Origin: an uncultured Thermoanaerobaculia bacterium
GTDB lineage: Bacteria > Acidobacteriota > Thermoanaerobaculia > Gp7-AA8
Length of the DNA: 64,000 nt
Direction: 5' to 3'
Assembly: GCA_964558905.1 (NCBI GenBank)
Contig: CAZLGP010000232.1
Coordinates: 34,824 to 98,823 of the forward strand
Shown here: piece after piece, positions 1 through 64,000 of the stretch
How positions within the stretch are numbered: the first letter of the stretch is position 1
Layout of the letters: each line of letters starts with the position of its first letter
Position numbers and translations under genes: made by a program
Notes under the pieces: model-generated
What the model was told of the DNA's origin: nothing
The model's input: only the letters and a program-made list of their open reading frames with translations
Databases searched by the model: none

Positions 1-1254
1 CGCGAAGGCGTGCCCGGTCCAGTGTTCCTCGAGCTGCCCATCGATCTTCTCTATGACGAGGCGCTCGTGCGGGAGTGGTTCGGCAAATCCGGCGGCGGCA
101 ACCGGCTCGTGCAGTGGTACCTGCGACGCTACCTGCGGCGCCTTTTCGCCGGTGAGGCGAGTCTGCCCTCGCCGCGAGATGTCGCCACCGACGCGCCGAG
201 CGACGCGCCCGTGCGCAACGTCTCCGAGCGCCTCGCGAGCGCCGAGCGTCCCGTGATCGTCGCCGGAAGTCAGGCCGCCTTGTCAGACGTTCCGCGTGCC
301 CTCGAGCAACTCGGTGTGCCGGTCTATCTCTCCGGCATGGCTCGCGGGCTGCTCGGCGCCGGGCATCCGCTGCAGATGCGGCATCGCCGGAAGAACGCAC
401 TGCGCGAGGCGGATCTGGTGATCCTCGCCGGCGTCCCGATGGACTTCCGTTTGAACTACGGACGCGACATCGGCTCGGGCGCCGTGTTGATCTCCTCCAA
501 CCGCAGCGCGGTCGATCTGAAGAAGAATCGCCGGCCCGACGTGGCGATTCATGCCGATCCGGGAGCATTCCTCCGTCGACTCGCGCAGGTGGCGACGACC
601 CGCGATCGCAGCGAGTGGATCTCCGTCCTGCGCCGCGCCGATGAAGAGCGCGAGCGCGAGATCGCTGCCAGCGCCGAGGAGCCGACCGAGCATCTCAATC
701 CGGTCGCGCTCTGCCGTGCGATCGAGCGGGCCATGGGTCCCGACAGCATCGTCGTCGCGGACGGCGGCGACTTCGTCTCCACCGCCTCCTACATCGTCCG
801 TCCGCGCGGGCCGCTGTCGTGGCTCGATCCCGGTCCGTTCGGCACCCTCGGCGTCGGCGCGGGTTTCGCGATCGGCGCCGGTGCCGCACGACCGGGGAGC
901 GAGTTGTGGATCCTCTACGGCGACGGTGCGCTCGGTTTCACGCTCGCCGACTTCGACACGCTCGCGCGGCACCGCATCGGCGCGATCGCAGTCGTCGCGA
1001 ACGACGCCTGCTGGTCGCAGATCCACCGCGAGCAGGTGGAAATCCTCGGCGACGACACCGCGTGCATGCTCACCCGCGCCGACTATCACCTCGCCGCCCA
1101 AGGCCTCGGCGGCCGCGGCCTGCTGCTGCAGGACGCATCCGCGATCGACGCTACGCTCGCCGAGGCGAAGCGCATCGCGGCCACGGGAGTGCCGGTGTTG
1201 GTGAACGCCTGGGTGGGGCGCACGGGGTTCAGGAAGGGCGCGATCTCGATGTAG
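1..1254 (+). CDS. Thiamine-diphosphate-dependent enzyme (acetolactate synthase / oxalyl-CoA decarboxylase-like), 5'-truncated by window edge
   Basis: ORF 10..1254 contains only central and C-terminal TPP domains, so the gene starts upstream of the window. TPP-binding region ILYGDGALGFTLADFDTLARHRIGAIAVVANDACW. Stop TAG 1252-1254 is also the first unit of the adjacent 9-mer array. Confidence 0.8.
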   Translation, partial: REGVPGPVFLELPIDLLYDEALVREWFGKSGGGNRLVQWYLRRYLRRLFAGEASLPSPRDVATDAPSDAPVRNVSERLASAERPVIVAGSQAALSDVPRALEQLGVPVYLSGMARGLLGAGHPLQMRHRRKNALREADLVILAGVPMDFRLNYGRDIGSGAVLISSNRSAVDLKKNRRPDVAIHADPGAFLRRLAQVATTRDRSEWISVLRRADEEREREIAASAEEPTEHLNPVALCRAIERAMGPDSIVVADGGDFVSTASYIVRPRGPLSWLDPGPFGTLGVGAGFAIGAGAARPGSELWILYGDGALGFTLADFDTLARHRIGAIAVVANDACWSQIHREQVEILGDDTACMLTRADYHLAAQGLGGRGLLLQDASAIDATLAEAKRIAATGVPVLVNAWVGRTGFRKGAISM

Positions 1255-1293
1255 GACGGATAGGACGGATAGGACGAATAGGACTCATAGGGA
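1252..1293. repeat. 9-mer tandem array A (TAGGACGGA-type, direct units only)
   Basis: Units TAGGACGGA TAGGACGGA TAGGACGAA TAGGACTCA TAGGGA. The first TAG is the stop of the TPP gene. The fourth unit carries the stop of the minus-strand four-helix-bundle gene. Confidence 0.85.
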
Positions 1294-1823
1294 GCGGTGA
1301 CGTTTTCTTTCGCGGGTCATTCGCTCGCGGATGCCGCCTTTCTCGAGAAACGCCTGCTCGAGATGACGGAGTTGTCGATCGAGCAGATAGTTCGCCTGGT
1401 GGATCAGGCAGATCGCGATGTTCGCGATGACATCAGCGGATCGTGTTTCGGCGAACGTGCCGAAGACCCCGTACGACTGCCCTCGGAGATCCCGAACGTA
1501 CTGCGCTTCTCGAGAGTCTTTGCTCCACTGCCTCAGGTTGCGGACGCGCAGGTAGCCTCGTAGTCCACCCGGAGCTCTTCGAGGCTGGCGCGCGCAACGC
1601 TCGTGAGCTTGATCTCCGTCTCGGTCGATGTTCCGGAGGCCTGGCTTGCCTCCGCGATGTTCTGCTTGCCGGAGCGGGCCGCCTGGATCATCTGGTCCAC
1701 GGTGCGGTCGCGTCTCTCGAGGAAGCGAGCGCAGAAGCGGACCGTGAGGTCATACACGATCTCTGCCTTCTTATACGAGATGAGCTTCCGGTAACCGCCG
1801 TGTCTTGGGATGAAACCGCTCAT
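1285..1823 (-). pseudogene. Four-helix-bundle suffix-domain protein (23S rRNA IVS protein-like family), frameshifted
   Basis: Track ORF 1533..2042 from Met74 (ATG 1823) reads GGYRKLISYKKAEIVYDLTVRFCARFL..DQMIQAARSGKQNIAEASQASGTSTETEIKLTSVARASLEEL. The expected family C-terminus (NIAICLIHQANYLLDRQLRHLEQAFLEKGGIRERMTRERK) continues in another frame down to a stop near 1285. This implies a 1-nt indel near 1553. Confidence 0.65.
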
Positions 1824-1874
1824 GCAGTCGAGACTACCTCGGATCGAGCGAGCGAAGCGTTTGGCTACAGGGGG

Positions 1875-1993
1875 TAGATGGGACGAATGGGACGGATGGG
1901 ACCCATGGGACCTATGCGACCCATGGGTAGCTACCATCCCATAGGTCCCATTCGTCCCATTCGTCCCATAGGTCCCATGGTCCCATTCGTCCC
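1875..1993. repeat. 9-mer inverted array B (hairpin)
   Basis: About six forward units (ATGGGACGA, ATGGGACGG, ATGGGACCC...), centre GGTAGC|TACC at ~1931, then about seven reverse-complement units (ATAGGTCCC, ATTCGTCCC...). Confidence 0.85.
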
Positions 1994-2008
1994 CGTGGTG
2001 GTGCTGGC

Positions 2009-2485
2009 TCACTCCGTGGGATCGACCTTCCTCTCCAGACACAGCCGCGGCGCGGGCTCGAATCCTTCGCTGCGGAGGAACGCCAGTAGCTCGAAGTGGC
2101 TCCAGTCGACTTCCGTCCGGATCGAGGTGGCACCGATGGCGCCGACGTTGCGGCGCAACTGCTCGAAGAGCTCGTGGGCGATGCGGGTGCGACGCATGCC
2201 GGCTTCGACGCCGATGGCGTCGATCGATGCTGTCGGCTCGGTCATCCCGTACTCGCCGTAGTAGAGGGACCCGATGAGGTAGCCGACGACGCGGCCGTCG
2301 ACTTCGGCGACGAGGGAAATCTGGAGGCCAGCGAACTGCAGCGCGCGCTGGAGCATGAGCTCGAAGTAGCGAGGTCGCGCGCGCCCCGTGGCGGCGGCGT
2401 CGATGCGGACGACGGCATCGATGTCGCTGTCGCGCATGAGCCGGATGGTGGCGATCTCGGTTTCAGGTTGATCGATGGTGGTCAT
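2009..2485 (-). CDS. GNAT family N-acetyltransferase
   Basis: Track ORF 2009..2566 trimmed to Met28 (GGAG just upstream). The discarded N-terminus is translated heptamer repeat (PPTANRQPPT). GNAT core VVGYLIGS...IDAIGVEAGMRRTRIAHELFEQL. Confidence 0.8.
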   Translation of the reverse strand: MTTIDQPETEIATIRLMRDSDIDAVVRIDAAATGRARPRYFELMLQRALQFAGLQISLVAEVDGRVVGYLIGSLYYGEYGMTEPTASIDAIGVEAGMRRTRIAHELFEQLRRNVGAIGATSIRTEVDWSHFELLAFLRSEGFEPAPRLCLERKVDPTE

Positions 2486-2500
2486 GGTGGCTCCTCGATG

Positions 2501-2607
2501 GGTTGGCGGTTGGCGGTTGGCGGTTGGCGGTTGACGGGCGTCCGTTGCTGAGTCTGGCGGGTGCATCCGCTGCGTCCCTTACTCCCGCCAACCGCCAACC
2601 GCCAACC
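2501..2607. repeat. Heptamer inverted array H1
   Basis: Left arm (GGTTGGC)x4 plus GGTTGAC at 2501-2537, ~47-nt spacer, right arm (GCCAACC)x3 at 2585-2607. Lies between the GNAT start and the SDR stop. Confidence 0.85.
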
Positions 2608-2610
2608 AGT

Positions 2611-3336
2611 TCATAGGCTCTGTCCCGCGTCGACCCGGAGGGTCTGGCCGGTGATGCGCCGGCCGCCGGCTCCGCACAGAAACACGACCGACGCGGCGAC
2701 GTCCTCGGGCTCGACGAGCTCGCCGAGAAGTGTTTCCGCGAGGGCTTGCTGGCGCACGGGCTCGGGATAGGTCTCGGTGAGTGGCGTGCGTACCCAGCCC
2801 GGCTCGATGACGTTGACGGTGATGCCGAGGCGACCGGTCTCGCGGCTGACGCTCTTGGCGAGGCCGAGCAGTCCGGCTTTGCTCGCGGCGTAGGCGGACG
2901 TGCCGAATTTTCCGCGGGAGCCGTTGATCGAGCCGATCAGGACGATGCGACCGCTTCCGGCCGCGCGCATCGCGGGGATCACGCTGCGCAGGAGCAGGAA
3001 CGCGCCGCGCAGGTTCACGTCGTGGACGAGGTCCCAATCGTCGACGGAGAGTTTCCAGACGACTCCGTCCCGCGAAACGCCCGCGGTGTGCACGGCGATG
3101 TCGATGCGGCCGTGCGCATCGAGCACCTGAGCTACAGCGCGCGCGACGGAGTCGGCGTCGCGAACGTCGCAGAAGACCGAGGATGGTTGACGGTTGGCGG
3201 TTGGCGGTTGGCGGGGGTCCACGACATCGAGGTTGACGACGGTCGCACCGGACGCGGTGAGTGCATCGAGGATTGCGCGGCCGATGCCGCCGCTGCCGCC
3301 GGTCACGACTGCGACGCGCCCGGCGAGATCGCTCAT
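2611..3336 (-). CDS. Short-chain dehydrogenase/reductase (FabG/BadH-like), translationally coupled to bcrD
   Basis: Track ORF 2611..3774 trimmed to MSDLAGR (ATG 3336; GGAG upstream; ATGA overlap with bcrD stop at 3333-3336). Motifs VTGGSGGIGRA, S..YAASKAG, NVIEPG. Residues 41-52 are encoded by a heptamer repeat. Confidence 0.85.
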   Translation of the reverse strand: MSDLAGRVAVVTGGSGGIGRAILDALTASGATVVNLDVVDPRQPPTANRQPSSVFCDVRDADSVARAVAQVLDAHGRIDIAVHTAGVSRDGVVWKLSVDDWDLVHDVNLRGAFLLLRSVIPAMRAAGSGRIVLIGSINGSRGKFGTSAYAASKAGLLGLAKSVSRETGRLGITVNVIEPGWVRTPLTETYPEPVRQQALAETLLGELVEPEDVAASVVFLCGAGGRRITGQTLRVDAGQSL

Positions 3337-4244
3337 GCGACGCTCCTCCGCGCCAGCACCTCGTGCCGATATGCGCCCCACAGCGCGGCGCCCAGGGCGC
3401 CGGCGTAGATCGCACGCGGATCGGTGACGATCTCCATCTGCAGCTTCTCCTCGGCCGCCTTCTCGCGCAGTGCCTTGGCCAGTCCCACGTCGGCGGAGAG
3501 CCCTCCCGTGATCGCTACCGTTCCCTCCGCGCCGATCGAGCGCAGCAGTTTGAGGTATCGCCCGGCCATCGAGAGGTGGATGCCCTTGAGGATGTCGTGC
3601 GTCTTGATGCCGCGGCTGACCATGTTGATCACGTCTGTCTCCGCGAGCACCGCGCAGATGCTGCTGACCATCTCCGGATCGGACGCGCTGCAGGACAGCG
3701 GCCCGATGTCCTCGAGGGTGATGCCGAGGTAGCGCGCAACGTTCTCGAGGAACTGTCCCGATCCCGACGCGCACTGACTGGTCATGCGGTACGCGAGGAC
3801 GCGGCTCTTGTCGTCCATCTTCAGCGCGCGTGCGTGCAGCGCACCGATGTCGAGCGCGGCGCGCGCGTCGGGCATGAGGAAGATCGCGCCGCGCGCATGC
3901 GTGGTCATCCCGTAGAAATGGCCGCGGCGAAACTCCACGAGCTCGCCCTCGCCGGTCGTTGCCAGATAGGCGACGTCGCTATTTTGAATTCCCGCGTCAG
4001 TGAGCGCGGCCTCCCACGATTCTTCGATGACCTTGCGCAGATCGCGGCGGCGGATGCGATCGGTGCGCATCGCGAGGACGTGGGTGTCATCCCGAGCGTC
4101 GAGCGAGGGACCTGGGTGGGTGGCGCGCGAGGCGCCTTCTTCGCGCCCCGCCAGCCCAGGTCCCTCGCTCATGCTCGGGATGACACGTGTGATGACAGTC
4201 TTTACGCTGCTCGAGCCGACGTCCATGCCCGCGGTGATGATCAT
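3333..4244 (-). CDS. bcrD: Benzoyl-CoA reductase subunit D-like (BcrAD_BadFG ATPase)
   Basis: Motifs MIITAGMDVGSSSVKTV, MTSQCASGSGQFLENVARYLG, AVLAETDVINMVSRG, GALGAALWGA. Last gene of bcrCBAD order. 4-nt overlaps with bcrA (4241-4244) and the SDR gene. Confidence 0.8.
   Translation of the reverse strand: MIITAGMDVGSSSVKTVITRVIPSMSEGPGLAGREEGASRATHPGPSLDARDDTHVLAMRTDRIRRRDLRKVIEESWEAALTDAGIQNSDVAYLATTGEGELVEFRRGHFYGMTTHARGAIFLMPDARAALDIGALHARALKMDDKSRVLAYRMTSQCASGSGQFLENVARYLGITLEDIGPLSCSASDPEMVSSICAVLAETDVINMVSRGIKTHDILKGIHLSMAGRYLKLLRSIGAEGTVAITGGLSADVGLAKALREKAAEEKLQMEIVTDPRAIYAGALGAALWGAYRHEVLARRSVA
4084..4185. repeat. REP-like palindromic element inserted in frame in bcrD
   Basis: 102 nt (34 codons). 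TGTCATCCCGAGC..GAGCGAGGGACCTGGG arm, ~38-nt loop, reverse-complement arm ending GCTCGGGATGACA. Encodes VIPSMSEGPGLAGREEGASRATHPGPSLDARDDT. Termini match the intergenic TGTCATCCTGAGC REPs at 18.9, 31.0 and 47.5 kb. Confidence 0.8.
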
Positions 4245-5563
4245 GCTGCCTTCCTCTCCGCCGCGCGACGCGCGAACAGCGCGGCGCCGAGGGCGCCGGT
4301 GTAGATGGAGTCCGCCGAGATATTGAGCGCGCGCTCGCCGTAGTTCTCGCGCACGAGCTCCTCGAGCGCGCCGACCGCCGCGGGGTTCTTGGCCACGCCG
4401 CCGGTGAAGGTGAACTGATCGTGGATGCCACCCGAGCGAGCGAGGAGCGACATCGCCCGCAGGATGATCGCGCGGTGCAGGCCGGCGAGGATGTCTTCGC
4501 GCTTCTGGCCGAGAGACAGCCGCTCGCGCAGTTCCGCGCCGGCGAACACGGTGCAGGTGCTGTTGATCTTGACGCGCGTGTGGCTCTCCTGCGCCAGCGG
4601 GCCGAGCTCGTGCAGGCCGAGGTTCATCTCGTCGGCGATGTATCCGAGGTAGCGGCCGCAGCCGGCGGCGCAGCGGTCGTTCATCTGGAAGCTCGTGACG
4701 ATACCCGCCGCATCGACCTGGATCGCCTTCGTGTCCTGGCCGCCGATGTCGAGCACCGTGCGCGTGCCGGGGAACATCGCGTGCGCGCCGAGTCCGTGGC
4801 AGAGGATCTCGCTGCGGATCTGTTCCTTGGGGAAGGGCAGCCGCGCGCGCCCGTAGCCTGTGCCGACGGTGCTGACTTCGACGAGCTCGGTCGCGCGAGC
4901 GCGCTCCACCGCCGCGCGCAGGCGCGCATCGCTCGACGTCTCATCGAGCGCGGCGCCGATGTGTTTCTGGAACGCGTTTTCGATCGTCAACGCCTCGACG
5001 GAGAGGATCGCCGCGTCGAAAACGCCGCAGAGCGCGTCGAAGCTGATGCCCTTCGGATCCGCCGCTGCTTCCGCGAGCAGCATGTAATCGGAGGAGGCGA
5101 GGTCGCGGAAGAAATCGCTCTTGCGCGTGGCTCCCGGCGCGAAATGCTGCCGTCCAAGCGCGGCCATGGAATCGCAGATCGTGTCGAGGATCGACCGCAG
5201 CTCCTGCGCGTGCGCGGCGTGCTTCGGACCGCCCGCGAGCATGAGCATCGCCTCGCGCAAGCGGTCCAGCTGCGCGAGGTGCTGGTGCATCTTGAAATTC
5301 CGCTCGAGGTCCGCGAGGGGATCAGTTGACAGTTGACCGTTCGCAGTTGGCAGGAGCTCCTGTCGACTGTCAACTGACAACTGCCGACTGATCATCGTGA
5401 ACCGCGTCCGGACGAACGCCTCCTCGCGCACGATCTGCGCGGCGACGTCGTAGTTGCTGCGGCTGTTCGTGATGCCGCGGCCGATCAGGTCGCCGTTGCC
5501 GTCGAGAACGACCGCCTTCGTCGTCGTGGAGCCGAGGTCGATGCCGAGGAAGACCTCCATCAC
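4241..5563 (-). CDS. bcrA: Benzoyl-CoA reductase subunit A-like (BcrAD_BadFG ATPase)
   Basis: Motifs FLGIDLGSTTTKAVVLD, VLDIGGQDTKAI, MNDRCAAGCGRYLGYIA, FTGGVAKNPA. 4-nt overlaps with bcrB and bcrD. Confidence 0.8.
   Translation of the reverse strand: MMEVFLGIDLGSTTTKAVVLDGNGDLIGRGITNSRSNYDVAAQIVREEAFVRTRFTMISRQLSVDSRQELLPTANGQLSTDPLADLERNFKMHQHLAQLDRLREAMLMLAGGPKHAAHAQELRSILDTICDSMAALGRQHFAPGATRKSDFFRDLASSDYMLLAEAAADPKGISFDALCGVFDAAILSVEALTIENAFQKHIGAALDETSSDARLRAAVERARATELVEVSTVGTGYGRARLPFPKEQIRSEILCHGLGAHAMFPGTRTVLDIGGQDTKAIQVDAAGIVTSFQMNDRCAAGCGRYLGYIADEMNLGLHELGPLAQESHTRVKINSTCTVFAGAELRERLSLGQKREDILAGLHRAIILRAMSLLARSGGIHDQFTFTGGVAKNPAAVGALEELVRENYGERALNISADSIYTGALGAALFARRAAERKAA
5321..5393. 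repeat. Inverted heptamer element inserted in frame in bcrA
   Basis: GATC-AGTTGAC-AGTTGAC-CGTTCGC-AGTTGGC-AGG / AGCTC / CCT-GTCGACT-GTCAACT-GACAACT-GCCGACT-GATC. Encodes ISRQLSVDSRQELLPTANGQLSTD. Confidence 0.8.
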
Positions 5564-6864
5564 GCGGCTGCTCCTCCATCTGAACGGACAGGCATGCTTG
5601 CCTGTCCTCGTTTCTGATCGAGCATCTGCAGGTAGCTCTCAATGCGGTTCTTGATGTTCGCGGCCGAGAAGTAGCGCGGGTCGACGAGGTCGCTCTCGAT
5701 GAACGCGCCGGGGACGCCGGTGCGCTCCTCGAGCTGGCGGAGCATCATCAGTTGCCCGACGCTGAACGAGTTGCAGCTCTTCACGCTGTTGATGAGGAAG
5801 CCGTCCGCGCGGTACTCGCGCACGTACTTCTCGAGCAGATCGACACGCGTCGGCAGGCCGAGGTTCGTGTAGCAGCCGAGGCAGTAGTCGGCGAGCGTCT
5901 CCAGCGGATGATCGGGATCGTGGCGGAAGCCGCGGTCGTACAGGCCGCCGACTTTCGTGTACGTGCTGGCGACGACGACCGCTTCCTCGTCATGGAACAT
6001 CTTCCAGAATTCCCGGAAGCTGGTCCAGTTCGGGGGACCTTCGACGACGAGGCGGTATTTCTCGTGCGCCATGGGGCCGTCCGGCGTGATCGGTCCGAGT
6101 CCGGCGTCGAGTCGCTCCTGAACTTCCGCTCGCAATGCCGCGTAGTAGTCGACCGCCTCCGGCGTCCCGCGGAACGCGCTGAAGATCGGGCCGATGTAGT
6201 AGACGCCGCCGAAATAGGCATCGATCGGCGAGGGGACGTTCTTCGCGCTCTCGAGCGTCCAGACGAGGTCATCCTCGGCGCGCGAGGAGAGTCTGAGCAT
6301 CTCCCGCAGCCGATCTTCGTCGTACGCCCGTCCACTGACCTGCTCGAGCTTCGGGATGACTTCCGTGCGCATCTGCTGGACGACGTACTCGCGCTGATGC
6401 GGCTCGATCACACCGTTGGCCTGATACGGCACGTGCAGCATCGCCACGGGAACGTCGCCATATTCCTCGCGCAGAAGCTCGAACCATTTCAGGAAGGTGA
6501 AGCATCCGGTGTACGAAAGCAGCAGCAGATCGGGCTTCGGCAGGCGCTTGCCGGTCGGGCCGATGTTGCCCTTCTTCAGCATGCCGATGTCGCATTTGAC
6601 GTATGTACAGACGTCTTCGCTGTGGCCCTGTTTCTCCGCCTCGGCGATGTACTCGCCGGAAAGCTTGCGCATGCCGGACTGCAGTGCGTTGATCTCCGGC
6701 AGCACCGGCAGCAGATCGAACGACCGAACGAGCTCGTTGAGGTTGCCGGGGACGAAGGTGTAGACGACTTTCTGTCCCTCGTCGTGCGCGGACGCGAGCC
6801 GGTCGTAGTGATCGGCGATCATCGTCTTCTGGAGGAGCATGGAGTCTTCTTTGCGAATGGTCAT
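5560..6864 (-). CDS. bcrB: Benzoyl-CoA reductase subunit B-like (2-hydroxyacyl-CoA dehydratase family)
   Basis: 434 aa. Strings CTYVKCDIGMLKKG, LLLLSYTGCFTFLKWF, INSVKSCNSFSVGQ. Sits between bcrC and bcrA with an ATGA overlap to bcrA. Confidence 0.8.
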   Translation of the reverse strand: MTIRKEDSMLLQKTMIADHYDRLASAHDEGQKVVYTFVPGNLNELVRSFDLLPVLPEINALQSGMRKLSGEYIAEAEKQGHSEDVCTYVKCDIGMLKKGNIGPTGKRLPKPDLLLLSYTGCFTFLKWFELLREEYGDVPVAMLHVPYQANGVIEPHQREYVVQQMRTEVIPKLEQVSGRAYDEDRLREMLRLSSRAEDDLVWTLESAKNVPSPIDAYFGGVYYIGPIFSAFRGTPEAVDYYAALRAEVQERLDAGLGPITPDGPMAHEKYRLVVEGPPNWTSFREFWKMFHDEEAVVVASTYTKVGGLYDRGFRHDPDHPLETLADYCLGCYTNLGLPTRVDLLEKYVREYRADGFLINSVKSCNSFSVGQLMMLRQLEERTGVPGAFIESDLVDPRYFSAANIKNRIESYLQMLDQKRGQASMPVRSDGGAAA

Positions 6865-6880
6865 GTTGGGTACGCCCCCG

Positions 6881-6986
6881 TAGGACGAATGGGACCTATA
6901 GGACGAATAGGACGAATAGGTAGCTGCCTATTCGTCCTATGGTCCTATTCGTCCTATTCGTCCTATTCGTCCTATTCGTCCTATAG
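6881..6986. repeat. 9-mer inverted array C (hairpin) inside the bcr operon
   Basis: TAGGACGAA TGGGACCTA TAGGACGAA TAGGACGAA, centre TAGGTAGCTGCCTA, then (TTCGTCCTA)x~6. Occupies almost the entire 133-nt bcrC-bcrB spacer. Confidence 0.9.
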
Positions 6987-6997
6987 ACTGAGATTCA

Positions 6998-8173
6998 TCA
7001 CGTTGCCCACAGTCGGATCGAGTCACTGAACGTCCCGGCCTGCTCGCGGATCACCGCGAACTGCCCCGTATCCTCCGAGTACTTGAACTCCGTATGCGGG
7101 ATCCCTTCGCGATCGAGCGCGGCGACGAGCATCGGCTGATCGAGCAGAGCGGGATCGCAGAAGCTCGCCGCGCAGAAGATCACTCCCTCGGCCGTGTTGC
7201 GGCCGACGGAGTCGATCACCCAGCGCCCGCGGTCGCCCTCCGGCGCATAGCGCGACGCGCTCATCGCGCTGTGATTCAGGTACGCGTCGACGAGGCTCCC
7301 CAGAGGGTCGTCGCTCTCCGGGACGTCGTCCTGCAGCCAGCGCAGACCGATCAGAAAGTCGTCGTCGACGACATAGCACCCGGCCCGTTCCAGGGTCAGC
7401 GCGAGCCCGTGCGGCGGTTGCTCGCAGAACATCCCCACGAGCACGACGCGGCTGCGGTCCTGGTCGCGGCGCTCGGTCTCCAGCGGCGCGAGTTCGAGGT
7501 ATTCGCGCAGCATCTCCGTGTGCTCTTCGACCGGCAGCACGTTGCCCGCGCGCAGGAGCAGGTAGGCCTCGGACATTGGATGGATCCACGGCTTGCGGCT
7601 GCGCGCGCGATAGAGATCGCGGATCGCGCGGCGGTTCTCGTTGTAGACGGCGACGCTCGCGCGGAGCGCGTCGTCGGTGATGGCGTTGCCCGAGATGCGC
7701 TCGAAGTCGCGCCGCAGCGTCTCCAGCTCGCGGCGCCAGAAGAGCCCTCCCACCGCCGGATCGAAGTTCTGCGGCAGGTCGACGTAATGGATATAGGGTT
7801 GTAAAGGGCGATCGGGGAAGATCATCGACCACATGCCCGAGAGATTGCGGATGACGTCGCAGATCGCGGGAAAGAGCATGCCGTCGAGGACGTCGAGACG
7901 ATGCGAGAGCGCCAGCTCGATCGTGCTGCGCGGGATGCGGCAGATGTAGCTCTGGAAATACGCGTCGCCGCGGATGATCTCCATCCGATCGCCGCCACCG
8001 ACGACTCCGACGGGGAGCATGCCCGCGGCGTGAATGAGCTCGCGGGGTACGTAGGTCGGCATGTGCCCGATCGCCTTGCGTCCGGATGCGCCCCCTTTCC
8101 AGCGCTTCACCGCCGTCAAGTCGAGGTCGTCCGACAGCGACTTCGTGCGCGTGAGCAGTTCGTCGAGGGTCAT
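6998..8173 (-). CDS. bcrC: Benzoyl-CoA reductase subunit C-like (2-hydroxyacyl-CoA dehydratase family)
   Basis: Track ORF 6998..8647 trimmed to MTLDELL (Met159, ATG 8173, ATGA overlap with dch stop). Strings YFQSYICRIPRSTIE, FPAICDVIRNLSGMW, GVIFCAASFCDPALLD. 391 aa. Confidence 0.8.
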   Translation of the reverse strand: MTLDELLTRTKSLSDDLDLTAVKRWKGGASGRKAIGHMPTYVPRELIHAAGMLPVGVVGGGDRMEIIRGDAYFQSYICRIPRSTIELALSHRLDVLDGMLFPAICDVIRNLSGMWSMIFPDRPLQPYIHYVDLPQNFDPAVGGLFWRRELETLRRDFERISGNAITDDALRASVAVYNENRRAIRDLYRARSRKPWIHPMSEAYLLLRAGNVLPVEEHTEMLREYLELAPLETERRDQDRSRVVLVGMFCEQPPHGLALTLERAGCYVVDDDFLIGLRWLQDDVPESDDPLGSLVDAYLNHSAMSASRYAPEGDRGRWVIDSVGRNTAEGVIFCAASFCDPALLDQPMLVAALDREGIPHTEFKYSEDTGQFAVIREQAGTFSDSIRLWAT

Positions 8174-8949
8174 GCGATCGCTTCCCTCCGCGCCCAGTTC
8201 GGCGTCCGCCGCTCGAGGAACGCGCGGATGCCTTCCTCGGCGTCCGGCTCGCGCATCAGCTCGTCGAGGTAGACGCGATCGACTCTCGGCAGCTCTTCGT
8301 GCAACGCCTGCACGATGCTGCGTCTTACGATGCGCGTCGTGTGACGGAGCGCGCTCGCGGAACGCGACGCGAAGTGATCTTCGATGTATGCCGCGACGGC
8401 CATGCGCAGGCCGCCCCCGGGGGTGACTCGGGTGACGAGCCCCTGCTGCATCGCGCGCATGCCCGTCCAGCTCTCGCCGGTGAGGATCATCGCCGAGGCC
8501 GGCGCGACGCCGATGCGGATCGGCAGCAGCACCGAGGCTGCGGGCGGGAACACGCCGAGCTTGATCTCCGGCGCGCCCAGCTGGGCGTTCTCCTCGGCGA
8601 GGATGATGTCGCATGCGAGCGCGAGCTCGAAGCCGCCGCCGAGGCACTGGCCGCGCACCGCGGCGATCGTCGGAGCGGCGGCAGCGGTTACGCGGCGGAG
8701 CAGACCGCCGAGGCGGGCCAGGGCTCCCTCGATCTGATCGGGGAGGTGCTCTTCGACGCTCGCGCCGAAGCTGAAGTGCGATCCCTCGCCTTCGATGACG
8801 ATCGCCCGCAGCTCGTGCTCGCGCTCGAGAGCCTCGAAGATCGCGTCGAGCTCCGTGACCATCTGGTCGTCGAGGATGTTGGCCTTCGGCGCGGCGAGAA
8901 ACACTCGCGCGATGCGCCCGTCGGAATCGACCTGAAGTTTCGCTTTCAT
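8170..8949 (-). CDS. dch: Cyclohexa-1,5-diene-1-carbonyl-CoA hydratase-like (crotonase family)
   Basis: Motifs EGSHFSFGASVEEHLPDQ, VRGQCLGGGFELALACD, EGIRAFLERRTPNW. 259 aa. Synteny with oah/had/bcr. Confidence 0.75.
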   Translation of the reverse strand: MKAKLQVDSDGRIARVFLAAPKANILDDQMVTELDAIFEALEREHELRAIVIEGEGSHFSFGASVEEHLPDQIEGALARLGGLLRRVTAAAAPTIAAVRGQCLGGGFELALACDIILAEENAQLGAPEIKLGVFPPAASVLLPIRIGVAPASAMILTGESWTGMRAMQQGLVTRVTPGGGLRMAVAAYIEDHFASRSASALRHTTRIVRRSIVQALHEELPRVDRVYLDELMREPDAEEGIRAFLERRTPNWARREAIA

Positions 8950-8967
8950 CGTTTCACCTCCTGTTCG

Positions 8968-9063
8968 CGCCGTTCAGGCGCGTCAGCACCGCCGTTCAGG
9001 CGCGTGTCAGCACCGCCGTTCAGGCGCGCCTCAGCATCGCGCCGTTCAGGTGCGTGTCAGCGT
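8968..9063. repeat. Four tandem ~24-nt repeats reiterating the 3' end and stop codon of oah
   Basis: Units CGCCGTTCAGGCGCG(TG)TCAGCAC at 8968, 8990, 9014 and 9038. The last unit contains the real oah stop (TCA on + at 9046-9048). Confidence 0.85.
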
Positions 9064-10143
9064 CGGCACCCATGGCGCGATCTCCTCGATCAGCTCGTCG
9101 CTCCACGCGGCCCCTTCGGCGAGGCGTTGGCGCAGGCGGATGAAGTCCACCTCGCGCCGCTCCTTCGTGCCGTAGTGGAATGCGCGGAAGCCCGCCTTCG
9201 CCTCCGTGGTCATGTTCAGCGACAGCCACGCGCGGTTCGTCTCGCGGTTGCGGTCCCAGTGCTCGAGCTTGTGTTTGCGCATGCTCTCGATCGTCTTCGT
9301 GAGGCAGTCGGGCATGGTGTAAAGGAGCTTCGTCGCGAGGTCGTCGACCGCGGCGTCGAGCAATGTGAGATCGACGTTCCCCCGACTCATGAGCGCCTTC
9401 GCGGCGTCACGCTCCGCGCCGCTCTTCATCTCGCCGATCACCACGCGGCCGAAGTCATCGAGATAGCGATCGGTGACGACCAGCGGGTTGGCGATCCACT
9501 GTCCGTCGACGCGCAGCGCGGGAACGATCTGCGTCAGACCGCCCAGCGAGTAGAAGCGATGCGCGCTCCAGCTCTGGCAGAGCGTCGCGCTGATCATCGC
9601 CCGCTCCATACCGACGAAGAGCGGGAGGAAATCCGTGCTCCCGCCGTCGGGCGCGGAGCCATGCTTCGGCCCGGCCTGACTGAAGAGCGCGAGGTCGCTC
9701 GCGACCGAGTAGTCGCAGGCCATGCCGATCTCCTGACCGCCGCCCACGCGCATGCCGTTCACGCGGCAGATCACCGGCTTGTCGCAATGGAGGATCGCCG
9801 TGACGGCGTCGTTGAAGAGGCGCATGTACTGCCGGTACTCGCCGGGATGCCCGGCGTACACCTCCGCGTACTCGCGCGTGTTGCCGCCGGTGCAGAACGC
9901 CGTCGTGCCCGCGCCGGTGAGGATGACCGCCACCGCCGCGCGATCGTTGCTCGCAGCGCGCAGGGAGAGGATCAGCTCCTTGAGCATCGTCGTCGTATAG
10001 CTGTTCAGCTCCTTCGGGTTGTTGAGAGTGATCCAGACGTTGTGCAGCCCGTCGACGGGAACGCCGCGCTGATCGAGCACCGCGCGTTTCGACACGACGA
10101 GCTCCTTCGCCGCAAATCCCTCGACGAGGTCGTGGTCCTTCAT
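9046..10143 (-). CDS. oah: 6-oxocyclohex-1-ene-1-carbonyl-CoA hydrolase-like (ring-opening Oah/BamA type)
   Basis: Long crotonase-family protein (365 aa). Motifs AFCTGGNTREYAEVYAGHPGEYRQYMRLFND, VNGMRVGGGQEIGMACD. ATGA overlap with had. Confidence 0.8.
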   Translation of the reverse strand: MKDHDLVEGFAAKELVVSKRAVLDQRGVPVDGLHNVWITLNNPKELNSYTTTMLKELILSLRAASNDRAAVAVILTGAGTTAFCTGGNTREYAEVYAGHPGEYRQYMRLFNDAVTAILHCDKPVICRVNGMRVGGGQEIGMACDYSVASDLALFSQAGPKHGSAPDGGSTDFLPLFVGMERAMISATLCQSWSAHRFYSLGGLTQIVPALRVDGQWIANPLVVTDRYLDDFGRVVIGEMKSGAERDAAKALMSRGNVDLTLLDAAVDDLATKLLYTMPDCLTKTIESMRKHKLEHWDRNRETNRAWLSLNMTTEAKAGFRAFHYGTKERREVDFIRLRQRLAEGAAWSDELIEEIAPWVPTLTRT

Positions 10144-11231
10144 GCGGTGATCTCCTCCACTTCTGCTTTCTGCCTTCTGCCTTCAGCCTTCGGTGGAGCC
10201 GCAATCACGCGCCTCCGCAGCTCGTGTCTGTGCGCAGCCTCGAACAGCTCCGGCAGCTCCGCGAACGGCCGCACGTCCACGAAGGGTTCGAGCTTCACCT
10301 TTCCCTCGAGCACGAGCGCGAGCGCCTTCGGGTACTTCGCCGGCGCGCAGCCCCAGTTGCCGCGCGCGGTCGCATCGAGCGCCATCAGGTTCGACAGCCG
10401 GATCTCGACCTTGTCCGTGGTGTAGCCGACGACGGCGAGATAGCTGCCGAAGTCGAGCAGGTTGAAGGCAGTCTGCTGCCCCGCGGTCGTGCCGCTCATC
10501 TCGAAGATCTTCGTGCCGACGCGTCCGTGGCCGCCTTCGCGGACGATGCCGCGGATCGTGTCCTTGATCGCCTTTGGCGAAGCGGTCTTCGGGTTGATGG
10601 CCGACGATGCGCCGTGGGCGAGGGCGAGCGCGAGCCGGTCGTCGTCGACGTCGATGGCGACCACGGTCGCGCCGCACGCGGCCGCGATCTGCGCGCCGAA
10701 CCCGCCGATGCCACCCACGCCGACGATCACCACGAGATCGTCCGAGCCGACCTCGGCGCGCACGATCGCCTCGTACGGCGTCGTCACCGCGTCGGCGACG
10801 ACGGAGAGCATCTCCAGAGTGAGTCCGTCCGGCAGCACATCGGGAACGACGCACAGTCCCCGCGCGGGCACGACGACGTGCGTCGCGAATCCGCCGTGGC
10901 CGTCGTTGCCGGGCATGAACTGCTTGCGGCAGATCGTCGGGCGATGGTTGTGACACGCCTCGCACCTGCCGCACGGAATCACCGCGGGGACGATGACGCT
11001 CTGGCCGCTGCCGACGATGCGCCCGGAAATCTCATGACCGAGGATCAGCGGGAGGGGGTGGCGGGTGGGGACGCCGTCGTATGCGAAGCCGACGTCGGTG
11101 TGACAGAGACCGCAACCGGCGATCTCGACGACGACTTCGTCCGGGCCGGGCTCCAACGGCGGTAACTCGCGCTCGGCGAAAACGGCCGGCGCCTCGAGGA
11201 AAAGCCCGCGTGCGCCTTGGATCGGGGGCAT
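10140..11231 (-). CDS. had: 6-hydroxycyclohex-1-ene-1-carbonyl-CoA dehydrogenase-like (Zn-dependent MDR alcohol dehydrogenase)
   Basis: Trimmed to Met24 (ATG 11231). Motifs GCGLCHTDV, GHEISGRI, CGRCEACHNHRPTIC, VGVGGIGGFGAQ. 363 aa. First gene of the cluster. Confidence 0.8.
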   Translation of the reverse strand: MPPIQGARGLFLEAPAVFAERELPPLEPGPDEVVVEIAGCGLCHTDVGFAYDGVPTRHPLPLILGHEISGRIVGSGQSVIVPAVIPCGRCEACHNHRPTICRKQFMPGNDGHGGFATHVVVPARGLCVVPDVLPDGLTLEMLSVVADAVTTPYEAIVRAEVGSDDLVVIVGVGGIGGFGAQIAAACGATVVAIDVDDDRLALALAHGASSAINPKTASPKAIKDTIRGIVREGGHGRVGTKIFEMSGTTAGQQTAFNLLDFGSYLAVVGYTTDKVEIRLSNLMALDATARGNWGCAPAKYPKALALVLEGKVKLEPFVDVRPFAELPELFEAAHRHELRRRVIAAPPKAEGRRQKAEVEEITA

Positions 11232-11438
11232 GCAACCTCCTTTGGCAGGTTGCAACCGATCGTAGACAGACGGCGCACGTGAGCCGGTGATGAAGCGCAC
11301 CCGTCGCGGTGATCCGGAGCGCGCAGGCGCCGCCGGCCGCGCGGAGATGAACTGTCATCCCGACCCGACACGGCCGGCTGCGTGGATTGACCAAGCCTCG
11401 GCCACCTGTTCATTGCCGCACTCCCTATACTCTTCCCG

Positions 11439-13601
11439 ATGCGCGTCGTTCTTCGCGTCCTTCTCGTTCTGATCGCGATCGTTCTCCTCGGCTGGTTCGG
11501 CGGTCGTGCGTACCTCGCGCGCTCGCTCCCGCCGCGTGAGGGCACGATCGTCGCCGGCGCGGATGCGCACATCACCTTCGACGCGAAAGGCATCCCCCAG
11601 GTCTGGGCGAAGACCGACGGCGATGCCTACTTCGCGATCGGCTGGCTGCACGAGTCCGATCGCCTATTTCAGATGGAGCTCGTGCGGAGGCTGGCGCGCG
11701 GCGAGCTGTCCGAGGTCTTCGGCGAGGCGGCGTACGAGGCGGACGTGCATCAACGGCGCATCGGCTTCGCGCGGCGCGCCAACGCGGCGAAGCTCTCGCC
11801 GGAAGCGAGGCGCGCCACGCAGCGCTACGTCGATGGCATCAACGCCTACATCACGAAGGCGAAGGTGCTCCCGCCCGAGCTCGTGATCCTGCGACTGAAG
11901 CCGCGCCCGTGGACCCTCGAGGACTGCATCGCGATCAGCAACTACCAGACCTGGTTCTCCCACGAGCTGATGGATCAGGACGGGAAGTATCAGAAGCTCA
12001 TCGAGAAGCTCGGCATGCCGGCGAGCGTGCTGGCGAACGCCGGGCATCCCTGGTCACCGCCCACGGTGCCGGACCTTCGCATCACGACGGCCTCGAACTC
12101 GTGGGTCGTCGCGCCGTCCCGATCGTCGTCGAAGGCAGCGCTGCACGCTTCCGACCCGCATCTCGCGATCGATCAGGCCCCGGGCCTCTGGTACCTGGCC
12201 GGATTGCATTCCGAGGAGGGACTGAACATCGTCGGGGTCACGTATGCCGGCGCGCCGTTCGTGGTGATGGGTCACAACGACGCGATCGCGTTCTCGTTCA
12301 CCGTCGCCTCCGTCGATCTCATCGACTCCTACGACGATGTGCCGCGGACCAGCGAGCGCGAAGAGATTCGCGTCAAAGGTGAGGACACGCCGCGCGTGCT
12401 CGACGTGAAGCACGGTTCCCGCGGCGTGATGATCGACGAGAAGACCTCCCTCTATTGGGCCGGCTTCGACTTCGAGCCGGCCGCGTCGACCGACGCCGCG
12501 CTTCGCCTGCAGAAGGCTCGCAACTTCGACGAGTTTCGCCGCGCCGTCACCGCCTTTGGCGCGCTCGACGCGAACTGGATCTACTCCGACCGGGACGGCA
12601 ACATCGGCTATCAGCTCGGCGCACCGATTCCCATCCGCGACCACGACACGTACGTGCGCCAGAGCGCGACCGATCCGCGCGCGGCCTGGCGCGGCTACCG
12701 CGCTCTCGAGGAGACGCCGCACGCGCTCAATCCGCCCCAGGGCTTTCTCGCGAACTGCAACAACCAGCCGGTCTCGCGCGAGTTTCCGTATCGCATCCCC
12801 GGCTTCTACGATCCCTATCGCATCACCCGCGCCTCGGCGCTCCTCGACGGCGTGACGTCCGCCGCGCCGAGACACATGCGCGCCATGCAGCTCGACCTCA
12901 CGTCGGGTCTGGCGATGCGATGGAAGTCGCTCGCCGCCGACGGCGCGCGCGCCGCGGGTCTGCAGAACGAAGCCCGGATGCTCGCGGCGTGGGACGCGCG
13001 CATGAATCCCGACAGTCGCGCGGCCACGCTCTTCGCCGCGTGGTGGCGGCGCCTTCCGCGCGCGATCTTCGAGGACGAGCTCGGAGAGGAGTGGGAGACG
13101 GGCCGGGTCCTGCTCGATGAGGCGCTCACGACGCGCACGCCGGCAATCGACGACCGCCGCACGCCGCGCGTCGAGACGCTCGTCGACGTGTCGGCATCGG
13201 CGATGCGCGAAGCCGTTGCGATCGCGAACGGACGCACCTGGGGCGAGGCCTGCACGCTCACGATCCACCATCCGCTGGCCCGGGTGAAGGTCCTCGACTG
13301 GTTTCTCGATCTCAATCGCGGGCCGTTTCCCGGCTGGGGCGATCCCGGCACGCTCAACGCGAACTTTTTCAGCTATCGCGACGAGACGAAGTCCTTCCGT
13401 GCGCACATCGGCCCGAGCATGCGCTTCGTGCTCGACTGGTCCGACGTGGACGCGTTCTCCCTCAGCGGCGCTCTCGGCCAGTCCGGCAATCCCTTCAGCC
13501 CCCACTACGATGACTTCCTCGGCGTCACCGAATGGAATGTGCCGTTCACGCGGGAGAAGGTATTCGCGAGCGCGAAGTCTCAGGTCGTGATGCGCCGGTA
13601 G
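11439..13601 (+). CDS. Penicillin acylase family protein (Ntn hydrolase; possible acyl-homoserine-lactone acylase)
   Basis: 720 aa. N-terminal TM/signal segment. Nucleophile context TTASNSWVVAPS. Family strings WLHESDRLFQMEL, GQSGNPFSPHYDD. Confidence 0.85.
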   Translation: MRVVLRVLLVLIAIVLLGWFGGRAYLARSLPPREGTIVAGADAHITFDAKGIPQVWAKTDGDAYFAIGWLHESDRLFQMELVRRLARGELSEVFGEAAYEADVHQRRIGFARRANAAKLSPEARRATQRYVDGINAYITKAKVLPPELVILRLKPRPWTLEDCIAISNYQTWFSHELMDQDGKYQKLIEKLGMPASVLANAGHPWSPPTVPDLRITTASNSWVVAPSRSSSKAALHASDPHLAIDQAPGLWYLAGLHSEEGLNIVGVTYAGAPFVVMGHNDAIAFSFTVASVDLIDSYDDVPRTSEREEIRVKGEDTPRVLDVKHGSRGVMIDEKTSLYWAGFDFEPAASTDAALRLQKARNFDEFRRAVTAFGALDANWIYSDRDGNIGYQLGAPIPIRDHDTYVRQSATDPRAAWRGYRALEETPHALNPPQGFLANCNNQPVSREFPYRIPGFYDPYRITRASALLDGVTSAAPRHMRAMQLDLTSGLAMRWKSLAADGARAAGLQNEARMLAAWDARMNPDSRAATLFAAWWRRLPRAIFEDELGEEWETGRVLLDEALTTRTPAIDDRRTPRVETLVDVSASAMREAVAIANGRTWGEACTLTIHHPLARVKVLDWFLDLNRGPFPGWGDPGTLNANFFSYRDETKSFRAHIGPSMRFVLDWSDVDAFSLSGALGQSGNPFSPHYDDFLGVTEWNVPFTREKVFASAKSQVVMRR

Positions 13602-13806
13602 CGCGCGTTCACGAGCGCGTACACGCCGTACGCCGCACCTCCCCTTTTCCTTTCCGGGGGTCGCTCGCTGTGCGCTCGCACCCCCGGCTACCGTCTGGCT
13701 GCCGCTCCGCGGCACAGGAGCGGGACGCCAACGGTCCGCTGGAAAAGCGGAGGGCAATGCCTCCGGCACTCCACATGGGCCCGTCTCCTGCAAGGAGAGC
13801 GAGCCC

Positions 13807-14553
13807 ATGTTGAAGAAGTTTCCGTTCATCATCCTCATCGCCCTTCCCCTTCTCGCACAGGAGCCCAGACCCGTCGATCCCCCTGTCGATCCCCCTGTGG
13901 ATCCATGGGCCAGCAGCATCGGAGCCGGGCTGGCCATCACCAGCGGCAACAGCGACACGACGAACATCAACGTCTCCGCGAATACCACCTGGGATCCGAA
14001 GACCGACCGTCTGTTCAAGGCGGAGGCCCTCTACCTCCTCGGCGAGACCGACGGCGAGAAGCAGGTCGACAAGAACACGGCCAACGCGCGCTACGAGCAG
14101 CTCTTCGACGAGCGAGCGTTCTGGTTCGGCGAGGTGCAGTACCTGCGCGATCCGTTCAAGGCCATCAACTACCTCGTGTCGCCGCTCGTCGGCGCGGGCT
14201 ATCACGTGATCCGCACCGACGCCCGCAAGCTGACGCTCGACGGCGCGGTCGGCGGCGTGGTCGAGGACAACGACGTCCTCGGACGCGACACGAGTGCGGC
14301 CGTGAAGGCCGGCGAGACGTTCGAGTGGTCCATCTCGCCGGTCAGCAAAGTGACGCAAACGCTCCGCGGTCTCTGGAAAGCCGACGACTTCGGCGACGCG
14401 CTCTACCACTTCGATGCCGGCCTGACGACGACCGTGGCCGCGCGCCTCGAGCTGAAGCTCTCCTACGTCTACGACTACAAAAGCAAGCCGCCTTCCCCAG
14501 ACATCGAGAGAGGCGACAGCTCGCTCTTCGCGGCCCTACTGGTGAAGTTCTAG
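13807..14553 (+). CDS. DUF481 family outer-membrane beta-barrel protein (YdiY-like)
   Basis: Signal peptide MLKKFPFIILIALPLLAQ. Strings GLAITSGNSDTTNI.., ..YEQLFDERAFWFGEVQYLRDPFK.., C-terminal ..LFAALLVKF. Confidence 0.8.
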   Translation: MLKKFPFIILIALPLLAQEPRPVDPPVDPPVDPWASSIGAGLAITSGNSDTTNINVSANTTWDPKTDRLFKAEALYLLGETDGEKQVDKNTANARYEQLFDERAFWFGEVQYLRDPFKAINYLVSPLVGAGYHVIRTDARKLTLDGAVGGVVEDNDVLGRDTSAAVKAGETFEWSISPVSKVTQTLRGLWKADDFGDALYHFDAGLTTTVAARLELKLSYVYDYKSKPPSPDIERGDSSLFAALLVKF

Positions 14554-14555
14554 CC

Positions 14556-14597
14556 GGGCCGGCACGGCCGGCGGCGCTGGTTGCTCCGCCTTACGGC
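14556..14597. repeat. Partial inverted copy of the ~95-bp repeat family (see 45759, 62045)
   Basis: GGGCCGGCACGGCCGGCGGCGCTGGTTGCTCCGCCTTACGGC is the reverse complement of the 3' half of the copies at 45.8 and 62.1 kb. Confidence 0.75.
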
Positions 14598-14600
14598 ACG

Positions 14601-15278
14601 TCACGCCGCGGGCGAGAGCCGCGCGATGCGCGCCAGCACGGCATCGCGCACGGTCGCGGGGACGTCGTCTTCTTCGCTCGCCAGGAGCTCCGTGACGAAA
14701 AACGGATTGCCGCCGGTGAGGGCGTGCAGGCGTTCCGCTTCGCGAGCGTCGCGTGCGAGCGTTGCCACCGCCGCCTCGCTCAGCGGGCGGAGGCGGATTC
14801 GTCGCGCCCCCGATCGCGCAAGGTCGCCGGCCACGGTCTGCATCCCGCGGCTCAGCTCTTCGTCGCGGAACGTCACGGCCATGAGACAGGGCAGCGCGCG
14901 GATGCGGCGTCCGAGGAAGCGGATCAGGTCGAGCGTGGCCTCGTCGGCCCAGTGCACGTCGTCGACGACGAAGAGCGCCGGCTCGCGGCGCAGATTCGCG
15001 TGCAGCTCCCGAAACAACGCGTTGCGATCGGACAGATCGCGCAGCTCGGGAAGGGCCATGTCGTGCAGCGGGCCGAGGGGGCGGGGCGTGAAGAGCTCAT
15101 CGCATCCGCCCCACAGCACGCGCGTCGTCGCGCGTTCGGCGAGCGCGCGCAGCAGCGTCGTCTTGCCGATGCCGGCCTCGCCACTGATGATCGCGATTGC
15201 TCCTTCACCCGCGACGGCGGCGTGGCCGAGGAGCATCTCGAGCTGGTCGAGGTGCGCGTCACGCTCGAGAAAGGGCAT
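14601..15278 (-). CDS. AAA ATPase domain protein, apparently the N-terminal fragment of a large LuxR/MalT-type regulator (truncated)
   Basis: Track ORF trimmed to MPFLERD (Met184, ATG 15278). Walker A GEAGIGKTTLL, Walker B LFVVDDVHWADEATL. Ends after 225 aa with no TPR or LuxR HTH, directly at a repeat element. Confidence 0.55.
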   Translation of the reverse strand: MPFLERDAHLDQLEMLLGHAAVAGEGAIAIISGEAGIGKTTLLRALAERATTRVLWGGCDELFTPRPLGPLHDMALPELRDLSDRNALFRELHANLRREPALFVVDDVHWADEATLDLIRFLGRRIRALPCLMAVTFRDEELSRGMQTVAGDLARSGARRIRLRPLSEAAVATLARDAREAERLHALTGGNPFFVTELLASEEDDVPATVRDAVLARIARLSPAA

Positions 15279-15461
15279 GCCTGATGGTACGAGTTGGGCA
15301 TCAGATGCACAACGGCCGCTGCAACTGCACGCGTGGCAAACGAAAAGTGTCGTTTTTTGGCCGAAAATCGCGAAAAAGCCATTGCGCATCGGCCCGTTCG
15401 TCGTTACATTGCGACCGCTCGTCCGCATGGACAGATCGCTGAAAGGAGAAACAACAAACAC

Positions 15462-15755
15462 ATGGCAGCAGGTCCGATGACCAAGTCGCAGCTCATCAAT
15501 CATCTCGCCGAAGAGGCCGAGGTCCCGCGCAAGACGGCCGCCCGCATGCTCGAGGCGCTCGGGGAAGTCGCCTACAAGGAAGCGAAGAAGGGGTTCACGC
15601 TTCCGGGGCTGGGCAAGCTCGTGCTCGTGAACCGCAAGGCGCGCATGGGCCGGAACCCGGCCACGGGCGCCACCATCAAGATCCCGGCAAAGAAGGTGCT
15701 GAAGTTTCGCATCGCCAAGGCCGCCAAGGACGCAATCCTCGGCTCGAAGAAGTAG
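15462..15755 (+). CDS. hup: HU family DNA-binding protein
   Basis: Met57 of track ORF (AAAGGAGAA about 12 nt upstream). Strings MTKSQLINHLAEE..., GFTLPGLGKLVLVNRKARMGRNPATGATIKIPAKKV. 97 aa. Confidence 0.9.
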   Translation: MAAGPMTKSQLINHLAEEAEVPRKTAARMLEALGEVAYKEAKKGFTLPGLGKLVLVNRKARMGRNPATGATIKIPAKKVLKFRIAKAAKDAILGSKK

Positions 15756-15767
15756 CTCCACACAACA

Positions 15768-15907
15768 GGGCGCAGGGGGCAGGGTGTTAAGTAGGGTCAG
15801 ACCTAGAATCTCTACTTGACGCGCCACGGCGGTGCGAGCGCGACAGGTGCGCGGCGTTAAGTAGAGATTCTAGGTCTGACCCTACTTAACACCTTGCCCC
15901 CTGCGCC
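15768..15907. repeat. 50-bp near-perfect inverted repeat (1 mismatch, ~40-nt spacer); REP/MITE-like, possible hup terminator
   Basis: GGGCGCAGGGGGCAGGGTGTTAAGTAGGGTCAGACCTAGAATCTCTACTT ... AAGTAGAGATTCTAGGTCTGACCCTACTTAACACCTTGCCCCCTGCGCCC. Confidence 0.85.
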
Positions 15908-15932
15908 CTGACTCACGTCCGGAGGTTTTCTC

Positions 15933-16469
15933 TTGCCGCATCTTTATCCCCAGGAGGCCACTCTGCGCGATGGCCGCCGCGTCCTCATCCGCCCCTTTGC
16001 CGCAACAGACGTCGACGCCCTCTACGACTTCTTCCACCGGATGCCGATCGAGTACCGGCGCTTCGCGTGGGACAACGTCGACAGCCGGCCGCTCATCGAG
16101 TCGTGGGGACGCGACATCGACTATGGGAAGGTTTTCCCCCTCATCGCTCTCGACAGCAGCCGCATCGTCGCCGACGCCACCCTGCATCGCCGCGAGGGCG
16201 GTCCGCTCCGCCTGGTCGGCCGCGTCAAGTGGATGCTCGACCCCGCCTTCCGCGGCGCCGGACTGGGCATGATCCTCGTGCAGCAGCTGATCAAGATCGC
16301 GCGCGAGCGCGGCCTGCGCCATCTGAGCTGCATGCTCATCAGCGATCTCGAAGCCGACGCCGTACAGACCCTCGAGGGCCTCGGCTTCTCCTCCCTCGTG
16401 CAACCCGGCTACGGAACCGATCCGGACGGGAACCAGCACGACATGACGAAGCTCATCCTCAAGTTGTGA
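15933..16469 (+). CDS. GNAT family N-acetyltransferase
   Basis: 178 aa with non-ATG (TTG) start per track. Strings IRPFAATDVDALYDFF, DPAFRGAGLGMILVQQLIKIARERGL. Confidence 0.75.
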   Translation: MPHLYPQEATLRDGRRVLIRPFAATDVDALYDFFHRMPIEYRRFAWDNVDSRPLIESWGRDIDYGKVFPLIALDSSRIVADATLHRREGGPLRLVGRVKWMLDPAFRGAGLGMILVQQLIKIARERGLRHLSCMLISDLEADAVQTLEGLGFSSLVQPGYGTDPDGNQHDMTKLILKL

Positions 16470-16470
16470 A

Positions 16471-16554
16471 CGGTTGGCAGTTGACGGTTGGCGGTTGGCG
16501 GGAGACCGCAAGCGCCCGTCGTTCCACCGCCAACCGCAACCAGCAACCGCCAAC
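16471..16554. repeat. Heptamer inverted array H4
   Basis: CGGTTGG CAGTTGA CGGTTGG CGGTTGG CGG, 23-nt spacer, CCACCGCCAACCGCAACCAGCAACCGCCAAC. Starts 2 nt after the GNAT stop. Confidence 0.85.
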
Positions 16555-16697
16555 GATGGCCGCACCGATTCCTCCCGCGGATACGCGAGGCGGCGATGGG
16601 AATGCTGCACCGGCGGATCGAAATAGATCGAAGCTGATCCCGAGGCTGTAAGTGGCAGTTTGCAGTTGCGCAGGAGATCAAGCCGCCATGCATCCCC

Positions 16698-17753
16698 TCA
16701 CTTCGCGCGCAAATACGGATCCGGCCACTTCACGTCCACGCCCAGCTCCCTGGCCGCGTGCAGCGGAAAGTACGGGTCGCGCAGCAACTGCCGCGCGAGC
16801 AGCACCGCGTCCGCCGAGCCGTCGCTGACGATCGCCTCGGCCTGGCGCGCATCCGTGATCAGTCCCACCGCGCCCGTCGCGATCCCGGCCCGCTCGCGGA
16901 TCGCGCGCGCGAACGGGACCTGATAGCCGGGGCCGAGCTCCACCTTCGCGTGCGCCACCGCGCCGCCGCTCGAGCAGTCGATCAGATCGACGCCGAGGGT
17001 GCGAAGGCGCGAGGAGAGTTCCACCGATTGATCGAGGTCCCATCCGCCGTCCGCCCAGTCGGAAGCGGAGATTCTCACGAACAGCGGCAGCTCCGCGGGC
17101 CACGCGTCGCGCACCTCCTGGGCCACGCGCAGCGTCAGACGCATCCGGTTCTCCAGCGAGCCGCCGTACTCGTCGTCGCGCGTGTTGCAGAGCGGCGAGA
17201 GGAACTCGTGCAGCAGATAGCCGTGCGCCGCGTGGATCTCGAGCACCCGGAATCCCGCGCGCAACGACAGCCGCGCGGCCCGGACGAACTGCTCGACGAT
17301 CCCGTCGATCTCTCCGGAGGTCAGCGCGTGCGGAACGGGATCGCCGTCGCGGAACGGAATCGCGCTCGGCGCGAGCGGCGTCCACGAGTCCGGCCCCTCG
17401 GCGATCACCCTTCCGCCGCGCCACGGCTTGTCCGTCGACGCCTTCCGTCCCGCGTGTGCGATCTGGATCCCGGCGACCGAGCCCTGCGCGTGGATGAAGT
17501 CGACGATCGGACGGAACGCATCGGCATGCGCCTCCGACCAGATCCCGCTGTCCCACGCCGTGATCCGACTCTCGGGAGAAATCCCGCTCGCCTCGACGAT
17601 CACCAGCCCCGCCCCGCCGACCGCGCGACTGCCAAGATGCACCAGGTGCCACTCGTTCGGCATCCCGTCGTCGCTCGAATACTGACACATCGGCGAGACG
17701 AAGATGCGATTGGGAAAGGTGACGGAGCGGAGCGTGAGGGGCTCGAACAGCAT
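16698..17753 (-). CDS. NADH:flavin oxidoreductase, Old Yellow Enzyme family (YqjM/NamA-like)
   Basis: Strings MLFEPLTLRSVTFPNRIFVSPMCQYS, EIHAAHGYLLHEFLSP, GLITDARQAEAIV. 351 aa. Confidence 0.9.
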   Translation of the reverse strand: MLFEPLTLRSVTFPNRIFVSPMCQYSSDDGMPNEWHLVHLGSRAVGGAGLVIVEASGISPESRITAWDSGIWSEAHADAFRPIVDFIHAQGSVAGIQIAHAGRKASTDKPWRGGRVIAEGPDSWTPLAPSAIPFRDGDPVPHALTSGEIDGIVEQFVRAARLSLRAGFRVLEIHAAHGYLLHEFLSPLCNTRDDEYGGSLENRMRLTLRVAQEVRDAWPAELPLFVRISASDWADGGWDLDQSVELSSRLRTLGVDLIDCSSGGAVAHAKVELGPGYQVPFARAIRERAGIATGAVGLITDARQAEAIVSDGSADAVLLARQLLRDPYFPLHAARELGVDVKWPDPYLRAK

Positions 17754-17859
17754 GGGGGCATCGTAGCGAAATCCGCGTGTGCCCGCCGCACGCGGGTGGG
17801 GCGTCAGGAGAGCTTGTGCTGCACGGCGCTGGCGGTTTCGGCTCGAGCTTCCCGACTAG

Positions 17860-17925
17860 CCCGCATTTCTCACAGCCTTTCGTCGCGAGACAGCCGTTTT
17901 TAGCCGTGACACGACACTATCGCTG
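17860..17925. repeat. Partial copy (left end) of the CTAG-flanked MITE seen complete at 47283-47459
   Basis: CTAG then CCCGCATTTCTCACAGCCTTTCGTCGCGAGACAGCC, identical apart from one base to the left TIR and adjacent sequence of the 47.3-kb element. Confidence 0.7.
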
Positions 17926-18801
17926 GGGCGGCAACCATGCCGGCAACATCCGTTCGCGTAGCCGACTCAGTCCCTCGACATCATGCTCGTCGGCTCGCAT
18001 TGGCACAACGACGATGTAGCCCTCGTCGTAGTGTGCCTGATCGCTGTCAGATTCAGGAGGGACGCTCGATGGAGTCACGCTGAGCCGCCAGGTGCTCGTG
18101 TTGCCGGTACTGTCCACCGCCGGCTCGAATGCCACCGCTACTCTCAGTCCGGCACGTCTCGACACTCGCACGCCACAGATCTCTGATGGCGCGACGCGAG
18201 GCATACTGACCGTGAGGTACTGCCCTTCTTCGAGGCTGCGTACAGGATGGCTCTGAGCCAAGCGGACGACCCAGCTCGTCGCAGCTTCGACTGAGCCCGG
18301 TATGTCATCATTGAGGCCCGATACCGCGATCGCTGGGTAGCCCAGGTATGCGGCCATACGAGCAGCGCCTATCGTTCCCGAACCGAGCCAGTCGTGGGCC
18401 AGGTTTGGTCCCCCGTTGATCCCGGATATCACCAGGTCCGGCGGGTCGTCTCGCATGATTCCGAAAAGGCCGACCAATATGGCGTCGGCTGGGTATCCGT
18501 CCACAGCGTAGGCGCGGACCCCGGATCCAAGATCGCGCTTCTCGACGCGGAGCTGACCCGCCGCCGTCACCGACAAGAAGTGAGTGCTCCCGCTCCGGTT
18601 TGCGATCGGTGCAACAACCCATGTTTCCGCGTGCGGGCTGAATGCCCTTGCCAGTGCGACGATCTTCTCATCGGACAGGCCGTTGTCATTGGTGATGAGA
18701 ACCCGTCGAGGCCAGCGGTCATGATGATCTCGAGCCGAAGCCGGCAGACAGAGCGGCCCGGGAAGCATGACGACAACGATCAAAGCCATGTACACGCGCA
18801 T
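17917..18801 (-). CDS. surE: 5'/3'-nucleotidase SurE with signal peptide
   Basis: Trimmed to MRVYMAL (ATG 18801, GGAG 6 nt upstream). Strings VLITNDNGL, VISGINGGPNLA, GSGTIGAARMAA. Confidence 0.85.
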   Translation of the reverse strand: MRVYMALIVVVMLPGPLCLPASARDHHDRWPRRVLITNDNGLSDEKIVALARAFSPHAETWVVAPIANRSGSTHFLSVTAAGQLRVEKRDLGSGVRAYAVDGYPADAILVGLFGIMRDDPPDLVISGINGGPNLAHDWLGSGTIGAARMAAYLGYPAIAVSGLNDDIPGSVEAATSWVVRLAQSHPVRSLEEGQYLTVSMPRVAPSEICGVRVSRRAGLRVAVAFEPAVDSTGNTSTWRLSVTPSSVPPESDSDQAHYDEGYIVVVPMRADEHDVEGLSRLRERMLPAWLPPQR

Positions 18802-18834
18802 CAGTGTCTCCAAGTTTGAAGGAGTACTAGAGGG

Positions 18835-18948
18835 CTAGGAGTCTGCGCAGCAGAAGAGGTGTCATCCTGAGCTGCGCAGACAGCGAAGGACCTTCCAGTA
18901 CGCAACGGAGAAGGTCCTTCGCCGTCTACGCGGCTCAGGATGACACGC
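18835..18948. repeat. REP/MITE-like palindrome (TGTCATCCTGAGC family)
   Basis: CTAGGAGTCTGCGCAGCAGAAGAG-GTGTCATCCTGAGCTGCGCAGACAGCGAAGGACCTTC ... GAAGGTCCTTCGCCGTCTACGCGGCTCAGGATGACAC. Confidence 0.85.
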
Positions 18949-19032
18949 TCCTCGAAAGCGGCTCCTGGTGGTGTCTCACAAATAGCGGTGTTGCTCCATA
19001 CCGTCCACGTGGCACTCGACTTCGACCCGTCG

Positions 19033-19524
19033 CTAAAATGGATTCTTCTCAGTGAACTCGTCCCAGGTGAGCGACGACGAATAGAAGTACTCGCGCCAGT
19101 TCGAGATCCGACCGTCCCGAACCCGGATGACGGTCACGCCGTGGACGCGCCCACCATACTCGAACGTGAACTCGCCCATCCCGACCTGCCGCTGCTCGTC
19201 AAACGCCATGTGATGCCAGGTCATCCGCATCTGCCCACGACGCCCCGCATCACCGCCGAAGAACTCGTAGAGCCGCTGGCGGCCGCGGTACTCCTGCTTG
19301 TCAGGCGGCTCGGTGTACACGGCGTCTTCCGTGAAGCAGTCGGCCGCTTTCCGCGCATCACCCTCGTTCCAGGCGGATGCGAGTCGCTCCAGCAGTGCCC
19401 GAAACTCCGCCGAAGCCAGCGGTGTCGATGCCGGCTCTTGTGGCGACGCGAGGCCAATTCCGGAACTTGACCAGAGTACGAGCAGGGTCGCCAGTGTCCA
19501 TAGGCGCGTCCGTTGTGTCGTCAT
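19033..19524 (-). CDS. SnoaL-like / NTF2-fold protein with signal peptide
   Basis: Signal MTTQRTRLWTLATLLVLWSSSG. Strings LERLASAWNEGDARKAADCFTEDAVY, VIRVRDGRISNWREYF. Confidence 0.7.
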   Translation of the reverse strand: MTTQRTRLWTLATLLVLWSSSGIGLASPQEPASTPLASAEFRALLERLASAWNEGDARKAADCFTEDAVYTEPPDKQEYRGRQRLYEFFGGDAGRRGQMRMTWHHMAFDEQRQVGMGEFTFEYGGRVHGVTVIRVRDGRISNWREYFYSSSLTWDEFTEKNPF

Positions 19525-20033
19525 GAGCTCACCTTTCTCGCGCGTAGGCCGACTATGGTACCTCCGCCACCGGCCGAGCAGGGAAGGTCGATGTTGAATC
19601 TTGCTCCGCGGACTTCTTCACTTTCGACGGCGATCGTTCCTCGCTGGATCTCCATTGAACGCGTTCAAGATTGTCCTTGACTCCCTTCGAACCTGAGCCT
19701 TTCTTGGAATTGAACGGGTTTAAAACAAAGACAACATGATCGCCTTCGGAAGCCACGTCGCCTACCTCCTCATCACCATCAGCATCACCATCAGCATCAC
19801 CATCTGGGTCGCCAGGACCCTCCACCGCAACGGCCGGGTCTTCCTGGTCGACTCGTTTCTGTAGTAGTCCATCGCCTGACGAGCCCAGCTCGTCGCGGCA
19901 ATAAGTATGGCGCAGCATGAATCTCCGTCAGCCCGTCTACTGCCTGACGAGACGAGAGCATCTGGTATGCTGAGCTTCCTCCCGCCGCGCCTGTTCGCAT
20001 CGCCATCAGGCACGCCCTGTATTTGGAGACGCT

Positions 20034-22631
20034 ATGAAAGATGTAGGGTACGCCATGAAAGACGGCCCGGTTGACGGAACGACCGGGCGAGCCAACGGTC
20101 GCCCGCATGGGCCCGATCCGCGCGGTCCTCGCGGTACCGCGGACGAGCGTGAACCGGGCTTGGGCCGTTGGCTGGGCAGGCGACGGGCGTCAGGGAAACG
20201 AACGCTCATTGCTGGATGGACGATCTGGCTCGCCTGGATGACCGTCCTTGCCAGCGGAAGCGCGCTCGCGGGGGAGTGCCCCAATGTGTTCTTTTATCCG
20301 CTCAGGAACGTCATCTATTCAGACTGCGAAGCTCGGTCCAGCGGGCAGCACTTTGTCTTCAGAATCGACAAGAGCGATTTCTTCTCGGGTGAGCTCGCCG
20401 CATCCGTTCTCGAGCCTTTTGAGCCTGCCGCGGGAGGGCCAATCCCGTATTTCACGCCCGTGTACTACGGGTTCTACGAGAGCACTACGGGCGATGCCTG
20501 CGCGCTGATCAGTTATCCGCTCAACGATGTCAGGGAAATAGTCGGGACATCGGGCCGCTACTATTGTCTCGTCGCCAGCGAATCGAATACCGCGGGAGGT
20601 CGCGAACAGCGGATCAGCGGGCAGTGGTTCATCGTCCCTGGGGCGGGAACCAATTGGGAAGGCATACGGATGACTGACTCGGCCATCCCCTGGTCCCTGA
20701 CCCTCGATTCCTCCGGCAGCGGGAGCGGCACCATTGGAGGCGCCGGCTCCTATGTCGTCGGCGAATCCATCAGCCTCACGGCGATCGCGGACAGCGGCAG
20801 CACCTTTACCGGCTGGAGTGGCGACGCCCCCTGTGCCGCCAGCTTCACGATGCCGGATGCAGACGTGAGCTGCACCGCGAACTTCACCCTCAATAGCCAC
20901 GCCGTTTCGACGAGCAGCGGAGGAACCGGCAGCGGCAGCACCGGTGGCGACGGGACGTACGTTTTCAATTCGACCGTCACGCTCACCGCCAGCCCGGCCA
21001 CCGGCAGCACCTTTACCGGTTGGAGCGGTCACCCGCTGTGTGCTCCCAGTTTCAGCATGCCCGACGAGGCGGTGAGCTGTACTGCAATCTTCACTCTGAA
21101 CAGCTACGCCATCACCACCACCGCGAGCCCGGCGGCGGGCGGCACGGTCGACTGCAGCCCGAACCCGGTGGATCATGGCAGTGAGAGCACCTGCACCCCC
21201 TCCGCGACCCTCGGCTACACCTTCGCCGGCTTCAGCGGCGACTGCAGCGGAACGACCTGCGTGTTGACGAATGTCACGGCCGACCGAAGCGTCACCGCGG
21301 ACTTCACCCTGAATAGCCACGCCGTTTCGACGAGCAGCGGAGGAACCGGTAGCGGCAGCACCGGTGGCGACGGGACCTACGACTTCGGTTCGACCGTCAC
21401 ACTCACCGCCAGCGCGGACACCGGCAGCACCTTTACCGGCTGGAGTGGCCACCCGCTCTGCGCCGCCAGCTTCAGCATGCCCGACGAGGCGGTGAGCTGT
21501 GTCGCAAGTTTTAGTGTGAACAGCTACGCCATCACCACCACCGCGAGCCCGGCCGCCGGCGGCACGGTCGATTGCAACCCGAACCCGGTGGATCATGGCA
21601 GTGAGAGCACCTGCACCGCCTCCGCGAACCTCGGCTACACCTTCGCCGGCTTCAGCGGCGACTGCAGCGGGACGACCTGCGTGTTGACGAATGTCACCGC
21701 GGACAGAAGCGTCAGCGCAGACTTCACCCTGAACAGTCATGCCGTTTCGACCAGCAGCGGAGGAACCGGCAGCGGCAGCACCGGTGGCGACGGGACCTAC
21801 GACTTCGGTTCGACCGTCACACTCACCGCCACCCCCGACATCGGCAGCACTTTCACCGAATGGAGCGGTCACCCGCTCTGTGCCGCCAGCTTCAGCATGC
21901 CCGACGAGGCGGTGAGCTGTGTCGCAATTTTTATTCTGAACAGCTACGCCATCACCACCACCGCGAGCCCGGCCGTCGGCGGCACGGTCGATTGCAGCCC
22001 GAACCCGGTGGAGCATGGCGGTGAGAGCACCTGCACGGCAACCGCCACACCGGGTGAAGGCTATGAGCTCGCAGGCTTCAGCGGTGACTGCTCGGGCCCG
22101 AATTGCAGCCTCGTGAGCATTACGTCGCCGCAGCATGTGACGGCACATTTTGATCCCGTGACCGAAATCGTTCTCGTCACTCGGGCCGGATCAGAAGCCT
22201 CGCTTTCGGTCAGTGGTCCGGGTTGCCGGATCGTCGAAGGGCAATTCGTTTCAGCCCCGAGTGGCGGACCGGCCAACGTGACGTTCCCATTCGGGTTGTT
22301 GGACTTCACGCTGAGAGGTTGTACCGGGGAAGCGGTGGTCACGGTGACCTATCCGACCGCGCTGCCTTCGGACGCCGGCTATTGGAAAGAAGCTGACGGT
22401 GTATTCAGTCCATACCCCGCCGACTTCAGCGGGAACAGTGTGACCTTCACTCTGGTGGACAACGGCTCGGGCGACAGCGACCCCACCGCCGGCACGATCC
22501 GGGATCCCAGTGGCGTCGGGTTTGTCTCCGCTTCGGCGATCACCTCGATCCCTCTGCTGTCTCCATGGAGCGCGCTCGCGTTGGCGCTCTTCATGGCCTT
22601 GATCGCCGGTTGGCGCATTGCCCACGCATAA
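20034..22631 (+). CDS. Large secreted repeat protein (InlB-B-repeat-like modules) with IPTL-CTERM-like C-terminal sorting signal; start uncertain
   Basis: Repeated modules ..GSTFTGWSG.P.CA.SF.MPD..VSC.A.F.LNS... Three near-identical ~420-nt DNA repeats (about 20886, 21306, 21726). C-terminus SIPLLSPWSALALALFMALIAGWRIAHA. Confidence 0.75.
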   Translation: MKDVGYAMKDGPVDGTTGRANGRPHGPDPRGPRGTADEREPGLGRWLGRRRASGKRTLIAGWTIWLAWMTVLASGSALAGECPNVFFYPLRNVIYSDCEARSSGQHFVFRIDKSDFFSGELAASVLEPFEPAAGGPIPYFTPVYYGFYESTTGDACALISYPLNDVREIVGTSGRYYCLVASESNTAGGREQRISGQWFIVPGAGTNWEGIRMTDSAIPWSLTLDSSGSGSGTIGGAGSYVVGESISLTAIADSGSTFTGWSGDAPCAASFTMPDADVSCTANFTLNSHAVSTSSGGTGSGSTGGDGTYVFNSTVTLTASPATGSTFTGWSGHPLCAPSFSMPDEAVSCTAIFTLNSYAITTTASPAAGGTVDCSPNPVDHGSESTCTPSATLGYTFAGFSGDCSGTTCVLTNVTADRSVTADFTLNSHAVSTSSGGTGSGSTGGDGTYDFGSTVTLTASADTGSTFTGWSGHPLCAASFSMPDEAVSCVASFSVNSYAITTTASPAAGGTVDCNPNPVDHGSESTCTASANLGYTFAGFSGDCSGTTCVLTNVTADRSVSADFTLNSHAVSTSSGGTGSGSTGGDGTYDFGSTVTLTATPDIGSTFTEWSGHPLCAASFSMPDEAVSCVAIFILNSYAITTTASPAVGGTVDCSPNPVEHGGESTCTATATPGEGYELAGFSGDCSGPNCSLVSITSPQHVTAHFDPVTEIVLVTRAGSEASLSVSGPGCRIVEGQFVSAPSGGPANVTFPFGLLDFTLRGCTGEAVVTVTYPTALPSDAGYWKEADGVFSPYPADFSGNSVTFTLVDNGSGDSDPTAGTIRDPSGVGFVSASAITSIPLLSPWSALALALFMALIAGWRIAHA

Positions 22632-22804
22632 GGGCCTAACCTAACCGGCGTTTCTCACAGCTTCGGCGAGACCTTCGACACCTCGGTCACGCGGCGTGTA
22701 TCGCTTCGAAGCTGTGAGGCGCTCCCGCTGCGCGTTCATAGCACGGAATGCAGTCAGCGTATCCTGCCGCGACGAAGAACGCTGGGAACTGTAGAAATCG
22801 CACG

Positions 22805-23121
22805 ATGCGCTACCGTATGCTGTCCGTCCTTCTGGTGGTCGCCTTGCCGCTCTCCGCGGCGACGTTCACCGTCACCAACACCAACGACAGCGGTGCGGGA
22901 TCGCTGCGTCAGGCGATCGACGACGCCAACAGCGCCGGCGTCGGCCCGCACAACATCGAGTTCAACAGGGTGCGACCCTCGGATCACCGGCCACCGCGGT
23001 CGTGACGATCATCGACAACGATGCCGCCACGCTCGCCGCGATTCCGACGGCCTCGGAGTGGGGACTGCTCCTGTTGTCGATGGTCCTCGCGTTCGCGGGC
23101 GCGATGGCGATGCGACGTTGA
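22805..23121 (+). pseudogene. Deletion remnant of an IPTL-CTERM surface protein (signal peptide + CSLREA-like start fused out of frame to last ~45 aa)
   Basis: [49 protein letters not shown] stops at 23005. In another frame [50 protein letters not shown] runs to TGA 23119-23121. Confidence 0.55.
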
Positions 23122-23248
23122 GGTCCCCGCGCGCTATTCGGCCAACACCCTCGAGATCGCGGCATGCAACGCCGGGAGGCTTCACGTAGGGAGCAGAATT
23201 TGGGGTATCCTTCCGCCCTGCCAAGTGTGACACCACTGGAGGCGCGCA

Positions 23249-23604
23249 ATGAAATACCTGCCCGTCCTACTGTTTTCCATCGCCGCCGTTGGCTGCGCTA
23301 GTTCGCCCGATGTGAACCGCGGGACGGTTGGCGGTGACGTTCGAGCCCCACGCGTGATCTATAAGGTCGATCCCGACTACCCGGCCGAGCTTCGCCGCGA
23401 GCGGGTTACCGGCGTGGTCAGGATCGCAGCAACCATCGATCGAGCCGGGCGACTCGTGGGCCGCGCGTGTTGCGGAGCTCCGACCCCAGGCTGGACAGTT
23501 CGGCTCTGGCCGCTGTCCGAAGGTGGAGGTTCAAGCCCGGTACGTTGGATGGCGAGCCTGTCGATGTGCTGTTCGAGGTGGACGTGAAGTTCTCGATTCC
23601 ATAG
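23249..23604 (+). pseudogene. TonB C-terminal-domain lipoprotein, frameshifted
   Basis: MKYLPVLLFSIAAVGC.. then PRVIYKVDPDYPAELRRERVTGVVRIAATIDRAGRLVG in frame 2. RVLRSSDPRLDSSALAAVRRWRFKPGTLDGEPVDVLFEVDVKFSIP continues in frame 1 to TAG 23602-23604. Indel near 23465. Confidence 0.65.
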
Positions 23605-24082
23605 CACGCGCGCGCACGAGATTTGTCCGCGGCTCATCGTCGCTCCTTTCTTCCGACGGCGCTCGAGAAATGCTTCCTAGCTCCACTCGGGTGATGTGCT
23701 GACGATCGAGCGCGATCTGAGTCTCCCCTCCCACGAAAGCGATTGCCGGCCAGTCGAGCTCCACCGGTCCGTCGTAGTACAGCGGTTCGAGGCGCGCTTC
23801 TACCTCCGCGAGGGCGACAATCGGCTGCTCGAACGGCTGGTGTGAGCGTGCCCGAAAAGACCCCAATCCCCGTTCGACAGAGGCAATGGCCTCTTCCTTC
23901 TCCATCGTGTCGCCGCCGACCATGTGCTCCTTCAGATACGCGACGATGGACTGGCACGCTCGGGCAGGACCGAGGCCCCACGCATCGGCGACAGCGGCAT
24001 GATTGGCCCGAACGATGCGATCGAAGACGGGCACGTTCGCAGTCCCTTTCTGGCTCTCAGTCGTCGATTGGCTCGACACCAA
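23531..24082 (-). CDS. Hypothetical protein downstream of arr (boundaries doubtful)
   Basis: 183-aa ORF with no recognisable motif. Its 5' end overlaps the arr stop by 26 nt and its 3' end overlaps the TonB-C pseudogene. The C-terminal third looks non-protein-like (RPPRTAHRQARHPTYRA). Confidence 0.3.
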   Translation of the reverse strand: MVSSQSTTESQKGTANVPVFDRIVRANHAAVADAWGLGPARACQSIVAYLKEHMVGGDTMEKEEAIASVERGLGSFRARSHQPFEQPIVALAEVEARLEPLYYDGPVELDWPAIAFVGGETQIALDRQHITRVELGSISRAPSEERSDDEPRTNLVRARAMESRTSRPPRTAHRQARHPTYRA

Positions 24083-24779
24083 GTCGGACGAGTCGCTCGA
24101 GGCCGTCCTTCATGGCTTTGAGCATCTCAGGCGAGTGTCCCTGCCAATCCGTGAGCTCGCCCGTGACCCGCAGCGGTTCTCGGGAGCGGTACGACTTCGT
24201 CGGATTCCCGCGGAACTTCTTGTCCGTCAGATTGGGGTCATCTTCGATCGGGCCGGTCGGTTCCACGGTGTAGATCCTGGCGGGACCTTCGCCGGCGGCC
24301 AACTCCGCTCCCCACGTGGCTGCATCCAGGGTGCGGGTCAGGTAGACGTAGGTCGTCGTCCTGTCCTGATTCCCGAAGTTCGGGGCATGGCCCGGCTTGA
24401 TCAGGTCTCCCGGCGCGAGGTCCGCCCGAGTGCCATGGTAGAAACGCCACTCCGTGACCTCGCCCGTGACCCGCAGCGGCTGCCGCGAGCGATAGGACAT
24501 CGTCGGATTCCGCGGAGAGTTGTCGTCCGTCAGGTCGGGGTCTCGTTCAATCGCGCCGGTCGGCGCCACGATGTAGACCCTGCCTGGGCCTTCGCCGACC
24601 GCCAGCTCTGCCGCCCAGATGGCCGCATCCGGATTAGGGGTCAGGTAGACGTAGGTCGTCAGCGAGTCCCGCTCAGCGCCGTCAGGGCGAGGGCCGGGCT
24701 CGATCAGCTCTCCCGGCTTCAGGTCGGCCCGTGTGCCATGGTAGAGCCGCTGTGACTTCAGGTCGTCTGTGGCCGCCAT
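24057..24779 (-). CDS. arr: Rifampin ADP-ribosyltransferase (Arr) family protein with tandemly duplicated catalytic domain
   Basis: Two consecutive Arr cores. Copy 1: YHGTRADLKPGELIEPG..TYVYLTPNPDAAIWAAELAVGEGPGRVYIVAPTGAIERDPDLTD..PRNPTMSYRSRQPLRVTGEVTEW. Copy 2: YHGTRADLAPGDLIKPG..TYVYLTRTLDAATWGAELAAGEGPARIYTVEPTGPIEDDPNLTDKKFRGNPTKSYRSREPLRVTGELTDWQGHSPE... Confidence 0.85.
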   Translation of the reverse strand: MAATDDLKSQRLYHGTRADLKPGELIEPGPRPDGAERDSLTTYVYLTPNPDAAIWAAELAVGEGPGRVYIVAPTGAIERDPDLTDDNSPRNPTMSYRSRQPLRVTGEVTEWRFYHGTRADLAPGDLIKPGHAPNFGNQDRTTTYVYLTRTLDAATWGAELAAGEGPARIYTVEPTGPIEDDPNLTDKKFRGNPTKSYRSREPLRVTGELTDWQGHSPEMLKAMKDGLERLVRLGVEPIDD

Positions 24780-24998
24780 CGGCTCGTCCTTTCATGCTGC
24801 GTGGCTTCCCTGCGGTGCGAGAGCGTCGGTCCTGGATGGGACGCGCGCCGCACGCACAACGACTTTCCGAGTCAGACCATCTGGTCAGCCGAACGAAGGA
24901 GGCCGCGCCTTAGTAAAGCCCCCACGCTCAGCCGTGAGAGCCGCACGGGAGAACGACGGCGCGGGCTGCGTCGGCTGCAAGCGCTTGTTGGACGGCGG

Positions 24999-25256
24999 TC
25001 ATGACGACATGATCCGGTCGTACTCAGCGTGAGTGCCGATCCAGCCCCAGAGAATCCCACCTTCCACATCTCTGCCGAGGGCGCGATAGTGGAGGCCGAT
25101 ACGAACGACCCAGTAGCCGCGGGCTTTCTTCAGCCGGAGAGAGGGATGGCGCGAATCTCTCTTGAGGAGGTCGTAGTTCGCTCGCGCGAGCCGTTGGATT
25201 TCGGTGGGGAGTTGATCGAACAACTCCCAGAAATCCGGACTCGTCAGGTGCTTCAA
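24999..25256 (-). CDS. RelE/ParE-family type II toxin
   Basis: Probable TTG start at 25256 overlapping the antitoxin stop (TTGA). Sequence LKHLTSPDFWELFDQLPTEIQRLARANYDLLKRDSRHPSLRLKKARGYWVVRIGLHYRALGRDVEGGILWGWIGTHAEYDRI. Confidence 0.7.
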   Translation of the reverse strand: MKHLTSPDFWELFDQLPTEIQRLARANYDLLKRDSRHPSLRLKKARGYWVVRIGLHYRALGRDVEGGILWGWIGTHAEYDRIMSS

Positions 25257-25465
25257 ATCGCGCGGCTCTTCCCTGCCTGGTGATCGGCAATCGATTTCTT
25301 GAAGAGTTTGTCCAGCTTGCCTGAGGCGGCGTCTCGCTCGATCTGGCGATCCCATTCTTCAGCGTCGAGCTCGAGCAGCCAGTCTCGCAATCTGGAGAAT
25401 TCTTCGGGCGAGAGCTTCTTGATCTCAGTTTCGATTTGTTCGAGCTTGGTCATCCTCTGCTCCAA
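25253..25465 (-). CDS. Putative antitoxin (addiction-module component)
   Basis: 70 aa, acidic, coiled. Sequence MTKLEQIETEIKKLSPEEFSRLRDWLLELDAEEWDRQIERDAASGKLDKLF. Directly upstream of and overlapping the toxin. Confidence 0.65.
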   Translation of the reverse strand: MEQRMTKLEQIETEIKKLSPEEFSRLRDWLLELDAEEWDRQIERDAASGKLDKLFKKSIADHQAGKSRAI

Positions 25466-25548
25466 CGGTCTACCGGAAAGGTCAATTGCGCCCGCCTGAC
25501 GCTCAGCCGCGGCAACCGTACACGATAGAGTAGCAGCCTACGAGAACG

Positions 25549-25849
25549 GTGGCGCGGTTGCCGGCGGCTGCAGCGGCCGAGTTGGCGCGCGAGTTTCTCG
25601 ATCTGACGCCCGGCGAGTCCGCGTTCGTGGAGATCAAGCTCGCCCTTGCACGACGGGTTCGGGAACTTCGGGAGGAGCACTGGACGCAGGCCGAGTTTGC
25701 GAGACGCGTTGGATCAGAGTCAGTCCAGAGTCGCGAAAACGGAAGCGGCCGATCCCCCAGTGAGCGTTGATCTACTCGTTCGATCGTTGCTCGCTGCAGG
25801 TGCCGATCGTCGCGAGCTCGGACGCGTCGTCGGCTCTCGGCGACGTTAA
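25549..25849 (+). pseudogene. XRE-family HTH antitoxin-like gene, frameshifted
   Basis: FLDLTPGESAFVEIKLALARRVRELREEHWTQAEFARRVG in one frame. SQSRVAKTEAADPPVSVDLLVRSLLAAGADRRELGRVVG follows in the next frame. Junction near 25715 splits the HTH. Confidence 0.55.
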
Positions 25850-25931
25850 CGGAGTGGTCGACGAGACCGTCGATCAACTACGAGTTGCAGGCCAAGCCGG
25901 CAACCTCGCCGCTTCACGGTCCGCGGCTGCA

Positions 25932-26570
25932 TCACTTGATACATACGGCGATGTCGTTCGCAATAGCCTGCTCGTCGTACACTGTCAGGCGCCGATCGAG
26001 TCGTTGTAGGGAGTAACTCAAGCGGCCTACGTGCAAGACGAGTGAGCGGAGATCGAGATCTTGAGGACGGCTACGGAGCCCCTCCCGGACGCGATCGTAC
26101 AGCCACTCCGCCTCGGCCGGCCCTGCCTGCCGCATGGCGCGATTGACGAGACGCTGAAGCGCGACCGCCGACGCCTCGTTGCTCGCATTCATGAGACTCG
26201 TCAGCCAAAGCAGAACCTTCTCCATGCGTCCAGCAGGGAAGGCGAAACACTCAAAATACCACTCTACCGTCCCGAATGTAGCCGGATCGCGGACCAATGC
26301 TGCCAACGTTGGTGAAGCCTCTGCGAATAACGCTTCGAGCGTTGGCACGAACCCGATCCGTTCGCTCCGTAACGCGGAGTCGAGCTCGTGCAACGCTGAG
26401 GTGGAGCGGCTTCGACCGAAAGTCCGAATCAGGCGGTGAATGCGATCGGCACGCTGCTCCCGATTCGCTGCCGCCGATCGTTCTTGGCGGACCCGAGCCC
26501 AGATATAGATCAGCGGTATGGCGACAAAGAACGCCAGCGCCACGAGAACGCAACCCATGTCTTCCGTCAT
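25932..26570 (-). CDS. Hypothetical protein with one N-terminal transmembrane helix
   Basis: N-terminus MTEDMGCVLVALAFFVAIPLIYIWARV. Remainder helical with no recognised motif. AAGG 7 nt upstream of the ATG. Confidence 0.5.
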   Translation of the reverse strand: MTEDMGCVLVALAFFVAIPLIYIWARVRQERSAAANREQRADRIHRLIRTFGRSRSTSALHELDSALRSERIGFVPTLEALFAEASPTLAALVRDPATFGTVEWYFECFAFPAGRMEKVLLWLTSLMNASNEASAVALQRLVNRAMRQAGPAEAEWLYDRVREGLRSRPQDLDLRSLVLHVGRLSYSLQRLDRRLTVYDEQAIANDIAVCIK

Positions 26571-27075
26571 GTGTCGACCTTACGCCGCGTTGCGCGGCCT
26601 TCTTTTACCTCGCACCCTATTTTGACACCGGCTCGCACAAAAAGAGGGGGCTCATGGTCGAGATCTTGCGGTTGGCCCGGCTACAGTAACGGACTAGCAC
26701 TCAGCCGCGCCAATCCGCACGGGTAAGTCTATCGCGCTTCGAACTCACGTGGCGCGGGTTGGCGACGGGCAGTGCAGAGCTAGACAGCGTGGCGCCGCCT
26801 ACGAGTCTCGCGGCCGGCTGAGATGTTTCCAACGACCAATCCTATGAGCCGCCTCGCGAACGATGTGCTCAGAGAGTTTCTTCCAGTCTCGCCCCGGGGG
26901 TCGGGCTGCCGACAAGACCTCCGTCGGCAAATTCACACGAACTGTTCGGTTCTATCCTGGACTCGATCTCGACGTGGGAATGCCCACGGTGATCGTGTCC
27001 CACTCGAGTTTCGCCGACGATGATTTAAGACGAAGACGCGCCGCATACGCTTCGGGTAGGCTGGCGGCAAGCTTC

Positions 27076-28071
27076 CTACGCCCGCCTCACAAGAGCTATT
27101 GCTCTGACCGCCGACGGCGCCAACGTGGCATCGATGCGGGCAGCGCCTGAGAATGTCTTTGTCTCGAGAGGATTGACCACCATGCCAGAGTGATCAATGT
27201 CCTTGTCGAGTTCGTGGCCATTGTTATCCAACACTCGACACTCGATGCGGTAGGCAGACGGTCCCCTGGAACGGTTCGTTATCTCCACCTGCCAGCCGAA
27301 GCGCCAGAAGGGCGTTTCAGGCTTCAACAGGCGACAGGTGAAGTTCTTTGCGGAGGTGGTCTCGGGTTCGGCGCATTCCACCACAGTTGACAGCCAGCCG
27401 CTGAGCGCCACTGAGGGCGGCGGATCTGATGCTGGTAAGGAGGGTGTAACCAGAGCGGCGGGAAGCGAGAAGTCGCCGGCCGACAGCCAGTCCGCTCCAG
27501 AGTCGTCTGCCTCGCAGCCGGCGAGTCGCAGACGATTCACGAGGTCCCTCCGTGTGGTGGCGGCATTGGATAGCCGAACAATATGGCGCCCGGCGTTGTC
27601 ACTGAACGGCTTCACGTGTCCCAGTTCAACAAACACCGTATTGTCCGGAGATCTGGCGAGAGCTAGGCCGGCTTCGAACAGGACGTTCGGGCGTGCCTGT
27701 GGCGATAAGTCGCGCTCGACCGGCGGTTCGGAAACACCCCACAGCGACGGAGAAAGCCGCACTTCATCGTCACCGGTCAACAGCACGACGACCGCCTGGG
27801 CCTCAGCGAACGCGGCGTCGAGGATCTCTGCGATCATCGGGGATGGCCTGCCGGTACGGGCGACGGCCTGCGTCCATTCGAGGGGGCGCAGGCTCACGCT
27901 ACGCAGGAATGCGAAGAGGGCGTCGCGCGCAGCGACGTTCCTTCCGTGAACCACGAATACTGTGTCCTTGCGTGGCAAGATTGCCCTCAATCTGTTTTCA
28001 GGACTATCAAATCCTGACCGGGCGGCTTCGCACAAGCCGCCGAACTCATTTCGGTCTCTCTCGAGCCCCAT
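27076..28071 (-). CDS. TIR-like domain protein (Cap12/PycTIR-type, PF10137-like) with uncharacterised C-terminal domain
   Basis: Strings TVFVVHGRNVAARDALFAFLRSVSLRPLEW, AQAVVVLLTGDDE, QARPNVLFEAGLAL (conserved F-E-x-G Glu), FSDNAGRHIVRL. Residues ~190-331 are unrecognised and beta-rich (FWRFGWQVEITNRSRGPSAYRIECRVLDNNGHEL). Confidence 0.75.
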   Translation of the reverse strand: MGLERDRNEFGGLCEAARSGFDSPENRLRAILPRKDTVFVVHGRNVAARDALFAFLRSVSLRPLEWTQAVARTGRPSPMIAEILDAAFAEAQAVVVLLTGDDEVRLSPSLWGVSEPPVERDLSPQARPNVLFEAGLALARSPDNTVFVELGHVKPFSDNAGRHIVRLSNAATTRRDLVNRLRLAGCEADDSGADWLSAGDFSLPAALVTPSLPASDPPPSVALSGWLSTVVECAEPETTSAKNFTCRLLKPETPFWRFGWQVEITNRSRGPSAYRIECRVLDNNGHELDKDIDHSGMVVNPLETKTFSGAARIDATLAPSAVRAIALVRRA

Positions 28072-28135
28072 CTACATGTAGATACAAGTCTATACCCGTA
28101 GATATCTACATCTACCGGTAGATATCTGCTGCCGC
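28072..28135. promoter_or_regulatory. AT-rich cluster of three TAGAT/ATCTA dyads abutting the TIR-like gene start (putative operator)
   Basis: TCTACATGTAGA (overlaps the ATG), GTAGATATCTAC (perfect 12-bp palindrome), GTAGATATCTGC. On the coding strand ...CTACATGTAGATGGGG gives an ATG-TAG mini-ORF fused to the start codon. No GGAG-type RBS is visible. Confidence 0.45.
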
Positions 28136-28178
28136 GCACCCCGCGCGCGCTCGACCCTCTGTACTCCCACTCCAAACC

Positions 28179-29489
28179 TCACCGCGCCCGAATCGCGCGC
28201 AGCGCGCTTGTCCGCGCCTCTGCCTCCCGCGACTCTGCCTCCCGTCCGAGGGTCTTGTAGATCCATACGAGTTGCAGTGGGGGGCGGAAGTCGGCGGGTT
28301 CGAGGGATGAGGCGCGGTCGAACATCTCGGCGGCCTCCTCGAGCTTCGCCTCGCGCACGCGGAGGTGGCCGAGGCGGTAGTAGGCCTCGGCGGAGCGAGG
28401 GTTGATGGAGATCGCGAGCTCGAGCTCCTGGGACGCCTCCGCGAAGCGCTCCTCGGCGATGAGGACGTGGCCGCGGCTGATGTGGGTCTCGGCGAGTTGG
28501 GGCGCGAGCTCGACCGCGCGCGTGGACGCGTCGTCGGCGCGCTGCAGGAGGGTCGCGGAACGGCGAATCCCATACAGCTCGGCGAGGGCGTCGGCGAGGC
28601 CGGCGTGCGCGGGCGCGTACTCGGCGTCGAAGTCGATGGCGAGCTCAAACATCCCCACGGCGGCGTCGAAGGACTCGGGCGTGGCCTCGCTGAGGTAGGT
28701 GCGGCCGCGCAGGTGGAACTCGTAAGCGTCGATGCGCACGGGAGTGGAGCGGAGCACGTCGCGCTGGCGGTCGACCATCACGCCGAGGAGGACGCGCGCG
28801 GTCTTGTTCGCAATCTCTTCCTGCAGCGCGAAGATGTCGCCGAGCTGGCGATCGTATTTCTCGGACCAGACGTGATGGCCCTTGGCGGTGTCGACGAGGT
28901 GGACGGTGATGCGCATCCGGTCCTCGGACTTGCGGACGCTCCCGCGCAGCACGTGGCCGACGCCGAGCTTCGTACCGAGCTCGCGGACGTCGTCGTCTTC
29001 GCGAAAGTCGAACGCGGTCGCGCGGGACACAACGCGGATCTCCTGGATGCGCGTCAGGGTGTTGATCAGCTCCTCGGCGATGCCGTCGCAGAAGTGACGC
29101 TGATCGTGCGCGGGGCTGAGATCGGTGAACGGCAGGACGGCGATGGACTTGGGATCCAGCACCGGTGCCGCCGATACAGACGCAACAGCGGCGAGGGCGC
29201 CGACGAAGCGGAAGCCGCGGCCGTAGACGGTGCGGATCCAGCGCGGCTCGGTCGGGGAGTCGCCGAGGGCGCGGCGCGCGTCGCGGATGGCGGTGGTGAG
29301 CGCGGACTCCGAAACGTGCACGTCGGGCCAGAGCTTGTCGAGGAGCTCCTCCTTCGGCACGACCCGGTCGCGATGCTCGATCAGGTAGTTGAGAACTTCC
29401 AGGACACGCGGCTCGGCCTTGACGGACGCACCGTCGCGGCGCAGCTCATAACGGTCGAGATTGAGCTCGAACTCACCAAAACGGAACAT
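28179..29489 (-). CDS. Winged-helix (OmpR/CadC-type) DNA-binding protein with TolB-N-like and TPR domains
   Basis: MFRFGEFELNLDRYELRRDG..EPRVLEVLNYLIEHRDRVVPKEELLDKLWP..WIRTVYGRGFRF. Central SIAVLPFTDLS.. module. C-terminal TPR-like repeats. Start taken at Met11. Confidence 0.8.
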   Translation of the reverse strand: MFRFGEFELNLDRYELRRDGASVKAEPRVLEVLNYLIEHRDRVVPKEELLDKLWPDVHVSESALTTAIRDARRALGDSPTEPRWIRTVYGRGFRFVGALAAVASVSAAPVLDPKSIAVLPFTDLSPAHDQRHFCDGIAEELINTLTRIQEIRVVSRATAFDFREDDDVRELGTKLGVGHVLRGSVRKSEDRMRITVHLVDTAKGHHVWSEKYDRQLGDIFALQEEIANKTARVLLGVMVDRQRDVLRSTPVRIDAYEFHLRGRTYLSEATPESFDAAVGMFELAIDFDAEYAPAHAGLADALAELYGIRRSATLLQRADDASTRAVELAPQLAETHISRGHVLIAEERFAEASQELELAISINPRSAEAYYRLGHLRVREAKLEEAAEMFDRASSLEPADFRPPLQLVWIYKTLGREAESREAEARTSALRAIRAR

Positions 29490-29577
29490 GGAAGGATTGA
29501 TCCCGAACTTTCCCCACATTCTCTCCCGGATTCGCGGGGCGCACGGACTCTACCTTGCGTGTAACCGGTTACGGGGA

Positions 29578-29800
29578 GCGGTTGGCGATTGGCGGTTGGC
29601 GGTTGGCGGAGATGAGGATGAGCGCCGCATCTGACCTGCTCGGCCGACCGGCTCCGCCACCCGCCAACCGCCAACCGGAGTCAGTGATGTACCAGGAGCC
29701 ACCTGCCGGCAGCGCGGATGTCTGGAAAACCGGAGAGGGATGCGCGCCGTACCTGACCTGCTCCGCCAACCGCCAACCGCCAACCGCCAACCGCCAACCG
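29578..29800. repeat. Heptamer inverted array H5 with tandemly duplicated right arm
   Basis: Left arm GCGGTTGGCGATTGGCGGTTGGCGGTTGGCGG at 29578-29609. Right arm CCGCCACCCGCCAACCGCCAACCGG at 29654-29678. Second right arm (CGCCAAC)x5 at 29763-29800. Confidence 0.85.
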
Positions 29801-29808
29801 GAGAATCG

Positions 29809-30996
29809 ATGTCAGTGATGTACCAGGAGCCACCTACCGCCAGCGCGGATGTTTATGCAAACCGGATCGGACGCACGCTCAACAGCGGGTTCGTCTCCCT
29901 GATGATCAGCATCGGTCACCGGACCCGTCTCTTCGACGTGATGGCGTCGCTGCCGCCGTCGACGAGCAACGCCGTCGCCGACGCGGCCGGCCTCACGGAG
30001 CGCTACGTGCGCGAGTGGCTGGCGGCGATGACGACGGCGCGCATCGTCCACTACGACGTCCGCACGGGGACGTACTTTCTGCCGATCGAATACGCGGCGG
30101 TGCTGGGCCGCGGAGCGGGCTCGGGCAATCTCGCGCCGGCCGCGCAGCTGCTGTCGATGCTGGCCGGCATCGAGGATAAGGTCGTGGCCGGATTCCACGG
30201 AGGCGGCGGCGTGATGCCGGAGGCATACGACCGGCTGCATGCGTTCCTCGCGGAAGAGAAGCATCTGCACATCGACGAGGAGTATGTGGAAGAGCTGCTC
30301 GAGCTGATGCCGGGGATGGACCTGCGTCTCGCCGCCGGCGCGTGCGTGCTGGACGCCGGGTGCGGCGACGGCGCGGTGCTGATGGTCCTGGCGCGGATGT
30401 TCCCCCGCTCCGCATTCCGCGGCTATGACATCTCACAGGCGGCGATCGACCGCGCGAACGAGCGCGTCGACGAGGCGGGCCTGCAGAACATCGATTTTGC
30501 CGTCGGCGACATGGCCTCGCTCGACGAGCCGCGCGCGTACGATCTGGTGCTGGCTCTGGAATCGATTCACGAACAGGCGTTCCCTCGTCTCGTCCTGAGC
30601 AACATCGCGAACGCACTCAAGCGCGACGGCGTGTTCCTGATGCAGGAGGTCGCCGCATCGAGCCATCTCGCGCGCAACGTGGAGAACCCGTTCGCGCCGA
30701 TGCTCTACGCGCTCTCGCTCCTCCACGCCGTCCCGGTCTCCCTCGCCCAGGACGGCGAAGCCCTCGGCCGCATGTGGGGCGAGGAGCGCGCCCGCCAGAT
30801 GCTGCAGGAGGCGGGATTCACGAAGACGCGGTTCGACGGGATCGCCGCGGATCCGCTGCGGTATTACTGCGTGGCCACGCGTCAATCTTCGTCTTCGTCA
30901 ATCCTGAGCGAGCGCAGCGAGTCGAAGGATCAGGTGAGCCCTCTCGCTGGACGTGCATCGGAGCGCTTTGCGAGAGGGCAGTCGCCAAAATCCTGA
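29809..30996 (+). CDS. Class I SAM-dependent methyltransferase with N-terminal winged-helix-like dimerisation region
   Basis: Start MSVMYQE (Met24 of track ORF). Motif I VLDAGCGDGAVLM, DLVLALESIHE. The last ~30 aa (ILSERSESKDQVSPLAGRASERFARGQSPKS) are encoded by REP units. Confidence 0.8.
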   Translation: MSVMYQEPPTASADVYANRIGRTLNSGFVSLMISIGHRTRLFDVMASLPPSTSNAVADAAGLTERYVREWLAAMTTARIVHYDVRTGTYFLPIEYAAVLGRGAGSGNLAPAAQLLSMLAGIEDKVVAGFHGGGGVMPEAYDRLHAFLAEEKHLHIDEEYVEELLELMPGMDLRLAAGACVLDAGCGDGAVLMVLARMFPRSAFRGYDISQAAIDRANERVDEAGLQNIDFAVGDMASLDEPRAYDLVLALESIHEQAFPRLVLSNIANALKRDGVFLMQEVAASSHLARNVENPFAPMLYALSLLHAVPVSLAQDGEALGRMWGEERARQMLQEAGFTKTRFDGIAADPLRYYCVATRQSSSSSILSERSESKDQVSPLAGRASERFARGQSPKS

Positions 30997-31194
30997 GTGA
31001 GCGAAGCGAGTCGAAGGATCAAGCGAGCCCTCACGGTTGGCGTGCATCGGAGCGCGCTGCGTGAGGGCAGTCGCCAAAATCCTGTGTGAGCGAAGCGAGT
31101 CGAAGGATCAACGGAGCCCTCACGCTGGACGTGCATCGGAGCGCTTTGCGAGAGGGCTCCCTTGATCCTTCGCCGCTGTGCGGCTCAGGATTTG
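30898..31194. repeat. Three tandem ~89-bp REP units plus a closing inverted half-unit
   Basis: Unit (A)ATCCTGAGCGAGCGCAGCGAGTCGAAGGATCA..GAGCCCTC..GCATCGGAGCGC..GAGGGCAGTCGCCAA at 30898, 30987 and 31076. Terminal CTTGATCCTTCGCC..GCTCAGGATTT is the inverted copy. Confidence 0.85.
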
Positions 31195-31893
31195 TGGGGG
31201 GGGGCCGGCGAGCTTCCGCACCATCGCCAGCAGCAGCGACGCCTCGCGCGTCGTCAGGACCGCGCGGCCGGTGATGGCTTGGAGCTCCGCGCACATGCGG
31301 TCGGGGCTCTTCTCGCCCCAGTAGCCGATGTCGTCGAGAAGGGCCCGGGCGTGAGTGTTGAGCCGGTGAAGGAGCTGGTGCGGCGCGGGATCGGGGTCCT
31401 TCGCGCGGGGGCGGAGTCCCTTGCCGAGCTCGTAGCAGAAGATCGCCACCGACTGGGCGAGGTTCATCGTCGGGAACTCCAGCCAGGTCGGGATGGACGC
31501 GGTGCGCTGGCAGAGCAGGACCTCGCGTCCGCTGAGGCCGTACTTCTCGCGACCGAAGACGAGCGCGAGGCGATGCTCGTCGCCGAGCTGCTCCTCGGCG
31601 ACCCGCGCGACGTCGGCGGGGGTGAGCTGTTCGTAGACCTGACGTGCGCGGACCGCGGTCGTGGCGACGGTGAGGTGGCAATCGGCGAGCGCTTCCTCCA
31701 GCGTGTCGACGCGCGTGGCCGTGTTCACGACGTCGATCGCGCCGACCGCCCACCAGCTCGACACGTTGTCGGTCCGCTCCGTTTTTCCGCCGACGATCCA
31801 GAGGTCGGTGAAGCCGAAGTTCTTCATCGCCCGCGCGGCGGCGCCGACGTTTCCGGACTCCAGCGGCTCGACGAGAACGATCCGGACCTTCAC
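31120..31893 (-). CDS. SpoU/TrmH-family RNA 2'-O-methyltransferase (TrmJ-like)
   Basis: Probable GTG start at 31893 (VKVRIVLVEPLESGNVGAAARAMKNFGF). The track start at 31950 is a GTG inside a heptamer repeat. String MNLAQSVAIFCYEL. The C-terminal ~25 aa are encoded by REP sequence. Confidence 0.8.
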   Translation of the reverse strand: MKVRIVLVEPLESGNVGAAARAMKNFGFTDLWIVGGKTERTDNVSSWWAVGAIDVVNTATRVDTLEEALADCHLTVATTAVRARQVYEQLTPADVARVAEEQLGDEHRLALVFGREKYGLSGREVLLCQRTASIPTWLEFPTMNLAQSVAIFCYELGKGLRPRAKDPDPAPHQLLHRLNTHARALLDDIGYWGEKSPDRMCAELQAITGRAVLTTREASLLLAMVRKLAGPPPQILSRTAAKDQGSPLAKRSDARPA

Positions 31894-31941
31894 GGCGGGA
31901 AGGCTATCATCGGGCCCTGCTCGAGGTAGGACCCCCGGCCG

Positions 31942-31969
31942 ACCCAGCACCCAGCACCCAGCACTCAGC
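31942..31969. repeat. Short heptamer tandem repeat (ACCCAGC)x3 + ACTCAGC
   Basis: Read directly. Lies between the trmJ-like start and the stop of the next minus-strand gene. Confidence 0.8.
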
Positions 31970-31975
31970 CCCCAC

Positions 31976-33610
31976 TCATCGCCGCACGGTGAACACGGGC
32001 CACTCTCCGAGGCGCTGGCCGAGGCTGGCGATTCCGCGGGGGTCGAATTCGAGGCCGGAGCCGGCGACGAGGTCGCGGACGGTGTTCGAGACGACGATCT
32101 CGCCGACGGCGGCGGCTTCGGCGAGCAGCGCGCCGATCTCCACGCTCACGCCGGCGATTCCTTCCGGCGTGAGCTCGCATTCGCCGGTGTGCAGTCCCGC
32201 GGCGAGCCGCAGCCCGCGCGCTTCGGAGGCGTCGAGGAGTGCGCGGGCGCAGCGGATCGCGCGCGCGGGGCCGTCGAACGTGGCCACGAGCGCGTCGTCG
32301 ATGCGGGCGATCTTCTCTCCCTGGAACCAGCGGATCTCGCGCGTCGCGTCTCGATCGAGCTCGTTGGAGAAATGGTCCATGCGGACGAAGAGCAGCGTTG
32401 CCAGGACGCGCGTTCGATCCGTTCCGCCGCCGAGCTCCCTGACGATACGCTGAACGAAACGCTGAACGGCTTCGAGGATCGCGTCCTGATCGCCGACGAA
32501 CGGGAGGTGGTCATTGCCCGGCAGCTCGAGGAACCGCGCGCCGGGGATCCGCTCGGCGATGTATCGCCCTTCCTCCACACGCAGGCAGCGGTCCTCGCTG
32601 CGGTGGATCACCAGCGCCGGCACGCGGATCGTCGGGAGCACGTTGCGGATGTCGATGTCCGCGTTCATGCGCGTGAGCGCCGCGGCCGCGCCGGGGCTCG
32701 CTCCCATGCGCAGGTACGTGCTCCACCACCTCCGGAAGTCGGGATCGCCCGCGCGGCTCGGGGCCCGCTCGTCGATGCCGACCGGGCCCCCCCACTCGCG
32801 CTCGAGCATCTCGATGAAGGCCTCGCGCTGTTCCGGCGTCGGCCCCCACGGGTAGTCGTCCGCTCGCAGGCGGCGCGCGTAGCCGCCGATGATGACGATG
32901 CCGGCGGTGTGCTCGGGATATGTCGCGGCGAACAGGCTCGACATCGTGCCGCCTTCCGAGACACCCATCACGACGGCGCGCGTCGAGCCCGCGGCGTGCA
33001 TCACCGCGCGCACGTCGTCCATCCGCTCCTCGAGCGTCGGGAGCTGCGAGATCGGCACGGCGTCGGACAGGCCGGTGCCGCGCTTGTCGAAGAGGATCAG
33101 CCGCGAGAAGCTCGCCAGGCGGTTCAGAAAGCTCGCGAAGGATGGCTCCTCCCAGAACATCTCGAGGTGGGAAACCCAGCCCATGACGAACACGAGGTCG
33201 ATGGGGCCGTCGCCGATGACCTGATAGGCGATGTTGACGTTGCCGCTGCGCGCATACCGGGTGACCCGCTCGGTCTGGAGTGCGGAGGCAGCGCCTCCGC
33301 TTTCCGACACATCGGCAACGAATCGGTAGCCACGCCGGGGAATCGTCTGCACGTATTCGACCGACGGATCGGCCGCGGCGAGGGCCTTGCGCACGAGCGA
33401 GACGTTCTGGGCGAGGTTGTTCTCGTCGACGAAGGTATCGGGCCAGACGCGATCGAGCAGCTCGCGCTTCGTGAGCACCGTGCCCGAGCTCTCGACGAGC
33501 ACGCGCAGTGTCTCAAACGCCTTCGGCGCGAGGGTGATCTCCCCCTCGTGCGTGGAGAGCAGCCCCTGAGCAGTGTCGAGTCGGAAGGGTCCGAACTGGT
33601 AGACGTTCAT
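31976..33610 (-). CDS. Three-domain fusion: OmpR-type winged helix + alpha/beta hydrolase + class III nucleotidyl cyclase-like domain
   Basis: N-terminus FGPFRLDTAQGLL..KAFETLRVLVESSGTVLTKRELLDRVWP..IPRRGYRF. Middle VFVMGWVSHLE..VVMGVSEGGTM (GxSxG). C-terminus ..ATFDGPARAIRCARALL..AAGLHTGECEL..GVSVEIGA... The first metal-Asp region reads LFVRMDHFS instead of F(T/S)D(I/L)xGS. Confidence 0.8.
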   Translation of the reverse strand: MNVYQFGPFRLDTAQGLLSTHEGEITLAPKAFETLRVLVESSGTVLTKRELLDRVWPDTFVDENNLAQNVSLVRKALAAADPSVEYVQTIPRRGYRFVADVSESGGAASALQTERVTRYARSGNVNIAYQVIGDGPIDLVFVMGWVSHLEMFWEEPSFASFLNRLASFSRLILFDKRGTGLSDAVPISQLPTLEERMDDVRAVMHAAGSTRAVVMGVSEGGTMSSLFAATYPEHTAGIVIIGGYARRLRADDYPWGPTPEQREAFIEMLEREWGGPVGIDERAPSRAGDPDFRRWWSTYLRMGASPGAAAALTRMNADIDIRNVLPTIRVPALVIHRSEDRCLRVEEGRYIAERIPGARFLELPGNDHLPFVGDQDAILEAVQRFVQRIVRELGGGTDRTRVLATLLFVRMDHFSNELDRDATREIRWFQGEKIARIDDALVATFDGPARAIRCARALLDASEARGLRLAAGLHTGECELTPEGIAGVSVEIGALLAEAAAVGEIVVSNTVRDLVAGSGLEFDPRGIASLGQRLGEWPVFTVRR

Positions 33611-33758
33611 CGGTCGCTCAGGAAAACCTCAGGCGTCCTTCACGACACCGCAAGGCATGGAACGTACGTTGGCGTCAACGATTCTACGGAGGTTCCATGG
33701 CAGTCGAAGCACGAATCCCAATCAACGCTCATTTTCTTCAGCAGGAAAGGATGACCCC

Positions 33759-34490
33759 ATGACCTGGATCGATGTGGCCACCTGGGCCACCCTCGGGATG
33801 TTGCCCCTGTTTCTCATCCTCGACGCCTTCTATCGCGCGCGGAAATACGACACGCCGCGTTTCTGGCGCGTGCGCGCGCTGGCGGTGGCGATCGTCGCGT
33901 TCGCTCTCTCGTTCGCGGTGCCGATGGTGTGGGCGCGCCTGCTCGGCGGGTGGACTCTGTTCGACCTCTCATTCCTCGGCATCGCCGGCGGCGCGGTCGT
34001 GGGCATCCTCATCTACGAGCTCGGGCACTACTGGTACCACCGCACCGTGCATCGCAACGATCAGCTCTGGCTGGCGTTCCACCAGATGCATCACAGCCCG
34101 GAGAGCCTCGACGCCTGGGGCGCGTACTACCTCGCGCCGACGGACGTGATCGGCTTCGTCACGCTGCAGACGCTCATCTTTGGACCGCTCCTCGGTCTGC
34201 CGGTGGGCGCCGTGGTGATCGGAAGCCTGTTCCTGACCTTCAACGCCGTGTTCCAGCATGCGAACCTGCGGACGCCGCGCTGGCTGGGCTACATCATTCA
34301 ACGGCCGGAGAGCCACGGTATCCACCACGAGCGCGGCGTGCACGCGTACAACTACAGCGACCTTCCGCTGTGGGACATGATCTTCGGCACGTACCGCAAC
34401 CCGGAGAGGTTCGAGGGGAAGGTGGGATTCTGGGATGGCGCGTCGTCGAAGGTGGGAGCGATGTTGCTGGCGAGGGATGTGAGCCGATAG
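33759..34490 (+). CDS. Sterol desaturase / fatty-acid hydroxylase family membrane protein
   Basis: Start MTWIDVATW (Met35). His boxes HYWYHRTVH, HQMHHSPE, HGIHHERG. Stop TAG 34488-34490 is the first unit of a 9-mer array. Confidence 0.8.
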   Translation: MTWIDVATWATLGMLPLFLILDAFYRARKYDTPRFWRVRALAVAIVAFALSFAVPMVWARLLGGWTLFDLSFLGIAGGAVVGILIYELGHYWYHRTVHRNDQLWLAFHQMHHSPESLDAWGAYYLAPTDVIGFVTLQTLIFGPLLGLPVGAVVIGSLFLTFNAVFQHANLRTPRWLGYIIQRPESHGIHHERGVHAYNYSDLPLWDMIFGTYRNPERFEGKVGFWDGASSKVGAMLLARDVSR

Positions 34491-34639
34491 GACGAATGGG
34501 ACGAATGGGACGAATGGGACGAATAGGACGAATGGGACGAATGGGACGAATGGGGAGTCTACCTATCCGTCCTATGGGTCCCATAGGTCCTATGAGTCCC
34601 ATGAGTCCCATGAGTCCCATGGGTCCTATGAGTCCTATC
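34488..34639. repeat. 9-mer inverted array D (hairpin)
   Basis: Seven forward units (TAGGACGAA/TGGGACGAA), centre TGGGGAGTCTACCTA near 34555, then about eight reverse units (TCCGTCCTA, TGGGTCCCA, TGAGTCCCA...). Confidence 0.9.
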
Positions 34640-34735
34640 GCCTATCTCCCGCAATGGTGCTGCTCGACCTCGACCTCGACGAAGAGGCTCGCATCGAGTG
34701 GGTTCTCTTCCTTCCGCCGCGCGCGGCATAAACTG

Positions 34736-35263
34736 ATGAGCACGATGAAAGTAGCATCTCTCGACGCACCGTCGCTAACGACCGACCGCCTGCTTCTGCG
34801 CATGCTGCAGGAGGCGGACTTCGAGGAGTACGCGGCCATCCATACCGACGCCGAGGTGACGAAGTACACGATGCGGACGCACCTGACTCGGATCGAGGCC
34901 TGGCGGCATCTCGCGGTGCTCGTCGGCCACTGGCACCTGCGCGGGTTCGGGATGTGGGGCGTGTTCGAGAAGAGCACCGGCGCGCTCGTCGGCCGGGTCG
35001 GATTCCATCAGCCCGACGGCTGGCCCGACTTCGAGCTCGGCTGGACGATCGGTCGCAACTGGTGGGGCAAGGGCTACGCATCCGAGGCCGCGAAGCGTTG
35101 CGTGGAGCTCGCGTTCGGCGAGATGGGGCGCGAGCACCTGATCAGCCTCATCGATCCGGAGAACGTCGCGTCGATCCGCGTAGCCGAACGGATCGGCGAG
35201 AGCCTCGAGGGGGAGGTTCAGCTGGGCGAGCACCGGTTGCTGATGTACGGAATCACCAGGTGA
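34736..35263 (+). CDS. GNAT family N-acetyltransferase (RimJ/RimL-like)
   Basis: In-frame tail of track ORF 33929..35263 from MSTMKVAS. Strings TDRLLLRMLQEADFEEY, GWTIGRNWWGKGYASEAAKRCVELAF, PENVASIRVAERIG. Confidence 0.8.
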   Translation: MSTMKVASLDAPSLTTDRLLLRMLQEADFEEYAAIHTDAEVTKYTMRTHLTRIEAWRHLAVLVGHWHLRGFGMWGVFEKSTGALVGRVGFHQPDGWPDFELGWTIGRNWWGKGYASEAAKRCVELAFGEMGREHLISLIDPENVASIRVAERIGESLEGEVQLGEHRLLMYGITR

Positions 35264-35328
35264 TGTGCCACTCGCGTCGATACAGAAGGATGTGATCGTC
35301 GCCTCGCAAGCGGGTACGATCGCGCCCC

Positions 35329-37731
35329 GTGAGCACTCCGACCATCCCCAAGCCGAAGCCAGGCAAACTCGATTCCGATGCGATCGTCGATACCTTCTCG
35401 CATCGGATGATGTATTCGGTCGCGCGAGACGAGTTCAACGCTACCGAGGAGAACGCGTACCAGGCGCTCGCTTACGCGGCGCGGGATCGCCTGATGGATC
35501 GCTGGTTCGAGACGCAGGACCGGTACTACCGCGAAGACGTGAAGCGCGTGTACTACCTCTCGCTCGAGTTCCTCCTTGGCCGGCTGCTGACGAATGCGGT
35601 CGTGAATCTCGGCGCGAAGGGGGAGTACGCCGCGGCCATGAAGCAGATCGGACTCGATCTCGAGCAGCTCGCCGAGCGCGAGCCGGACGCGGGGCTCGGC
35701 AACGGCGGCCTCGGACGTCTCGCGGCGTGCTTCCTCGACTCCGCGGCGACGCTTGGCTTGCCTTTCTACGGCTACGGGATCCGCTACGAGTACGGCATCT
35801 TCAACCAGCGCCTGAAAGACGGGCAGCAGATCGAGGCGCCCGACAACTGGCTGCGCTACGGCAATCCCTGGGAGGTCGCGCGACCGGACGTGCTCTTCCC
35901 GGTGAAGTTCTACGGCCGCGTCGAGAGCTACACCGACGCGATCGGACGCAGTCGCATGCGCTGGGTCGAGGCCCACGAGGTGTATGCGATGGCGTACGAC
36001 ATCCCCGCACCCGGATACAGGAACGACGTCGTGAACTCCCTGCGTCTGTGGGGCGCGAAGTCGAGCCGCGAGTTCGATCTCGAGAAGTTCATCGCCGGCG
36101 CGTACGTCGCCGCCGTCGAGGACAAGACCTCGACTGAGAACATCTCCAAGGTGCTCTACCCGCCCGACGATCAGTACGCGGGCCGCGAGCTGCGGCTCAA
36201 ACAGCAGTACTTCTTCACCTCGGCGACCATCCAGGACATCCTCCGCCGCTTCCGCAAACACCATCCGGACGAGTGGCAGCGGCTTCCCGAGAAAGTGGCC
36301 ATCCAGCTCAACGACACCCATCCGGCGATCGCCATCCCGGAGATGATGCGCGTGCTCGTCGACGAGGAAGCGCTGGACTGGGAGGCGGCTTGGTGGATCT
36401 GCGAGCGCGTGTTCGCGTACACGAACCACACCGTGTTGCCCGAGGCGCTGGAGTCGTGGTCGCGTGAGCTCATGGGACGCCTGCTCCCGCGACACCTGCA
36501 GATCATCGAAGAGATCGACCGCCGCTTCCGCGCCGTCATTGTCCTGGCGCATCCGGGCGACGAGACGAAGGTGCGGCGGATGGCGATCCTCGACGAGCAC
36601 AACGTGCGGATGGCCAACCTGGCGATCGTCGGCTCGCACTCGGTGAACGGCGTGGCCCGGCTGCACAGCGAGATCCTGAAGTCACGGATCTTTCCGGAAT
36701 TCGCGCGGCTCTACCCGAAGAAGTTCAACAACAAAACGAACGGCATCACGCCCCGACGCTGGCTGCTGCAGGCCAACCCGGAGCTGACGGAGCTCATCGA
36801 CTCGGCCATCGGCGACCGGTGGCACGCGGACCTCGACCGTCTGCGCGAGCTGGAGTCGTTCGTGGAGGTTCCGTCGTTCCGCGAGAGCTGGCACCGGGTG
36901 AAGCTCGAGCGGAAGCGGCACCTCGACCGGTGGCTGCGCCGCTGCTTCCGCATCGACGTCGATCCGGAGTCGCTGTTCGACGTGCAGATCAAGCGGATGC
37001 ACGAGTACAAGCGCCAGCTTCTGAACGCGATGCACGTCATCGCCCTCCATCACCGTCTCCTCGAGGGGCAGGAGTGTCCGCCGCGCACGGTGATCTTCGG
37101 AGGGAAAGCGGCGCCGAGCTACTTCATCGCGAAGCTGATCATCAAGCTGATCCACGACGTCGGGACGCTCATCCGCGCGAATCCGTTCGTGTCGCAGCGC
37201 CTCAACGTCGTCTTCGTGCCGAACTACAACGTCACGGCCGCGGAGGTGCTGTTCCCGGCGACGGAGCTCTCCGAGCAGATCTCGACCGCGGGCACGGAGG
37301 CCTCCGGAACGGGGTGCATGAAGGCGGTGCTCAACGGCGCGGTCCTCATCGGAACGCTCGACGGCGCGAACATCGAGATCCGCGAGCAGGTCGGAGAGGA
37401 GAACCTGTTCGTCTTCGGCCACACGGCCGAGGAGATCGCGTCGATGAATCCTGGCGATCACGCGCCGAGCGCGGAGCTCGATGCGGTGATCAACCACATC
37501 GCGGAGATGAGCGGCGGCATCTTCCGCCCGATCGTGGACATCCTCCGCGGCGACGACCGCTACTTCCATTGCGCGGACTTCACCTCGTACGTCGAGACGC
37601 AGCAGCGCGCGGCGGAGGCGTGGGCGGATCGCGAGCGATGGACGCGCATGTCGATCCTGAACACGGCCCGCAGCGGGTTCTTCTCGGCGGACCGCACGGT
37701 CGCGCAGTACGCCAAGGAGATCTGGGCTTAA
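35329..37731 (+). CDS. glgP: Glycogen/alpha-glucan phosphorylase
   Basis: 800 aa. Strings YLSLEFLLGRLL, GLGNGGLGRLAACFLDS, TNHTVLPEALE, ISTAGTEASGTGCMKAVLNGA (PLP-Lys region). Confidence 0.9.
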   Translation: MSTPTIPKPKPGKLDSDAIVDTFSHRMMYSVARDEFNATEENAYQALAYAARDRLMDRWFETQDRYYREDVKRVYYLSLEFLLGRLLTNAVVNLGAKGEYAAAMKQIGLDLEQLAEREPDAGLGNGGLGRLAACFLDSAATLGLPFYGYGIRYEYGIFNQRLKDGQQIEAPDNWLRYGNPWEVARPDVLFPVKFYGRVESYTDAIGRSRMRWVEAHEVYAMAYDIPAPGYRNDVVNSLRLWGAKSSREFDLEKFIAGAYVAAVEDKTSTENISKVLYPPDDQYAGRELRLKQQYFFTSATIQDILRRFRKHHPDEWQRLPEKVAIQLNDTHPAIAIPEMMRVLVDEEALDWEAAWWICERVFAYTNHTVLPEALESWSRELMGRLLPRHLQIIEEIDRRFRAVIVLAHPGDETKVRRMAILDEHNVRMANLAIVGSHSVNGVARLHSEILKSRIFPEFARLYPKKFNNKTNGITPRRWLLQANPELTELIDSAIGDRWHADLDRLRELESFVEVPSFRESWHRVKLERKRHLDRWLRRCFRIDVDPESLFDVQIKRMHEYKRQLLNAMHVIALHHRLLEGQECPPRTVIFGGKAAPSYFIAKLIIKLIHDVGTLIRANPFVSQRLNVVFVPNYNVTAAEVLFPATELSEQISTAGTEASGTGCMKAVLNGAVLIGTLDGANIEIREQVGEENLFVFGHTAEEIASMNPGDHAPSAELDAVINHIAEMSGGIFRPIVDILRGDDRYFHCADFTSYVETQQRAAEAWADRERWTRMSILNTARSGFFSADRTVAQYAKEIWA

Positions 37732-37776
37732 TGTGGGTGTCATCCTGAGCCGCGCAGGCGGTCGCCGCACTCCACA

Positions 37777-38757
37777 TCACATCGCCGGTGGTGCCGGCTT
37801 CAACTTCGTGATCAGCGCCTCCAGCCGTGCTCGAGCCTCGGTCTGCTCGTCGAGCGTGCCGCTGAGCATCCGCGCGATGTCGGAGAGCTCTTTCGTGACG
37901 TCCGGCGTGGCGTCACCGAGGTTGATCGAGCCGGTGGTCGTGCCGCCTTCCGCCATCTGCTTGCGGACGCGGGCCGCCTCTTCCTGTTCGGCGGTGCGTT
38001 TCTCCAGCTCGCCGGGCAGCGTGAGGATGGCCTCGTCGATGATGTTCTTGATCGCGCCGCGGTTCATGTCGCGCTCGGCCGTGAGCTCCCGCACCTGCAG
38101 GAGCTTGGTCACCGCCGGGTAGTACGGACTGTTGGGATCGTCGATGAGCTTCGCCTGGACGAGCGCCACCTCGGCCACCGCGGCCTTGCCGCCGGTCTCG
38201 ACGCCCAGCTCCGCGGTCGCCTTCACCGACTTGCCGATCTCCGGCAGCGGTACACCGGTCGCGTCGCCGGGATTCACCCACGCGGCCACCGGGATCTCGT
38301 GATGCGAGATCCTGCCGTCGAAGCCCGTGGACTCGACGAGGATGTTCCGCACCCACACGCGGTTGTTCGCCGAAAACGTCCCCCGCTTCCGGGGCACGGT
38401 CACTTCGACGCGGTAGCCATTCGAGCCGGTGACCATCACGTAGCGGAGCTCACTCTCCGTGTACACGCGCTCGATCGTCTTCTCGTCTTTCACGCGACCG
38501 CCTTCTTCGCGCTGCAGGGAGGCCCACTGGTACGTTCCGTCTTCCCGCGGCATGCGCAGCGTCTCGACGTCGCTGTCGACGATCGCCAGCAGCACCTGCC
38601 GCGAGTCGGGGAGATTGTTCGCGACCGACGTCACGCGGCCGAGGGCGTGCAGGTCGTTCGCGAGCATCTCGATGTTCTTGTCGGCCACGGCCGGATCGAG
38701 AGCCAGGGAGGGGAATGCCAGGAGGAGGAGAACCGGGACGAGGGCGAAGCGATCCAT
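37777..38757 (-). CDS. Hypothetical secreted protein
   Basis: Signal peptide MDRFALVPVLLLLAFPSLALD. 326 aa with no motif recognised. Confidence 0.6.
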   Translation of the reverse strand: MDRFALVPVLLLLAFPSLALDPAVADKNIEMLANDLHALGRVTSVANNLPDSRQVLLAIVDSDVETLRMPREDGTYQWASLQREEGGRVKDEKTIERVYTESELRYVMVTGSNGYRVEVTVPRKRGTFSANNRVWVRNILVESTGFDGRISHHEIPVAAWVNPGDATGVPLPEIGKSVKATAELGVETGGKAAVAEVALVQAKLIDDPNSPYYPAVTKLLQVRELTAERDMNRGAIKNIIDEAILTLPGELEKRTAEQEEAARVRKQMAEGGTTTGSINLGDATPDVTKELSDIARMLSGTLDEQTEARARLEALITKLKPAPPAM

Positions 38758-38810
38758 TTGTTGCCTCCGTGTTGGTTTTGAGAGGAGTGCATGTTACATG
38801 AACGGTCTTG

Positions 38811-38853
38811 ACCAGTAGCCAGTAGACCCCGCCAACCGCCAACCGCCAACCGG
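38811..38853. repeat. Heptamer array H6 (single arm)
   Basis: ACCAGTAGCCAGTAGACCCCGCCAACCGCCAACCGCCAACCGG, in the divergent intergenic region. Confidence 0.8.
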
Positions 38854-38909
38854 AAGAACCGATGTAACGAATTCTCCTCTGGCGTCACTAATCGGCAGTG
38901 GAGGATCTC

Positions 38910-41840
38910 ATGCGTCCGGTCGTCCGTCTCGTTTTCGCGTTGTTGATTCTCGTATCGGTGCGTTGTGCGCACCAGCAGGCCTGGACCGCGCCAGGTGTGA
39001 AACTCACTGTCGCAGATCCCGCGGGGATTGCACCGAGATCGCTCGAACAGCTCGAGATCGGCGATTCGCTGTCCGCCGGGATCTCCGGTGCGACGCCGAA
39101 CGTCCCCGTCGAGTTCCTGCTCGAGGACGAGCGTGGACGGGAATGGTCGTACATGCGCATGCGGAGCGACGCGCGTGGCAACGTCGAGCCGACGCTGTTC
39201 TGGTATCAGTCAGGCGTCATCGGCACCACGCTGCGCGAGATCGCATTCCGCCCCGACCCGGCGTTCACCACGTTCGAGGAGGCGGATCGCTTCTTCGCCG
39301 AGAACGCCCTTCGTCTCACGGTGCGGGAAGCGTCCGGACGCGAGCTCGCGCGGCAGAGCTTCCGTCCGCGTCCGCGAAGCACGCCGTTCGTCTATCCGTC
39401 GAATGCCAAAGGAATCCTCGAGAATGCCGTCGATGTGCGTCGTGAAGACCTGCACGTCAGCGGCCGCAACTTCCCGGCCGGCGCCACGGTGAATCTGTTC
39501 GTCGTTCCGAATCGCTTCGCCTGGCGCGCCGGCGATCCGCTCGAGGCGCCGGAAGGCGCGGTCCGGACGATCCGGCTCGGCGCCGGGGAGACCAGCTTCA
39601 CCACGCAGGTGTGGGATCGCCGCCTGGCACGTCCCGGCGCGTACGACATCGTCGCCCGCATCGGCGAGATGGGCCGCCCGGTGCTGAGGCCCGACGACAT
39701 CGTCTCCTTCGGCGAGGACACGGGCGTGCTGATGTACATCATCATCAACGGCAACATCGTCATCGACGCGGCGGGACGGATGAAGGATTCGCCCGCGTAC
39801 TTCGAGTTCTCCGACGCCTTCGAGAAGGGGCAGGACGTGTACGCCGCGGTCGATCCCAGCGACGTCCCGGCCATGCATCCCGGCGGCAACTACGCCGCGT
39901 ACTGGGTCGTCGCCGATCAGCCGGAGGCATACTGGGACGGCGTGTCGCCGGCGCTCGTCGATGTGTCGTCGGATGGACGAAACATCGCCCGCGTGAAGTA
40001 CTTCTGCATCAACGGCACGCGCTTCAAGATCTGGCCCGCCGCGACCCAGGTTGCGCCAATGGCCGCATACGACGTGGTCGTCGATTTCGGCTCCGTGCCG
40101 GCGAACGTACACACCGATTTCGTCGACGACAACACCTACGACAAGGGCATCGACTTCATCGACGGATACGACACCGCGGGATTTTGGGTGTTCGAAGATC
40201 CTGGATCGGTGGGACCGATGCCGGTCGGAACGGTCGAGTACCTCGACCCGAACGGCATCTCCGGCATCACGGACCCGGAGGGCATTGAAGGCCCGACACA
40301 GCCGGTGACGCTGGGGTGGGCGAGGATCATGTATCCCGCGACGGTGGCCGGTACCGGCCAGCCGGTCGCCGCGGGGGGCCCGTTCCCCATCGCGCTGTTC
40401 CTGCACGGCCGCCACCATCGCTGTGACAACGATGGTGCGGGACCGGGGCTCACGGGCAGCACCATACAGCCCTGTCCTCAGAACCAGCGCCATCCGAGTC
40501 ACGAGGGCTACAACTACATCATGGAGCGCCTCGCGAGCCATGGGATCTTCTCGATCTCGATCAACGCGTACGACATCCAGCCCGGCCTCGGCCAGTGGGA
40601 CTACAGCTCGCGCGGACGGCTCGTGCTGAAGTTCCTCGACAAGTTGCGCGACTGGACGAATGCACCGGTCGATCCGTTCGGCGGGATCTTCAACGGTCAG
40701 CTCGACATGACACGCATCGCGCTGTCCGGGCACAGCCGCGGCGGCGAGGGCGTCGTGTCGGCGCAGCAGCTCAACGCGAACTGGCCGATGCCGCACTCGA
40801 TCGTCGCGGTCAACACGATTGCGCCGACCGATCAAGACTCGGTGTCGTGGGTTCCGGCGTCGACGTTCTTCCTCCTCATCGGCGCGCGCGACGGGGACCT
40901 GGACAACATGCAGGGCTTCCGCACGTACGACCGCGCGTTCCCCGACGGCATGATGAACCGCAAGCCGAAGGCGATCGCATGGGTCTACGGCGCGAATCAC
41001 AACTACTTCAATACCGTCTGGACGCCGACCGCGGAGCTCGGGACTCCGAACCCATGGTCGGGCTCCGTCGACGACTGTTTCGCGGGCGGATGTGGATCGC
41101 CCATCTCGGGCGCGGCACAGCGGCAGATCGGCTTGACGACGATCTCCGCGTTCTTCCGCTGGCAGTTGCAGGGCATCACCCAGTACCGCGAGATCCTGAC
41201 GGGAATCGTGCGGCCGGCGGCGATGGACAACGACAAGATCTTCTGGACGCTGCAGGATCCCGATCGCAAGGCCGTCGACAACTTCGAGCAGACGCCGTTC
41301 ACCACGGCGACCAATACGCTCATGGGACCGGCGAGTGCACCAGGATTCACGACGTTCGCCGAGGCGCTGCTCAATGCCGATTCGACCGACTACGCGGTGA
41401 CGCCCGCCACGACCGACTCGAGCTTCCGCCACGACACGATCGGCCTCAAGCTGGCGTGGGCTGCACCGCAGACGTACACGACCGAGATTCCGGCGGGACC
41501 GCATCGCGACGTGAGCGCGTTCACCCACCTCACGCTCCGCGCGGCGAAGAAAGTCACGGGAGCGGTGGTGCCCGGACCGGATGTGCGCCTGTTCGTGAGC
41601 GTCGAGGACAACATGGGACGCACGGGCACGACCGCCTGGTCGAGTCAGTTCGGCCGCATCCCGCATCCGTTCACCGGCAGCGAGGACCCGAACCTCGCGC
41701 AGATGTCGGGGATCCGCATCCCGCTGCGCCTGTTCACCCGCAACAACTCCGAGGTGGATTTGACGAACATCGTTCGGATTCGCATCCGGACCGAGGGTGC
41801 CGGGGAAATCGGAATCGACGACGTGGAGTTTGGAAAGTGA
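38910..41840 (+). CDS. Large secreted protein with embedded alpha/beta (serine) hydrolase-like region
   Basis: ATG 38910 with GGAGG 5 nt upstream. Signal MRPVVRLVFALLILVSV. GxSxG context IALSGHSRGGEGV preceded by FPIALFLHGRHH. 976 aa. Confidence 0.7.
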   Translation: MRPVVRLVFALLILVSVRCAHQQAWTAPGVKLTVADPAGIAPRSLEQLEIGDSLSAGISGATPNVPVEFLLEDERGREWSYMRMRSDARGNVEPTLFWYQSGVIGTTLREIAFRPDPAFTTFEEADRFFAENALRLTVREASGRELARQSFRPRPRSTPFVYPSNAKGILENAVDVRREDLHVSGRNFPAGATVNLFVVPNRFAWRAGDPLEAPEGAVRTIRLGAGETSFTTQVWDRRLARPGAYDIVARIGEMGRPVLRPDDIVSFGEDTGVLMYIIINGNIVIDAAGRMKDSPAYFEFSDAFEKGQDVYAAVDPSDVPAMHPGGNYAAYWVVADQPEAYWDGVSPALVDVSSDGRNIARVKYFCINGTRFKIWPAATQVAPMAAYDVVVDFGSVPANVHTDFVDDNTYDKGIDFIDGYDTAGFWVFEDPGSVGPMPVGTVEYLDPNGISGITDPEGIEGPTQPVTLGWARIMYPATVAGTGQPVAAGGPFPIALFLHGRHHRCDNDGAGPGLTGSTIQPCPQNQRHPSHEGYNYIMERLASHGIFSISINAYDIQPGLGQWDYSSRGRLVLKFLDKLRDWTNAPVDPFGGIFNGQLDMTRIALSGHSRGGEGVVSAQQLNANWPMPHSIVAVNTIAPTDQDSVSWVPASTFFLLIGARDGDLDNMQGFRTYDRAFPDGMMNRKPKAIAWVYGANHNYFNTVWTPTAELGTPNPWSGSVDDCFAGGCGSPISGAAQRQIGLTTISAFFRWQLQGITQYREILTGIVRPAAMDNDKIFWTLQDPDRKAVDNFEQTPFTTATNTLMGPASAPGFTTFAEALLNADSTDYAVTPATTDSSFRHDTIGLKLAWAAPQTYTTEIPAGPHRDVSAFTHLTLRAAKKVTGAVVPGPDVRLFVSVEDNMGRTGTTAWSSQFGRIPHPFTGSEDPNLAQMSGIRIPLRLFTRNNSEVDLTNIVRIRIRTEGAGEIGIDDVEFGK

Positions 41841-41848
41841 GACCAGCC

Positions 41849-42307
41849 ATGCGACAGCTCATCGGATTTCTCGCCCTGACGACGATGATGTGCGCCAGTG
41901 CACCCACGACCGCGCAGACGACGGCAAAACCGGCGCGCGTGGATCGCACGGAAGTGCCGTTCCGCATCGCGACCGCCGAGGTGCAGCGTTTCGAGCGCGC
42001 CTTGCCGTCGCGCAAAGGGGAGTACCGCGAGGCACTCGTGCTGCGCATCGAGGCCGCGGTGGCCGATTACGAAGCGCTGCAGCCCGCGAAGGAGGCCTTT
42101 CTCTACGTAGGCCGCCACGAGCTCCGGCCGATCGATTTCCAGTGGGGGAAAGAACGCGTGATCGTCACGTTCCACGATCCGGAGTGGCGCGAGCTCCGCG
42201 GCGGTGAGCCGATGGTGCTGACGACCGAGCACGGCGAGCCGTTGCGGAATCCGGAGAAGTACCGTCAGGCGCAGCGATTCGACCGCGGGCTGATCGGTAG
42301 CCGGTAG
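41849..42307 (+). CDS. Hypothetical secreted protein
   Basis: In-frame tail of track ORF 40595..42307 from MRQLIGFLALTTMMCASAPTTAQ (signal). 152 aa. Its stop TAG lies inside the heptamer array. Confidence 0.55.
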   Translation: MRQLIGFLALTTMMCASAPTTAQTTAKPARVDRTEVPFRIATAEVQRFERALPSRKGEYREALVLRIEAAVADYEALQPAKEAFLYVGRHELRPIDFQWGKERVIVTFHDPEWRELRGGEPMVLTTEHGEPLRNPEKYRQAQRFDRGLIGSR

Positions 42308-42541
42308 CCGTTGGCGGTTGGCGGTTGGCGGTAGCCGATTGGCGAGGGTACGCACTGGCGATACCGCCCCTCGGCAACGGCTACTGGCTGGCTACTGGCA
42401 AGTGGCTACTGGCTGGCAACCGGCAACTGGCAACTAGCAACTGGCAACTAGCAACTAGCAACTAGCAACTAGCAACTAGCAACCGGCTACTGGCTACTGG
42501 CTACCGCCAACCGCCAACCGCCAACCGTCCACCGCCCACCC
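42297..42541. repeat. Heptamer inverted array H7 with graded unit variants
   Basis: GGTAGCC GGTAGCC GTTGGCG x3 ... spacer ... GCTACTG, GCAACCG, GCAACTG, (GCAACTA)x5, GCTACTG x2, (CCGCCAA)x3. Fills the whole gap between two convergent stops. Confidence 0.9.
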
Positions 42542-43456
42542 CTACGCCAGCGAAGCGGTTGCCCGTCTCAGTACGTCCGCCGACGCGTGGAGCCGCGCGC
42601 GCTCCTCGTCCGACATCTCCGGCTCGATGATCGACGTCGCGCCGTCCACGTCGACGACGGCGGGGAGCGACAGCGCGACGCCGCGGATGTCGCACGCGCC
42701 TTCCTGCACGCGCGACACCGTGAGCACCCGCCGGTCGCCGCGGAGGATGTACTTGAGCAGCGCGGCGGTCACGAGTCCGATGGCGTGATTCGTCGCTCCT
42801 TTGCGTTTGATGATCTCGTACGCGGCCGTGCGCACGCGGCCGGCGATGTTCGCCTCGTGCGTCTGAGTCCAGCCGGGCCAGTTGCGGAGTCCGCGGCCTC
42901 CGATGTTCGCATCGGACCAGAGCACGACCTCGGAGTCGCCGTGCTCGCCGACGACCTGTGCATGGACGGAGCGTGGGTCGACGTGCAGCTGCTGGCCGAG
43001 GATCTGGCGGAGGCGCGCGGTGTCGAGCATCGTGCCGGTCCCGATGACGCGTGACGGCGGCAGCCCCGAGGCCTCGGTCATGACCGCGGTGAGGACGTCG
43101 ACGGGATTCGTGACCATGACGATGATGCCGCGGTATCCGGCGAGCCTTTGGGCGATGCCGCGCACGATCTCGGCGTTGTCGCGCAGCAGGTCTAGGCGAG
43201 ACTCGCCGGGACGTCCGCCGCGTCCGGCGGTGACGACGATTGCGCCGCACTCGCGCATCCCTTCGATCGAGGACGTGCGCACGCTCGCGGGCGGATAGAA
43301 TGGCGCGCCGTGCGCGAGGTCCATCGCGTCCCCCTCGGCGACCTCCTCCCGCACATCGTGCAGGAGCATTTCCGCCGCCACGCCCGCATGAAGCGTGGAG
43401 ATGGCCACGCTCGATCCAACCCAACCCGTGCCGATGATTCCGACGCTCGTTCGCAT
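42542..43456 (-). CDS. ldh: L-lactate dehydrogenase
   Basis: Strings VGIIGTGWVGSS, IVMVTNPVDVLT, VVGEHGDSEVVLWS. 304 aa. Confidence 0.85.
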   Translation of the reverse strand: MRTSVGIIGTGWVGSSVAISTLHAGVAAEMLLHDVREEVAEGDAMDLAHGAPFYPPASVRTSSIEGMRECGAIVVTAGRGGRPGESRLDLLRDNAEIVRGIAQRLAGYRGIIVMVTNPVDVLTAVMTEASGLPPSRVIGTGTMLDTARLRQILGQQLHVDPRSVHAQVVGEHGDSEVVLWSDANIGGRGLRNWPGWTQTHEANIAGRVRTAAYEIIKRKGATNHAIGLVTAALLKYILRGDRRVLTVSRVQEGACDIRGVALSLPAVVDVDGATSIIEPEMSDEERARLHASADVLRRATASLA

Positions 43457-43477
43457 GGTGGTAGCTTCTCACGGCTC

Positions 43478-44332
43478 ATGCCGATCGGTCGCTTCGCTCC
43501 TTCGCCCACGGGTCCGCTTCACCTGGGCAGCCTCGTGGCCGCCGTCGGCTCGTGGCTGTTCGGGCGAGCGGAGAATGGTCGCTGGCTCGTCCGGATGGAG
43601 GACATCGACGCGCCGCGCGTGGTTCCCGGGTCCGCGGAGGAAATCCTCGCCGCGCTGCGCCGGTATGCTCTCGAATGGGACGGCGAGGTCGTGTGGCAGT
43701 CGCGTCGCACGGCGCTGTACGAGCGCGCACTGAATGAGCTGCGCGCGAAGAACCTCGTATACGACTGCGCCTGCTCGCGGGCGGACCTCCAGCGCGCCGC
43801 GTCGGCGCCGGTCGGCAGCGAGCCGGTGTATCCCGGCACGTGCCGCAACGGCATCGCTCCCGGGAAAACGGCCCGCGCGATCCGCTTCCGCGTGCCGGAC
43901 GAGATCATCTGCTTCGACGATCGACGGGTCGGTCCTCAGCAGGAGAACGTCGCCGAGCGCACGGGCGACTTCGTCGTGCGTCGCGCGGACGGGCTGTTCG
44001 CCTATCAGCTTGCCGTCGTCGTCGATGATGCGGAGCAGGGCGTGACGCAGGTCGTGCGCGGTGCGGATCTGCTGACATCGACGCCCCGGCAGATCGCCCT
44101 GCAGCGCGCGCTCGGATATCCGACGCCGGCCTACGCGCATCTGCCGCTGGTCGTGAATCCCGACGGCTCGAAGCTCGGAAAACGCGACGGCGCGTTGCCG
44201 CTGCCCGCGCTCGACGAGGCGCGCGTCCGGGAGACGCTTGCACTGGCCCTTCGACATCTCGGAATCGAGGGGGTACCGGAACGGCCTCCGAGGGTGATGC
44301 TGGAACTCGCGTTGCGGCGCTTCGACGTGTGA
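43478..44332 (+). CDS. gluQ: Glutamyl-Q tRNA(Asp) synthetase
   Basis: Met57 of track ORF. Strings GRFAPSPTGPLHLGSL, YDCACSRADL, DGSKLGKRDG. 284 aa with no anticodon-binding domain. Confidence 0.85.
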   Translation: MPIGRFAPSPTGPLHLGSLVAAVGSWLFGRAENGRWLVRMEDIDAPRVVPGSAEEILAALRRYALEWDGEVVWQSRRTALYERALNELRAKNLVYDCACSRADLQRAASAPVGSEPVYPGTCRNGIAPGKTARAIRFRVPDEIICFDDRRVGPQQENVAERTGDFVVRRADGLFAYQLAVVVDDAEQGVTQVVRGADLLTSTPRQIALQRALGYPTPAYAHLPLVVNPDGSKLGKRDGALPLPALDEARVRETLALALRHLGIEGVPERPPRVMLELALRRFDV

Positions 44333-44370
44333 TTCGGCACGCGCTCTCGTGCGTTCCATGCCGCCCGCGC

Positions 44371-44434
44371 CGGGGCGGATCAACCACGAACACCGATCCG
44401 GTGGCCGCTCCGCGCGCGCCACCGGTTACCCTCT
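44371..44434. repeat. Partial (right-end) copy of MITE-A
   Basis: GGGGCGGATCAACCACGAACACCGATCCGGTGGCCGCTCCGCGCGCGCCACCGGTTACCCTCT matches the right end of the copy at 61800-61866. Confidence 0.75.
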
Positions 44435-44537
44435 GAGCGCCTCCGGCCCACCGGAGCCCGCGTAGCGGGCAAAAGTAAATAGCCCCCGGCTTCAGGTCTG
44501 TTGCCCAGATGCCTGTGTCGCGGGGCCCGAGCCGTGC

Positions 44538-44932
44538 CCGCGTAGCGGGCTAAAGGCAATAGCCCCCGGCTTCAGCCGCAATGGCGTTAACTTTAGGCGA
44601 GGGCGTCGTCTTGTTGGCGTTCAGCGACTCCCCACTCGACGAGAGAGTGGCCTGATCAGCGCCGGAGGCGCGGCAGAGGGTAGCCGGTGGCGAGCGCGGG
44701 CGCCGCCACCGGAAGAAGACGGCGTGCAGGAAGTCCGCCCCGGCGGGGCGGAAGAGGTTGTCTGCCGCCCCACCGGGGCGGGTCATTCGCGGTCGCCCGC
44801 GTTTACGGGGGCGGCGCATTCGCGCTCGCCACCGGCTACCCTCTTTAGCGCCTCCGGCGCAGGTGCCCGAGCCTAAAGTTAACGCCATTGCGGCTGAAGC
44901 CGGGTGCTATTTCCTACCGCCGCCTACGGCGG
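44538..44932. mobile_element. Nested palindromic elements: MITE-A (about 44675-44844, extended IR 44657-44862) inside a second inverted-repeat element
   Basis: Outer arms are CCGCGTAGCGGGCTAAAGGCAATAGCCCCCGGCTTCAGCCGCAATGGCGTTAACTTTAGGC and its inverted copy at 44871-44932. Inner arms are AGAGGGTAGCCGGTGGCGAGCGCG ... CGCGCTCGCCACCGGCTACCCTCT. Confidence 0.75.
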
Positions 44933-45335
44933 CTGAAATCTTCGCGTCGCGCGAAGAAACTTCAGGTAAGTAGTACAGAGAGCGTCCTCCTCTGTGTCTC
45001 CGTGGCTCTGTGGTGAATACGAACGTGCCTCACGGATCGAACGCCGTGTCTCGCGCTGAGCACGAGAAGGCCCGCCGCCCTGGCCATCACCGCAGCACCA
45101 CCGCCATCGCCATCAGCACCGCTCCGCCGATCGCCGCTCCCGCGGCGCGGCCGATCGTCGCCCACATCCACTGGCGGCGGTTCTGCTTCGCCATCTCCGG
45201 GTTCACCGACTTCTCTCACGCCATGCGGCGCTCCAGGATGCGCGGCAACCGGAACACGTAGCCGACGCGGGGTAGAGCGTCTGCCGCAACCGAGTAGCGC
45301 CGCGGAGAAACTCGTGGCGGCGAGCGGCTGAGGCG

Positions 45336-45704
45336 TCACGAAACGGGAGCGAAACGCTCCGGCGGGATCGCGAGATCCGGGCATGCAGCCAGGAGCCGTC
45401 GATCCGAGGTCACCAGCGGAACGTCCAGATCAGCCGCGGCGACGACGAATTGTGCGTTCGTGTCCGCCACGATCACCGTTCTCTCCGGCGGGCGCGGTCG
45501 ATGATCGACTGGCCCAGAGGCCGACGGCCATGCGTACGGAGAGACGGTCGATGTCCGCGAGCGTCGGGGGGCTGGAGGGTCGTGCAGGGCCTTCTCGAGA
45601 ATGACGATCGCTTCGCTGCTCAGACTCCGCCGATTGGCCGAGGCGCGGGCCTTCAATCTGCGATGAAGCTCCTTCGGAAGTTCTTTGATCAGGAGTCCAG
45701 CCAT
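45336..45704 (-). pseudogene. Decayed vapBC-like toxin-antitoxin locus (frameshifted RHH antitoxin fused to internally deleted PIN toxin)
   Basis: MAGLLIKELPKELHRRLKARASANRRSLSSEAIVILEKAL (RHH type). PTLADIDRLSVR and GRRPLGQSIIDRARRRER lie in two other frames (G6 run near 45556). Then VIVADTNA..DVPLVTSDRRLLAACPDLAIPPERF lacks about 80 aa of PIN core. Confidence 0.5.
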
Positions 45705-45758
45705 GGTATCGGAATTCTAGCAAAGCGATACCCGGCTTGGAGGCTACGCGGTAGAAAC

Positions 45759-45854
45759 GTCAGGCGCGTTGCGCCGCCCGAAGCCGCTAGCCGTCGAACG
45801 CATCGAGTGGCGTGCCGCAAGGCGGAGCAACCAGCGCTGCCGGCCGTGCCGGCC
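45759..45854. repeat. ~95-bp repeat, copy 1, ending 18 nt upstream of the halogenase-like start codon
   Basis: GTCAGGCGCGTTGCGCCGCCCGAAGCCGC...AAGGCGGAGCAACCAGCGCTGCCGGCCGTGCCGGCC. Confidence 0.8.
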
Positions 45855-45872
45855 GTGGTAGCCTCGAAAGGC

Positions 45873-47168
45873 ATGACCACGCCTCACTACGACTTCGATT
45901 TCGCCGTTGCCGGCGGGGGGCCGGCGGGTTGTTCCGCGGCCATCCGGCTCGCGCAGCGCGGCCATTCCGTCGTGCTCTTCGAGCGCGAGACCTTCCCTCG
46001 TTTCCACATCGGCGAGTCGTTGCTCGCCACGGCAAACGATCACTTCGCGACCCTCGGCGTCGCGGAAAAAATCGCCGCGGCCGGCTTCCCGGAGAAGTGG
46101 GGGGCGCGGCTGCTCACACACGACGGGCGGAGCGGACGCGGCGTCAACTTCGCCGACGTGCGGGAAGTCAATCGGCCGCAGACCTATCAGGTGCCGCGCG
46201 CGGAGTTCGATCGCATCCTCCTGGATCGCGCGCGCGAGGTGGGCGTCGACGTCCGCGAAGGACATCGCGTGACCGGATGCGAGCTCACCTCGGACGCAGC
46301 CGTCCTCGAGTACGCCAACGGCGAGGCCGGGCGTGTCCGCGTGCGGGCGATGGTCGACGCCACCGGGCGGAACGGATTGATCGCCCGAAAACTCGGCCTG
46401 CGGACCGACGAGCCGCTTCTCGCCAACATCGCGATCTTTTCGCACTACAGCAACGTGCCCCGCCTCCCGGACGGTTGCCCGAACGACATCCGCATCGTCG
46501 CGCGCGAGGACTCGGGCTGGTACTGGCTCATCCCGATCTCGGCGGACCTGATGAGCGTCGGCGTCGTCCTGCCGCGGACTCTGTACATGCAGATGCCGGA
46601 AGGATCGCCCGAGGAGCGGCTCGAGCGGGCGCTCGCCGACACGCCCGTCATCGCGGAGCTGATGCGCGACGCGCGACGCGAGTGGCCGGTACGCGTGGAG
46701 AAGGACTTCTCGTACAGCGCGTCGTCCTATGCCGGCGACCGCTGGATCCTCGCCGGCGACGCCGGATCGTTCCTCGATCCAGTCTTCTCCACGGGCGTCT
46801 CGATCGCCATGGAGTCCGGAATCGAAGCCGCCGACGAGCTCGATCGCGCCCTGGCGCGCAATGATTTCTCGGCGCGGGCATTCGCGGCGTTCTCGCGCCG
46901 GCAGCGCAAGCGCTTCCGGACCTTTCGCCGTTTCGTCATCGGCTTCTACACGCCGCAGTTCCGCGACCTCTTCTTCAGCCCCGATCCGCCACGGCAGCTC
47001 TTCCGCGCGGTGGTCACGATTCTCGCGGGGCGATGGGACGCGAGCCTCCGGACGCGGATCCTGAATCACATCTTCTTCGCCGTGGTCGCGGTGCAGAAGC
47101 GTCTCTCGCTGGCGCGCCCGATCTTCAAGCGCGGGGAGAGCGCGGGCTATCCCGACGCATCGGCATGA
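45873..47168 (+). CDS. FAD-dependent oxidoreductase of the flavin-dependent halogenase type
   Basis: Met142 of track ORF. Motifs FAVAGGGPAGCSAA, FPRFHIGESLL, GWYWLIP (WxWxIP), GDAGSFLDPVFSTGVSIA. 431 aa. Confidence 0.75.
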   Translation: MTTPHYDFDFAVAGGGPAGCSAAIRLAQRGHSVVLFERETFPRFHIGESLLATANDHFATLGVAEKIAAAGFPEKWGARLLTHDGRSGRGVNFADVREVNRPQTYQVPRAEFDRILLDRAREVGVDVREGHRVTGCELTSDAAVLEYANGEAGRVRVRAMVDATGRNGLIARKLGLRTDEPLLANIAIFSHYSNVPRLPDGCPNDIRIVAREDSGWYWLIPISADLMSVGVVLPRTLYMQMPEGSPEERLERALADTPVIAELMRDARREWPVRVEKDFSYSASSYAGDRWILAGDAGSFLDPVFSTGVSIAMESGIEAADELDRALARNDFSARAFAAFSRRQRKRFRTFRRFVIGFYTPQFRDLFFSPDPPRQLFRAVVTILAGRWDASLRTRILNHIFFAVVAVQKRLSLARPIFKRGESAGYPDASA

Positions 47169-47282
47169 AGAGCGTCGGCTGATCGTTGCTCGGGATAGGC
47201 GAGCCCGCGCCTGAGGCAGGGGGTCCTTCGCCGCGCTCCGCCGGCTCAGGACGACACCGATTTCTACCGCGCAGACTCCTAG

Positions 47283-47459
47283 CCCGCATTTCTCATAGCC
47301 TTTCGTCGCGAGACAGCCGAGAGTGGCCTGGATGCGAGTCGCACGGCGATTTCGCGACGAAAGCATAGTTGACACTATGTCGAGGAGCGAAATCGTCGTG
47401 CGGCGAAGCAGACAGGCCGCTATCGGCTGTCGCAGCAGAAGGGCTGTGAGAAATGCGGG
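47283..47459. mobile_element. 177-bp MITE with 18-bp terminal inverted repeats flanked by CTAG on both sides
   Basis: CTAG|CCCGCATTTCTCATAGCC....GGCTGTGAGAAATGCGGG|CTAG. No ORF. Inserted within a REP-family flank (TTCTACCGCGCAGACTCCTAG recurs at 47572-47592). Confidence 0.75.
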
Positions 47460-47482
47460 CTAGGAACCGCTTTCCAGGAACG

Positions 47483-47594
47483 TGTCATCCTGAGCCGCGG
47501 AGACGGCGAAGGATCTTCTCTGTTGCATGCTGGAAGGTCCTTCGCTGTCTACGCAGCTCAGGATGACACCTCTTTCTACCGCGCAGACTCCTAG
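47483..47594. repeat. REP/MITE-like palindrome (TGTCATCCTGAGC family)
   Basis: GTGTCATCCTGAGCCGCGGAGACGGCGAAGGATCTTC...GAAGGTCCTTCGCTGTCTACGCAGCTCAGGATGACAC plus flank TCTTTCTACCGCGCAGACTCCTAG. Confidence 0.85.
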
Positions 47595-47596
47595 GC

Positions 47597-47908
47597 CTAG
47601 GCGCTCGCTTTCTTGTAGGCCGCGGCGTAGCGCTTCGACGCTTCCGGATCTTCGGTGACCTCGCGGATCGCAGTTTCGAACGTTTTCTCCGTCAGGCCGC
47701 GCTCGCGCAGGATCTCGTTCGCGCGATCGGGCGTCTTGCGGATCTGCGCGCCGAGCTCGCCGAGCTCCTCGGGCGTGAGGTTCGCGCTTGCCTGCGTCTG
47801 CGGCGACGACTCGACGTTCGTGGCCGCGGTCTGCTGGTCCTTCGCGCCGCAGCCGGCCAAAGCCAGCAGCACGACGAGAGACATCGTCAGTGTGGTTCTC
47901 ATGTTCAT
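47597..47908 (-). CDS. Small lipoprotein, function unknown
   Basis: Lipobox LLALAGC. 103 aa. ATGA overlap with the upstream gene. Confidence 0.6.
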   Translation of the reverse strand: MNMRTTLTMSLVVLLALAGCGAKDQQTAATNVESSPQTQASANLTPEELGELGAQIRKTPDRANEILRERGLTEKTFETAIREVTEDPEASKRYAAAYKKASA

Positions 47909-49089
47909 CCCTTCCCTTTTCCTTTGCCCTCGCCCTTGCCGCCGGAGTTGCCCTTGCCGCCCGCGTTGCCTTTGCCGGAATTGCCTTTGTCTCCGGGGTT
48001 GCCTTTGTCGACTCTTCCGCCCTGCCCCTGCGAGCCGGACGCGCGTGGCGGCTTGCTGACGCGACGCTCATCACGGTCGCGATCCGGCTTGGCCACTTTC
48101 TTCGGACGCGCCGCCCGATCGTCGTTCCGATCGCGATCGACGCGCACCACGGCGCGGTCCGGGCGCGAGCGCCGCGTTCCGTGCACGACCTCCGCGCCGG
48201 TCTGCAGACCCAGTTCCTTCTTCACCTGTCCCGGAGGACCGCCGTGCGGATGCGTCCTCACCGAGGCGACACGCCTCACGACCGTGGGCGGGAGAAACCC
48301 ATCGCGGTCGACGATGATCGCCGGCGGCTGGAGGACGTCGATGTCGTCGATTCCGATCCTGTTCGCGAGTGCAAACGCGAGCGGCCTTCCCACGACTCCG
48401 CGATCGATCTCCGTCGTCACATACGAGAGCAGCAGCGGTCGTTCGCGGCTGTCGACGAGCAACACCGGCGAATAGCGCACGACCTCGACGAACTGCGTCG
48501 GCGGCATCCTGGCCCGGTTCAGCGAGGAAATGAAGCTGACGAGATCGCCGGACGGCACGTCCGTCAGCTCCGCGACCGCGGCCACCGCAAGCGGCATGGC
48601 CACGAGCGCAAGCGGATCGAACGCCGTCGGCTCGAAGCGCGTGACGACGACCTGCGGCAGGATCGTCTGCCGCTCGACGTAGGTGTAGACCGGCGGATCG
48701 ACGATCTCGATCTCCTCCACGCCATAGGTCGGGTAGCGCTCCGCGATCGAGAGCGCGAGCGGCTCACCGACGACGCCGCGTGCGTATTCGGTCGTCACGT
48801 AGGTCGTGAATCGCGGCTCGGCGGGCGCGACGATCGCGACCGGCGCGTAGCGGACGATCTCGACGAACTGCGTTGGAGGGACCGCCGCGTTGTTGAGCGT
48901 GCTGACCACGTTCATCAGCTCGCTCGTCGGCACGTCGGTCAGCTCGGCTGCCGCGGCCACCACGAGCGGCATCGCCGTGAGGGCGATCAGCTCATTCGTT
49001 TCGAAAGCGTATGCGCTGCCCGGCAGACCGAGCAGGACGAGCACGATCAGCGCACAAATTGGTTTCTTCATGCCCATGCACATGTGCAA
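47905..49089 (-). CDS. Hypothetical secreted protein with internal ~125-aa duplication and Lys/Gly-rich tail
   Basis: Signal MKKPICALIVLVLLGLPGSAYA (start may be Met7 at 49071). Repeats ..AMPLVVAAAAELTDVP..PPTQFVEIVRYAPV.. and ..AMPLAVAAVAELTDVP..PPTQFVEVVRYSPV... Tail GNPGDKGNSGKGNAGGKGNSGGKGEGKGKGKG. Confidence 0.6.
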   Translation of the reverse strand: MHMCMGMKKPICALIVLVLLGLPGSAYAFETNELIALTAMPLVVAAAAELTDVPTSELMNVVSTLNNAAVPPTQFVEIVRYAPVAIVAPAEPRFTTYVTTEYARGVVGEPLALSIAERYPTYGVEEIEIVDPPVYTYVERQTILPQVVVTRFEPTAFDPLALVAMPLAVAAVAELTDVPSGDLVSFISSLNRARMPPTQFVEVVRYSPVLLVDSRERPLLLSYVTTEIDRGVVGRPLAFALANRIGIDDIDVLQPPAIIVDRDGFLPPTVVRRVASVRTHPHGGPPGQVKKELGLQTGAEVVHGTRRSRPDRAVVRVDRDRNDDRAARPKKVAKPDRDRDERRVSKPPRASGSQGQGGRVDKGNPGDKGNSGKGNAGGKGNSGGKGEGKGKGKG

Positions 49090-49120
49090 GGCCCGGTCCT
49101 CGTACTAAGCTGCGCTCGCC

Positions 49121-50854
49121 ATGACGCGACTGCTCGCCCTGCTCTCTCTTCTGCTCACTCTGCCTGCCTGGGCGGATGAGGTCGCGAAACTCCACGCGCT
49201 CTTCGATCGCACGTGGGAGTTTCAGTTGAAAGAAGACCCCCTCTTCGCCACGTCCGTGGGACGCCATGAGTATGGCGATCGCCTTCCCGCGATCGCTCCC
49301 GCGGACCTGGCGCGGCAGCATGCGTTCGCGAAGGCGGCGCTCGCCGAACTGGCGACGATCGATCGCGCGAAGCTCCCTCCTTTCGAGGCGGTAAGCTACG
49401 ACGAGTTTCGGCGGCAGTTCGACGTCGCGGCCGCGAACTTCGAGCTCGGCGACTATCAGATTCCCTTCAACGCCGACTCCGGATTTCACAGCTCGTTCTC
49501 GCGACTGCCGCAGGACGTGCCGCTGGTCACGGTGAAGGACTACGAGAACTACATCGCCCGGCTGCGCGCGTGGCCGGCGTATGTCAGCCAGCAAATCGCG
49601 CACATGCGCGCGGGGCTCGAGCGCGGGATGAGCATCCCGCGGGCGACGCTCGACGGCTACGAAGGGACGATCGCGGCGCACGTCGTCGACGATCCGGCGA
49701 AGAGCGTCTTCTGGACGCCGTTCGAGAAGTTCCCCCCGTCGGTGCCGGCGTCCGAGCACGAGCGATTGCGTCGCGACGGTCGCGCCGCCGTCCGCGCGGC
49801 GATCTCCGGCTACGCCGACTTCCTCGAGCTCTTCCGCAAGGAGTATCTCCCCGGCGCGCGCACGACGCTCGGCGCATCCGAGCTGCCCGACGGCCGCGCG
49901 TACTATCGGCAGAAGATCCGCGAGTTCACGACTCTCGATCTGACGCCGGAAGAGATCCACGGGAAAGGGCTGTCGGAAGTCGCGCGGATCGGCGCGGAGA
50001 TGAACGCGGTCATGAAACAGGTCGGCTTCGAGGGCGACTTCGCCGCGTTCCTGCGGTTCCTCCGCAACGATCCGCGGTTCTACGCGAAGACTCCGGAGGC
50101 GTTGCTCGAGCGGGCGTCGCGCATCGCCAAGCGCATGGACGGAAAGCTCCCGTCGCTCTTCAAGACGCTTCCGCGCCTGCCGTATACCGTCGATCCGGTG
50201 CCGGCGGACATCGCCCCGAAGTACACGACCGGCCGTTACGTCAGCGCACCGCAGGGAAGCACGCAGCCGGGCATCTATTGGGTGAACACGTACAAGCTCG
50301 AGGCCCGTCCCCTGTACAACCTCGAGGCGCTCACGCTGCACGAGGCCGTCCCGGGACATCACCTGCAGATCGCGCTCAGCCGCGAGCTGGAGAACCTACC
50401 GAACTTCCGCCGCTTCTCCTACATCTCCGCGTTCGGCGAAGGCTGGGCGCTCTACTCCGAGTGGCTGGGCCTGGAGGCTGGCTTCTACACCGATCCGTAT
50501 GACAACTTCGGACGACTCACGTACGAGATGTGGCGGGCGTGTCGCCTCGTCGTCGACACGGGCATTCACTCGATGGGCTGGACGCGCCAGCAGGCCATCG
50601 ACTACATGGCCACGCGCACGGCCCTGCCGATCCACGAGGTGACGACGGAAGTCGACCGCTACATCTCCTGGCCGGCCCAGGCTCTGTCGTACAAGCTCGG
50701 CGAGCTGAAGATCAGGGAGCTCCGCAAGCGCGCCGAGACCGCCCTCGGCCCACGCTTCGACGTCCGCGAATTCCACGACGTCGTCCTCGGCAGCGGCTCC
50801 GTACCATTGAGCGTGCTCGAGGCCAACATAGACGCCTGGATCGCGCGGCAGTAG
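49121..50854 (+). CDS. DUF885 family protein (metallopeptidase-like HExxH variant)
   Basis: Signal MTRLLALLSLLLTLPAWA. Strings LTLHEAVPGHHLQ, GEGWALYSEWLG, VDRYISWPAQALSYKLG. Confidence 0.85.
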   Translation: MTRLLALLSLLLTLPAWADEVAKLHALFDRTWEFQLKEDPLFATSVGRHEYGDRLPAIAPADLARQHAFAKAALAELATIDRAKLPPFEAVSYDEFRRQFDVAAANFELGDYQIPFNADSGFHSSFSRLPQDVPLVTVKDYENYIARLRAWPAYVSQQIAHMRAGLERGMSIPRATLDGYEGTIAAHVVDDPAKSVFWTPFEKFPPSVPASEHERLRRDGRAAVRAAISGYADFLELFRKEYLPGARTTLGASELPDGRAYYRQKIREFTTLDLTPEEIHGKGLSEVARIGAEMNAVMKQVGFEGDFAAFLRFLRNDPRFYAKTPEALLERASRIAKRMDGKLPSLFKTLPRLPYTVDPVPADIAPKYTTGRYVSAPQGSTQPGIYWVNTYKLEARPLYNLEALTLHEAVPGHHLQIALSRELENLPNFRRFSYISAFGEGWALYSEWLGLEAGFYTDPYDNFGRLTYEMWRACRLVVDTGIHSMGWTRQQAIDYMATRTALPIHEVTTEVDRYISWPAQALSYKLGELKIRELRKRAETALGPRFDVREFHDVVLGSGSVPLSVLEANIDAWIARQ

Positions 50855-51013
50855 GAGGGCGCGCCGGCCGCTGGCCGGCCGGTCCGCCGGCTGCCAGCCG
50901 GCGAGGGTCGCACCGCCGAGCCGGCGGTGGACCGGCCGGCGGGCCGCCGGCGGTCCTGTAAACACGAGAAGCCGTCTCCCCGTCTCATCGTTCAAATGGA
51001 AGGAGCACACCGC

Positions 51014-51913
51014 GTGAAACGAATGTTCTCGATTGCCCTGTTGTCGATTTTCGTCTTCGCGACCGCGGCCGATGCCGCGCGCGTCCGGGTGACGAAAAAA
51101 GGTCCGCGCGGCCGCCGCACCACCGTCACGGTCCGCACGGGATTCCCCATCCGCCGCACGCTGCCCCCGGTCGTCGTCCGTCCCGCCCCCGTCGTGCGCG
51201 TCGCACCGCGCGCCTATCTCGCGCCGGTCGCCTTCGGCGCGGTGGTCGTGGCCTCGCTTCCCGCGAACCGCGAGTGGAGAGGTGTGGAGGAGCTGGAGCG
51301 TGAAGACGGCTGGACCGACTTCACGATGAACGTGGATCGTCGCGGCACGAAGCTCTTTCTCGAGATCGACCGCGGCGCCGCGCAGGTCAGCTTCGCAGAG
51401 GTCGTGTTCGAGAACGGCGAGGCGCAGGTGGTCGACTTCGCCGACCGCGTCCACCGCACCGGCGTGTACGAGCTGCTCGACTTCCGGAGCGGCCGCAAGG
51501 TCGATCACGTGCGCGTCATCGCAAAGGCGTCGACAAAAGAGAGCGAGGTCACCCTCCACCTCGTCTCGTCACAATCAATCGGCCGGCGAGGAGTTCACAC
51601 TTCGCCGGCCGATGACTCCGGTCTCCGGTGGCAGTTTGATGGCGAAAGGTTCTCCTTGAATCCCTTTTCGTCGTCCCCGCAAGCATCCGGACTCGGGGTG
51701 CCGGCGTGCTGCGGCCGGCACTCATACGATGCGTCCGCGCGGCGGAGCAGGCCGTGTCGCAGGGCACAGGTCGGAGTGAGGGATGTGGAGTGCGGCGACG
51801 GCGAGTCGCCGCTGTTCATTGCGGCAGCGTCGAGCTGCCGCGCGGAGGACTGCAACCAGACTTGTGTCGTGTCACGCAGAAAGAGGTGTCATCCTGAGCT
51901 GCGTAGACAGTGA
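51014..51913 (+). CDS. Hypothetical secreted protein (3' boundary doubtful)
   Basis: GTG 51014 with GGAAGGAG upstream. Signal VKRMFSIALLSIFVFATAADA. The plausible domain ends near 51570 (..EVTLHLVS). The ORF then reads through a stem-loop and a REP half-site to 51913. Confidence 0.45.
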   Translation: MKRMFSIALLSIFVFATAADAARVRVTKKGPRGRRTTVTVRTGFPIRRTLPPVVVRPAPVVRVAPRAYLAPVAFGAVVVASLPANREWRGVEELEREDGWTDFTMNVDRRGTKLFLEIDRGAAQVSFAEVVFENGEAQVVDFADRVHRTGVYELLDFRSGRKVDHVRVIAKASTKESEVTLHLVSSQSIGRRGVHTSPADDSGLRWQFDGERFSLNPFSSSPQASGLGVPACCGRHSYDASARRSRPCRRAQVGVRDVECGDGESPLFIAAASSCRAEDCNQTCVVSRRKRCHPELRRQ

Positions 51914-51919
51914 AGGGCA

Positions 51920-52111
51920 TCACACGACGTGATGCTTCAGCGCGTCATCCCGATTCCGCGAGAACAAGATCAGGACGATCGCCCCGACCAGGATGAGCCA
52001 CTTCCACGGCTCGACCTTCGGCAGGTCCTGAATCAGGTAGACCTGCACCGCGAAGATCAGCGGCAGCACGGCCAGGACGATCCAACCGAACCAGAAGAGG
52101 GCTTTACGCAT
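51920..52111 (-). CDS. Small two-TM membrane protein
   Basis: MRKALFWFGWIVLAVLPLIFAVQVYLI..WKWLILVGAIVLILF (Met17 of track ORF). Confidence 0.45.
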   Translation of the reverse strand: MRKALFWFGWIVLAVLPLIFAVQVYLIQDLPKVEPWKWLILVGAIVLILFSRNRDDALKHHVV

Positions 52112-52174
52112 CGCGACCTCCAAGTGTCGTATGCCCAATATCGGCTTCGGGCGCCGCATCCCATTTGACGGACG

Positions 52175-53392
52175 TCACCGTCGAGCGTGATTGGACGACG
52201 CCGCCGTCGTCACGCAGGCGAGGGCCTGACTCAGGTCCGCGAGGAGATCGTCGAGATCCTCACAGCCGGCCGCGAGTCGCACGAGCCCGGGAGTGATCCC
52301 TTCGCGACGCTGAACCTCTTCCGCCACACCCTTGTGGGTCATCGACGCCGGATGCTCGATCAGCGATTCGACGCCGCCCAGCGAGACGGCGAGCGTGATC
52401 GTACGGACGTTGTTCATCAGCACCCGGCCCGCTTCCACGCCACCCCGCAGCTCGAACGCCAGGACCGATCCGGGCCCGGACATCTGCCGCTGCGCGAGCG
52501 CGTACTGCGGATGCGACGGCAGACCGGGAAAGCGCACCCACGACACCTCTTCGTGCTGCTCGAGCCACTCCGCGATCGCGAGCGCATTCGCTTGCGCGCG
52601 CTCGACCCGCATGCCCAGCGTACGGATCCCGCGGAGGACCAGCCACGCCTGGTGGGGATCCATCGTCAGACCGAGCGACACCGCGGCGTCACGAATCGCC
52701 GCGAGCGTCGCCGACTCCCGAGCGACGACGATTCCCGCCACGACGTCACTGTGCCCGTTGAGCGACTTCGTCATCGAGTGCAGCACGACGTCGGCGCCGA
52801 GCTCGATCGGCCGCTGCAGATGCGGGCCGGCAAAGGTGTTGTCGACGACCAGAGGAATGCCCGCCGCATGCGCGGCCGCCGAGGCCGCCGCGAGATCGAC
52901 GAGCACGAGGGTCGGATTGGCAGGCGTTTCCACGAGGAGCATCCGCGTCCGCGGCCCGATCGCCGCCGCAATCGACTTGTCGTCCTCGGCGGGGACGAAC
53001 GTCGTCGTCACGCCGAACCTCGGCAGCCACCGCGTCAGCACTCCATGGGTGGTGCCGTAGAGCGGATGCGCCGCGACGACATGGTCGCCTTCGCGGAGCA
53101 ATCCGAAGAGCACCGCCGTCACCGCGGCCATCCCGGTGGCCGTGCCCACGGCGCCACATCCCCCTTCCAACTCCGCCACGCACTCCTCGAGGGCCTGCAC
53201 GGTCGGATTGCCGAGGCGCGTGTAGATCGGGCCCGGCGACGTCCCCGCGAACCGCGCGGCCCCCTCCTCGGCCGATGGAAAGGCGAACGTGGAGGTCTGA
53301 TAGATCGGCACGGACACCGCGCCGCGGTGCTCCAGCGGATCGAGACCTGCGTGAATGGCACGGGTATGAGGGCCGGTCGATGATTTCGTCAT
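52175..53392 (-). CDS. PLP-dependent Cys/Met metabolism enzyme (cystathionine gamma-synthase / methionine gamma-lyase family)
   Basis: Strings RAIHAG, PIYQTSTFAF, YTRLGNPT, HSMTKSLNGHSDVVAG (PLP Lys). 405 aa. Confidence 0.85.
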   Translation of the reverse strand: MTKSSTGPHTRAIHAGLDPLEHRGAVSVPIYQTSTFAFPSAEEGAARFAGTSPGPIYTRLGNPTVQALEECVAELEGGCGAVGTATGMAAVTAVLFGLLREGDHVVAAHPLYGTTHGVLTRWLPRFGVTTTFVPAEDDKSIAAAIGPRTRMLLVETPANPTLVLVDLAAASAAAHAAGIPLVVDNTFAGPHLQRPIELGADVVLHSMTKSLNGHSDVVAGIVVARESATLAAIRDAAVSLGLTMDPHQAWLVLRGIRTLGMRVERAQANALAIAEWLEQHEEVSWVRFPGLPSHPQYALAQRQMSGPGSVLAFELRGGVEAGRVLMNNVRTITLAVSLGGVESLIEHPASMTHKGVAEEVQRREGITPGLVRLAAGCEDLDDLLADLSQALACVTTAASSNHARR

Positions 53393-53502
53393 GGCAAGCC
53401 CGATCGTACGGGCGCATGCGATGGGACCGTGCGGCGGTCGTCACCGCGCAGCGTGACTGTCACCCGCGCAGCTCCGCGCCGCGCCTACGGGGAGGGGGCG
53501 AT

Positions 53503-53615
53503 TAGGACGGATAGGACGAATGAGACGGATAGGACGAATGGGTAGCCCGGCTACCTATCAGTCCTATCAGTCCTATCAGTCCTATCCGTCCTATCCGTCC
53601 CATCCGTCCCATTCG
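53503..53615. repeat. 9-mer inverted array E (hairpin) in a divergent promoter region
   Basis: TAGGACGGA TAGGACGAA TGAGACGGA TAGGACGAA, centre TGGGTAGCCCGGCTACCTA, then (TCAGTCCTA)x3, TCCGTCCTA x2, TCCGTCCCA x2. Confidence 0.9.
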
Positions 53616-53737
53616 CCCCCGCCGCCGTCGACGGGATCGTGGACAGGGAACGCTGCGCGACACACGGATTTCACGCACCGCGCGCTCGGCTTGCGGCAGA
53701 ATGTCGGACCGCACCGATAAACGAAGGGGAAGTCTTC

Positions 53738-54454
53738 ATGGAAGCTCTGGTCGAGATTCGCGACGTTCACAAGGTCTACCGCCGGGACTCGTTCGACGTC
53801 CCCGTCCTCAACGGCGTCTCCGTCAACGTCCCGCGCGGCGATTTCCTCGCGCTCATGGGGCCGTCCGGCTCCGGCAAGACCACGCTACTCAACCTCATCG
53901 CCGGGATCGACCGTCCCACGCGCGGGCAGGTCCTCGTCGACGGGAAGGAGATCTCCTCGCTCAGCGAGACGAAGCTCGCCACCTGGCGCGCCACCCACGT
54001 CGGCTTCATCTTCCAGATGTACAACCTCATTCCCGTGCTCAACGCCTTCGACAACGTCGAGCTCCCGTTGCTCCTGACGCACCTGAAGAAGAAAGAGCGC
54101 CGCGAGCACGTCGAGGCCGCGCTGCAGATCGTCGGCCTCGCCGACCGCATGGATCACTTCCCCCGCCAGCTCTCCGGCGGCCAGGAGCAACGCGTGGCCA
54201 TCGCCCGCGCCGTCGTCACCGACCCCACCATCCTCGTCGCCGACGAGCCCACGGGCGACCTCGACGCGAAGAGCGCACACGAGATCCTCGATCTCCTCCA
54301 TCTCCTCAACGCCGATCACGGCAAGACCATCGTCATGGTCACCCACGATCCGAAGGCCGCCGAGCGCGCCAACCACGTCCTCCATCTCGACAAAGGGATT
54401 CTTGTCGAAACACAGACAGAGGCCCGAGAGGAAGGAGCGCCGCACCAGGCATGA
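53738..54454 (+). CDS. ABC transporter ATP-binding protein (MacB/LolD type)
   Basis: Met34 of track ORF. Motifs [37 protein letters not shown]. Confidence 0.9.
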
Positions 54455-55599
54455 AGTTCGGCAAGCTGATCCTGCGCAACCTCTTTCGCAACAAGCTGCG
54501 CACCATCCTCACCCTCGTGCTGATGGCGGCGATCTTCTTCTTCATCGCCACGCTCCTCTCGATCCTCGCGAACTTCGAGACCGCCGCGAGCTCGGGCGAG
54601 GGGCAGAACCGGCTCTGCGTGCAGTCGGCCATCTCGCTCGGCAATCCCCTGCCGCTGTCTCACGAGTCGAAGATCGCCACGATCCCCGGCATCGTCGACA
54701 TCGCCAAGCTGCAGTGGGTCGGCGCGTACTACAAAGAGCCCCGGAACTTCTTCGCCAATTTCGCCGTCGATCACGACAAGATGGAGACGGTCTGGGACGA
54801 CTACGCCACGCCGAAAGACCAGCTCGAGGCCTTCAAGGCCGACCGCACCGCCGCGATCGTCGGGCCGGAGCTCCTCGAGCGCTACGGCTGGAAGATCGGC
54901 GACCGCGTCACTCTCATCGGCACGATCTTCCCCTTCAACCCCGAGGTCACGATCCGCGGAGTCTACGAGCACAAGATCGACTCCTCGTCGTTCTTCTTCC
55001 GCTGGGACTACTTCTACGAGGCCACGAAAGACATCACCGGAGGCATGATCGGCACGTACTGGGTGCGCGTGCGCGATCCGAAGGACATGCCCGCGATCAG
55101 CCAGAAGGTCGACGACATGTTTCGCAACTCCGACTACCCCACCGAGACGTTCACGGAGAAGGAGTTCCAACAGCAGTTCATGGCAATGATCGGCAACATC
55201 AAGCTGCTGTTCACGGTCGTCTCGATCTGCTCGATCTTCATGGTCATCCTGCTCGCGGCGATCACGATGAGCATGGCCGCGCGAGAGAGGGTGACCGAGG
55301 TGGCGGTGCTGAAGGCGATCGGCTTCACGCGCGGGATGATCCTCACCATGATGCTGATCGAGTTCATCACCCTCGGCCTCCTCGGCGGAGCGCTCGGCAC
55401 GTTCGGCGCGAAGATCCTCTACCGCTTCGTCAACATGACCGAGGTGACGCAGGGCTTCCTCCTGGCGTTCGGGGTGAATTCCGAGACCGTGTTGACCTGC
55501 CTCGCCGCGGCGGCGATCGTCGGCCTCCTGGCCGGCGGCCTGCCGGCGTTGCGCTCGGCGCGGCTCTCGGTCGTCGACGGCCTCAGGAAGGTGTGGTGA
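54451..55599 (+). CDS. ABC transporter permease, FtsX/MacB family
   Basis: [21 protein letters not shown].. ATGA overlap with the ATPase gene. C-terminal FtsX 3-TM block ([14 protein letters not shown]). Confidence 0.85.
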
Positions 55600-55603
55600 C
55601 GCG

Positions 55604-56767
55604 ATGGCCATCCCGCTGAAGTACAACATCGGAAATCTCATGAGCCGCAAGGGCTCGTCGGCAATGACGGTCCTCGGCATCGGCGTGGTCATCGCGGTGA
55701 TGGTGGCCATGATGGCGCTCTACAACGGCGTGCAGCAGGCCCTCGTCTCCTCGGGGTCGAAGGAGAACATGATCATCCTGCGCGAGGGTGCGCAGGCCGA
55801 GTCGACGAGCCTGGTGTCGCGCGACAAATACCGCATCCTCCGCGACCTGCCCGGCATCGCGAAGGCAGCGGACGGCCAGCCGCTGGTCTCGCCCGAGCTC
55901 GTGATCATCTTCAAGCTCCCCCGCCGCGACAATCCCACCGGTTCGAACGTGAACGTCCGCGGAGTCACGCCGAATGCGCTCGAGCTCCGGCCGTTCATGA
56001 AGCTCGTCGAGGGGCGCATGTTCCGCTCGGGAGTGAACGAGGTGATCGTCTCGCAGCGCATGCGCGAGCGCTTCGTCGACCTCGACATCGGCGACACGTT
56101 CCGGTTCGGGACGCAGACCTGGTCGGTGGTGGGCGTCTTCGACGCGAAGGGCACGAGCTTCGACTCCGAGATCTGGGCCGACGTCGAGACCCTCGGCCTG
56201 GCCCAGAAGCGTCCCGATTACTCCGCGGTGCTGACCCGGCCGGAAAGCGCGAGCGCGTTCAAGACCATCGCCGACGCCATCCAGTCCGACCCGCGCCTCA
56301 AGCTGCAGTCGAAGACGGAGTACACGTACTACGACGAGCAGACCACCGGGCTGCTCGGGATCCGCATCCTCGTGACCATCGTCGCCTTCTTCATGGTCCT
56401 CGGCGCCACGCTGGGGGCGATGAACACGATGTTCTCGGCCGTCGCCTCGAGGAAGCGCGAGCTGGCCACCATGCGCGCCCTCGGCTTCAAGCGCCGCGAC
56501 GTCCTGCTATCCGTGGTCGTGGAGGCGATCGTCCTCAGCGGCCTGGCCGGCATCGCCGGCGTGCTCATGGCCCTCCCGGTCAACGGCATCGCCACCGGAA
56601 CGGCGAACTTCATCACGTTCTCCGAGGTGGCCTTCAACTTCACCATCTCCACGGAAGTGGCCGTCTTCGCGGTCGTCCTGGCGATCGTGGCCGGCGTGAT
56701 CGGAGGGCTCCTGCCCGCGATCAGCGCGGCCAGGCTGCCGATCACGCAGGCGTTGCGGGAGATTTGA
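55604..56767 (+). CDS. ABC transporter permease, FtsX/MacB family (second)
   Basis: MAIPLKYNIGNLMSRKGSSAMTVLGI.. and ATMRALGFKRRDVLLSVVVEA. 387 aa. Confidence 0.85.
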   Translation: MAIPLKYNIGNLMSRKGSSAMTVLGIGVVIAVMVAMMALYNGVQQALVSSGSKENMIILREGAQAESTSLVSRDKYRILRDLPGIAKAADGQPLVSPELVIIFKLPRRDNPTGSNVNVRGVTPNALELRPFMKLVEGRMFRSGVNEVIVSQRMRERFVDLDIGDTFRFGTQTWSVVGVFDAKGTSFDSEIWADVETLGLAQKRPDYSAVLTRPESASAFKTIADAIQSDPRLKLQSKTEYTYYDEQTTGLLGIRILVTIVAFFMVLGATLGAMNTMFSAVASRKRELATMRALGFKRRDVLLSVVVEAIVLSGLAGIAGVLMALPVNGIATGTANFITFSEVAFNFTISTEVAVFAVVLAIVAGVIGGLLPAISAARLPITQALREI

Positions 56768-56768
56768 T

Positions 56769-56922
56769 TAGGACGGATGGACCGATGGGACGAATGGGAC
56801 CCATGGGACCCATGGGACGAATGGGTAGACCGTTCCACCCATTCGAATAGGATCTATGAGACGAATGGGGAGACCGTTCCACCCATTCGTCCCATGGGTC
56901 CCATGCGTCCCATAGGTCCCAT
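56769..56922. repeat. 9-mer inverted array F with duplicated hairpin centre
   Basis: Six forward units, then GAATGGGTAGACCGTTCCACCCATTCG and GAATGGGGAGACCGTTCCACCCATTCG (two copies of the centre), then four reverse units. Lies between two convergent stops. Confidence 0.9.
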
Positions 56923-56935
56923 CCCCCTCCCCCCT

Positions 56936-57709
56936 TCAGTGCTCGCAGCCCGCTCCGCACCCTCCGCCCGCGAGCGCGAACGCCGGGGTGTTCCCCGCCT
57001 GCTCCTCCATCGCGATCGCGCGGGGGAAGTAGACGTTGTTCTCGATGTGCACGTGCTCGTGCGTGCGCGCTTCGAATTCCGCGAGGCGGCGGTACAGCTC
57101 GCGATAGCTGAAGCAGGCGTCCTGCGGCACCAGGTAGCCGTCCGTGACGCTGCGCAGGCGCGCCAGCAGCTCGCCGACGCGATCGTGCTCGAGCATCATC
57201 ATCCGCACCGGGTTCTTCACCGTGCCGAAGAACGGCGTCGGCGCGGGGGTGCCGGACTCGCGCGCTTCCTCGAGCTGCTCCACGTACGGGAAGAGCACCT
57301 GCTCCTCCTTCAGCATGTGCGGCAGCATGTCGTTCGACAGATCGTGGACCGTCGCCAGAACGACGGCCAGCTCGTCATGGCGGCCACCGTGCACGCCGTA
57401 CACCTTCTCCGCGAGCGGCCGGAGCGTCTCCAGCTCCTCGCGCGTGTAGCGGTGATACGCCTCGCAGATGTGCGCGGCGATGCCCGCGAGCGACTCCTTC
57501 GCCCAGTCTCGGCTCACGTTGTCCGGAACCACGGCAGCCATCTCCAGCGCACGGATGAACTCGTCGACGCTCTTCCCCGCCGCCGCGCACGCGTCCGGCA
57601 GCGGCGTCATCCCGCCGCAGCAGTAATCGATCTTCCAGGCCTCGAAGATCCGGATCGAGACCGGGACATCGGCGGCAAGCTCGCCAACAGTACGTTCGTG
57701 CATGTTCAT
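56936..57709 (-). CDS. ytfE: Iron-sulfur cluster repair di-iron protein (RIC/YtfE/ScdA family)
   Basis: ScdA_N string WKIDYCCGG. Hemerythrin-like HxxxE/H motifs (HMLKEEQVLFP, MMLEHD, HEHVHIENNVYFP). Unusual Cys/Gly tail GGGCGAGCEH. Confidence 0.85.
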   Translation of the reverse strand: MNMHERTVGELAADVPVSIRIFEAWKIDYCCGGMTPLPDACAAAGKSVDEFIRALEMAAVVPDNVSRDWAKESLAGIAAHICEAYHRYTREELETLRPLAEKVYGVHGGRHDELAVVLATVHDLSNDMLPHMLKEEQVLFPYVEQLEEARESGTPAPTPFFGTVKNPVRMMMLEHDRVGELLARLRSVTDGYLVPQDACFSYRELYRRLAEFEARTHEHVHIENNVYFPRAIAMEEQAGNTPAFALAGGGCGAGCEH

Positions 57710-57782
57710 GTGTGTTTCCTCCGTAGGTCGTGATTGTCGGAGGTCGCGCGGCCCGCGGCTATGACGGAAGTCATGGGGGGAG

Positions 57783-58195
57783 GCGGTTGGCGGTTGGCGG
57801 TGGCCGGTTTCCCGTGGCCGGTTGCCCGTTGCCCGTGGCCCGTGGCCGGTGGCCAGTTGCCCGTGGCCGGTTGCCCGTGGCCCGTGGCCGGTTGCCCGTT
57901 GCCGGTTGCCGGTTGCCAGTGGCCGGTTGCCAGTTGCCAGTTGCCAGTTGACAGTGCCGGTGGCCAGTTGCCAGGAAGGTGCCGGGCGTGGCGCGCGAAG
58001 GCGCGCCGTACAATCTGGCCCCGGGCTCTGCCCGGGGTCGGGGTTAGATTGGATTGCGCGCCTTCGCGCGCATCACCGCACCGCCTTCGTCGACGCCGGG
58101 CCCACTACTGGCAACCGGCAACTGGCAACTGGCAACCGGCCACTGGCAACTGGCAACTGGCAACCGGCCACTGGCAACTGGCAACTGGCCACTAT
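57783..58195. repeat. Giant heptamer inverted array H8 (about 27 units left, about 13 units right, ~130-nt core)
   Basis: Left arm 57783-57974 has units GGTTGGC, GGTGGCC, GGTTGCC, CGTGGCC, AGTTGCC and others. The core contains GGCGCGCGAAGGCGCGCC. Right arm 58103-58195 has units ACTGGCA, ACCGGCA, ACCGGCC. Confidence 0.9.
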
Positions 58196-58273
58196 CGGCA
58201 AGATCTCTCACTCGATTCCGCTCCGGTGGTGTATGTTGACCCATAAGTCGCTATCCGCTGCAAGGAGTCGCCA

Positions 58274-61200
58274 GTGCTGAATACCTTCCGTCGTGCCCTC
58301 AGGACTGTGGCCGTTTCCTTTTTTCTCGCTGCCGCCCTCACCGCGGCCGCCCAGTCCGACGTCGACATCGAAAAGTTCACGAACGGCCAGAACGCGGACA
58401 CCGCGCCCGGGCCCGGCGTCATCGTCGGCTCCACCGTCAACTGGACCTACGTCGTCACCAACACCGGCAGCCGTCCGCTGACCGACATCGAGGTCACCGA
58501 CGATCAGGGCGTCGTCGTCACCTGTCCCGCGACCACCCTCGGCGCCGGCGAGTCCTTCAACTGCACTGCCAGCGACGTCGCGATCGCCGGCCAGTACGCG
58601 AACATCGGCACCGTCATGGCCACGCTGCCCGACGCCAGCGAGGTCACGGACTCCGACCCCAGCCACTACTTCGGCCAGGCCGCACCGGCGGTCACCATCG
58701 AGAAGCACACCAACGACGAGGACGCGGACACGGCCCCCGGTCCCTCCCTCCCGGTCGGCAGCACCGTCGACTGGACCTACGAGATCACCAACATCGGCAC
58801 CGAGGACCTCATTGAGATCGTCGTGACCGACGATCAGGGAGTCAGTGTCAGCTGCCCCGGGACGGATCTCGCCCCCGGCGCGTCGATGACCTGCACTGCG
58901 TCCGGCATCGTGCAGCCCGGGCAATACATGAATCTCGGCACCGTCGAGGCCTTGCTCCCCGATGAGAGCGGCGTCGTCGCCTCCGACCCCAGCCACTACT
59001 ACGGGCAGACACTCGAGCTCATCAAGCGTACGAACGGCGTCCAGGCACCCGGGCCGCCCGGACCGACGGTCGCCCCCGGCTCCACCGTCAACTGGACCTA
59101 CGAGGTCACCAACCCCGGCCCGGCCACCGTCACCGGGCTCTCGGTCACCGATGACCAGGGCGTCGTCGTCACCTGCTCCCAGGCAACACTGGCGGCCGGG
59201 GAAAGCGTGACCTGCACGGCCAGCGGCCCCGCCATCGCCGGCCAGTACGCCAACGTCGGCACCGCCACCGCCACCCTCCCCCTCGGCGGCGTGATCACCG
59301 TCAACGACGCCAGTCACTATTTCGGCAACCCGATCGCCATCGAGAAATCGACGAACGGTGTCGATGCCGACACGCCGCCCGGAGTCGCGGTGCCTCCCGG
59401 CGATCCCGTGACCTGGACGTACGAGGTCACGAACCTCGGCAGCGATCCGCTCACCGACGTCACCGTCACCGACGACCAGGGCGTCACCGTCACCTGCCCG
59501 CAGACGACGCTCGCCGCCGGCGAGTCGATGACCTGCACGGCGAACGGCATCGCCATCGCCGGCCAATACGCCAACCTCGGCACGGTCGAAGGCACGCTGC
59601 CCTCGACCGCCACGGTCTCCGCATCCGACCCGAGCCACTACTTCGGCCAGGACACGAGCATCGACTTCGGCGACGCGCCGGATCCGACCTACCAGACCCT
59701 CCTCGCCTCGAACGGCGCGCGGCACATCCTCGGCGGCACGCTTTTCCTGGGACAGTGCGTCGACGCCGAGGCCGACGGCCTCCCGAGCGCCGCGGCCGAT
59801 GGCGACGATCTCGACGCCGGTCCCGTTTTCGGCACCTGCGCCGTGGCCGGCGACGACGAAGACGGCGTGACCTTCACCTCCGACCTTCGCACCGGCTTCA
59901 CCGCCGGCGTCGACGTCGTCGCGTCCGAACCGTGCACCCTGTCCGCGTGGATCGACTTCAACGGCGACGGCGACTGGGGAGACCCCGACGACGATCTCTT
60001 CCCCGGCGGGACGGCACTCCTCGCGGGCACGAATTCGCTGACCTTCAATGTCCCCGCAGGCGCGACTCCCGGAGCCTCCTTCGCGCGCTTCCGCTGCACC
60101 ACGGACGGCGCCGTCGGCTTCACCGGCGAGGCGAGCGACGGCGAGGTCGAGGACTACGCCGTCACGATCATCGTGCCCACTCCCGCGGTCGGCGCGACCA
60201 AGGATGACGCTCTGCTCGTCGACGGCGACAGCGACGGACTCGCCGATCCCGGCGACACGCTCCGCTACACCATCGTCATCACCAACAACGGCACCGGCGA
60301 CGCCACCTCCGTCGTCTTCAACGACACCCCCGACCCGAACACCGCCCTCGTCGTCGGCTCCGTCACCACCACCGCCGGCACGGTGACCACCGGCAACACC
60401 GCCGGCGACACCACCGTCGCTGTCGACGCCGGAACGCTCGCCGCGTACGGCGGGTCCGTGACCATCACCTTCGACGTCGTCGTCGACGACCCCCTCGCGG
60501 CCGGCGTGACCGAGGTGTCGAACCAGGGGAGCGTGAGCGGCGCGAACTTCAGCACCGTCGCGACGAACACGGTCGTCACGCCCATCAACCGCACGCCCGA
60601 TGTCACCGCGACGAAAGACGACGCTCTGCTCGTCGACGGCGACAGCGACGGACTCGCCGACCCGGGCGACACGCTCCGCTACACCATCGTCATCACCAAC
60701 AACGGCACCGGCGACGCCACCTCCGTCGTCTTCAGCGACACCCCCGACCCGAACACCGCCCTCGTCGTCGGCTCCGTCACCACCACCGCCGGCACGGTGA
60801 CCACCGGAAACACCGCCGGCGACACCACCGTCGCCGTCGATGCCGGAACGCTCGCCGCGTACGGCGGGTCCGTGACCATCACCTTCGACGTCGTCGTCGA
60901 CGACCCCCTCGCATCCGGCGTGACCGAGGTGTCGAACCAGGGGAGCGTGAGCGGCGCGAACTTCAGCACCGTCGCGACGAACACCGTCGTCACGCCCATC
61001 AACCGCACGCCGATCGTCAGTGCGACGAAGACCGCCGAGCTGCAGAACGACCAGGAGACCCTTCGCTACACCATCATCATCACCAACAGCGGCACCGGCG
61101 ACGCCACCGGCATCATGTTCGACGACACGCCCGATCCGAACACCTCGATCGTCATCGGCTCGGTCACGACGACCCAGGGAACGGTCACCTCCGGCAACAC

Positions 61201-61507
61201 CGCGGGCGACACCACGGTCGCCGTCGACGCCGGCACCATCGGCCCGTACGGAGGCACGGTCACGATCGTCTTCGACGTGGCCATCAACGATCCCCTGCCC
61301 GAGGGCGTTACCGAGATCGTGAATTCCGGAACGGTCAGCGGCTCGAACATCGCCCCGGTCCAGACCGACGATCCCGCGCAACCCGGCTCCTCCGACCCGA
61401 CGATTTTCGCCTGGGCGCTCTTCGCCATCCCAACCCTGAAGACCTGGGCCCTCATGGCCCTCCTCGCGACCCTCGGCACCGTCGCCGCGTTGAAGCTCGC
61501 GCGGTGA
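58274..61507 (+). CDS. Large surface protein: 5 Ig-like repeats + GEVED domain + 3 DUF11-type repeats + IPTL-CTERM sorting signal
   Basis: Signal peptide. Five repeats of ..V.WTY.VTN.G...L..I.VTDDQGV.V.CP...L..GES..CTA... Strings SDGEVEDYAVTI and ATKDDALLVDGDSDGLADPGDTLRYTIVITNNGTGDAT (two copies nearly identical at DNA level). C-terminus AIPTLKTWALMALLATLGTVAALKLAR. Confidence 0.8.
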   Translation: MLNTFRRALRTVAVSFFLAAALTAAAQSDVDIEKFTNGQNADTAPGPGVIVGSTVNWTYVVTNTGSRPLTDIEVTDDQGVVVTCPATTLGAGESFNCTASDVAIAGQYANIGTVMATLPDASEVTDSDPSHYFGQAAPAVTIEKHTNDEDADTAPGPSLPVGSTVDWTYEITNIGTEDLIEIVVTDDQGVSVSCPGTDLAPGASMTCTASGIVQPGQYMNLGTVEALLPDESGVVASDPSHYYGQTLELIKRTNGVQAPGPPGPTVAPGSTVNWTYEVTNPGPATVTGLSVTDDQGVVVTCSQATLAAGESVTCTASGPAIAGQYANVGTATATLPLGGVITVNDASHYFGNPIAIEKSTNGVDADTPPGVAVPPGDPVTWTYEVTNLGSDPLTDVTVTDDQGVTVTCPQTTLAAGESMTCTANGIAIAGQYANLGTVEGTLPSTATVSASDPSHYFGQDTSIDFGDAPDPTYQTLLASNGARHILGGTLFLGQCVDAEADGLPSAAADGDDLDAGPVFGTCAVAGDDEDGVTFTSDLRTGFTAGVDVVASEPCTLSAWIDFNGDGDWGDPDDDLFPGGTALLAGTNSLTFNVPAGATPGASFARFRCTTDGAVGFTGEASDGEVEDYAVTIIVPTPAVGATKDDALLVDGDSDGLADPGDTLRYTIVITNNGTGDATSVVFNDTPDPNTALVVGSVTTTAGTVTTGNTAGDTTVAVDAGTLAAYGGSVTITFDVVVDDPLAAGVTEVSNQGSVSGANFSTVATNTVVTPINRTPDVTATKDDALLVDGDSDGLADPGDTLRYTIVITNNGTGDATSVVFSDTPDPNTALVVGSVTTTAGTVTTGNTAGDTTVAVDAGTLAAYGGSVTITFDVVVDDPLASGVTEVSNQGSVSGANFSTVATNTVVTPINRTPIVSATKTAELQNDQETLRYTIIITNSGTGDATGIMFDDTPDPNTSIVIGSVTTTQGTVTSGNTAGDTTVAVDAGTIGPYGGTVTIVFDVAINDPLPEGVTEIVNSGTVSGSNIAPVQTDDPAQPGSSDPTIFAWALFAIPTLKTWALMALLATLGTVAALKLAR

Positions 61508-61689
61508 AGACCCGCGGAGCGCCCGCATGCGGAGCGCCGGCTTCCAGCCGGCCGCTCCGCCGGCATCCTGCCGGCCCGCTCTCGCGAGGAACCCGGCGGC
61601 TGGAAGCCGGCGTAGCGGCCGCCTGGAAGGCGGCGCTGGAGTTTGGCCTTTTCGCGGCGCCGCAGGGAGATCGTCCCGGAGGGACATCA

Positions 61690-61866
61690 GTGGGTAGCCG
61701 GTGGCAAGCGCGAAAGCGCGCAGCCACCGGAATGGAGAGCACGCATATCAAGCCGCCCCGAAGGGGCGGAAGAGATAGCCGTCTGCTGCCGCCCCTACCG
61801 GGGCGGAGATCAACCACGAACGCCGGTCCGGTGGCGGCGCTTCGCGCTCGCCACCGGCTACCCTCT
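61690..61866. mobile_element. MITE-A, second full copy
   Basis: GTGGGTAGCCGGTGGCAAGCGCG ... CGCGCTCGCCACCGGCTACCCTCT. The interior matches 44675-44844 (GCCGCCCC(T)ACCGGGGCGG). Flanked by a ~40-bp direct repeat GGCTGGAAGCCGGCGTAGCGGCCGCCTGGAAGGCGGCGCT at ~61587 and ~61933. Confidence 0.75.
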
Positions 61867-62044
61867 ACCGCGCCTCCGGCGCAACCGGGGACCCGCGTAG
61901 CGGACCATCGGACTCGCGTAGCGCGCCCGGTGCCGGCTGGAAGCCGGCGTAGCGGCCGCCTGGAAGGCGGCGCTCCGCGAAGGCGGTGCTCCGCGGTTTC
62001 CGTGACCAGTGCTCCAATCCGCAGTACAACTGCGCGGTAGTAAG

Positions 62045-62139
62045 GTCAGGCGCGTTGCGCCGCCCGAAGCCGCGACCATCGAAGAGATCCGCGAACGCGC
62101 CGTAAGGCGGAGCAACCAGCGCAGCCGGCCGTGCCGGCC
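62045..62139. repeat. ~95-bp repeat, copy 2, ending ~34 nt upstream of the malate synthase start codon
   Basis: GTCAGGCGCGTTGCGCCGCCCGAAGCCGC...AAGGCGGAGCAACCAGCGCAGCCGGCCGTGCCGGCC. Same orientation relative to the downstream gene as copy 1. Confidence 0.8.
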
Positions 62140-62173
62140 CGGTCGGCACGACTCTGGCTTCGAAGGAACACGA

Positions 62174-64000
62174 ATGCCGCAATCGATCGAGTTTCAAAAG
62201 CATCTGCTGGACACCTACCCCGACGTCTACACCCCCGCCGCGCACGCGGCCATCGAAGCCCTCGCGCCGCTGGACGAGGCCCGCCGCGACGTCATGACCC
62301 GGCGCACGCAACGGCGCGCCGAGCGCGCGCGCACGCGGACGCGCATCGATTTCCTCGACGCCGATGCCGTGATTCCGCGCACCCACCTCCGCGTCCGCGA
62401 CGCGCGCGAGGGCAACTTCGACGGTGGCGAGATCCCGCGCGATCTGCAGCGGCAGTGGATCCAGGGCACCGGTCCCGCGACGAAACCACGCGCGTCGACG
62501 GAGTCCGGCATTCGCAACGTCGCCTACGCCCTCCTCTCCGGTGCCGACGGCTGGATGTTCGACGGCGAGGACGCCCTCGGCCAGGTCGACACGATGTCGC
62601 TCGACAACCAGCGCAACCTGAGCCTCGCCATCGCCCGCGATCCGCTCTTCCTCCGCGTCGCCGAGCAGGTCGCGTCCGAGATGAACGACTGGGCGAAGGG
62701 CTTCTTCGGTCGGACGATCATCGACGACTGGCGCGCGCAGCTCGATTTCACGACGATCCTCTTCCGCGCCCGCGGTCTCCACCTCGACGACCGCCACATC
62801 GCCGCGTCCGACGGCGGCTTTTCCGCTTCCATCATCGACGTCGCACTGTTCGTCACGAACAACCACCAGCGCCTACGCGAGCGAGGCTCGTCGATCGCAC
62901 TCTATCTGCCCAAGATCCAGACCGCCGAGGATGCAGCACTCTGGAACGACATCCTCACCGCGCTCGAGCAACACCTCGGACTGCCCCTTGGAACGATCAA
63001 GGCCTATGTCCTCGTCGAACAGCTCGAAGCCGCATTCCAGTTGATGGAGATCCGCGCCGCCCTCGGCCTGCACTTCGTCGGCTTCAACACCGGCCGCTGG
63101 GACTACATCAACAGCGTCGCCGACGCGCTCTGGTGGGACCGCACCTTCACCAATCCCAACATCGACGCCATCACCATGACCTACGGCTACATGCGGATCT
63201 ACGAAGACCGGGTGCGCCGCGCCGTCAATACGCCCGATCGCAACGGCCGCTTCGCGCTCTGGCAGGGCGGGATGGAGCCGAACATCCCCGTCGGCTCCGA
63301 GGCCGGCGTCACCGCGGGCATGACCCGCGCCGTCGCCGGCGCGGAGCGCGAGCAGCGCGAAGGCGCGAGCGGCAAGTGGGTCGCGCATTGGAAGATGGTC
63401 CACATCGTCCGCCCCGTGTGGGAAAAGACCGGCCAGACGAACCAGCTCGGCCGCCAGTTCCCGCCCCTCACCTACACGAAGGACGACGCCGCCGCGCTCG
63501 CGCTGCTCGAGCCGGCGCCGCGCACCGAGCGCGGCGCGCGCGATCTCCTCAGCGTCGCCCTGCAGTACGGCAACGCCTTCGGGCGCGGCTTCCAGGCCGC
63601 CGCACTCAAGCCCGCCGACTTCTTCGGCAACGAGGACGTCCTCTATCTGATGGAGGACATGGCCACCGGCGAGATTCGCGTGAGCATCCTCTGGGAGTGG
63701 CTGCACAAGGACGCACGCTTCACCGACGACGATGCTCCCTTCACCGCGGAGCTGTTCGATCGCCTCCTCGAAGAGGAGTACGCGAAGCTGCTCGCCGCGA
63801 AGAACAAGGACGTCCACGACGACTCGAAGACGACCACCCTGCCCATCGCGCGCGCCGTCGTCGAAGCCATCGTCCGCCACCCGACCAAGGGCCCCTGGTA
63901 CATCGACCTCCTCAATCTCAATCTCAACAACCACGATCTGAAGACCGCCCAGCAGCGCATCGCCCGCTACTTCGAAGCCTTCGACCGCGACGGAACGCGG
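62174..64000 (+). CDS. Malate synthase family protein, 3'-truncated by window edge (not in supplied ORF track)
   Basis: ATG 62174 with GAAGGAA 6 nt upstream. Open frame of 609 codons to the last base. Strings IPRDLQRQWIQGTGPA, LYLPKIQTAEDAALWNDI, IKAYVLVEQLEAAFQLMEI, GFNTGRWDYINS, MEDMATGEIRVSILWEW. Confidence 0.8.
   Translation, partial: MPQSIEFQKHLLDTYPDVYTPAAHAAIEALAPLDEARRDVMTRRTQRRAERARTRTRIDFLDADAVIPRTHLRVRDAREGNFDGGEIPRDLQRQWIQGTGPATKPRASTESGIRNVAYALLSGADGWMFDGEDALGQVDTMSLDNQRNLSLAIARDPLFLRVAEQVASEMNDWAKGFFGRTIIDDWRAQLDFTTILFRARGLHLDDRHIAASDGGFSASIIDVALFVTNNHQRLRERGSSIALYLPKIQTAEDAALWNDILTALEQHLGLPLGTIKAYVLVEQLEAAFQLMEIRAALGLHFVGFNTGRWDYINSVADALWWDRTFTNPNIDAITMTYGYMRIYEDRVRRAVNTPDRNGRFALWQGGMEPNIPVGSEAGVTAGMTRAVAGAEREQREGASGKWVAHWKMVHIVRPVWEKTGQTNQLGRQFPPLTYTKDDAAALALLEPAPRTERGARDLLSVALQYGNAFGRGFQAAALKPADFFGNEDVLYLMEDMATGEIRVSILWEWLHKDARFTDDDAPFTAELFDRLLEEEYAKLLAAKNKDVHDDSKTTTLPIARAVVEAIVRHPTKGPWYIDLLNLNLNNHDLKTAQQRIARYFEAFDRDGTR

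What the first reader, a model, noticed from the sequence alone, without database searches (positions are those of the whole stretch)
42297..42541. Family of degenerate heptamer repeats (NGTNGNC; GGTTGGC prototype) in inverted arrays at eight or more loci
Seen: arrays lie at 2501-2607, 3183-3216 (in CDS), 5321-5393 (in CDS), 16471-16554, 29578-29800, 38811-38853, 42297-42541 and 57783-58195. Units keep G2, T3, G5 and C7 while other positions vary (GGTTGGC, AGTTGAC, GGTTGCC, CGTGGCC, GGTAGCC, TAGTTGC). Most loci have a forward block and a reverse-complement block separated by 20-130 nt. In the 42.3-kb array the units change stepwise along the array (GCTACTG, GCAACCG, GCAACTG, GCAACTA x5, GCTACTG, GCCAACC), as if generated by local slippage plus mutation. 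The array occupies the complete gap between two convergent stop codons, and the upstream stop TAG lies inside a unit. Established analogy: heptanucleotide STRR repeats of heterocystous cyanobacteria. In addition, the GGTTGG-N-GGTTGG spacing is that of two-tetrad G-quadruplex formers such as the thrombin-binding aptamer GGTTGGTGTGGTTGG. Inference: the G-rich strand could form G4 while the paired arms form hairpins or cruciforms. Function is unknown.
Basis: partly seen in the sequence, partly recalled or inferred. Interest (0 to 1): 0.65.

Follow-up and report, generated by a model that had tools for sequence, protein, structure and literature searches.

The report
Heptamer-armed hairpin repeats at gene ends
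The flagged stretch is a real, overgrown copy of a widespread, fast-changing family of hairpin-forming 7-base repeats that lodge at the ends of bacterial genes; this repeat class has been in print for years and its purpose is still unknown.

Summary
All eight loci hold tandem heptamers of consensus R-G-T-T-G-S-C, far above chance: 13 runs against 0.04 expected. Six loci are inverted pairs and two are single arms.

At 42.3 kb the element fills the whole gap between a small secreted-protein gene and a convergent ldh, and it supplies both TAG stops. It folds into a long stem with 27 perfect pairs. Its right arm has overgrown to 24 units.

It is young. One relative has only 13 nt at this site, four ldh orthologues have no array, and a 91%-identical strain carries different units there.

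Elsewhere the family has a canonical build: four units, a GGGAG...CTCCC core, then four inverse units. It sits 0-6 nt after stop codons, and empty sites show it arrives as a whole hairpin.

The G-rich arm is always 5'. Public metagenomes hold 65 G-first elements and none C-first. The rule also holds for 55 of 55 hairpins with any repeat unit.

G-quadruplex folding is not the unifying feature. The hairpin wins energetically, and units without GG (AGAGCGC) build the same four-unit hairpin at the same sites.

This is the acidobacterial member of a known, unexplained class: Xanthomonas GGGAATC pairs, Geobacter paired repeats, cyanobacterial STRR and PF05635 intervening-sequence (IVS) cassettes. 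Its function was not shown. It is most likely selfish or neutral DNA that acts as an RNA 3'-end hairpin.

The parts
41849..42307 (+). Small secreted-protein gene (152 aa, no Pfam family). Its last codons (LIGSR) and its TAG stop (42305-42307) are encoded by heptamer units.
   Evidence: Relatives without the array end in MIRD*, MIRN* or MIR*.
42296..42343 (.). Left G-rich arm, 7 units: GGTAGCC GGTAGCC (G)TTGGC GGTTGGC GGTTGGC GGTAGCC GATTGGC.
42344..42378 (.). 35-nt spacer with a small inner hairpin, GAGGG (42344-42348) paired with CCCTC (42368-42372). This is the local version of the family's GGGAG...CTCCC core.
42379..42484 (.). Surplus part of the right arm. It is C/A-rich on the + strand (GGCTACT, GGCAACT and GCAACTA x5) and has no partner in the left arm. 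It is unpaired in the + RNA and self-pairs through G-U in the - RNA. TAG occurs on both strands.
   Evidence: The copy number of the GCAACTA run is not verifiable at k=31.
42485..42540 (.). Part of the right arm that pairs with the left arm. It contains the perfect 27-nt inverted repeat 42499-42525, which pairs with 42310-42336.
42542..43456 (-). L-lactate/malate dehydrogenase gene. Its stop codon (CTA on the + strand, 42542-42544) is 1 nt from the array. It has one extra Ala codon compared with orthologues.
2501..2607 (.). Family member: (GGTTGGC)4 GGTTGAC, a 44-nt loop, then (GCCAACC)3. It lies between the benzoyl-CoA cluster and a GNAT gene, both on the - strand.
3185..3212 (.). Single arm lying in frame inside an SDR gene. 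The sense strand reads GCCAACC and encodes ...PRQPPTANRQPSS...
5324..5389 (.). Complete small hairpin (AGTTGAC-type units) lying in frame inside a bcrA-like gene. It adds 24 aa.
16472..16554 (.). Canonical family member: GGTTGGC AGTTGAC GGTTGGC GGTTGGC, GGGAGACC..., then the inverse arm. It starts 2 nt after the TGA of a GNAT gene and lies between convergent genes.
   Evidence: One independent unitig spans it with 0 differences.
29580..29799 (.). One G arm (29580-29607) and two C arms (29656-29676 and 29765-29799, the result of a local duplication) in a divergent control region. The last C arm ends 9 nt before the methyltransferase ATG (29809); the GGAG Shine-Dalgarno follows it directly.
38831..38851 (.). 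Single C-rich arm, (GCCAACC)3, in a divergent region. It is C-rich on the sense strand upstream of the + gene.
57785..58193 (.). Largest member: about 27 units (GGTTGCC, CGTGGCC, AGTTGCC), a 134-nt GC-rich core with its own palindrome, then 13 inverse units. It lies between divergent genes.
   Evidence: One search gives -315.6 kcal/mol, z -12. No promoter-like site was found.

Best explanation
The 42.3-kb array is a young, overgrown copy of a dispersed family of foldback (hairpin) elements whose arms are tandem heptamers.

Shown here:
- The canonical build is four units (RGTTGGC GGTTGAC GGTTGGC GGTTGGC), a short core GGGAG...CTCCC around a variable 8-25-nt centre, then the inverse arm.
- The G-rich arm is always 5', a property that reads the same on both strands.
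- Elements sit directly on or 0-6 nt after stop codons. Less often they sit before starts or in frame inside genes.
- Empty orthologous sites show that a whole hairpin appears at once.
- Afterwards arms grow, shrink and are even replaced by another unit family at the same site.
- At this locus the element arose after a merR gene was lost between the two genes. It replaced both native stops with its own TAGs, and its right arm expanded to 24 units.

Inferred:
- The element is selfish or neutral DNA that persists because it is harmless at gene ends.
- In either convergent transcript it folds into a long perfect stem without a U tract.
- That stem would act as a 3'-end protective hairpin or an RNase III substrate, as in the intervening sequences of 23S rRNA that have the same build. 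It would not act as a G-quadruplex.

How copies are made, and why the G arm always comes first, is not known.
For: Reality and family.

Hairpin.

Youth at this site:
- L119 (small protein 89% identical) has only 13 nt between the convergent stops.
- The ldh orthologues L120-L123 (82-90% identical) have no array.
- L121 still has merR between the two genes.
- L113 (91% identical) has an array with other units.

Polarity:
- 29 G-first against 0 C-first among (GGTTGGC)3 hits in species genomes.
- 55 against 0 for hairpins of any unit with period 7-9.
- In 241 million metagenome records, the C-first pattern gives 0 stretches and the G-first pattern gives 65.

Canonical arm and core: unit number peaks at 4 (47 of 120 arms), and 37 of 60 loops start with GGAG.

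Position: typically 0-6 nt after the upstream stop. Contexts are co-directional 25, convergent 6, divergent 4. After a stop the G strand is sense in 23 against 6 cases. Before a start the C strand is sense in 13 against 2.

Insertion as a unit: L171 is filled where L132 has an overlapping TGATG stop/start. L179 is filled where L154 has an ordinary 57-nt spacer.

Rapid change: the close relatives L138 and L163 differ in loop and unit number.

Link to intervening-sequence (IVS) cassettes: PF05635 genes lie inside such arms in L039 (E 2.9e-35) and L166 (E 4.2e-35).

Literature: Rehm 2015 (PMC4692102) reports the same rules for GGGAATC repeats, with function unknown. Geobacter has paired four-unit sites (PMC2700814). 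STRR hairpins are described in PMC2670836. RNase III cuts the heptamer-bearing IVS stem (PMC4990558).
Against: No enzyme, target-site duplication or movement was seen.

The REP hallmark GTAG is at the boundary in only 5 of 120 arms.

Several orthologous sites stay occupied across flanks that are only 74-85% identical. Some carry a different unit family with the same four-unit build (GGTTGGC against AGAGCGC). That fits a selected hairpin or a dedicated rewriting process better than plain junk DNA.

The absolute polarity has no demonstrated cause.

No RNA data exist for this organism. The one RNA run found for a cultured carrier was uninformative. The RNA role is therefore inference only.

At 42.3 kb itself the alignment with the empty relative cannot distinguish insertion from growth on both sides of the old spacer.

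Confidence: 0.6

Rival explanations
1. The element is a selected bidirectional transcript-end device. The hairpin was recruited because the two convergent genes need a terminator, an insulator or an mRNA-stabilising 3' structure, and comparable hairpins are kept after stop codons for that reason.
For: The element fills the convergent gap exactly. Elements hug stop codons. Orthologous sites stay occupied across diverged flanks even when the arm sequence is swapped. In Xanthomonas, transcripts start or stop at such repeats more often than at controls (PMC4692102). The STRR literature proposes transcript stability or translational coupling (PMC2670836).
Against: There is no U tract and no terminator-like site. 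Close relatives manage with 13 nt or with no array. The same family also sits in divergent promoter regions and in frame inside enzymes. An insertion split an overlapping stop/start pair. No RNA evidence exists.
Confidence: 0.2
2. The arrays are G-quadruplex elements. The GGTTGG-N-GGTTGG arrays would fold into two-tetrad G4s in DNA or RNA and regulate nearby genes, competing with the hairpin.
For: An isolated G arm is predicted to form a two-layer G4. Related G-rich heptamers (GGGAATC, GGGGAYT) form G4s in vitro and show the same four-unit preference and positions (PMC4692102). The G arm is made first, so a transient G4 is possible.
Against: The hairpin outcompetes the G4 by 40-150 kcal/mol in every full element. 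Units such as AGTTGCC and GGTAGCC, the 9-mers, and AGAGCGC lack G tracts yet follow the same build, polarity and four-unit mode.
Confidence: 0.06
3. The arrays are protein-binding sites. The tandem units would be bound, one unit per subunit, by an oligomeric protein. The obvious candidate is the pentameric four-helix-bundle PF05635/Avd-like protein found inside some elements. That protein would maintain, move or rewrite the arms.
For: PF05635 genes are enclosed by the same kind of arms (L039, L166). Unit positions 2, 3, 5 and 7 are fixed and the others are free. The number of units is sharply peaked. Arm families are swapped as blocks at one site while the core is kept. The S23p protein is a homopentamer (PMC4990558). 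The Geobacter authors proposed global-regulator binding (PMC2700814).
Against: The mode is 4 units, not 5. Most elements carry no gene. At least a dozen unrelated units share the same build. No binding data exist.
Confidence: 0.1
4. The array is an assembly artefact or a chance low-complexity stretch.
For: Unitigs break inside the GCAACTA run, and depth over the array is 70-100 times that of the flanks.
Against: Both junctions, and the whole 16.47-kb element, are reproduced by an independent assembler. A second soil sample holds a related strain with an array at the same site. The enrichment statistics are extreme.
Confidence: 0.02

Closest known systems
G-rich heptamer repeats of Xanthomonas (GGGAATC) and Nostoc (GGGGA(C/T)T), Rehm et al. 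2015, PMC4692102
   Same: Seven-base tandem units with a preference for four units. 70-75 inverted pairs per genome, always in convergent (G-first) orientation. Located within 50 bp after the stop on the coding strand, or before the start on the non-coding strand, and sometimes overlapping the stop. Length varies between relatives. Function unknown.
   Different: The unit here is RGTTGSC with only GG tracts or none, so three-tetrad G4s are impossible. The host is Acidobacteriota. Here a conserved GGGAG...CTCCC core, empty sites and arm-family swaps were seen.
STRR (short tandemly repeated repetitive) heptamers of filamentous cyanobacteria, for example the hupS-hupL hairpin (PMC2670836)
   Same: Seven-base tandem repeats that form intergenic hairpins of unknown function. 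Proposed roles are transcript stability or translational coupling.
   Different: Different phylum and different units. From my memory, the STRR3 unit CAACAGT read on the other strand is TGTTGAC, one base from the AGTTGAC unit seen here; this was not checked in a paper.
Paired tandem-repeat sites of Geobacter metallireducens (classes 1-3: GTTGCTYN x4, TCTCCGTS x3, MTYCTGA x5), PMC2700814
   Same: Three to five tandem 7-9-nt units, on opposite strands, with variable spacing and tens of copies per genome. The GTTGC core resembles AGTTGCC.
   Different: They were annotated as putative global-regulator (IHF/HU) binding sites. Polarity and dynamics were not analysed.
23S rRNA intervening sequences carrying an S23p/PF05635 ORF (Coxiella, Leptospira), PMC4990558
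   Same: A long stem of inverted termini containing variable tandem heptamers. RNase III cuts within the stem. The same protein family lies inside GGTTGGC-type arms in L039 and L166.
   Different: The flagged element has no ORF, is not in rRNA, and no excision was shown.
REP/BIME/REPIN elements with RAYT transposases
   Same: Dispersed extragenic palindromes lying just after genes. They occur as inverted doublets that form hairpins and have roles in mRNA stabilisation.
   Different: The arms here are tandem heptamers, and the GTAG hallmark is absent (5 of 120 arms). The whole sequence is not conserved between copies. No RAYT gene could be sought.
TAACTGA direct repeats of marine Beggiatoaceae (MacGregor 2015, PMC4679880)
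   Same: Heptamer arrays placed directly at gene boundaries and shared across phyla. One fetched locus (L019) has (TAACTGA)3 abutting an ATG beside a GGTTGKC arm.
   Different: They are almost all direct repeats, not hairpins, and contain stops in all frames.

Membership tests
Polar G-rich heptamer repeats (Rehm 2015 class) | Tandem units of 7 nt, enriched far above chance | tested here: met
Polar G-rich heptamer repeats (Rehm 2015 class) | Inverted pairs always in convergent (G-first) orientation | tested here: met
   29:0, 55:0, and 65 against 0 in metagenomes.
Polar G-rich heptamer repeats (Rehm 2015 class) | Close to the stop on the coding strand, or to the start on the non-coding strand | tested here: met
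   23:6 and 13:2. Distances are 0-6 nt. Gene calls were crude.
Polar G-rich heptamer repeats (Rehm 2015 class) | Preference for four units | tested here: met
   Mode of 4 in 120 arms. Window arms are mostly 3-5 units.
Polar G-rich heptamer repeats (Rehm 2015 class) | G tracts of 3 or more G that form stable G4s | tested here: not met
   Units have GG at most, and many have none. The hairpin dominates.
Cyanobacterial STRR | Heptamer tandem repeats forming intergenic hairpins | tested here: met
   and PMC2670836.
Cyanobacterial STRR | Cyanobacterial host and the STRR1-3 unit sequences | tested here: not met
   Relatives are Thermoanaerobaculia/Acidobacteriota. The unit is RGTTGSC. The STRR unit sequences are from my memory.
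PF05635 intervening-sequence cassette | Long stem made of inverted termini with tandem heptamers | tested here: met
   and PMC4990558.
PF05635 intervening-sequence cassette | PF05635 ORF in the loop | tested here: not met
   The spacer at 42.3 kb is 35 nt with no ORF. The feature is met only in the relatives' loci L039 and L166.
PF05635 intervening-sequence cassette | Excision by RNase III | not testable with these tools
   No RNA runs were found.
REP/BIME/REPIN | Conserved GTAG at the 5' side of each palindrome | tested here: not met
   5 of 120 arm boundaries.
REP/BIME/REPIN | Cognate RAYT gene in the genome | not testable with these tools
MITE | Terminal inverted repeats plus a target-site duplication | tested here: not met
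   No duplication at the filled/empty pairs L171/L132, L179/L154 or window/L119.
Intrinsic terminator | GC-rich stem followed by a U tract | tested here: not met
   No terminator-like site in 42200-42650 or 57650-58330.
Rfam RNA families | Match at the gathering score | tested here: not met
   0 matches in the window.

The most novel reading that the evidence does not exclude
Heptamer-armed hairpins may be products of a dedicated, still unknown writing process and not of passive slippage. In this reading a conserved core hairpin (GGGAG...CTCCC) at a gene end is given arms of about four units. The arms are rewritten in both halves together: GGTTGGC, AGAGCGC and GGGTGTT alternate at one orthologous site. 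The newly made G-rich strand always runs 5'->3' toward the centre, as 3'-end repeat addition on both sides of a break or hairpin would give. The pentameric Avd-like PF05635 protein, found inside some elements, would be the cognate partner. This would define a new kind of self-homogenising genetic element spread across many bacterial phyla.
Probability: 0.12. Interest if true: 0.8.

Novelty: new member of a known kind. Interest (0 to 1): 0.35.

Why it matters
Heptamer repeats are the commonest long simple repeats in many bacterial genomes and have had no accepted function or origin since STRR was first described. This case adds no new class. It does give unusually clean facts that any explanation must fit:
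- an absolute, strand-symmetric G-first polarity (65 against 0 in public metagenomes);
- a four-unit arm with a conserved core;
- arrival of whole hairpins at overlapping stop/start junctions;
- replacement of one arm family by another at the same site;
- the same unit in Acidobacteriota, Steroidobacteraceae, Gemmatimonadota, Bacteroidota and Desulfobacterales.

For annotation, such elements rewrite gene ends. Both stop codons here come from the repeat, and the elements also insert in frame into enzymes.

Tried and rejected
No whole-genome census, no replication-strand test, and no search for RAYT, RNase III or Rho genes was possible.
- Rfam gave no hit.
- The sigma-70 promoter and terminator scans found nothing in the two largest elements.
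- No RNA run exists for this organism. A rhizosphere RNA run for Povalibacter held only low-depth contigs of relatives and said nothing about RNA ends.
- The REP-like GTAG boundary was rejected (5 of 120).
- A target-site duplication was not seen.
- Viral contigs gave only 7 hits, all single arrays, so no phage vector is evident.
- No paper in the library contains GGTTGGCGGTTGGC or its complement.
- The global alignment of the window with the empty relative L119 put the old spacer in the loop region. The match (8 of 9 nt) is within chance, so I do not claim growth on both sides of the old spacer.
- I considered Rho avoidance as the cause of polarity: a C-rich arm made first would be naked RNA. 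It is untested. The one cyanobacterial hairpin in my sample (L083, Tychonema) is also G-first, although from my memory cyanobacteria lack Rho, which weakens the idea.
- I also considered a resemblance to integron attC cores (RYYYAAC/GTTRRRY). It does not fit the unit or the polarity.
Full report
**Observation**

(GGTTGGC)3 with up to three mismatches occurs 26 times against none in shuffles. Runs of three or more NGTNGNC number 13 (78 units) against 0.04 in simulations.

I parsed 113 units, all read in the G orientation. G2 occurs in 109, T3 in 109, G5 in 110 and C7 in 104, giving the consensus R-G-T-T-G-S-C. The parser accepted only 7-mers matching at least 3 of these 4 positions, so the counts partly reflect that rule; almost all of each array parsed.

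Six loci have a G-rich block followed by its reverse complement. Two loci (3185-3212 and 38831-38851) are single arms. Two loci lie in frame inside genes: an SDR reads ...PRQPPTANRQPSS..., and a bcrA-like gene gains 24 aa. A second family of 9-mers, of the TAGGACGAA type, has the same layout at six other places.

**The flagged locus**

The + gene 41849-42307 encodes a 152-aa secreted protein with no Pfam family. The - gene 42542-43456 is an L-lactate/malate dehydrogenase. The 234 nt between their stops consists of three parts:
- a left arm of 7 units (42296-42343);
- a 35-nt spacer with a small GAGGG/CCCTC hairpin;
- a right arm of 24 units (42379-42540).

The TAG of the small gene lies inside a GGTAGCC unit. 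The ldh stop is 1 nt from the last unit.

The arms share a perfect 27-nt inverted repeat, 42310-42336 with 42499-42525. The variant unit GGTAGCC sits at the same place in both arms. As RNA the region folds at -137 kcal/mol on the + strand (z -5.4) and -158.5 kcal/mol on the - strand (z -8.5).

The surplus 106 nt of the right arm (GGCTACT, GGCAACT, GCAACTA x5) has no partner in the left arm. It is unpaired in the + RNA and self-pairs through G-U in the - RNA. There is no U tract and no promoter-like or terminator-like site.

**Reads**

A soil metagenome run (X1) holds the whole stretch. Its k=31 unitigs match both flanks and the array exactly. They break inside the 40-nt perfect GCAACTA run, so that copy number is unverified. 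One unitig spans the 16.47-kb element with no difference.

Word depth over (GGTTGGC)n is 700-4300 against about 10 on the flanks. The same heptamers are therefore very common in that soil community. No RNA run holds the locus.

**History of the site**

Homologues of the small protein and of ldh led to related contigs.
- In the 79%-identical relatives (L116, L117) the small gene is followed after 41 nt by merR.
- In L121, merR lies between the small gene's homologue and ldh.
- In L119 (89% identical) merR is gone, and only 13 nt (CGCGAACGCGCGC) separate the two convergent stops.
- The ldh orthologues L120-L123 have no array after their stop.
- L113 (91% identical, from another soil sample) has an array at the same place. 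It starts with AGTAGCC and AGTGGCC units before GGTTGGC.
- Proteins at array-free sites end in MIRD*, MIRN* or MIR*. At filled sites they end in LIGSR* or LIGAQ*.

The array is therefore a recent gain in this lineage. It overwrote both gene ends and differs between strains. At this one site the alignment cannot distinguish insertion from growth around the old spacer.

**The family elsewhere**

The exact 21-mer (GGTTGGC)3 occurs in more than 112 stretches of species-representative genomes from many phyla. Where a partner arm exists within 400 nt, the G arm is first in 29 cases and the C arm in none. These come from Thermoanaerobaculia and other Acidobacteriota, Steroidobacteraceae, a Gemmatimonadota genome, Puia and a Desulfobacterales genome. 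A further 69 arrays are single.

Hairpins of any unit and period 7-9 in the fetched DNA have G>C in the 5' arm in 55 of 55 cases.

As a direct test I scanned 241 million metagenome records. GCCAACCGCCAACC-N10-40-GGTTGGCGGTTGGC gave 0 stretches. The mirror pattern, with the same bases, gave 65 stretches, of which 60 are unique.

These 60 elements show a canonical build:
- Arm length peaks at four units (47 of 120 arms), typically RGTTGGC GGTTGAC GGTTGGC GGTTGGC.
- 37 loops begin with GGAG and 26 end with CTCC, around a variable centre.
- The outer flanks are not conserved. GTAG, the REP hallmark, is near the boundary in only 5 of 120 arms.

The window's 16.47-kb copy is a textbook example of this build.

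With crude gene calls, elements lie mostly between co-directional genes (25), less often between convergent (6) or divergent (4) genes. They usually start 0-6 nt after the upstream stop or overlap it. After a stop the G strand is sense in 23 cases against 6. Before a start the C strand is sense in 13 against 2. Inside ORFs the C strand is sense in 24 against 8.

All these figures amount to one geometric rule: the G strand runs 5'->3' away from the nearest gene toward the middle of the spacer, whatever the gene's direction.

**Dynamics**

Flank-to-flank comparison among the fetched contigs gave four kinds of result:
- Clean empty sites. L132 has an overlapping stop/start (GAGTGATGCGG) where L171 has TGA-AAACG-[four units, core, four units]-CGTTCTGAGCC-ATG. 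L154 has an ordinary 57-nt spacer where L179 has an 85-nt element. No target duplication is evident. A whole hairpin therefore arrives at once.
- Sites that stay occupied across flanks only 74-85% identical.
- The same site carrying different arm families with the same build. L154 has (GGTTGGC)4-GGGAGC...GGTTCC-(GCCAACC)4 where L179 has (AGAGCGC)4-AGGAGC...GGTTCT-(GCGCTCT)4. L035 and L167 compare with L135 in the same way. L132 (GGTTGGC type) compares with L171 (GGGTGTT type).
- Close relatives (L138 and L163, flanks 91-98% identical) that differ in loop and unit number.

**Cargo**

tblastn across all fetched loci found PF05635 (23S rRNA intervening-sequence protein, weakly bAvd-like) genes inside such arms:
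- L039 (Thermoanaerobaculia): (GGTTGGC)3, a gene of 118 aa (E 2.9e-35), then (GCCAACC)3.
- L166: arms of the GGTTAGC type, with the gene's Shine-Dalgarno AGGAG and its complement CTCCT forming the inner stem, and the stop codon lying in the C arm.

The GGGAG/CTCCC core of the gene-less copies resembles this arrangement. L019 keeps a 35-aa remnant that is not significant in Pfam. The flagged element has no ORF.

**G-quadruplex**

With ViennaRNA's G4 option, a lone G arm forms a two-layer G4 (-9.7 to -11.5 kcal/mol). Every complete element folds as a plain hairpin (-49 to -158 kcal/mol). Units without GG tracts obey the same rules, so G4 is at most transient and is not the common principle.

**What is known**

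- Rehm et al. 2015 (PMC4692102) describe GGGAATC and GGGGA(C/T)T heptamers in Xanthomonas and Nostoc. These have a four-unit preference and 70-75 inverted pairs per genome, always convergent. They lie within 50 bp after the stop on the coding strand or before the start on the other strand. Length varies between species, transcript ends are enriched at the repeats, and no function was found.
- The Geobacter metallireducens genome paper lists paired sites of three to five tandem 7-9-mers on opposite strands (PMC2700814).
- Cyanobacterial STRR hairpins are noted in PMC2670836.
- The Coxiella intervening sequence has a 28-bp stem cut by RNase III, variable heptamers and an S23p ORF (PMC4990558).
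- No paper in the library contains the GGTTGGC tandem.
- Earlier notes of this scan reached the same class assignment and the same polarity rule. I re-tested both here.

**Verdict**

The element is a new member, with a newly defined canonical form, of a known and still unexplained class.

My best reading (0.6) is a selfish or neutral foldback element that inserts at gene ends and then changes fast. At this locus it probably serves as the 3'-end hairpin of both convergent mRNAs and as a likely RNase III substrate.

The absolute polarity, the four-unit arm and the arm swaps are unexplained. They leave room for a dedicated mechanism (0.12).

Noticed in passing
window 1252-1293, 1878-1993, 6881-6984, 34490-34635, 53503-53609, 56779-56922: A second family of 9-mer arrays (TAGGACGAA, ATGGGACGA) is arranged as inverted pairs with the same G-first polarity as the heptamers. 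The ORF between the arrays at 1294-1823 (-) contains stop codons.
   Followed up: partly
L119:2368-2528: In the relative with the empty site, ldh is reduced to a 38-aa in-frame remnant: the N-terminal 18 residues are fused to the C-terminal 20. A (CAGTTGA)n array starts just upstream of it at the contig end.
   Followed up: partly
L114:2990-3420: A stretch of about 450 nt is filled with repeats of GCATGTAC(A/T)ACATGC-like palindromes. It lies between the small-protein gene and a heptamer hairpin upstream of the conserved merR operator. The stretch is absent from L116 and L117.
   Followed up: no
L019:3330-3545: (GGTTGTC)3(GGTTGGC)3 is followed by a 35-aa remnant resembling the start of a four-helix-bundle protein. 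After that come (TAACTGA)3 ending 3 nt before an ATG. TAACTGA is the heptamer described for Beggiatoaceae in PMC4679880.
   Followed up: partly
L154:2580-2653 against L179:9090-9177, and L035/L167 against L135:917-1023: At orthologous sites the four-unit arms are GGTTGGC in one genome and AGAGCGC in another, with a similar GGAGC...GGTTC core. Whole arm families are exchanged at a fixed position.
   Followed up: partly
window 42304-42571 and 16474-16514 (runs X1 and X2): The k-mer depth of (GGTTGGC)n-type sequence in two soil metagenomes is 70 to nearly 500 times that of the flanking single-copy DNA. These heptamers are a sizeable component of the community's DNA.
   Followed up: no
L034:1666-3220: Two divergent, paralogous membrane-protein ORFs each run into a GGTTGGC/GCCAACC array and end in ...DDATANRQP(PT) encoded by it. 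This suggests an inverted duplication bounded by the arms.
   Followed up: no
window 42444-42483: The GCAACTA unit contains CTAG, so this run carries TAG stops in all three frames on both strands.
   Followed up: no
L179:10231-10250: Here the C arm abuts the ATG of the downstream gene with no Shine-Dalgarno. The empty orthologue L154 has GGAGAAC at the usual distance. The insertion may have changed how that gene is translated.
   Followed up: no

What the first reader, a model, noticed from the sequence alone, without database searches (positions are those of the whole stretch)
57783..58195. 0.4-kb heptamer palindrome occupies nearly the whole divergent control region between ric (ytfE) and the IPTL-CTERM surface-protein gene
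Seen: the 564-nt divergent intergenic region (57710-58273) contains about 27 heptamer units on the left, a ~130-nt GC-rich core with its own palindrome GGCGCGCGAAGGCGCGCC, and about 13 complementary units on the right. This leaves under 80 nt on either side for promoters and RBSs. The arms are unequal, which indicates ongoing expansion or contraction. Inference: both promoters or 5' UTRs must overlap or read through a structure-prone array. Length variation could act as a contingency (phase-variation-like) switch for a surface protein and/or the nitrosative-stress repair gene.
Basis: partly seen in the sequence, partly recalled or inferred. Interest (0 to 1): 0.55.

Follow-up and report, generated by a model that had tools for sequence, protein, structure and literature searches.

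The report
Overgrown heptamer hairpin between divergent genes
The 0.4-kb palindrome of 7-base repeats between the ric gene and a surface-protein gene is real, but it is an unusually large copy of a hairpin repeat found about 700 times in this genome, it lies just outside the conserved ric promoter, and nothing found here shows that it works as a genetic switch.

Summary
The left arm (57784-57972) holds 27 heptamers, the core is 134 nt, and the right arm (58107-58193) holds 12.4 complementary units. They lie in a 564-nt divergent gap between ric (TIGR03652) and a DUF11/IPTL-CTERM surface-protein gene.

This scan has already reported the repeat class on other parts of this genome, and it is in print (Rehm 2015, Xanthomonas). 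My census finds 703 inverted 6-10-mer array pairs. They occupy 11-12% of convergent, divergent and tandem gaps alike. This copy is the fourth largest overall and the largest in a divergent gap.

The core holds a copy of a separate dispersed two-hairpin module, so the element is composite.

The switch reading is not supported for ric. A palindromic box (ATGAY-N4-RTCAT) followed 22 nt later by a -10-like hexamer is conserved upstream of ric in 22 of 22 loci. In this genome it sits intact in the 74-nt flank, 9 nt from the array.

No relative searched has the ric/surface-gene adjacency or an array upstream of ric. Genes downstream of such hairpins are not enriched for secreted proteins.

Arm-specific block duplications show past expansion. 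Variation between strains could not be tested. The surface-gene promoter is not located.

The parts
56936..57709 (-). ric (ytfE/scdA-type iron-sulfur cluster repair di-iron protein), 257 aa
   Evidence: TIGR03652 at 216.8 bits, cut-off 204.7. Pfam ScdA_N plus Hemerythrin. A GGAGGA Shine-Dalgarno sequence lies before the ATG.
57733..57738 (-). -10-like hexamer GACAAT of the inferred ric promoter
   Evidence: It starts exactly 22 nt after the box, as in 21 of 22 ric loci of relatives. Assigning it as the -10 is inference.
57761..57774 (.). 14-bp palindromic box ATGAC-N4-GTCAT, inferred binding site of a CRP/FNR-family regulator
   Evidence: ATGAY-N4-RTCAT is present upstream of ric in 22 of 22 loci examined. 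The genome holds 37 matches against about 5 expected. The regulator's identity was not tested.
57784..57972 (+). Left arm: 27 heptamers of type CNGTKGC. The outer two are CGGTTGG, the genome's commonest unit. Ten are CCGTKGC units (7 CCGTGGC, 3 CCGTTGC) with no partner in the right arm.
57973..58106 (.). 134-nt core (spacer) of the large hairpin
57990..58038 (+). Copy of a dispersed two-hairpin module of about 47 nt. It has a GCGCGC stem with a GAAG loop, a linker, then a CCCCGGG-type stem.
   Evidence: blastn and mismatch scans of the genome find 38 copies of hairpin 1 and 10-20 copies of the whole module. Stem changes between copies are compensatory.
58039..58071 (-). Inverted partial second copy of the module. 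It forms the right arm of the inner palindrome, paired with 57991-58023.
   Evidence: (pair I23).
58107..58193 (+). Right arm: 12.4 complementary heptamers, organised as a 28-nt block of four units repeated 2.9 times
58194..58273 (+). 80-nt right flank with the AAGGAG Shine-Dalgarno sequence. The promoter of the surface-protein gene was not located.
   Evidence: No sigma-70-like site was found. The flank is not conserved with the upstream regions of three orthologues.
58274..61507 (+). Secreted repeat protein of 1077 aa with DUF7507, DUF11 and GEVED domains, a signal peptide and an IPTL-CTERM-type sorting tail

Best explanation
The structure is an overgrown, composite copy of this genome's family of intergenic hairpins whose arms are tandem 7-9-base repeats. 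Most likely it is tolerated, self-expanding DNA and not a control device. A small hairpin element sat in the spacer DNA between two divergent promoters. Its arms then grew by replication slippage, including multi-unit block duplications that differ between the two arms. A copy of a second dispersed hairpin module lies in its loop. It could grow this large because the essential control sequences of ric lie within about 65 nt of the start codon. The array stops 9 nt short of them. The lineage also lacks a detectable SbcCD hairpin nuclease. Shown: the anatomy, family membership, the independent history of the two arms, and the intact conserved ric promoter module outside the array. Inferred: slippage as the growth mechanism, neutrality, and that the box is a CRP/FNR-type activator site centred near -41.5.
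For: The genome has 1511 heptamer, 528 octamer and 384 nonamer TRF rows. These include 703 non-redundant inverted pairs with median span 98 nt, arm 33 nt and spacer 24 nt. The focal element spans 410 nt, the fourth largest. Pairs occupy 11.4% of convergent, 12.0% of divergent and 12.4% of tandem gaps. The focal element is the largest of 86 in divergent gaps. The same unit family occurs in 4- and 5-contig genomes of the same genus. The two arms have different block structures. The core carries a dispersed module, and C71:11297-11700 of the same genome is a second composite of the same design. The ric box and the -10-like hexamer at 22-nt spacing are conserved in 22 of 22 and 21 of 22 loci. No relative has ric next to the surface gene. 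None has an array upstream of ric; where relatives have arrays, they lie after the 3' end of ric. Genes with an upstream hairpin are signal-peptide-like in 15.3% of cases against 14.6% for other genes, p = 0.75. No SbcD or SbcC match was found in this genome. Rehm et al. 2015 (PMC4692102) found no regulatory role for the analogous Xanthomonas pairs.
Against: Neutrality is a default and has not been demonstrated. The element is an extreme size outlier, and it lies in front of a surface-protein gene whose promoter I could not place in the 80-nt right flank. That transcript might therefore start in or beyond the array. Elsewhere the family sits close to stop codons: the median distance is 6.5 nt from a stop codon against 65 nt to a start codon. 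That hints at a 3'-end role which cannot apply in a divergent gap. My gene calls are crude (GC3 plus ORF length, 79% coverage), so the gap classes carry error. Claims that include loci L013 and L033 rest partly on the unpublished genome G002.
Confidence: 0.65

Rival explanations
1. Contingency (phase-variation-like) switch. Slippage changes the array length and heritably alters expression of the surface protein and/or ric. The model is the repeat tract in the combined divergent hifA/hifB promoter of Haemophilus influenzae.
For: The arms have clearly expanded in blocks. The downstream gene encodes a surface protein. The surface-gene promoter was not found in the 80-nt flank.
Against: The array lies outside the conserved ric box/-10 module and not within it. 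About 700 similar elements lie in all gap types at equal rates. There is no enrichment in front of secreted-protein genes. The locus arrangement is unique to this genome among those searched. The Xanthomonas analogues showed no regulatory role. Classical switches place short tracts between promoter elements or in reading frames. They are not 400-bp palindromes upstream of the promoter.
Confidence: 0.08
2. Structural insulator. The long palindrome extrudes as a cruciform under the negative supercoiling generated between two divergently transcribed genes. It absorbs that supercoiling, or blocks stray transcription, and so uncouples the two promoters.
For: The fold is very stable in either direction (z = -13), with a nested inner palindrome. 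The element lies exactly between two divergent genes and abuts the ric operator. No SbcCD was detected that would cut such structures.
Against: There is no direct evidence. The arms are only 84-90% complementary and unequal, and 17 left-arm units have no partner. That argues against selection for pairing. Relatives run ric from the same promoter module without any such element.
Confidence: 0.15
3. The size and asymmetry are partly an assembly artefact. A real but ordinary hairpin element was mis-extended or mis-joined in a short-read metagenome assembly.
For: The assembly has 322 contigs. The left arm (189 nt) is longer than typical reads. The arrays of this unit family sampled in the 4-, 5- and 20-contig genomes of the same genus have ordinary arms of 26-39 nt.
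Against: The left arm is heterogeneous (79% matches, several unit variants in a non-periodic order), which helps unambiguous assembly. Twenty or more other elements in this genome have arms over 100 nt. Both unique flanks join cleanly to real genes.
Confidence: 0.1

Closest known systems
Convergent pairs of heptamer simple sequence repeats (GGGAATC) in Xanthomonas campestris and X. axonopodis (Rehm et al. 2015, PMC4692102)
   Same: Both are tandem 7-nt units present as two nearby arrays on opposite strands that can form stem-loops or cruciforms. Both are dispersed, mainly intergenic and present in many copies per genome (70-75 pairs there). No regulatory role has been identified for either.
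   Different: There, one G-tract unit with quadruplex potential dominates. Here there are 81 canonical heptamer types plus octamers and nonamers, and the focal unit has no GGG run. There, divergent gaps are under-represented. Here they are occupied as often as other gaps.
STRR (short tandemly repeated repetitive) heptamers of heterocystous cyanobacteria, and GGGGA(C/T)T repeats of Nostoc (from my own knowledge for STRR; Rehm 2015 for Nostoc)
   Same: Both are intergenic tandem heptamer arrays in many copies with unknown function.
   Different: Per, the Nostoc arrays are mostly single and only a few are paired as inverted repeats.
Repeat-tract phase variation of the divergent hifA/hifB promoters in Haemophilus influenzae (van Ham et al. 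1993, cited in PMC4692102)
   Same: In both, a repeat tract lies in a shared control region between divergent genes, one of which is for a surface structure.
   Different: There, a short dinucleotide tract lies between the -35 and -10 elements of the overlapping promoters, so unit number sets promoter strength. Here the array lies upstream of, and outside, the conserved ric promoter module. It is a 410-bp palindrome that belongs to a genome-wide family.
REP/BIME-type dispersed extragenic palindromes (comparison for the inner module)
   Same: Both are short GC-rich hairpin modules dispersed in tens of copies, mostly intergenic, sometimes in inverted pairs and in mosaics with other repeats.
   Different: No associated RAYT/TnpA-type gene was sought. 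There is no sequence similarity to described REPs, and Rfam has no family for it.

Membership tests
Inverted heptamer SSR pairs (Xanthomonas type; the hairpin-array family of this genome) | Both arms are head-to-tail arrays of a 7-nt unit | tested here: met
   27.1 and 12.4 copies at period 7. Units are listed in register.
Inverted heptamer SSR pairs (Xanthomonas type; the hairpin-array family of this genome) | The two arrays lie close together on opposite strands and are complementary | tested here: met
   The arms are 84-90% complementary over 58-87 nt and 134 nt apart.
Inverted heptamer SSR pairs (Xanthomonas type; the hairpin-array family of this genome) | Dispersed, many copies per genome, mostly intergenic | tested here: met
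   703 pairs were found. Of these, 512 lie in called intergenic gaps, 155 overlap crude gene calls and 36 lie at contig edges.
Inverted heptamer SSR pairs (Xanthomonas type; the hairpin-array family of this genome) | G-tract unit able to form a G-quadruplex (GGG runs) | tested here: not met
   The units CNGTKGC have at most GG. The element shares the architecture of the family but is not the quadruplex-forming subtype.
SSR contingency locus (phase variation) | The tract lies inside a reading frame or between promoter or operator elements, so that unit number changes expression | tested here: not met
   For ric, the box, the 22-nt spacer, the -10-like hexamer and the Shine-Dalgarno sequence all lie outside the array. 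For the surface gene the result is inconclusive, because its promoter was not located.
SSR contingency locus (phase variation) | Length polymorphism of the tract within populations or between strains | not testable with these tools
The one metagenome scan gave only a chance match inside an unrelated gene. The nearest genome has only 77% Ric identity.
SSR contingency locus (phase variation) | Repeat tracts preferentially associated with surface or secreted protein genes | tested here: not met
   15.3% against 14.6% signal-peptide-like, Fisher p = 0.75, using a crude heuristic.
Class II CRP/FNR-type promoter (for ric) | 14-bp 5-4-5 palindrome with a TGA...TCA core, centred about 41.5 nt upstream of the transcription start | tested here: met
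   The box is present in 22 of 22 ric loci, and a -10-like hexamer starts 22 nt after it in 21 of 22. That places the box centre 29.5 nt before the hexamer. The start site itself and the regulator were not tested.

The most novel reading that the evidence does not exclude
In a lineage without SbcCD, this giant nested palindrome might be a working device. It would be a supercoil-driven cruciform placed 9 nt from the NO-responsive ric operator. Its slippage-prone, unequal arms would give heritable variants that couple or uncouple expression of a sorted surface protein and a nitrosative-stress repair gene.
Probability: 0.05. Interest if true: 0.6.

Novelty: new member of a known kind. Interest (0 to 1): 0.2.

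Why it matters
As a locus it matters little. It is the largest divergent-gap example of a repeat class already described in print and already reported several times by this scan for this genome. Three by-products are useful. First, ric in this genus has a sharply conserved promoter module: a 14-bp box followed 22 nt later by a -10-like hexamer. This is a ready-made candidate operator for an NO-responsive regulator in Acidobacteriota. Second, the arrays stop right at functional sequence, which is evidence for promoter-sparing selection. Third, the lineage lacks detectable SbcC and SbcD, which could explain why hundreds of long hairpins are tolerated.

Tried and rejected
- **Strain variants.** That was a chance match inside a lower-GC outer-membrane-receptor-like gene with no array.
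- **Orthologous loci.** Twenty-one further ric loci and three surface-protein orthologues show no shared synteny. The history of the locus therefore could not be traced.
- **Surface-gene promoter.** The consensus scan found nothing. A 3-way alignment of the upstream regions shows no conservation. By eye there is a TTGACC at 58236-58241 with no acceptable -10 at 16-18 nt. I also found no sigma-54-type spacing in the units.
- **Rfam.** Only sub-threshold microRNA-precursor look-alikes matched the inner palindrome. These are meaningless.
- **Regulon of the box.** A genome scan found only six intergenic boxes in front of genes. None was an obvious NO-metabolism gene on inspection of the N-termini, so no regulon could be defined.
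- **Fixed polarity.** By my measure the G+T-rich arm comes first in 485 of 703 pairs. That is a bias and not a rule.

Full report
**1. Observation**

Tandem Repeats Finder reports a heptamer array of 27.1 copies at 57784-57972 and one of 12.4 copies at 58107-58193. The arms are 84-90% complementary over 58-87 nt. The 134-nt core between them has about 70% GC. It contains the quoted short hairpin at 57990-58007. It also contains a larger inner palindrome with 33-nt arms, 57991-58023 and 58039-58071. The whole 564-nt gap folds 13 standard deviations better than dinucleotide shuffles. The free flanks are 74 nt on the ric side and 80 nt on the other side.

The genes are as stated:
- ric matches TIGR03652 above its cut-off.
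- The other gene encodes a 1077-aa protein with DUF7507, DUF11 and GEVED domains.
- That protein has a signal peptide and a C-terminal IPTL motif followed by a hydrophobic helix and a basic tail.

**2. Fine anatomy**

All left-arm units fit CNGTKGC.
- The two outermost are CGGTTGG, the commonest unit of the genome (327 arrays).
- Ten units are CCGTKGC (7 CCGTGGC, 3 CCGTTGC). Their complement never occurs in the right arm.
- Only the inner 10 or so units use the same variants as the right arm.

The right arm is a four-unit, 28-nt block repeated 2.9 times at 96% identity. That block occurs once in the left arm, at 57918-57945. The two arms have therefore expanded separately and in multi-unit steps. 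About 17 left-arm units have no partner. It argues against selection for a fully paired stem.

**3. The core is a second repeat**

Part of the core, 57990-58038, is a copy of a dispersed module of about 47 nt. The module has a GCGCGC stem with a GAAG loop, a short linker, and a CCCCGGG-type stem. An inverted partial copy follows it.
- The genome holds 38 copies of the first hairpin and 10-20 copies of the whole module.
- Copies differ by compensatory changes in both stems.
- Most copies are not next to heptamer arrays (3 of 10).

The focal element is therefore a composite. C71:11297-11700 of the same genome has the same layered design. Rfam has no family for the module.

**4. Genome-wide context**

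The window lies in a 7.38-Mb, 65% GC, 322-contig genome. Earlier notes of this scan call it an uncultured soil Acidobacteriota (Thermoanaerobaculia). I did not check that.

TRF finds 1511 heptamer, 528 octamer and 384 nonamer rows. Pairing arrays with complementary units within 400 nt gives 703 non-redundant hairpin elements. Their median span is 98 nt, median arm 33 nt and median spacer 24 nt. The focal element (410 nt) is the fourth largest. Its arm ratio of 2.2 lies at about the 90th percentile.

I used a crude gene caller of my own, based on ORF length and GC3, which gave 4525 genes and 79% coverage. Starts were refined by Shine-Dalgarno sequence. With those calls:
- Elements occupy 11.4% of convergent, 12.0% of divergent and 12.4% of tandem gaps.
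- They lie close to stop codons, at a median of 6.5 nt, but stay a median of 65 nt from start codons.
- The focal element is the largest of 86 in divergent gaps and fills 73% of its gap.

The same unit family occurs in genomes of the same genus assembled into 4 and 5 contigs. There the arms are the ordinary 26-39 nt. The family is therefore real, although the exceptional size of this copy is not independently validated.

**5. The ric promoter**

I examined 22 ric loci: this genome, 15 further genomes of the genus, and more distant relatives and paralogues. One locus, L013, comes from the unpublished genome G002.
- All 22 have an ATGAY-N4-RTCAT palindrome upstream of ric.
- In 21 of 22 a NANNNT hexamer (typically GAGAAT, CAGAAT or GACAAT) begins exactly 22 nt after it. 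In the last locus it begins at 23 nt.

This is the geometry of a class II CRP/FNR-type promoter, with the site centred about 41.5 nt upstream of the start. That follows from established knowledge of the family. The regulator and the start site are inferred and were not tested.

In this genome the box is at 57761-57774 and the hexamer at 57733-57738. Both lie inside the 74-nt flank, and the array begins 9 nt beyond the box. In several relatives the preceding co-directional gene ends only 10-30 nt before the box. About 80 nt is therefore a sufficient control region for ric. The claim that the ric promoter must overlap or read through the array does not hold.

**6. The surface-protein side**

- No sigma-70-like site was found.
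- Only three relatives have an orthologue (62-69% identity; one, L033, is from unpublished G002). Their upstream regions are unrelated to each other and to the right flank here, and carry no arrays.
- The promoter therefore remains unplaced.

**7. Tests of the switch idea**

- **Position:** not met for ric (section 5).
- **Conservation:** ric and the surface gene are adjacent in no relative searched. No relative has an array upstream of ric. Where arrays occur, in L007, L019 and L027, they follow the 3' end of ric.
- **Gene-class bias:** 15.3% of genes with a hairpin element within 200 nt upstream look secreted, against 14.6% of the rest (p = 0.75, crude heuristic).
- **Literature:** the analogous Xanthomonas heptamer pairs showed no regulatory role and a random spread over gene classes (PMC4692102).
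- **Length polymorphism:** The one metagenome scan gave only a chance hit.

**8. Tolerance**

Neither SbcD (TIGR00619) nor SbcC (TIGR00618) has any match in this 96.6%-complete genome, although the same searches match in 13 and 14 of 14 control genomes. SbcD was found in only 2 of 34 other genomes of the genus, and below the cut-off in both. From general knowledge, SbcCD cleaves hairpins and makes long palindromes unstable in E. coli. Its apparent absence is a plausible permissive condition, but this is only a correlation among related genomes.

**9. Verdict**

The element is a new, unusually large and composite member of a known repeat kind. That kind is in print and has already been reported several times by this scan for this very genome (e1-4639254, e1-1182805, e1-2859587, e1-2859588).

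I put 0.65 on tolerated, slippage-grown DNA that spares the promoters. I put 0.15 on a structural insulator role and 0.08 on a contingency switch. About 0.1 goes to the size being partly an assembly artefact.

By my measure the polarity of the family is a bias (G+T-rich arm first in 69% of pairs) and is not fixed.

Noticed in passing
whole genome G000 and 60 relatives: No match to SbcD (TIGR00619) or SbcC (TIGR00618) in this 96.6%-complete genome. SbcD was found in only 2 of 34 other genomes of the genus, below the cut-off in both. The same searches match in 13-14 of 14 control genomes. A hairpin-rich lineage seems to lack the hairpin-cleaving nuclease.
   Followed up: partly
window 57733-57774; loci L002-L025: A conserved ric promoter module: an ATGAY-N4-RTCAT box, then a -10-like hexamer exactly 22 nt later, in 21-22 of 22 ric loci. 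It is a candidate operator of an NO-responsive CRP/FNR-family regulator in this group.
   Followed up: partly
window 56771-56922: A nonamer-armed hairpin (GGACGAATG-type units and their complement) fills the convergent gap between the MacB/FtsX-type permease gene (55604-56767) and the 3' end of ric. ric is therefore bracketed by two repeat hairpins of different families.
   Followed up: no
window 42295-42540: A second overgrown element in the window uses the same CTGGCAA units and has CCGCCAA units at its outer edges. The units form a one-step mutational series: CCGCCAA, CCGGCAA, CTGGCAA, CTAGCAA. This suggests that units evolve in place.
   Followed up: no
G000 contig C71:11297-11700: Another composite with the same layers as the focal element. 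Heptamer arms (GTGACCC/GTGGCCC) enclose two inverted copies of the 47-nt module and a related GCGACCGCGAAGGCGGTCGC hairpin.
   Followed up: no
window 60193-61251: A 414-nt tandem repeat (2.6 copies, 87%) inside the surface-protein gene. It corresponds to repeated DUF11/DUF7507-type domains, so the protein itself is built by recent domain duplication.
   Followed up: no
loci L007 1347-1430, L019 2205-2237, L027 1063-1218: In three relatives, heptamer arrays of unrelated units (GAGTCTC, GTCAGTC, CACTTCA; up to 22 copies) lie just after the 3' end of ric or a ric paralogue. These appear to be independent acquisitions at gene ends.
   Followed up: no
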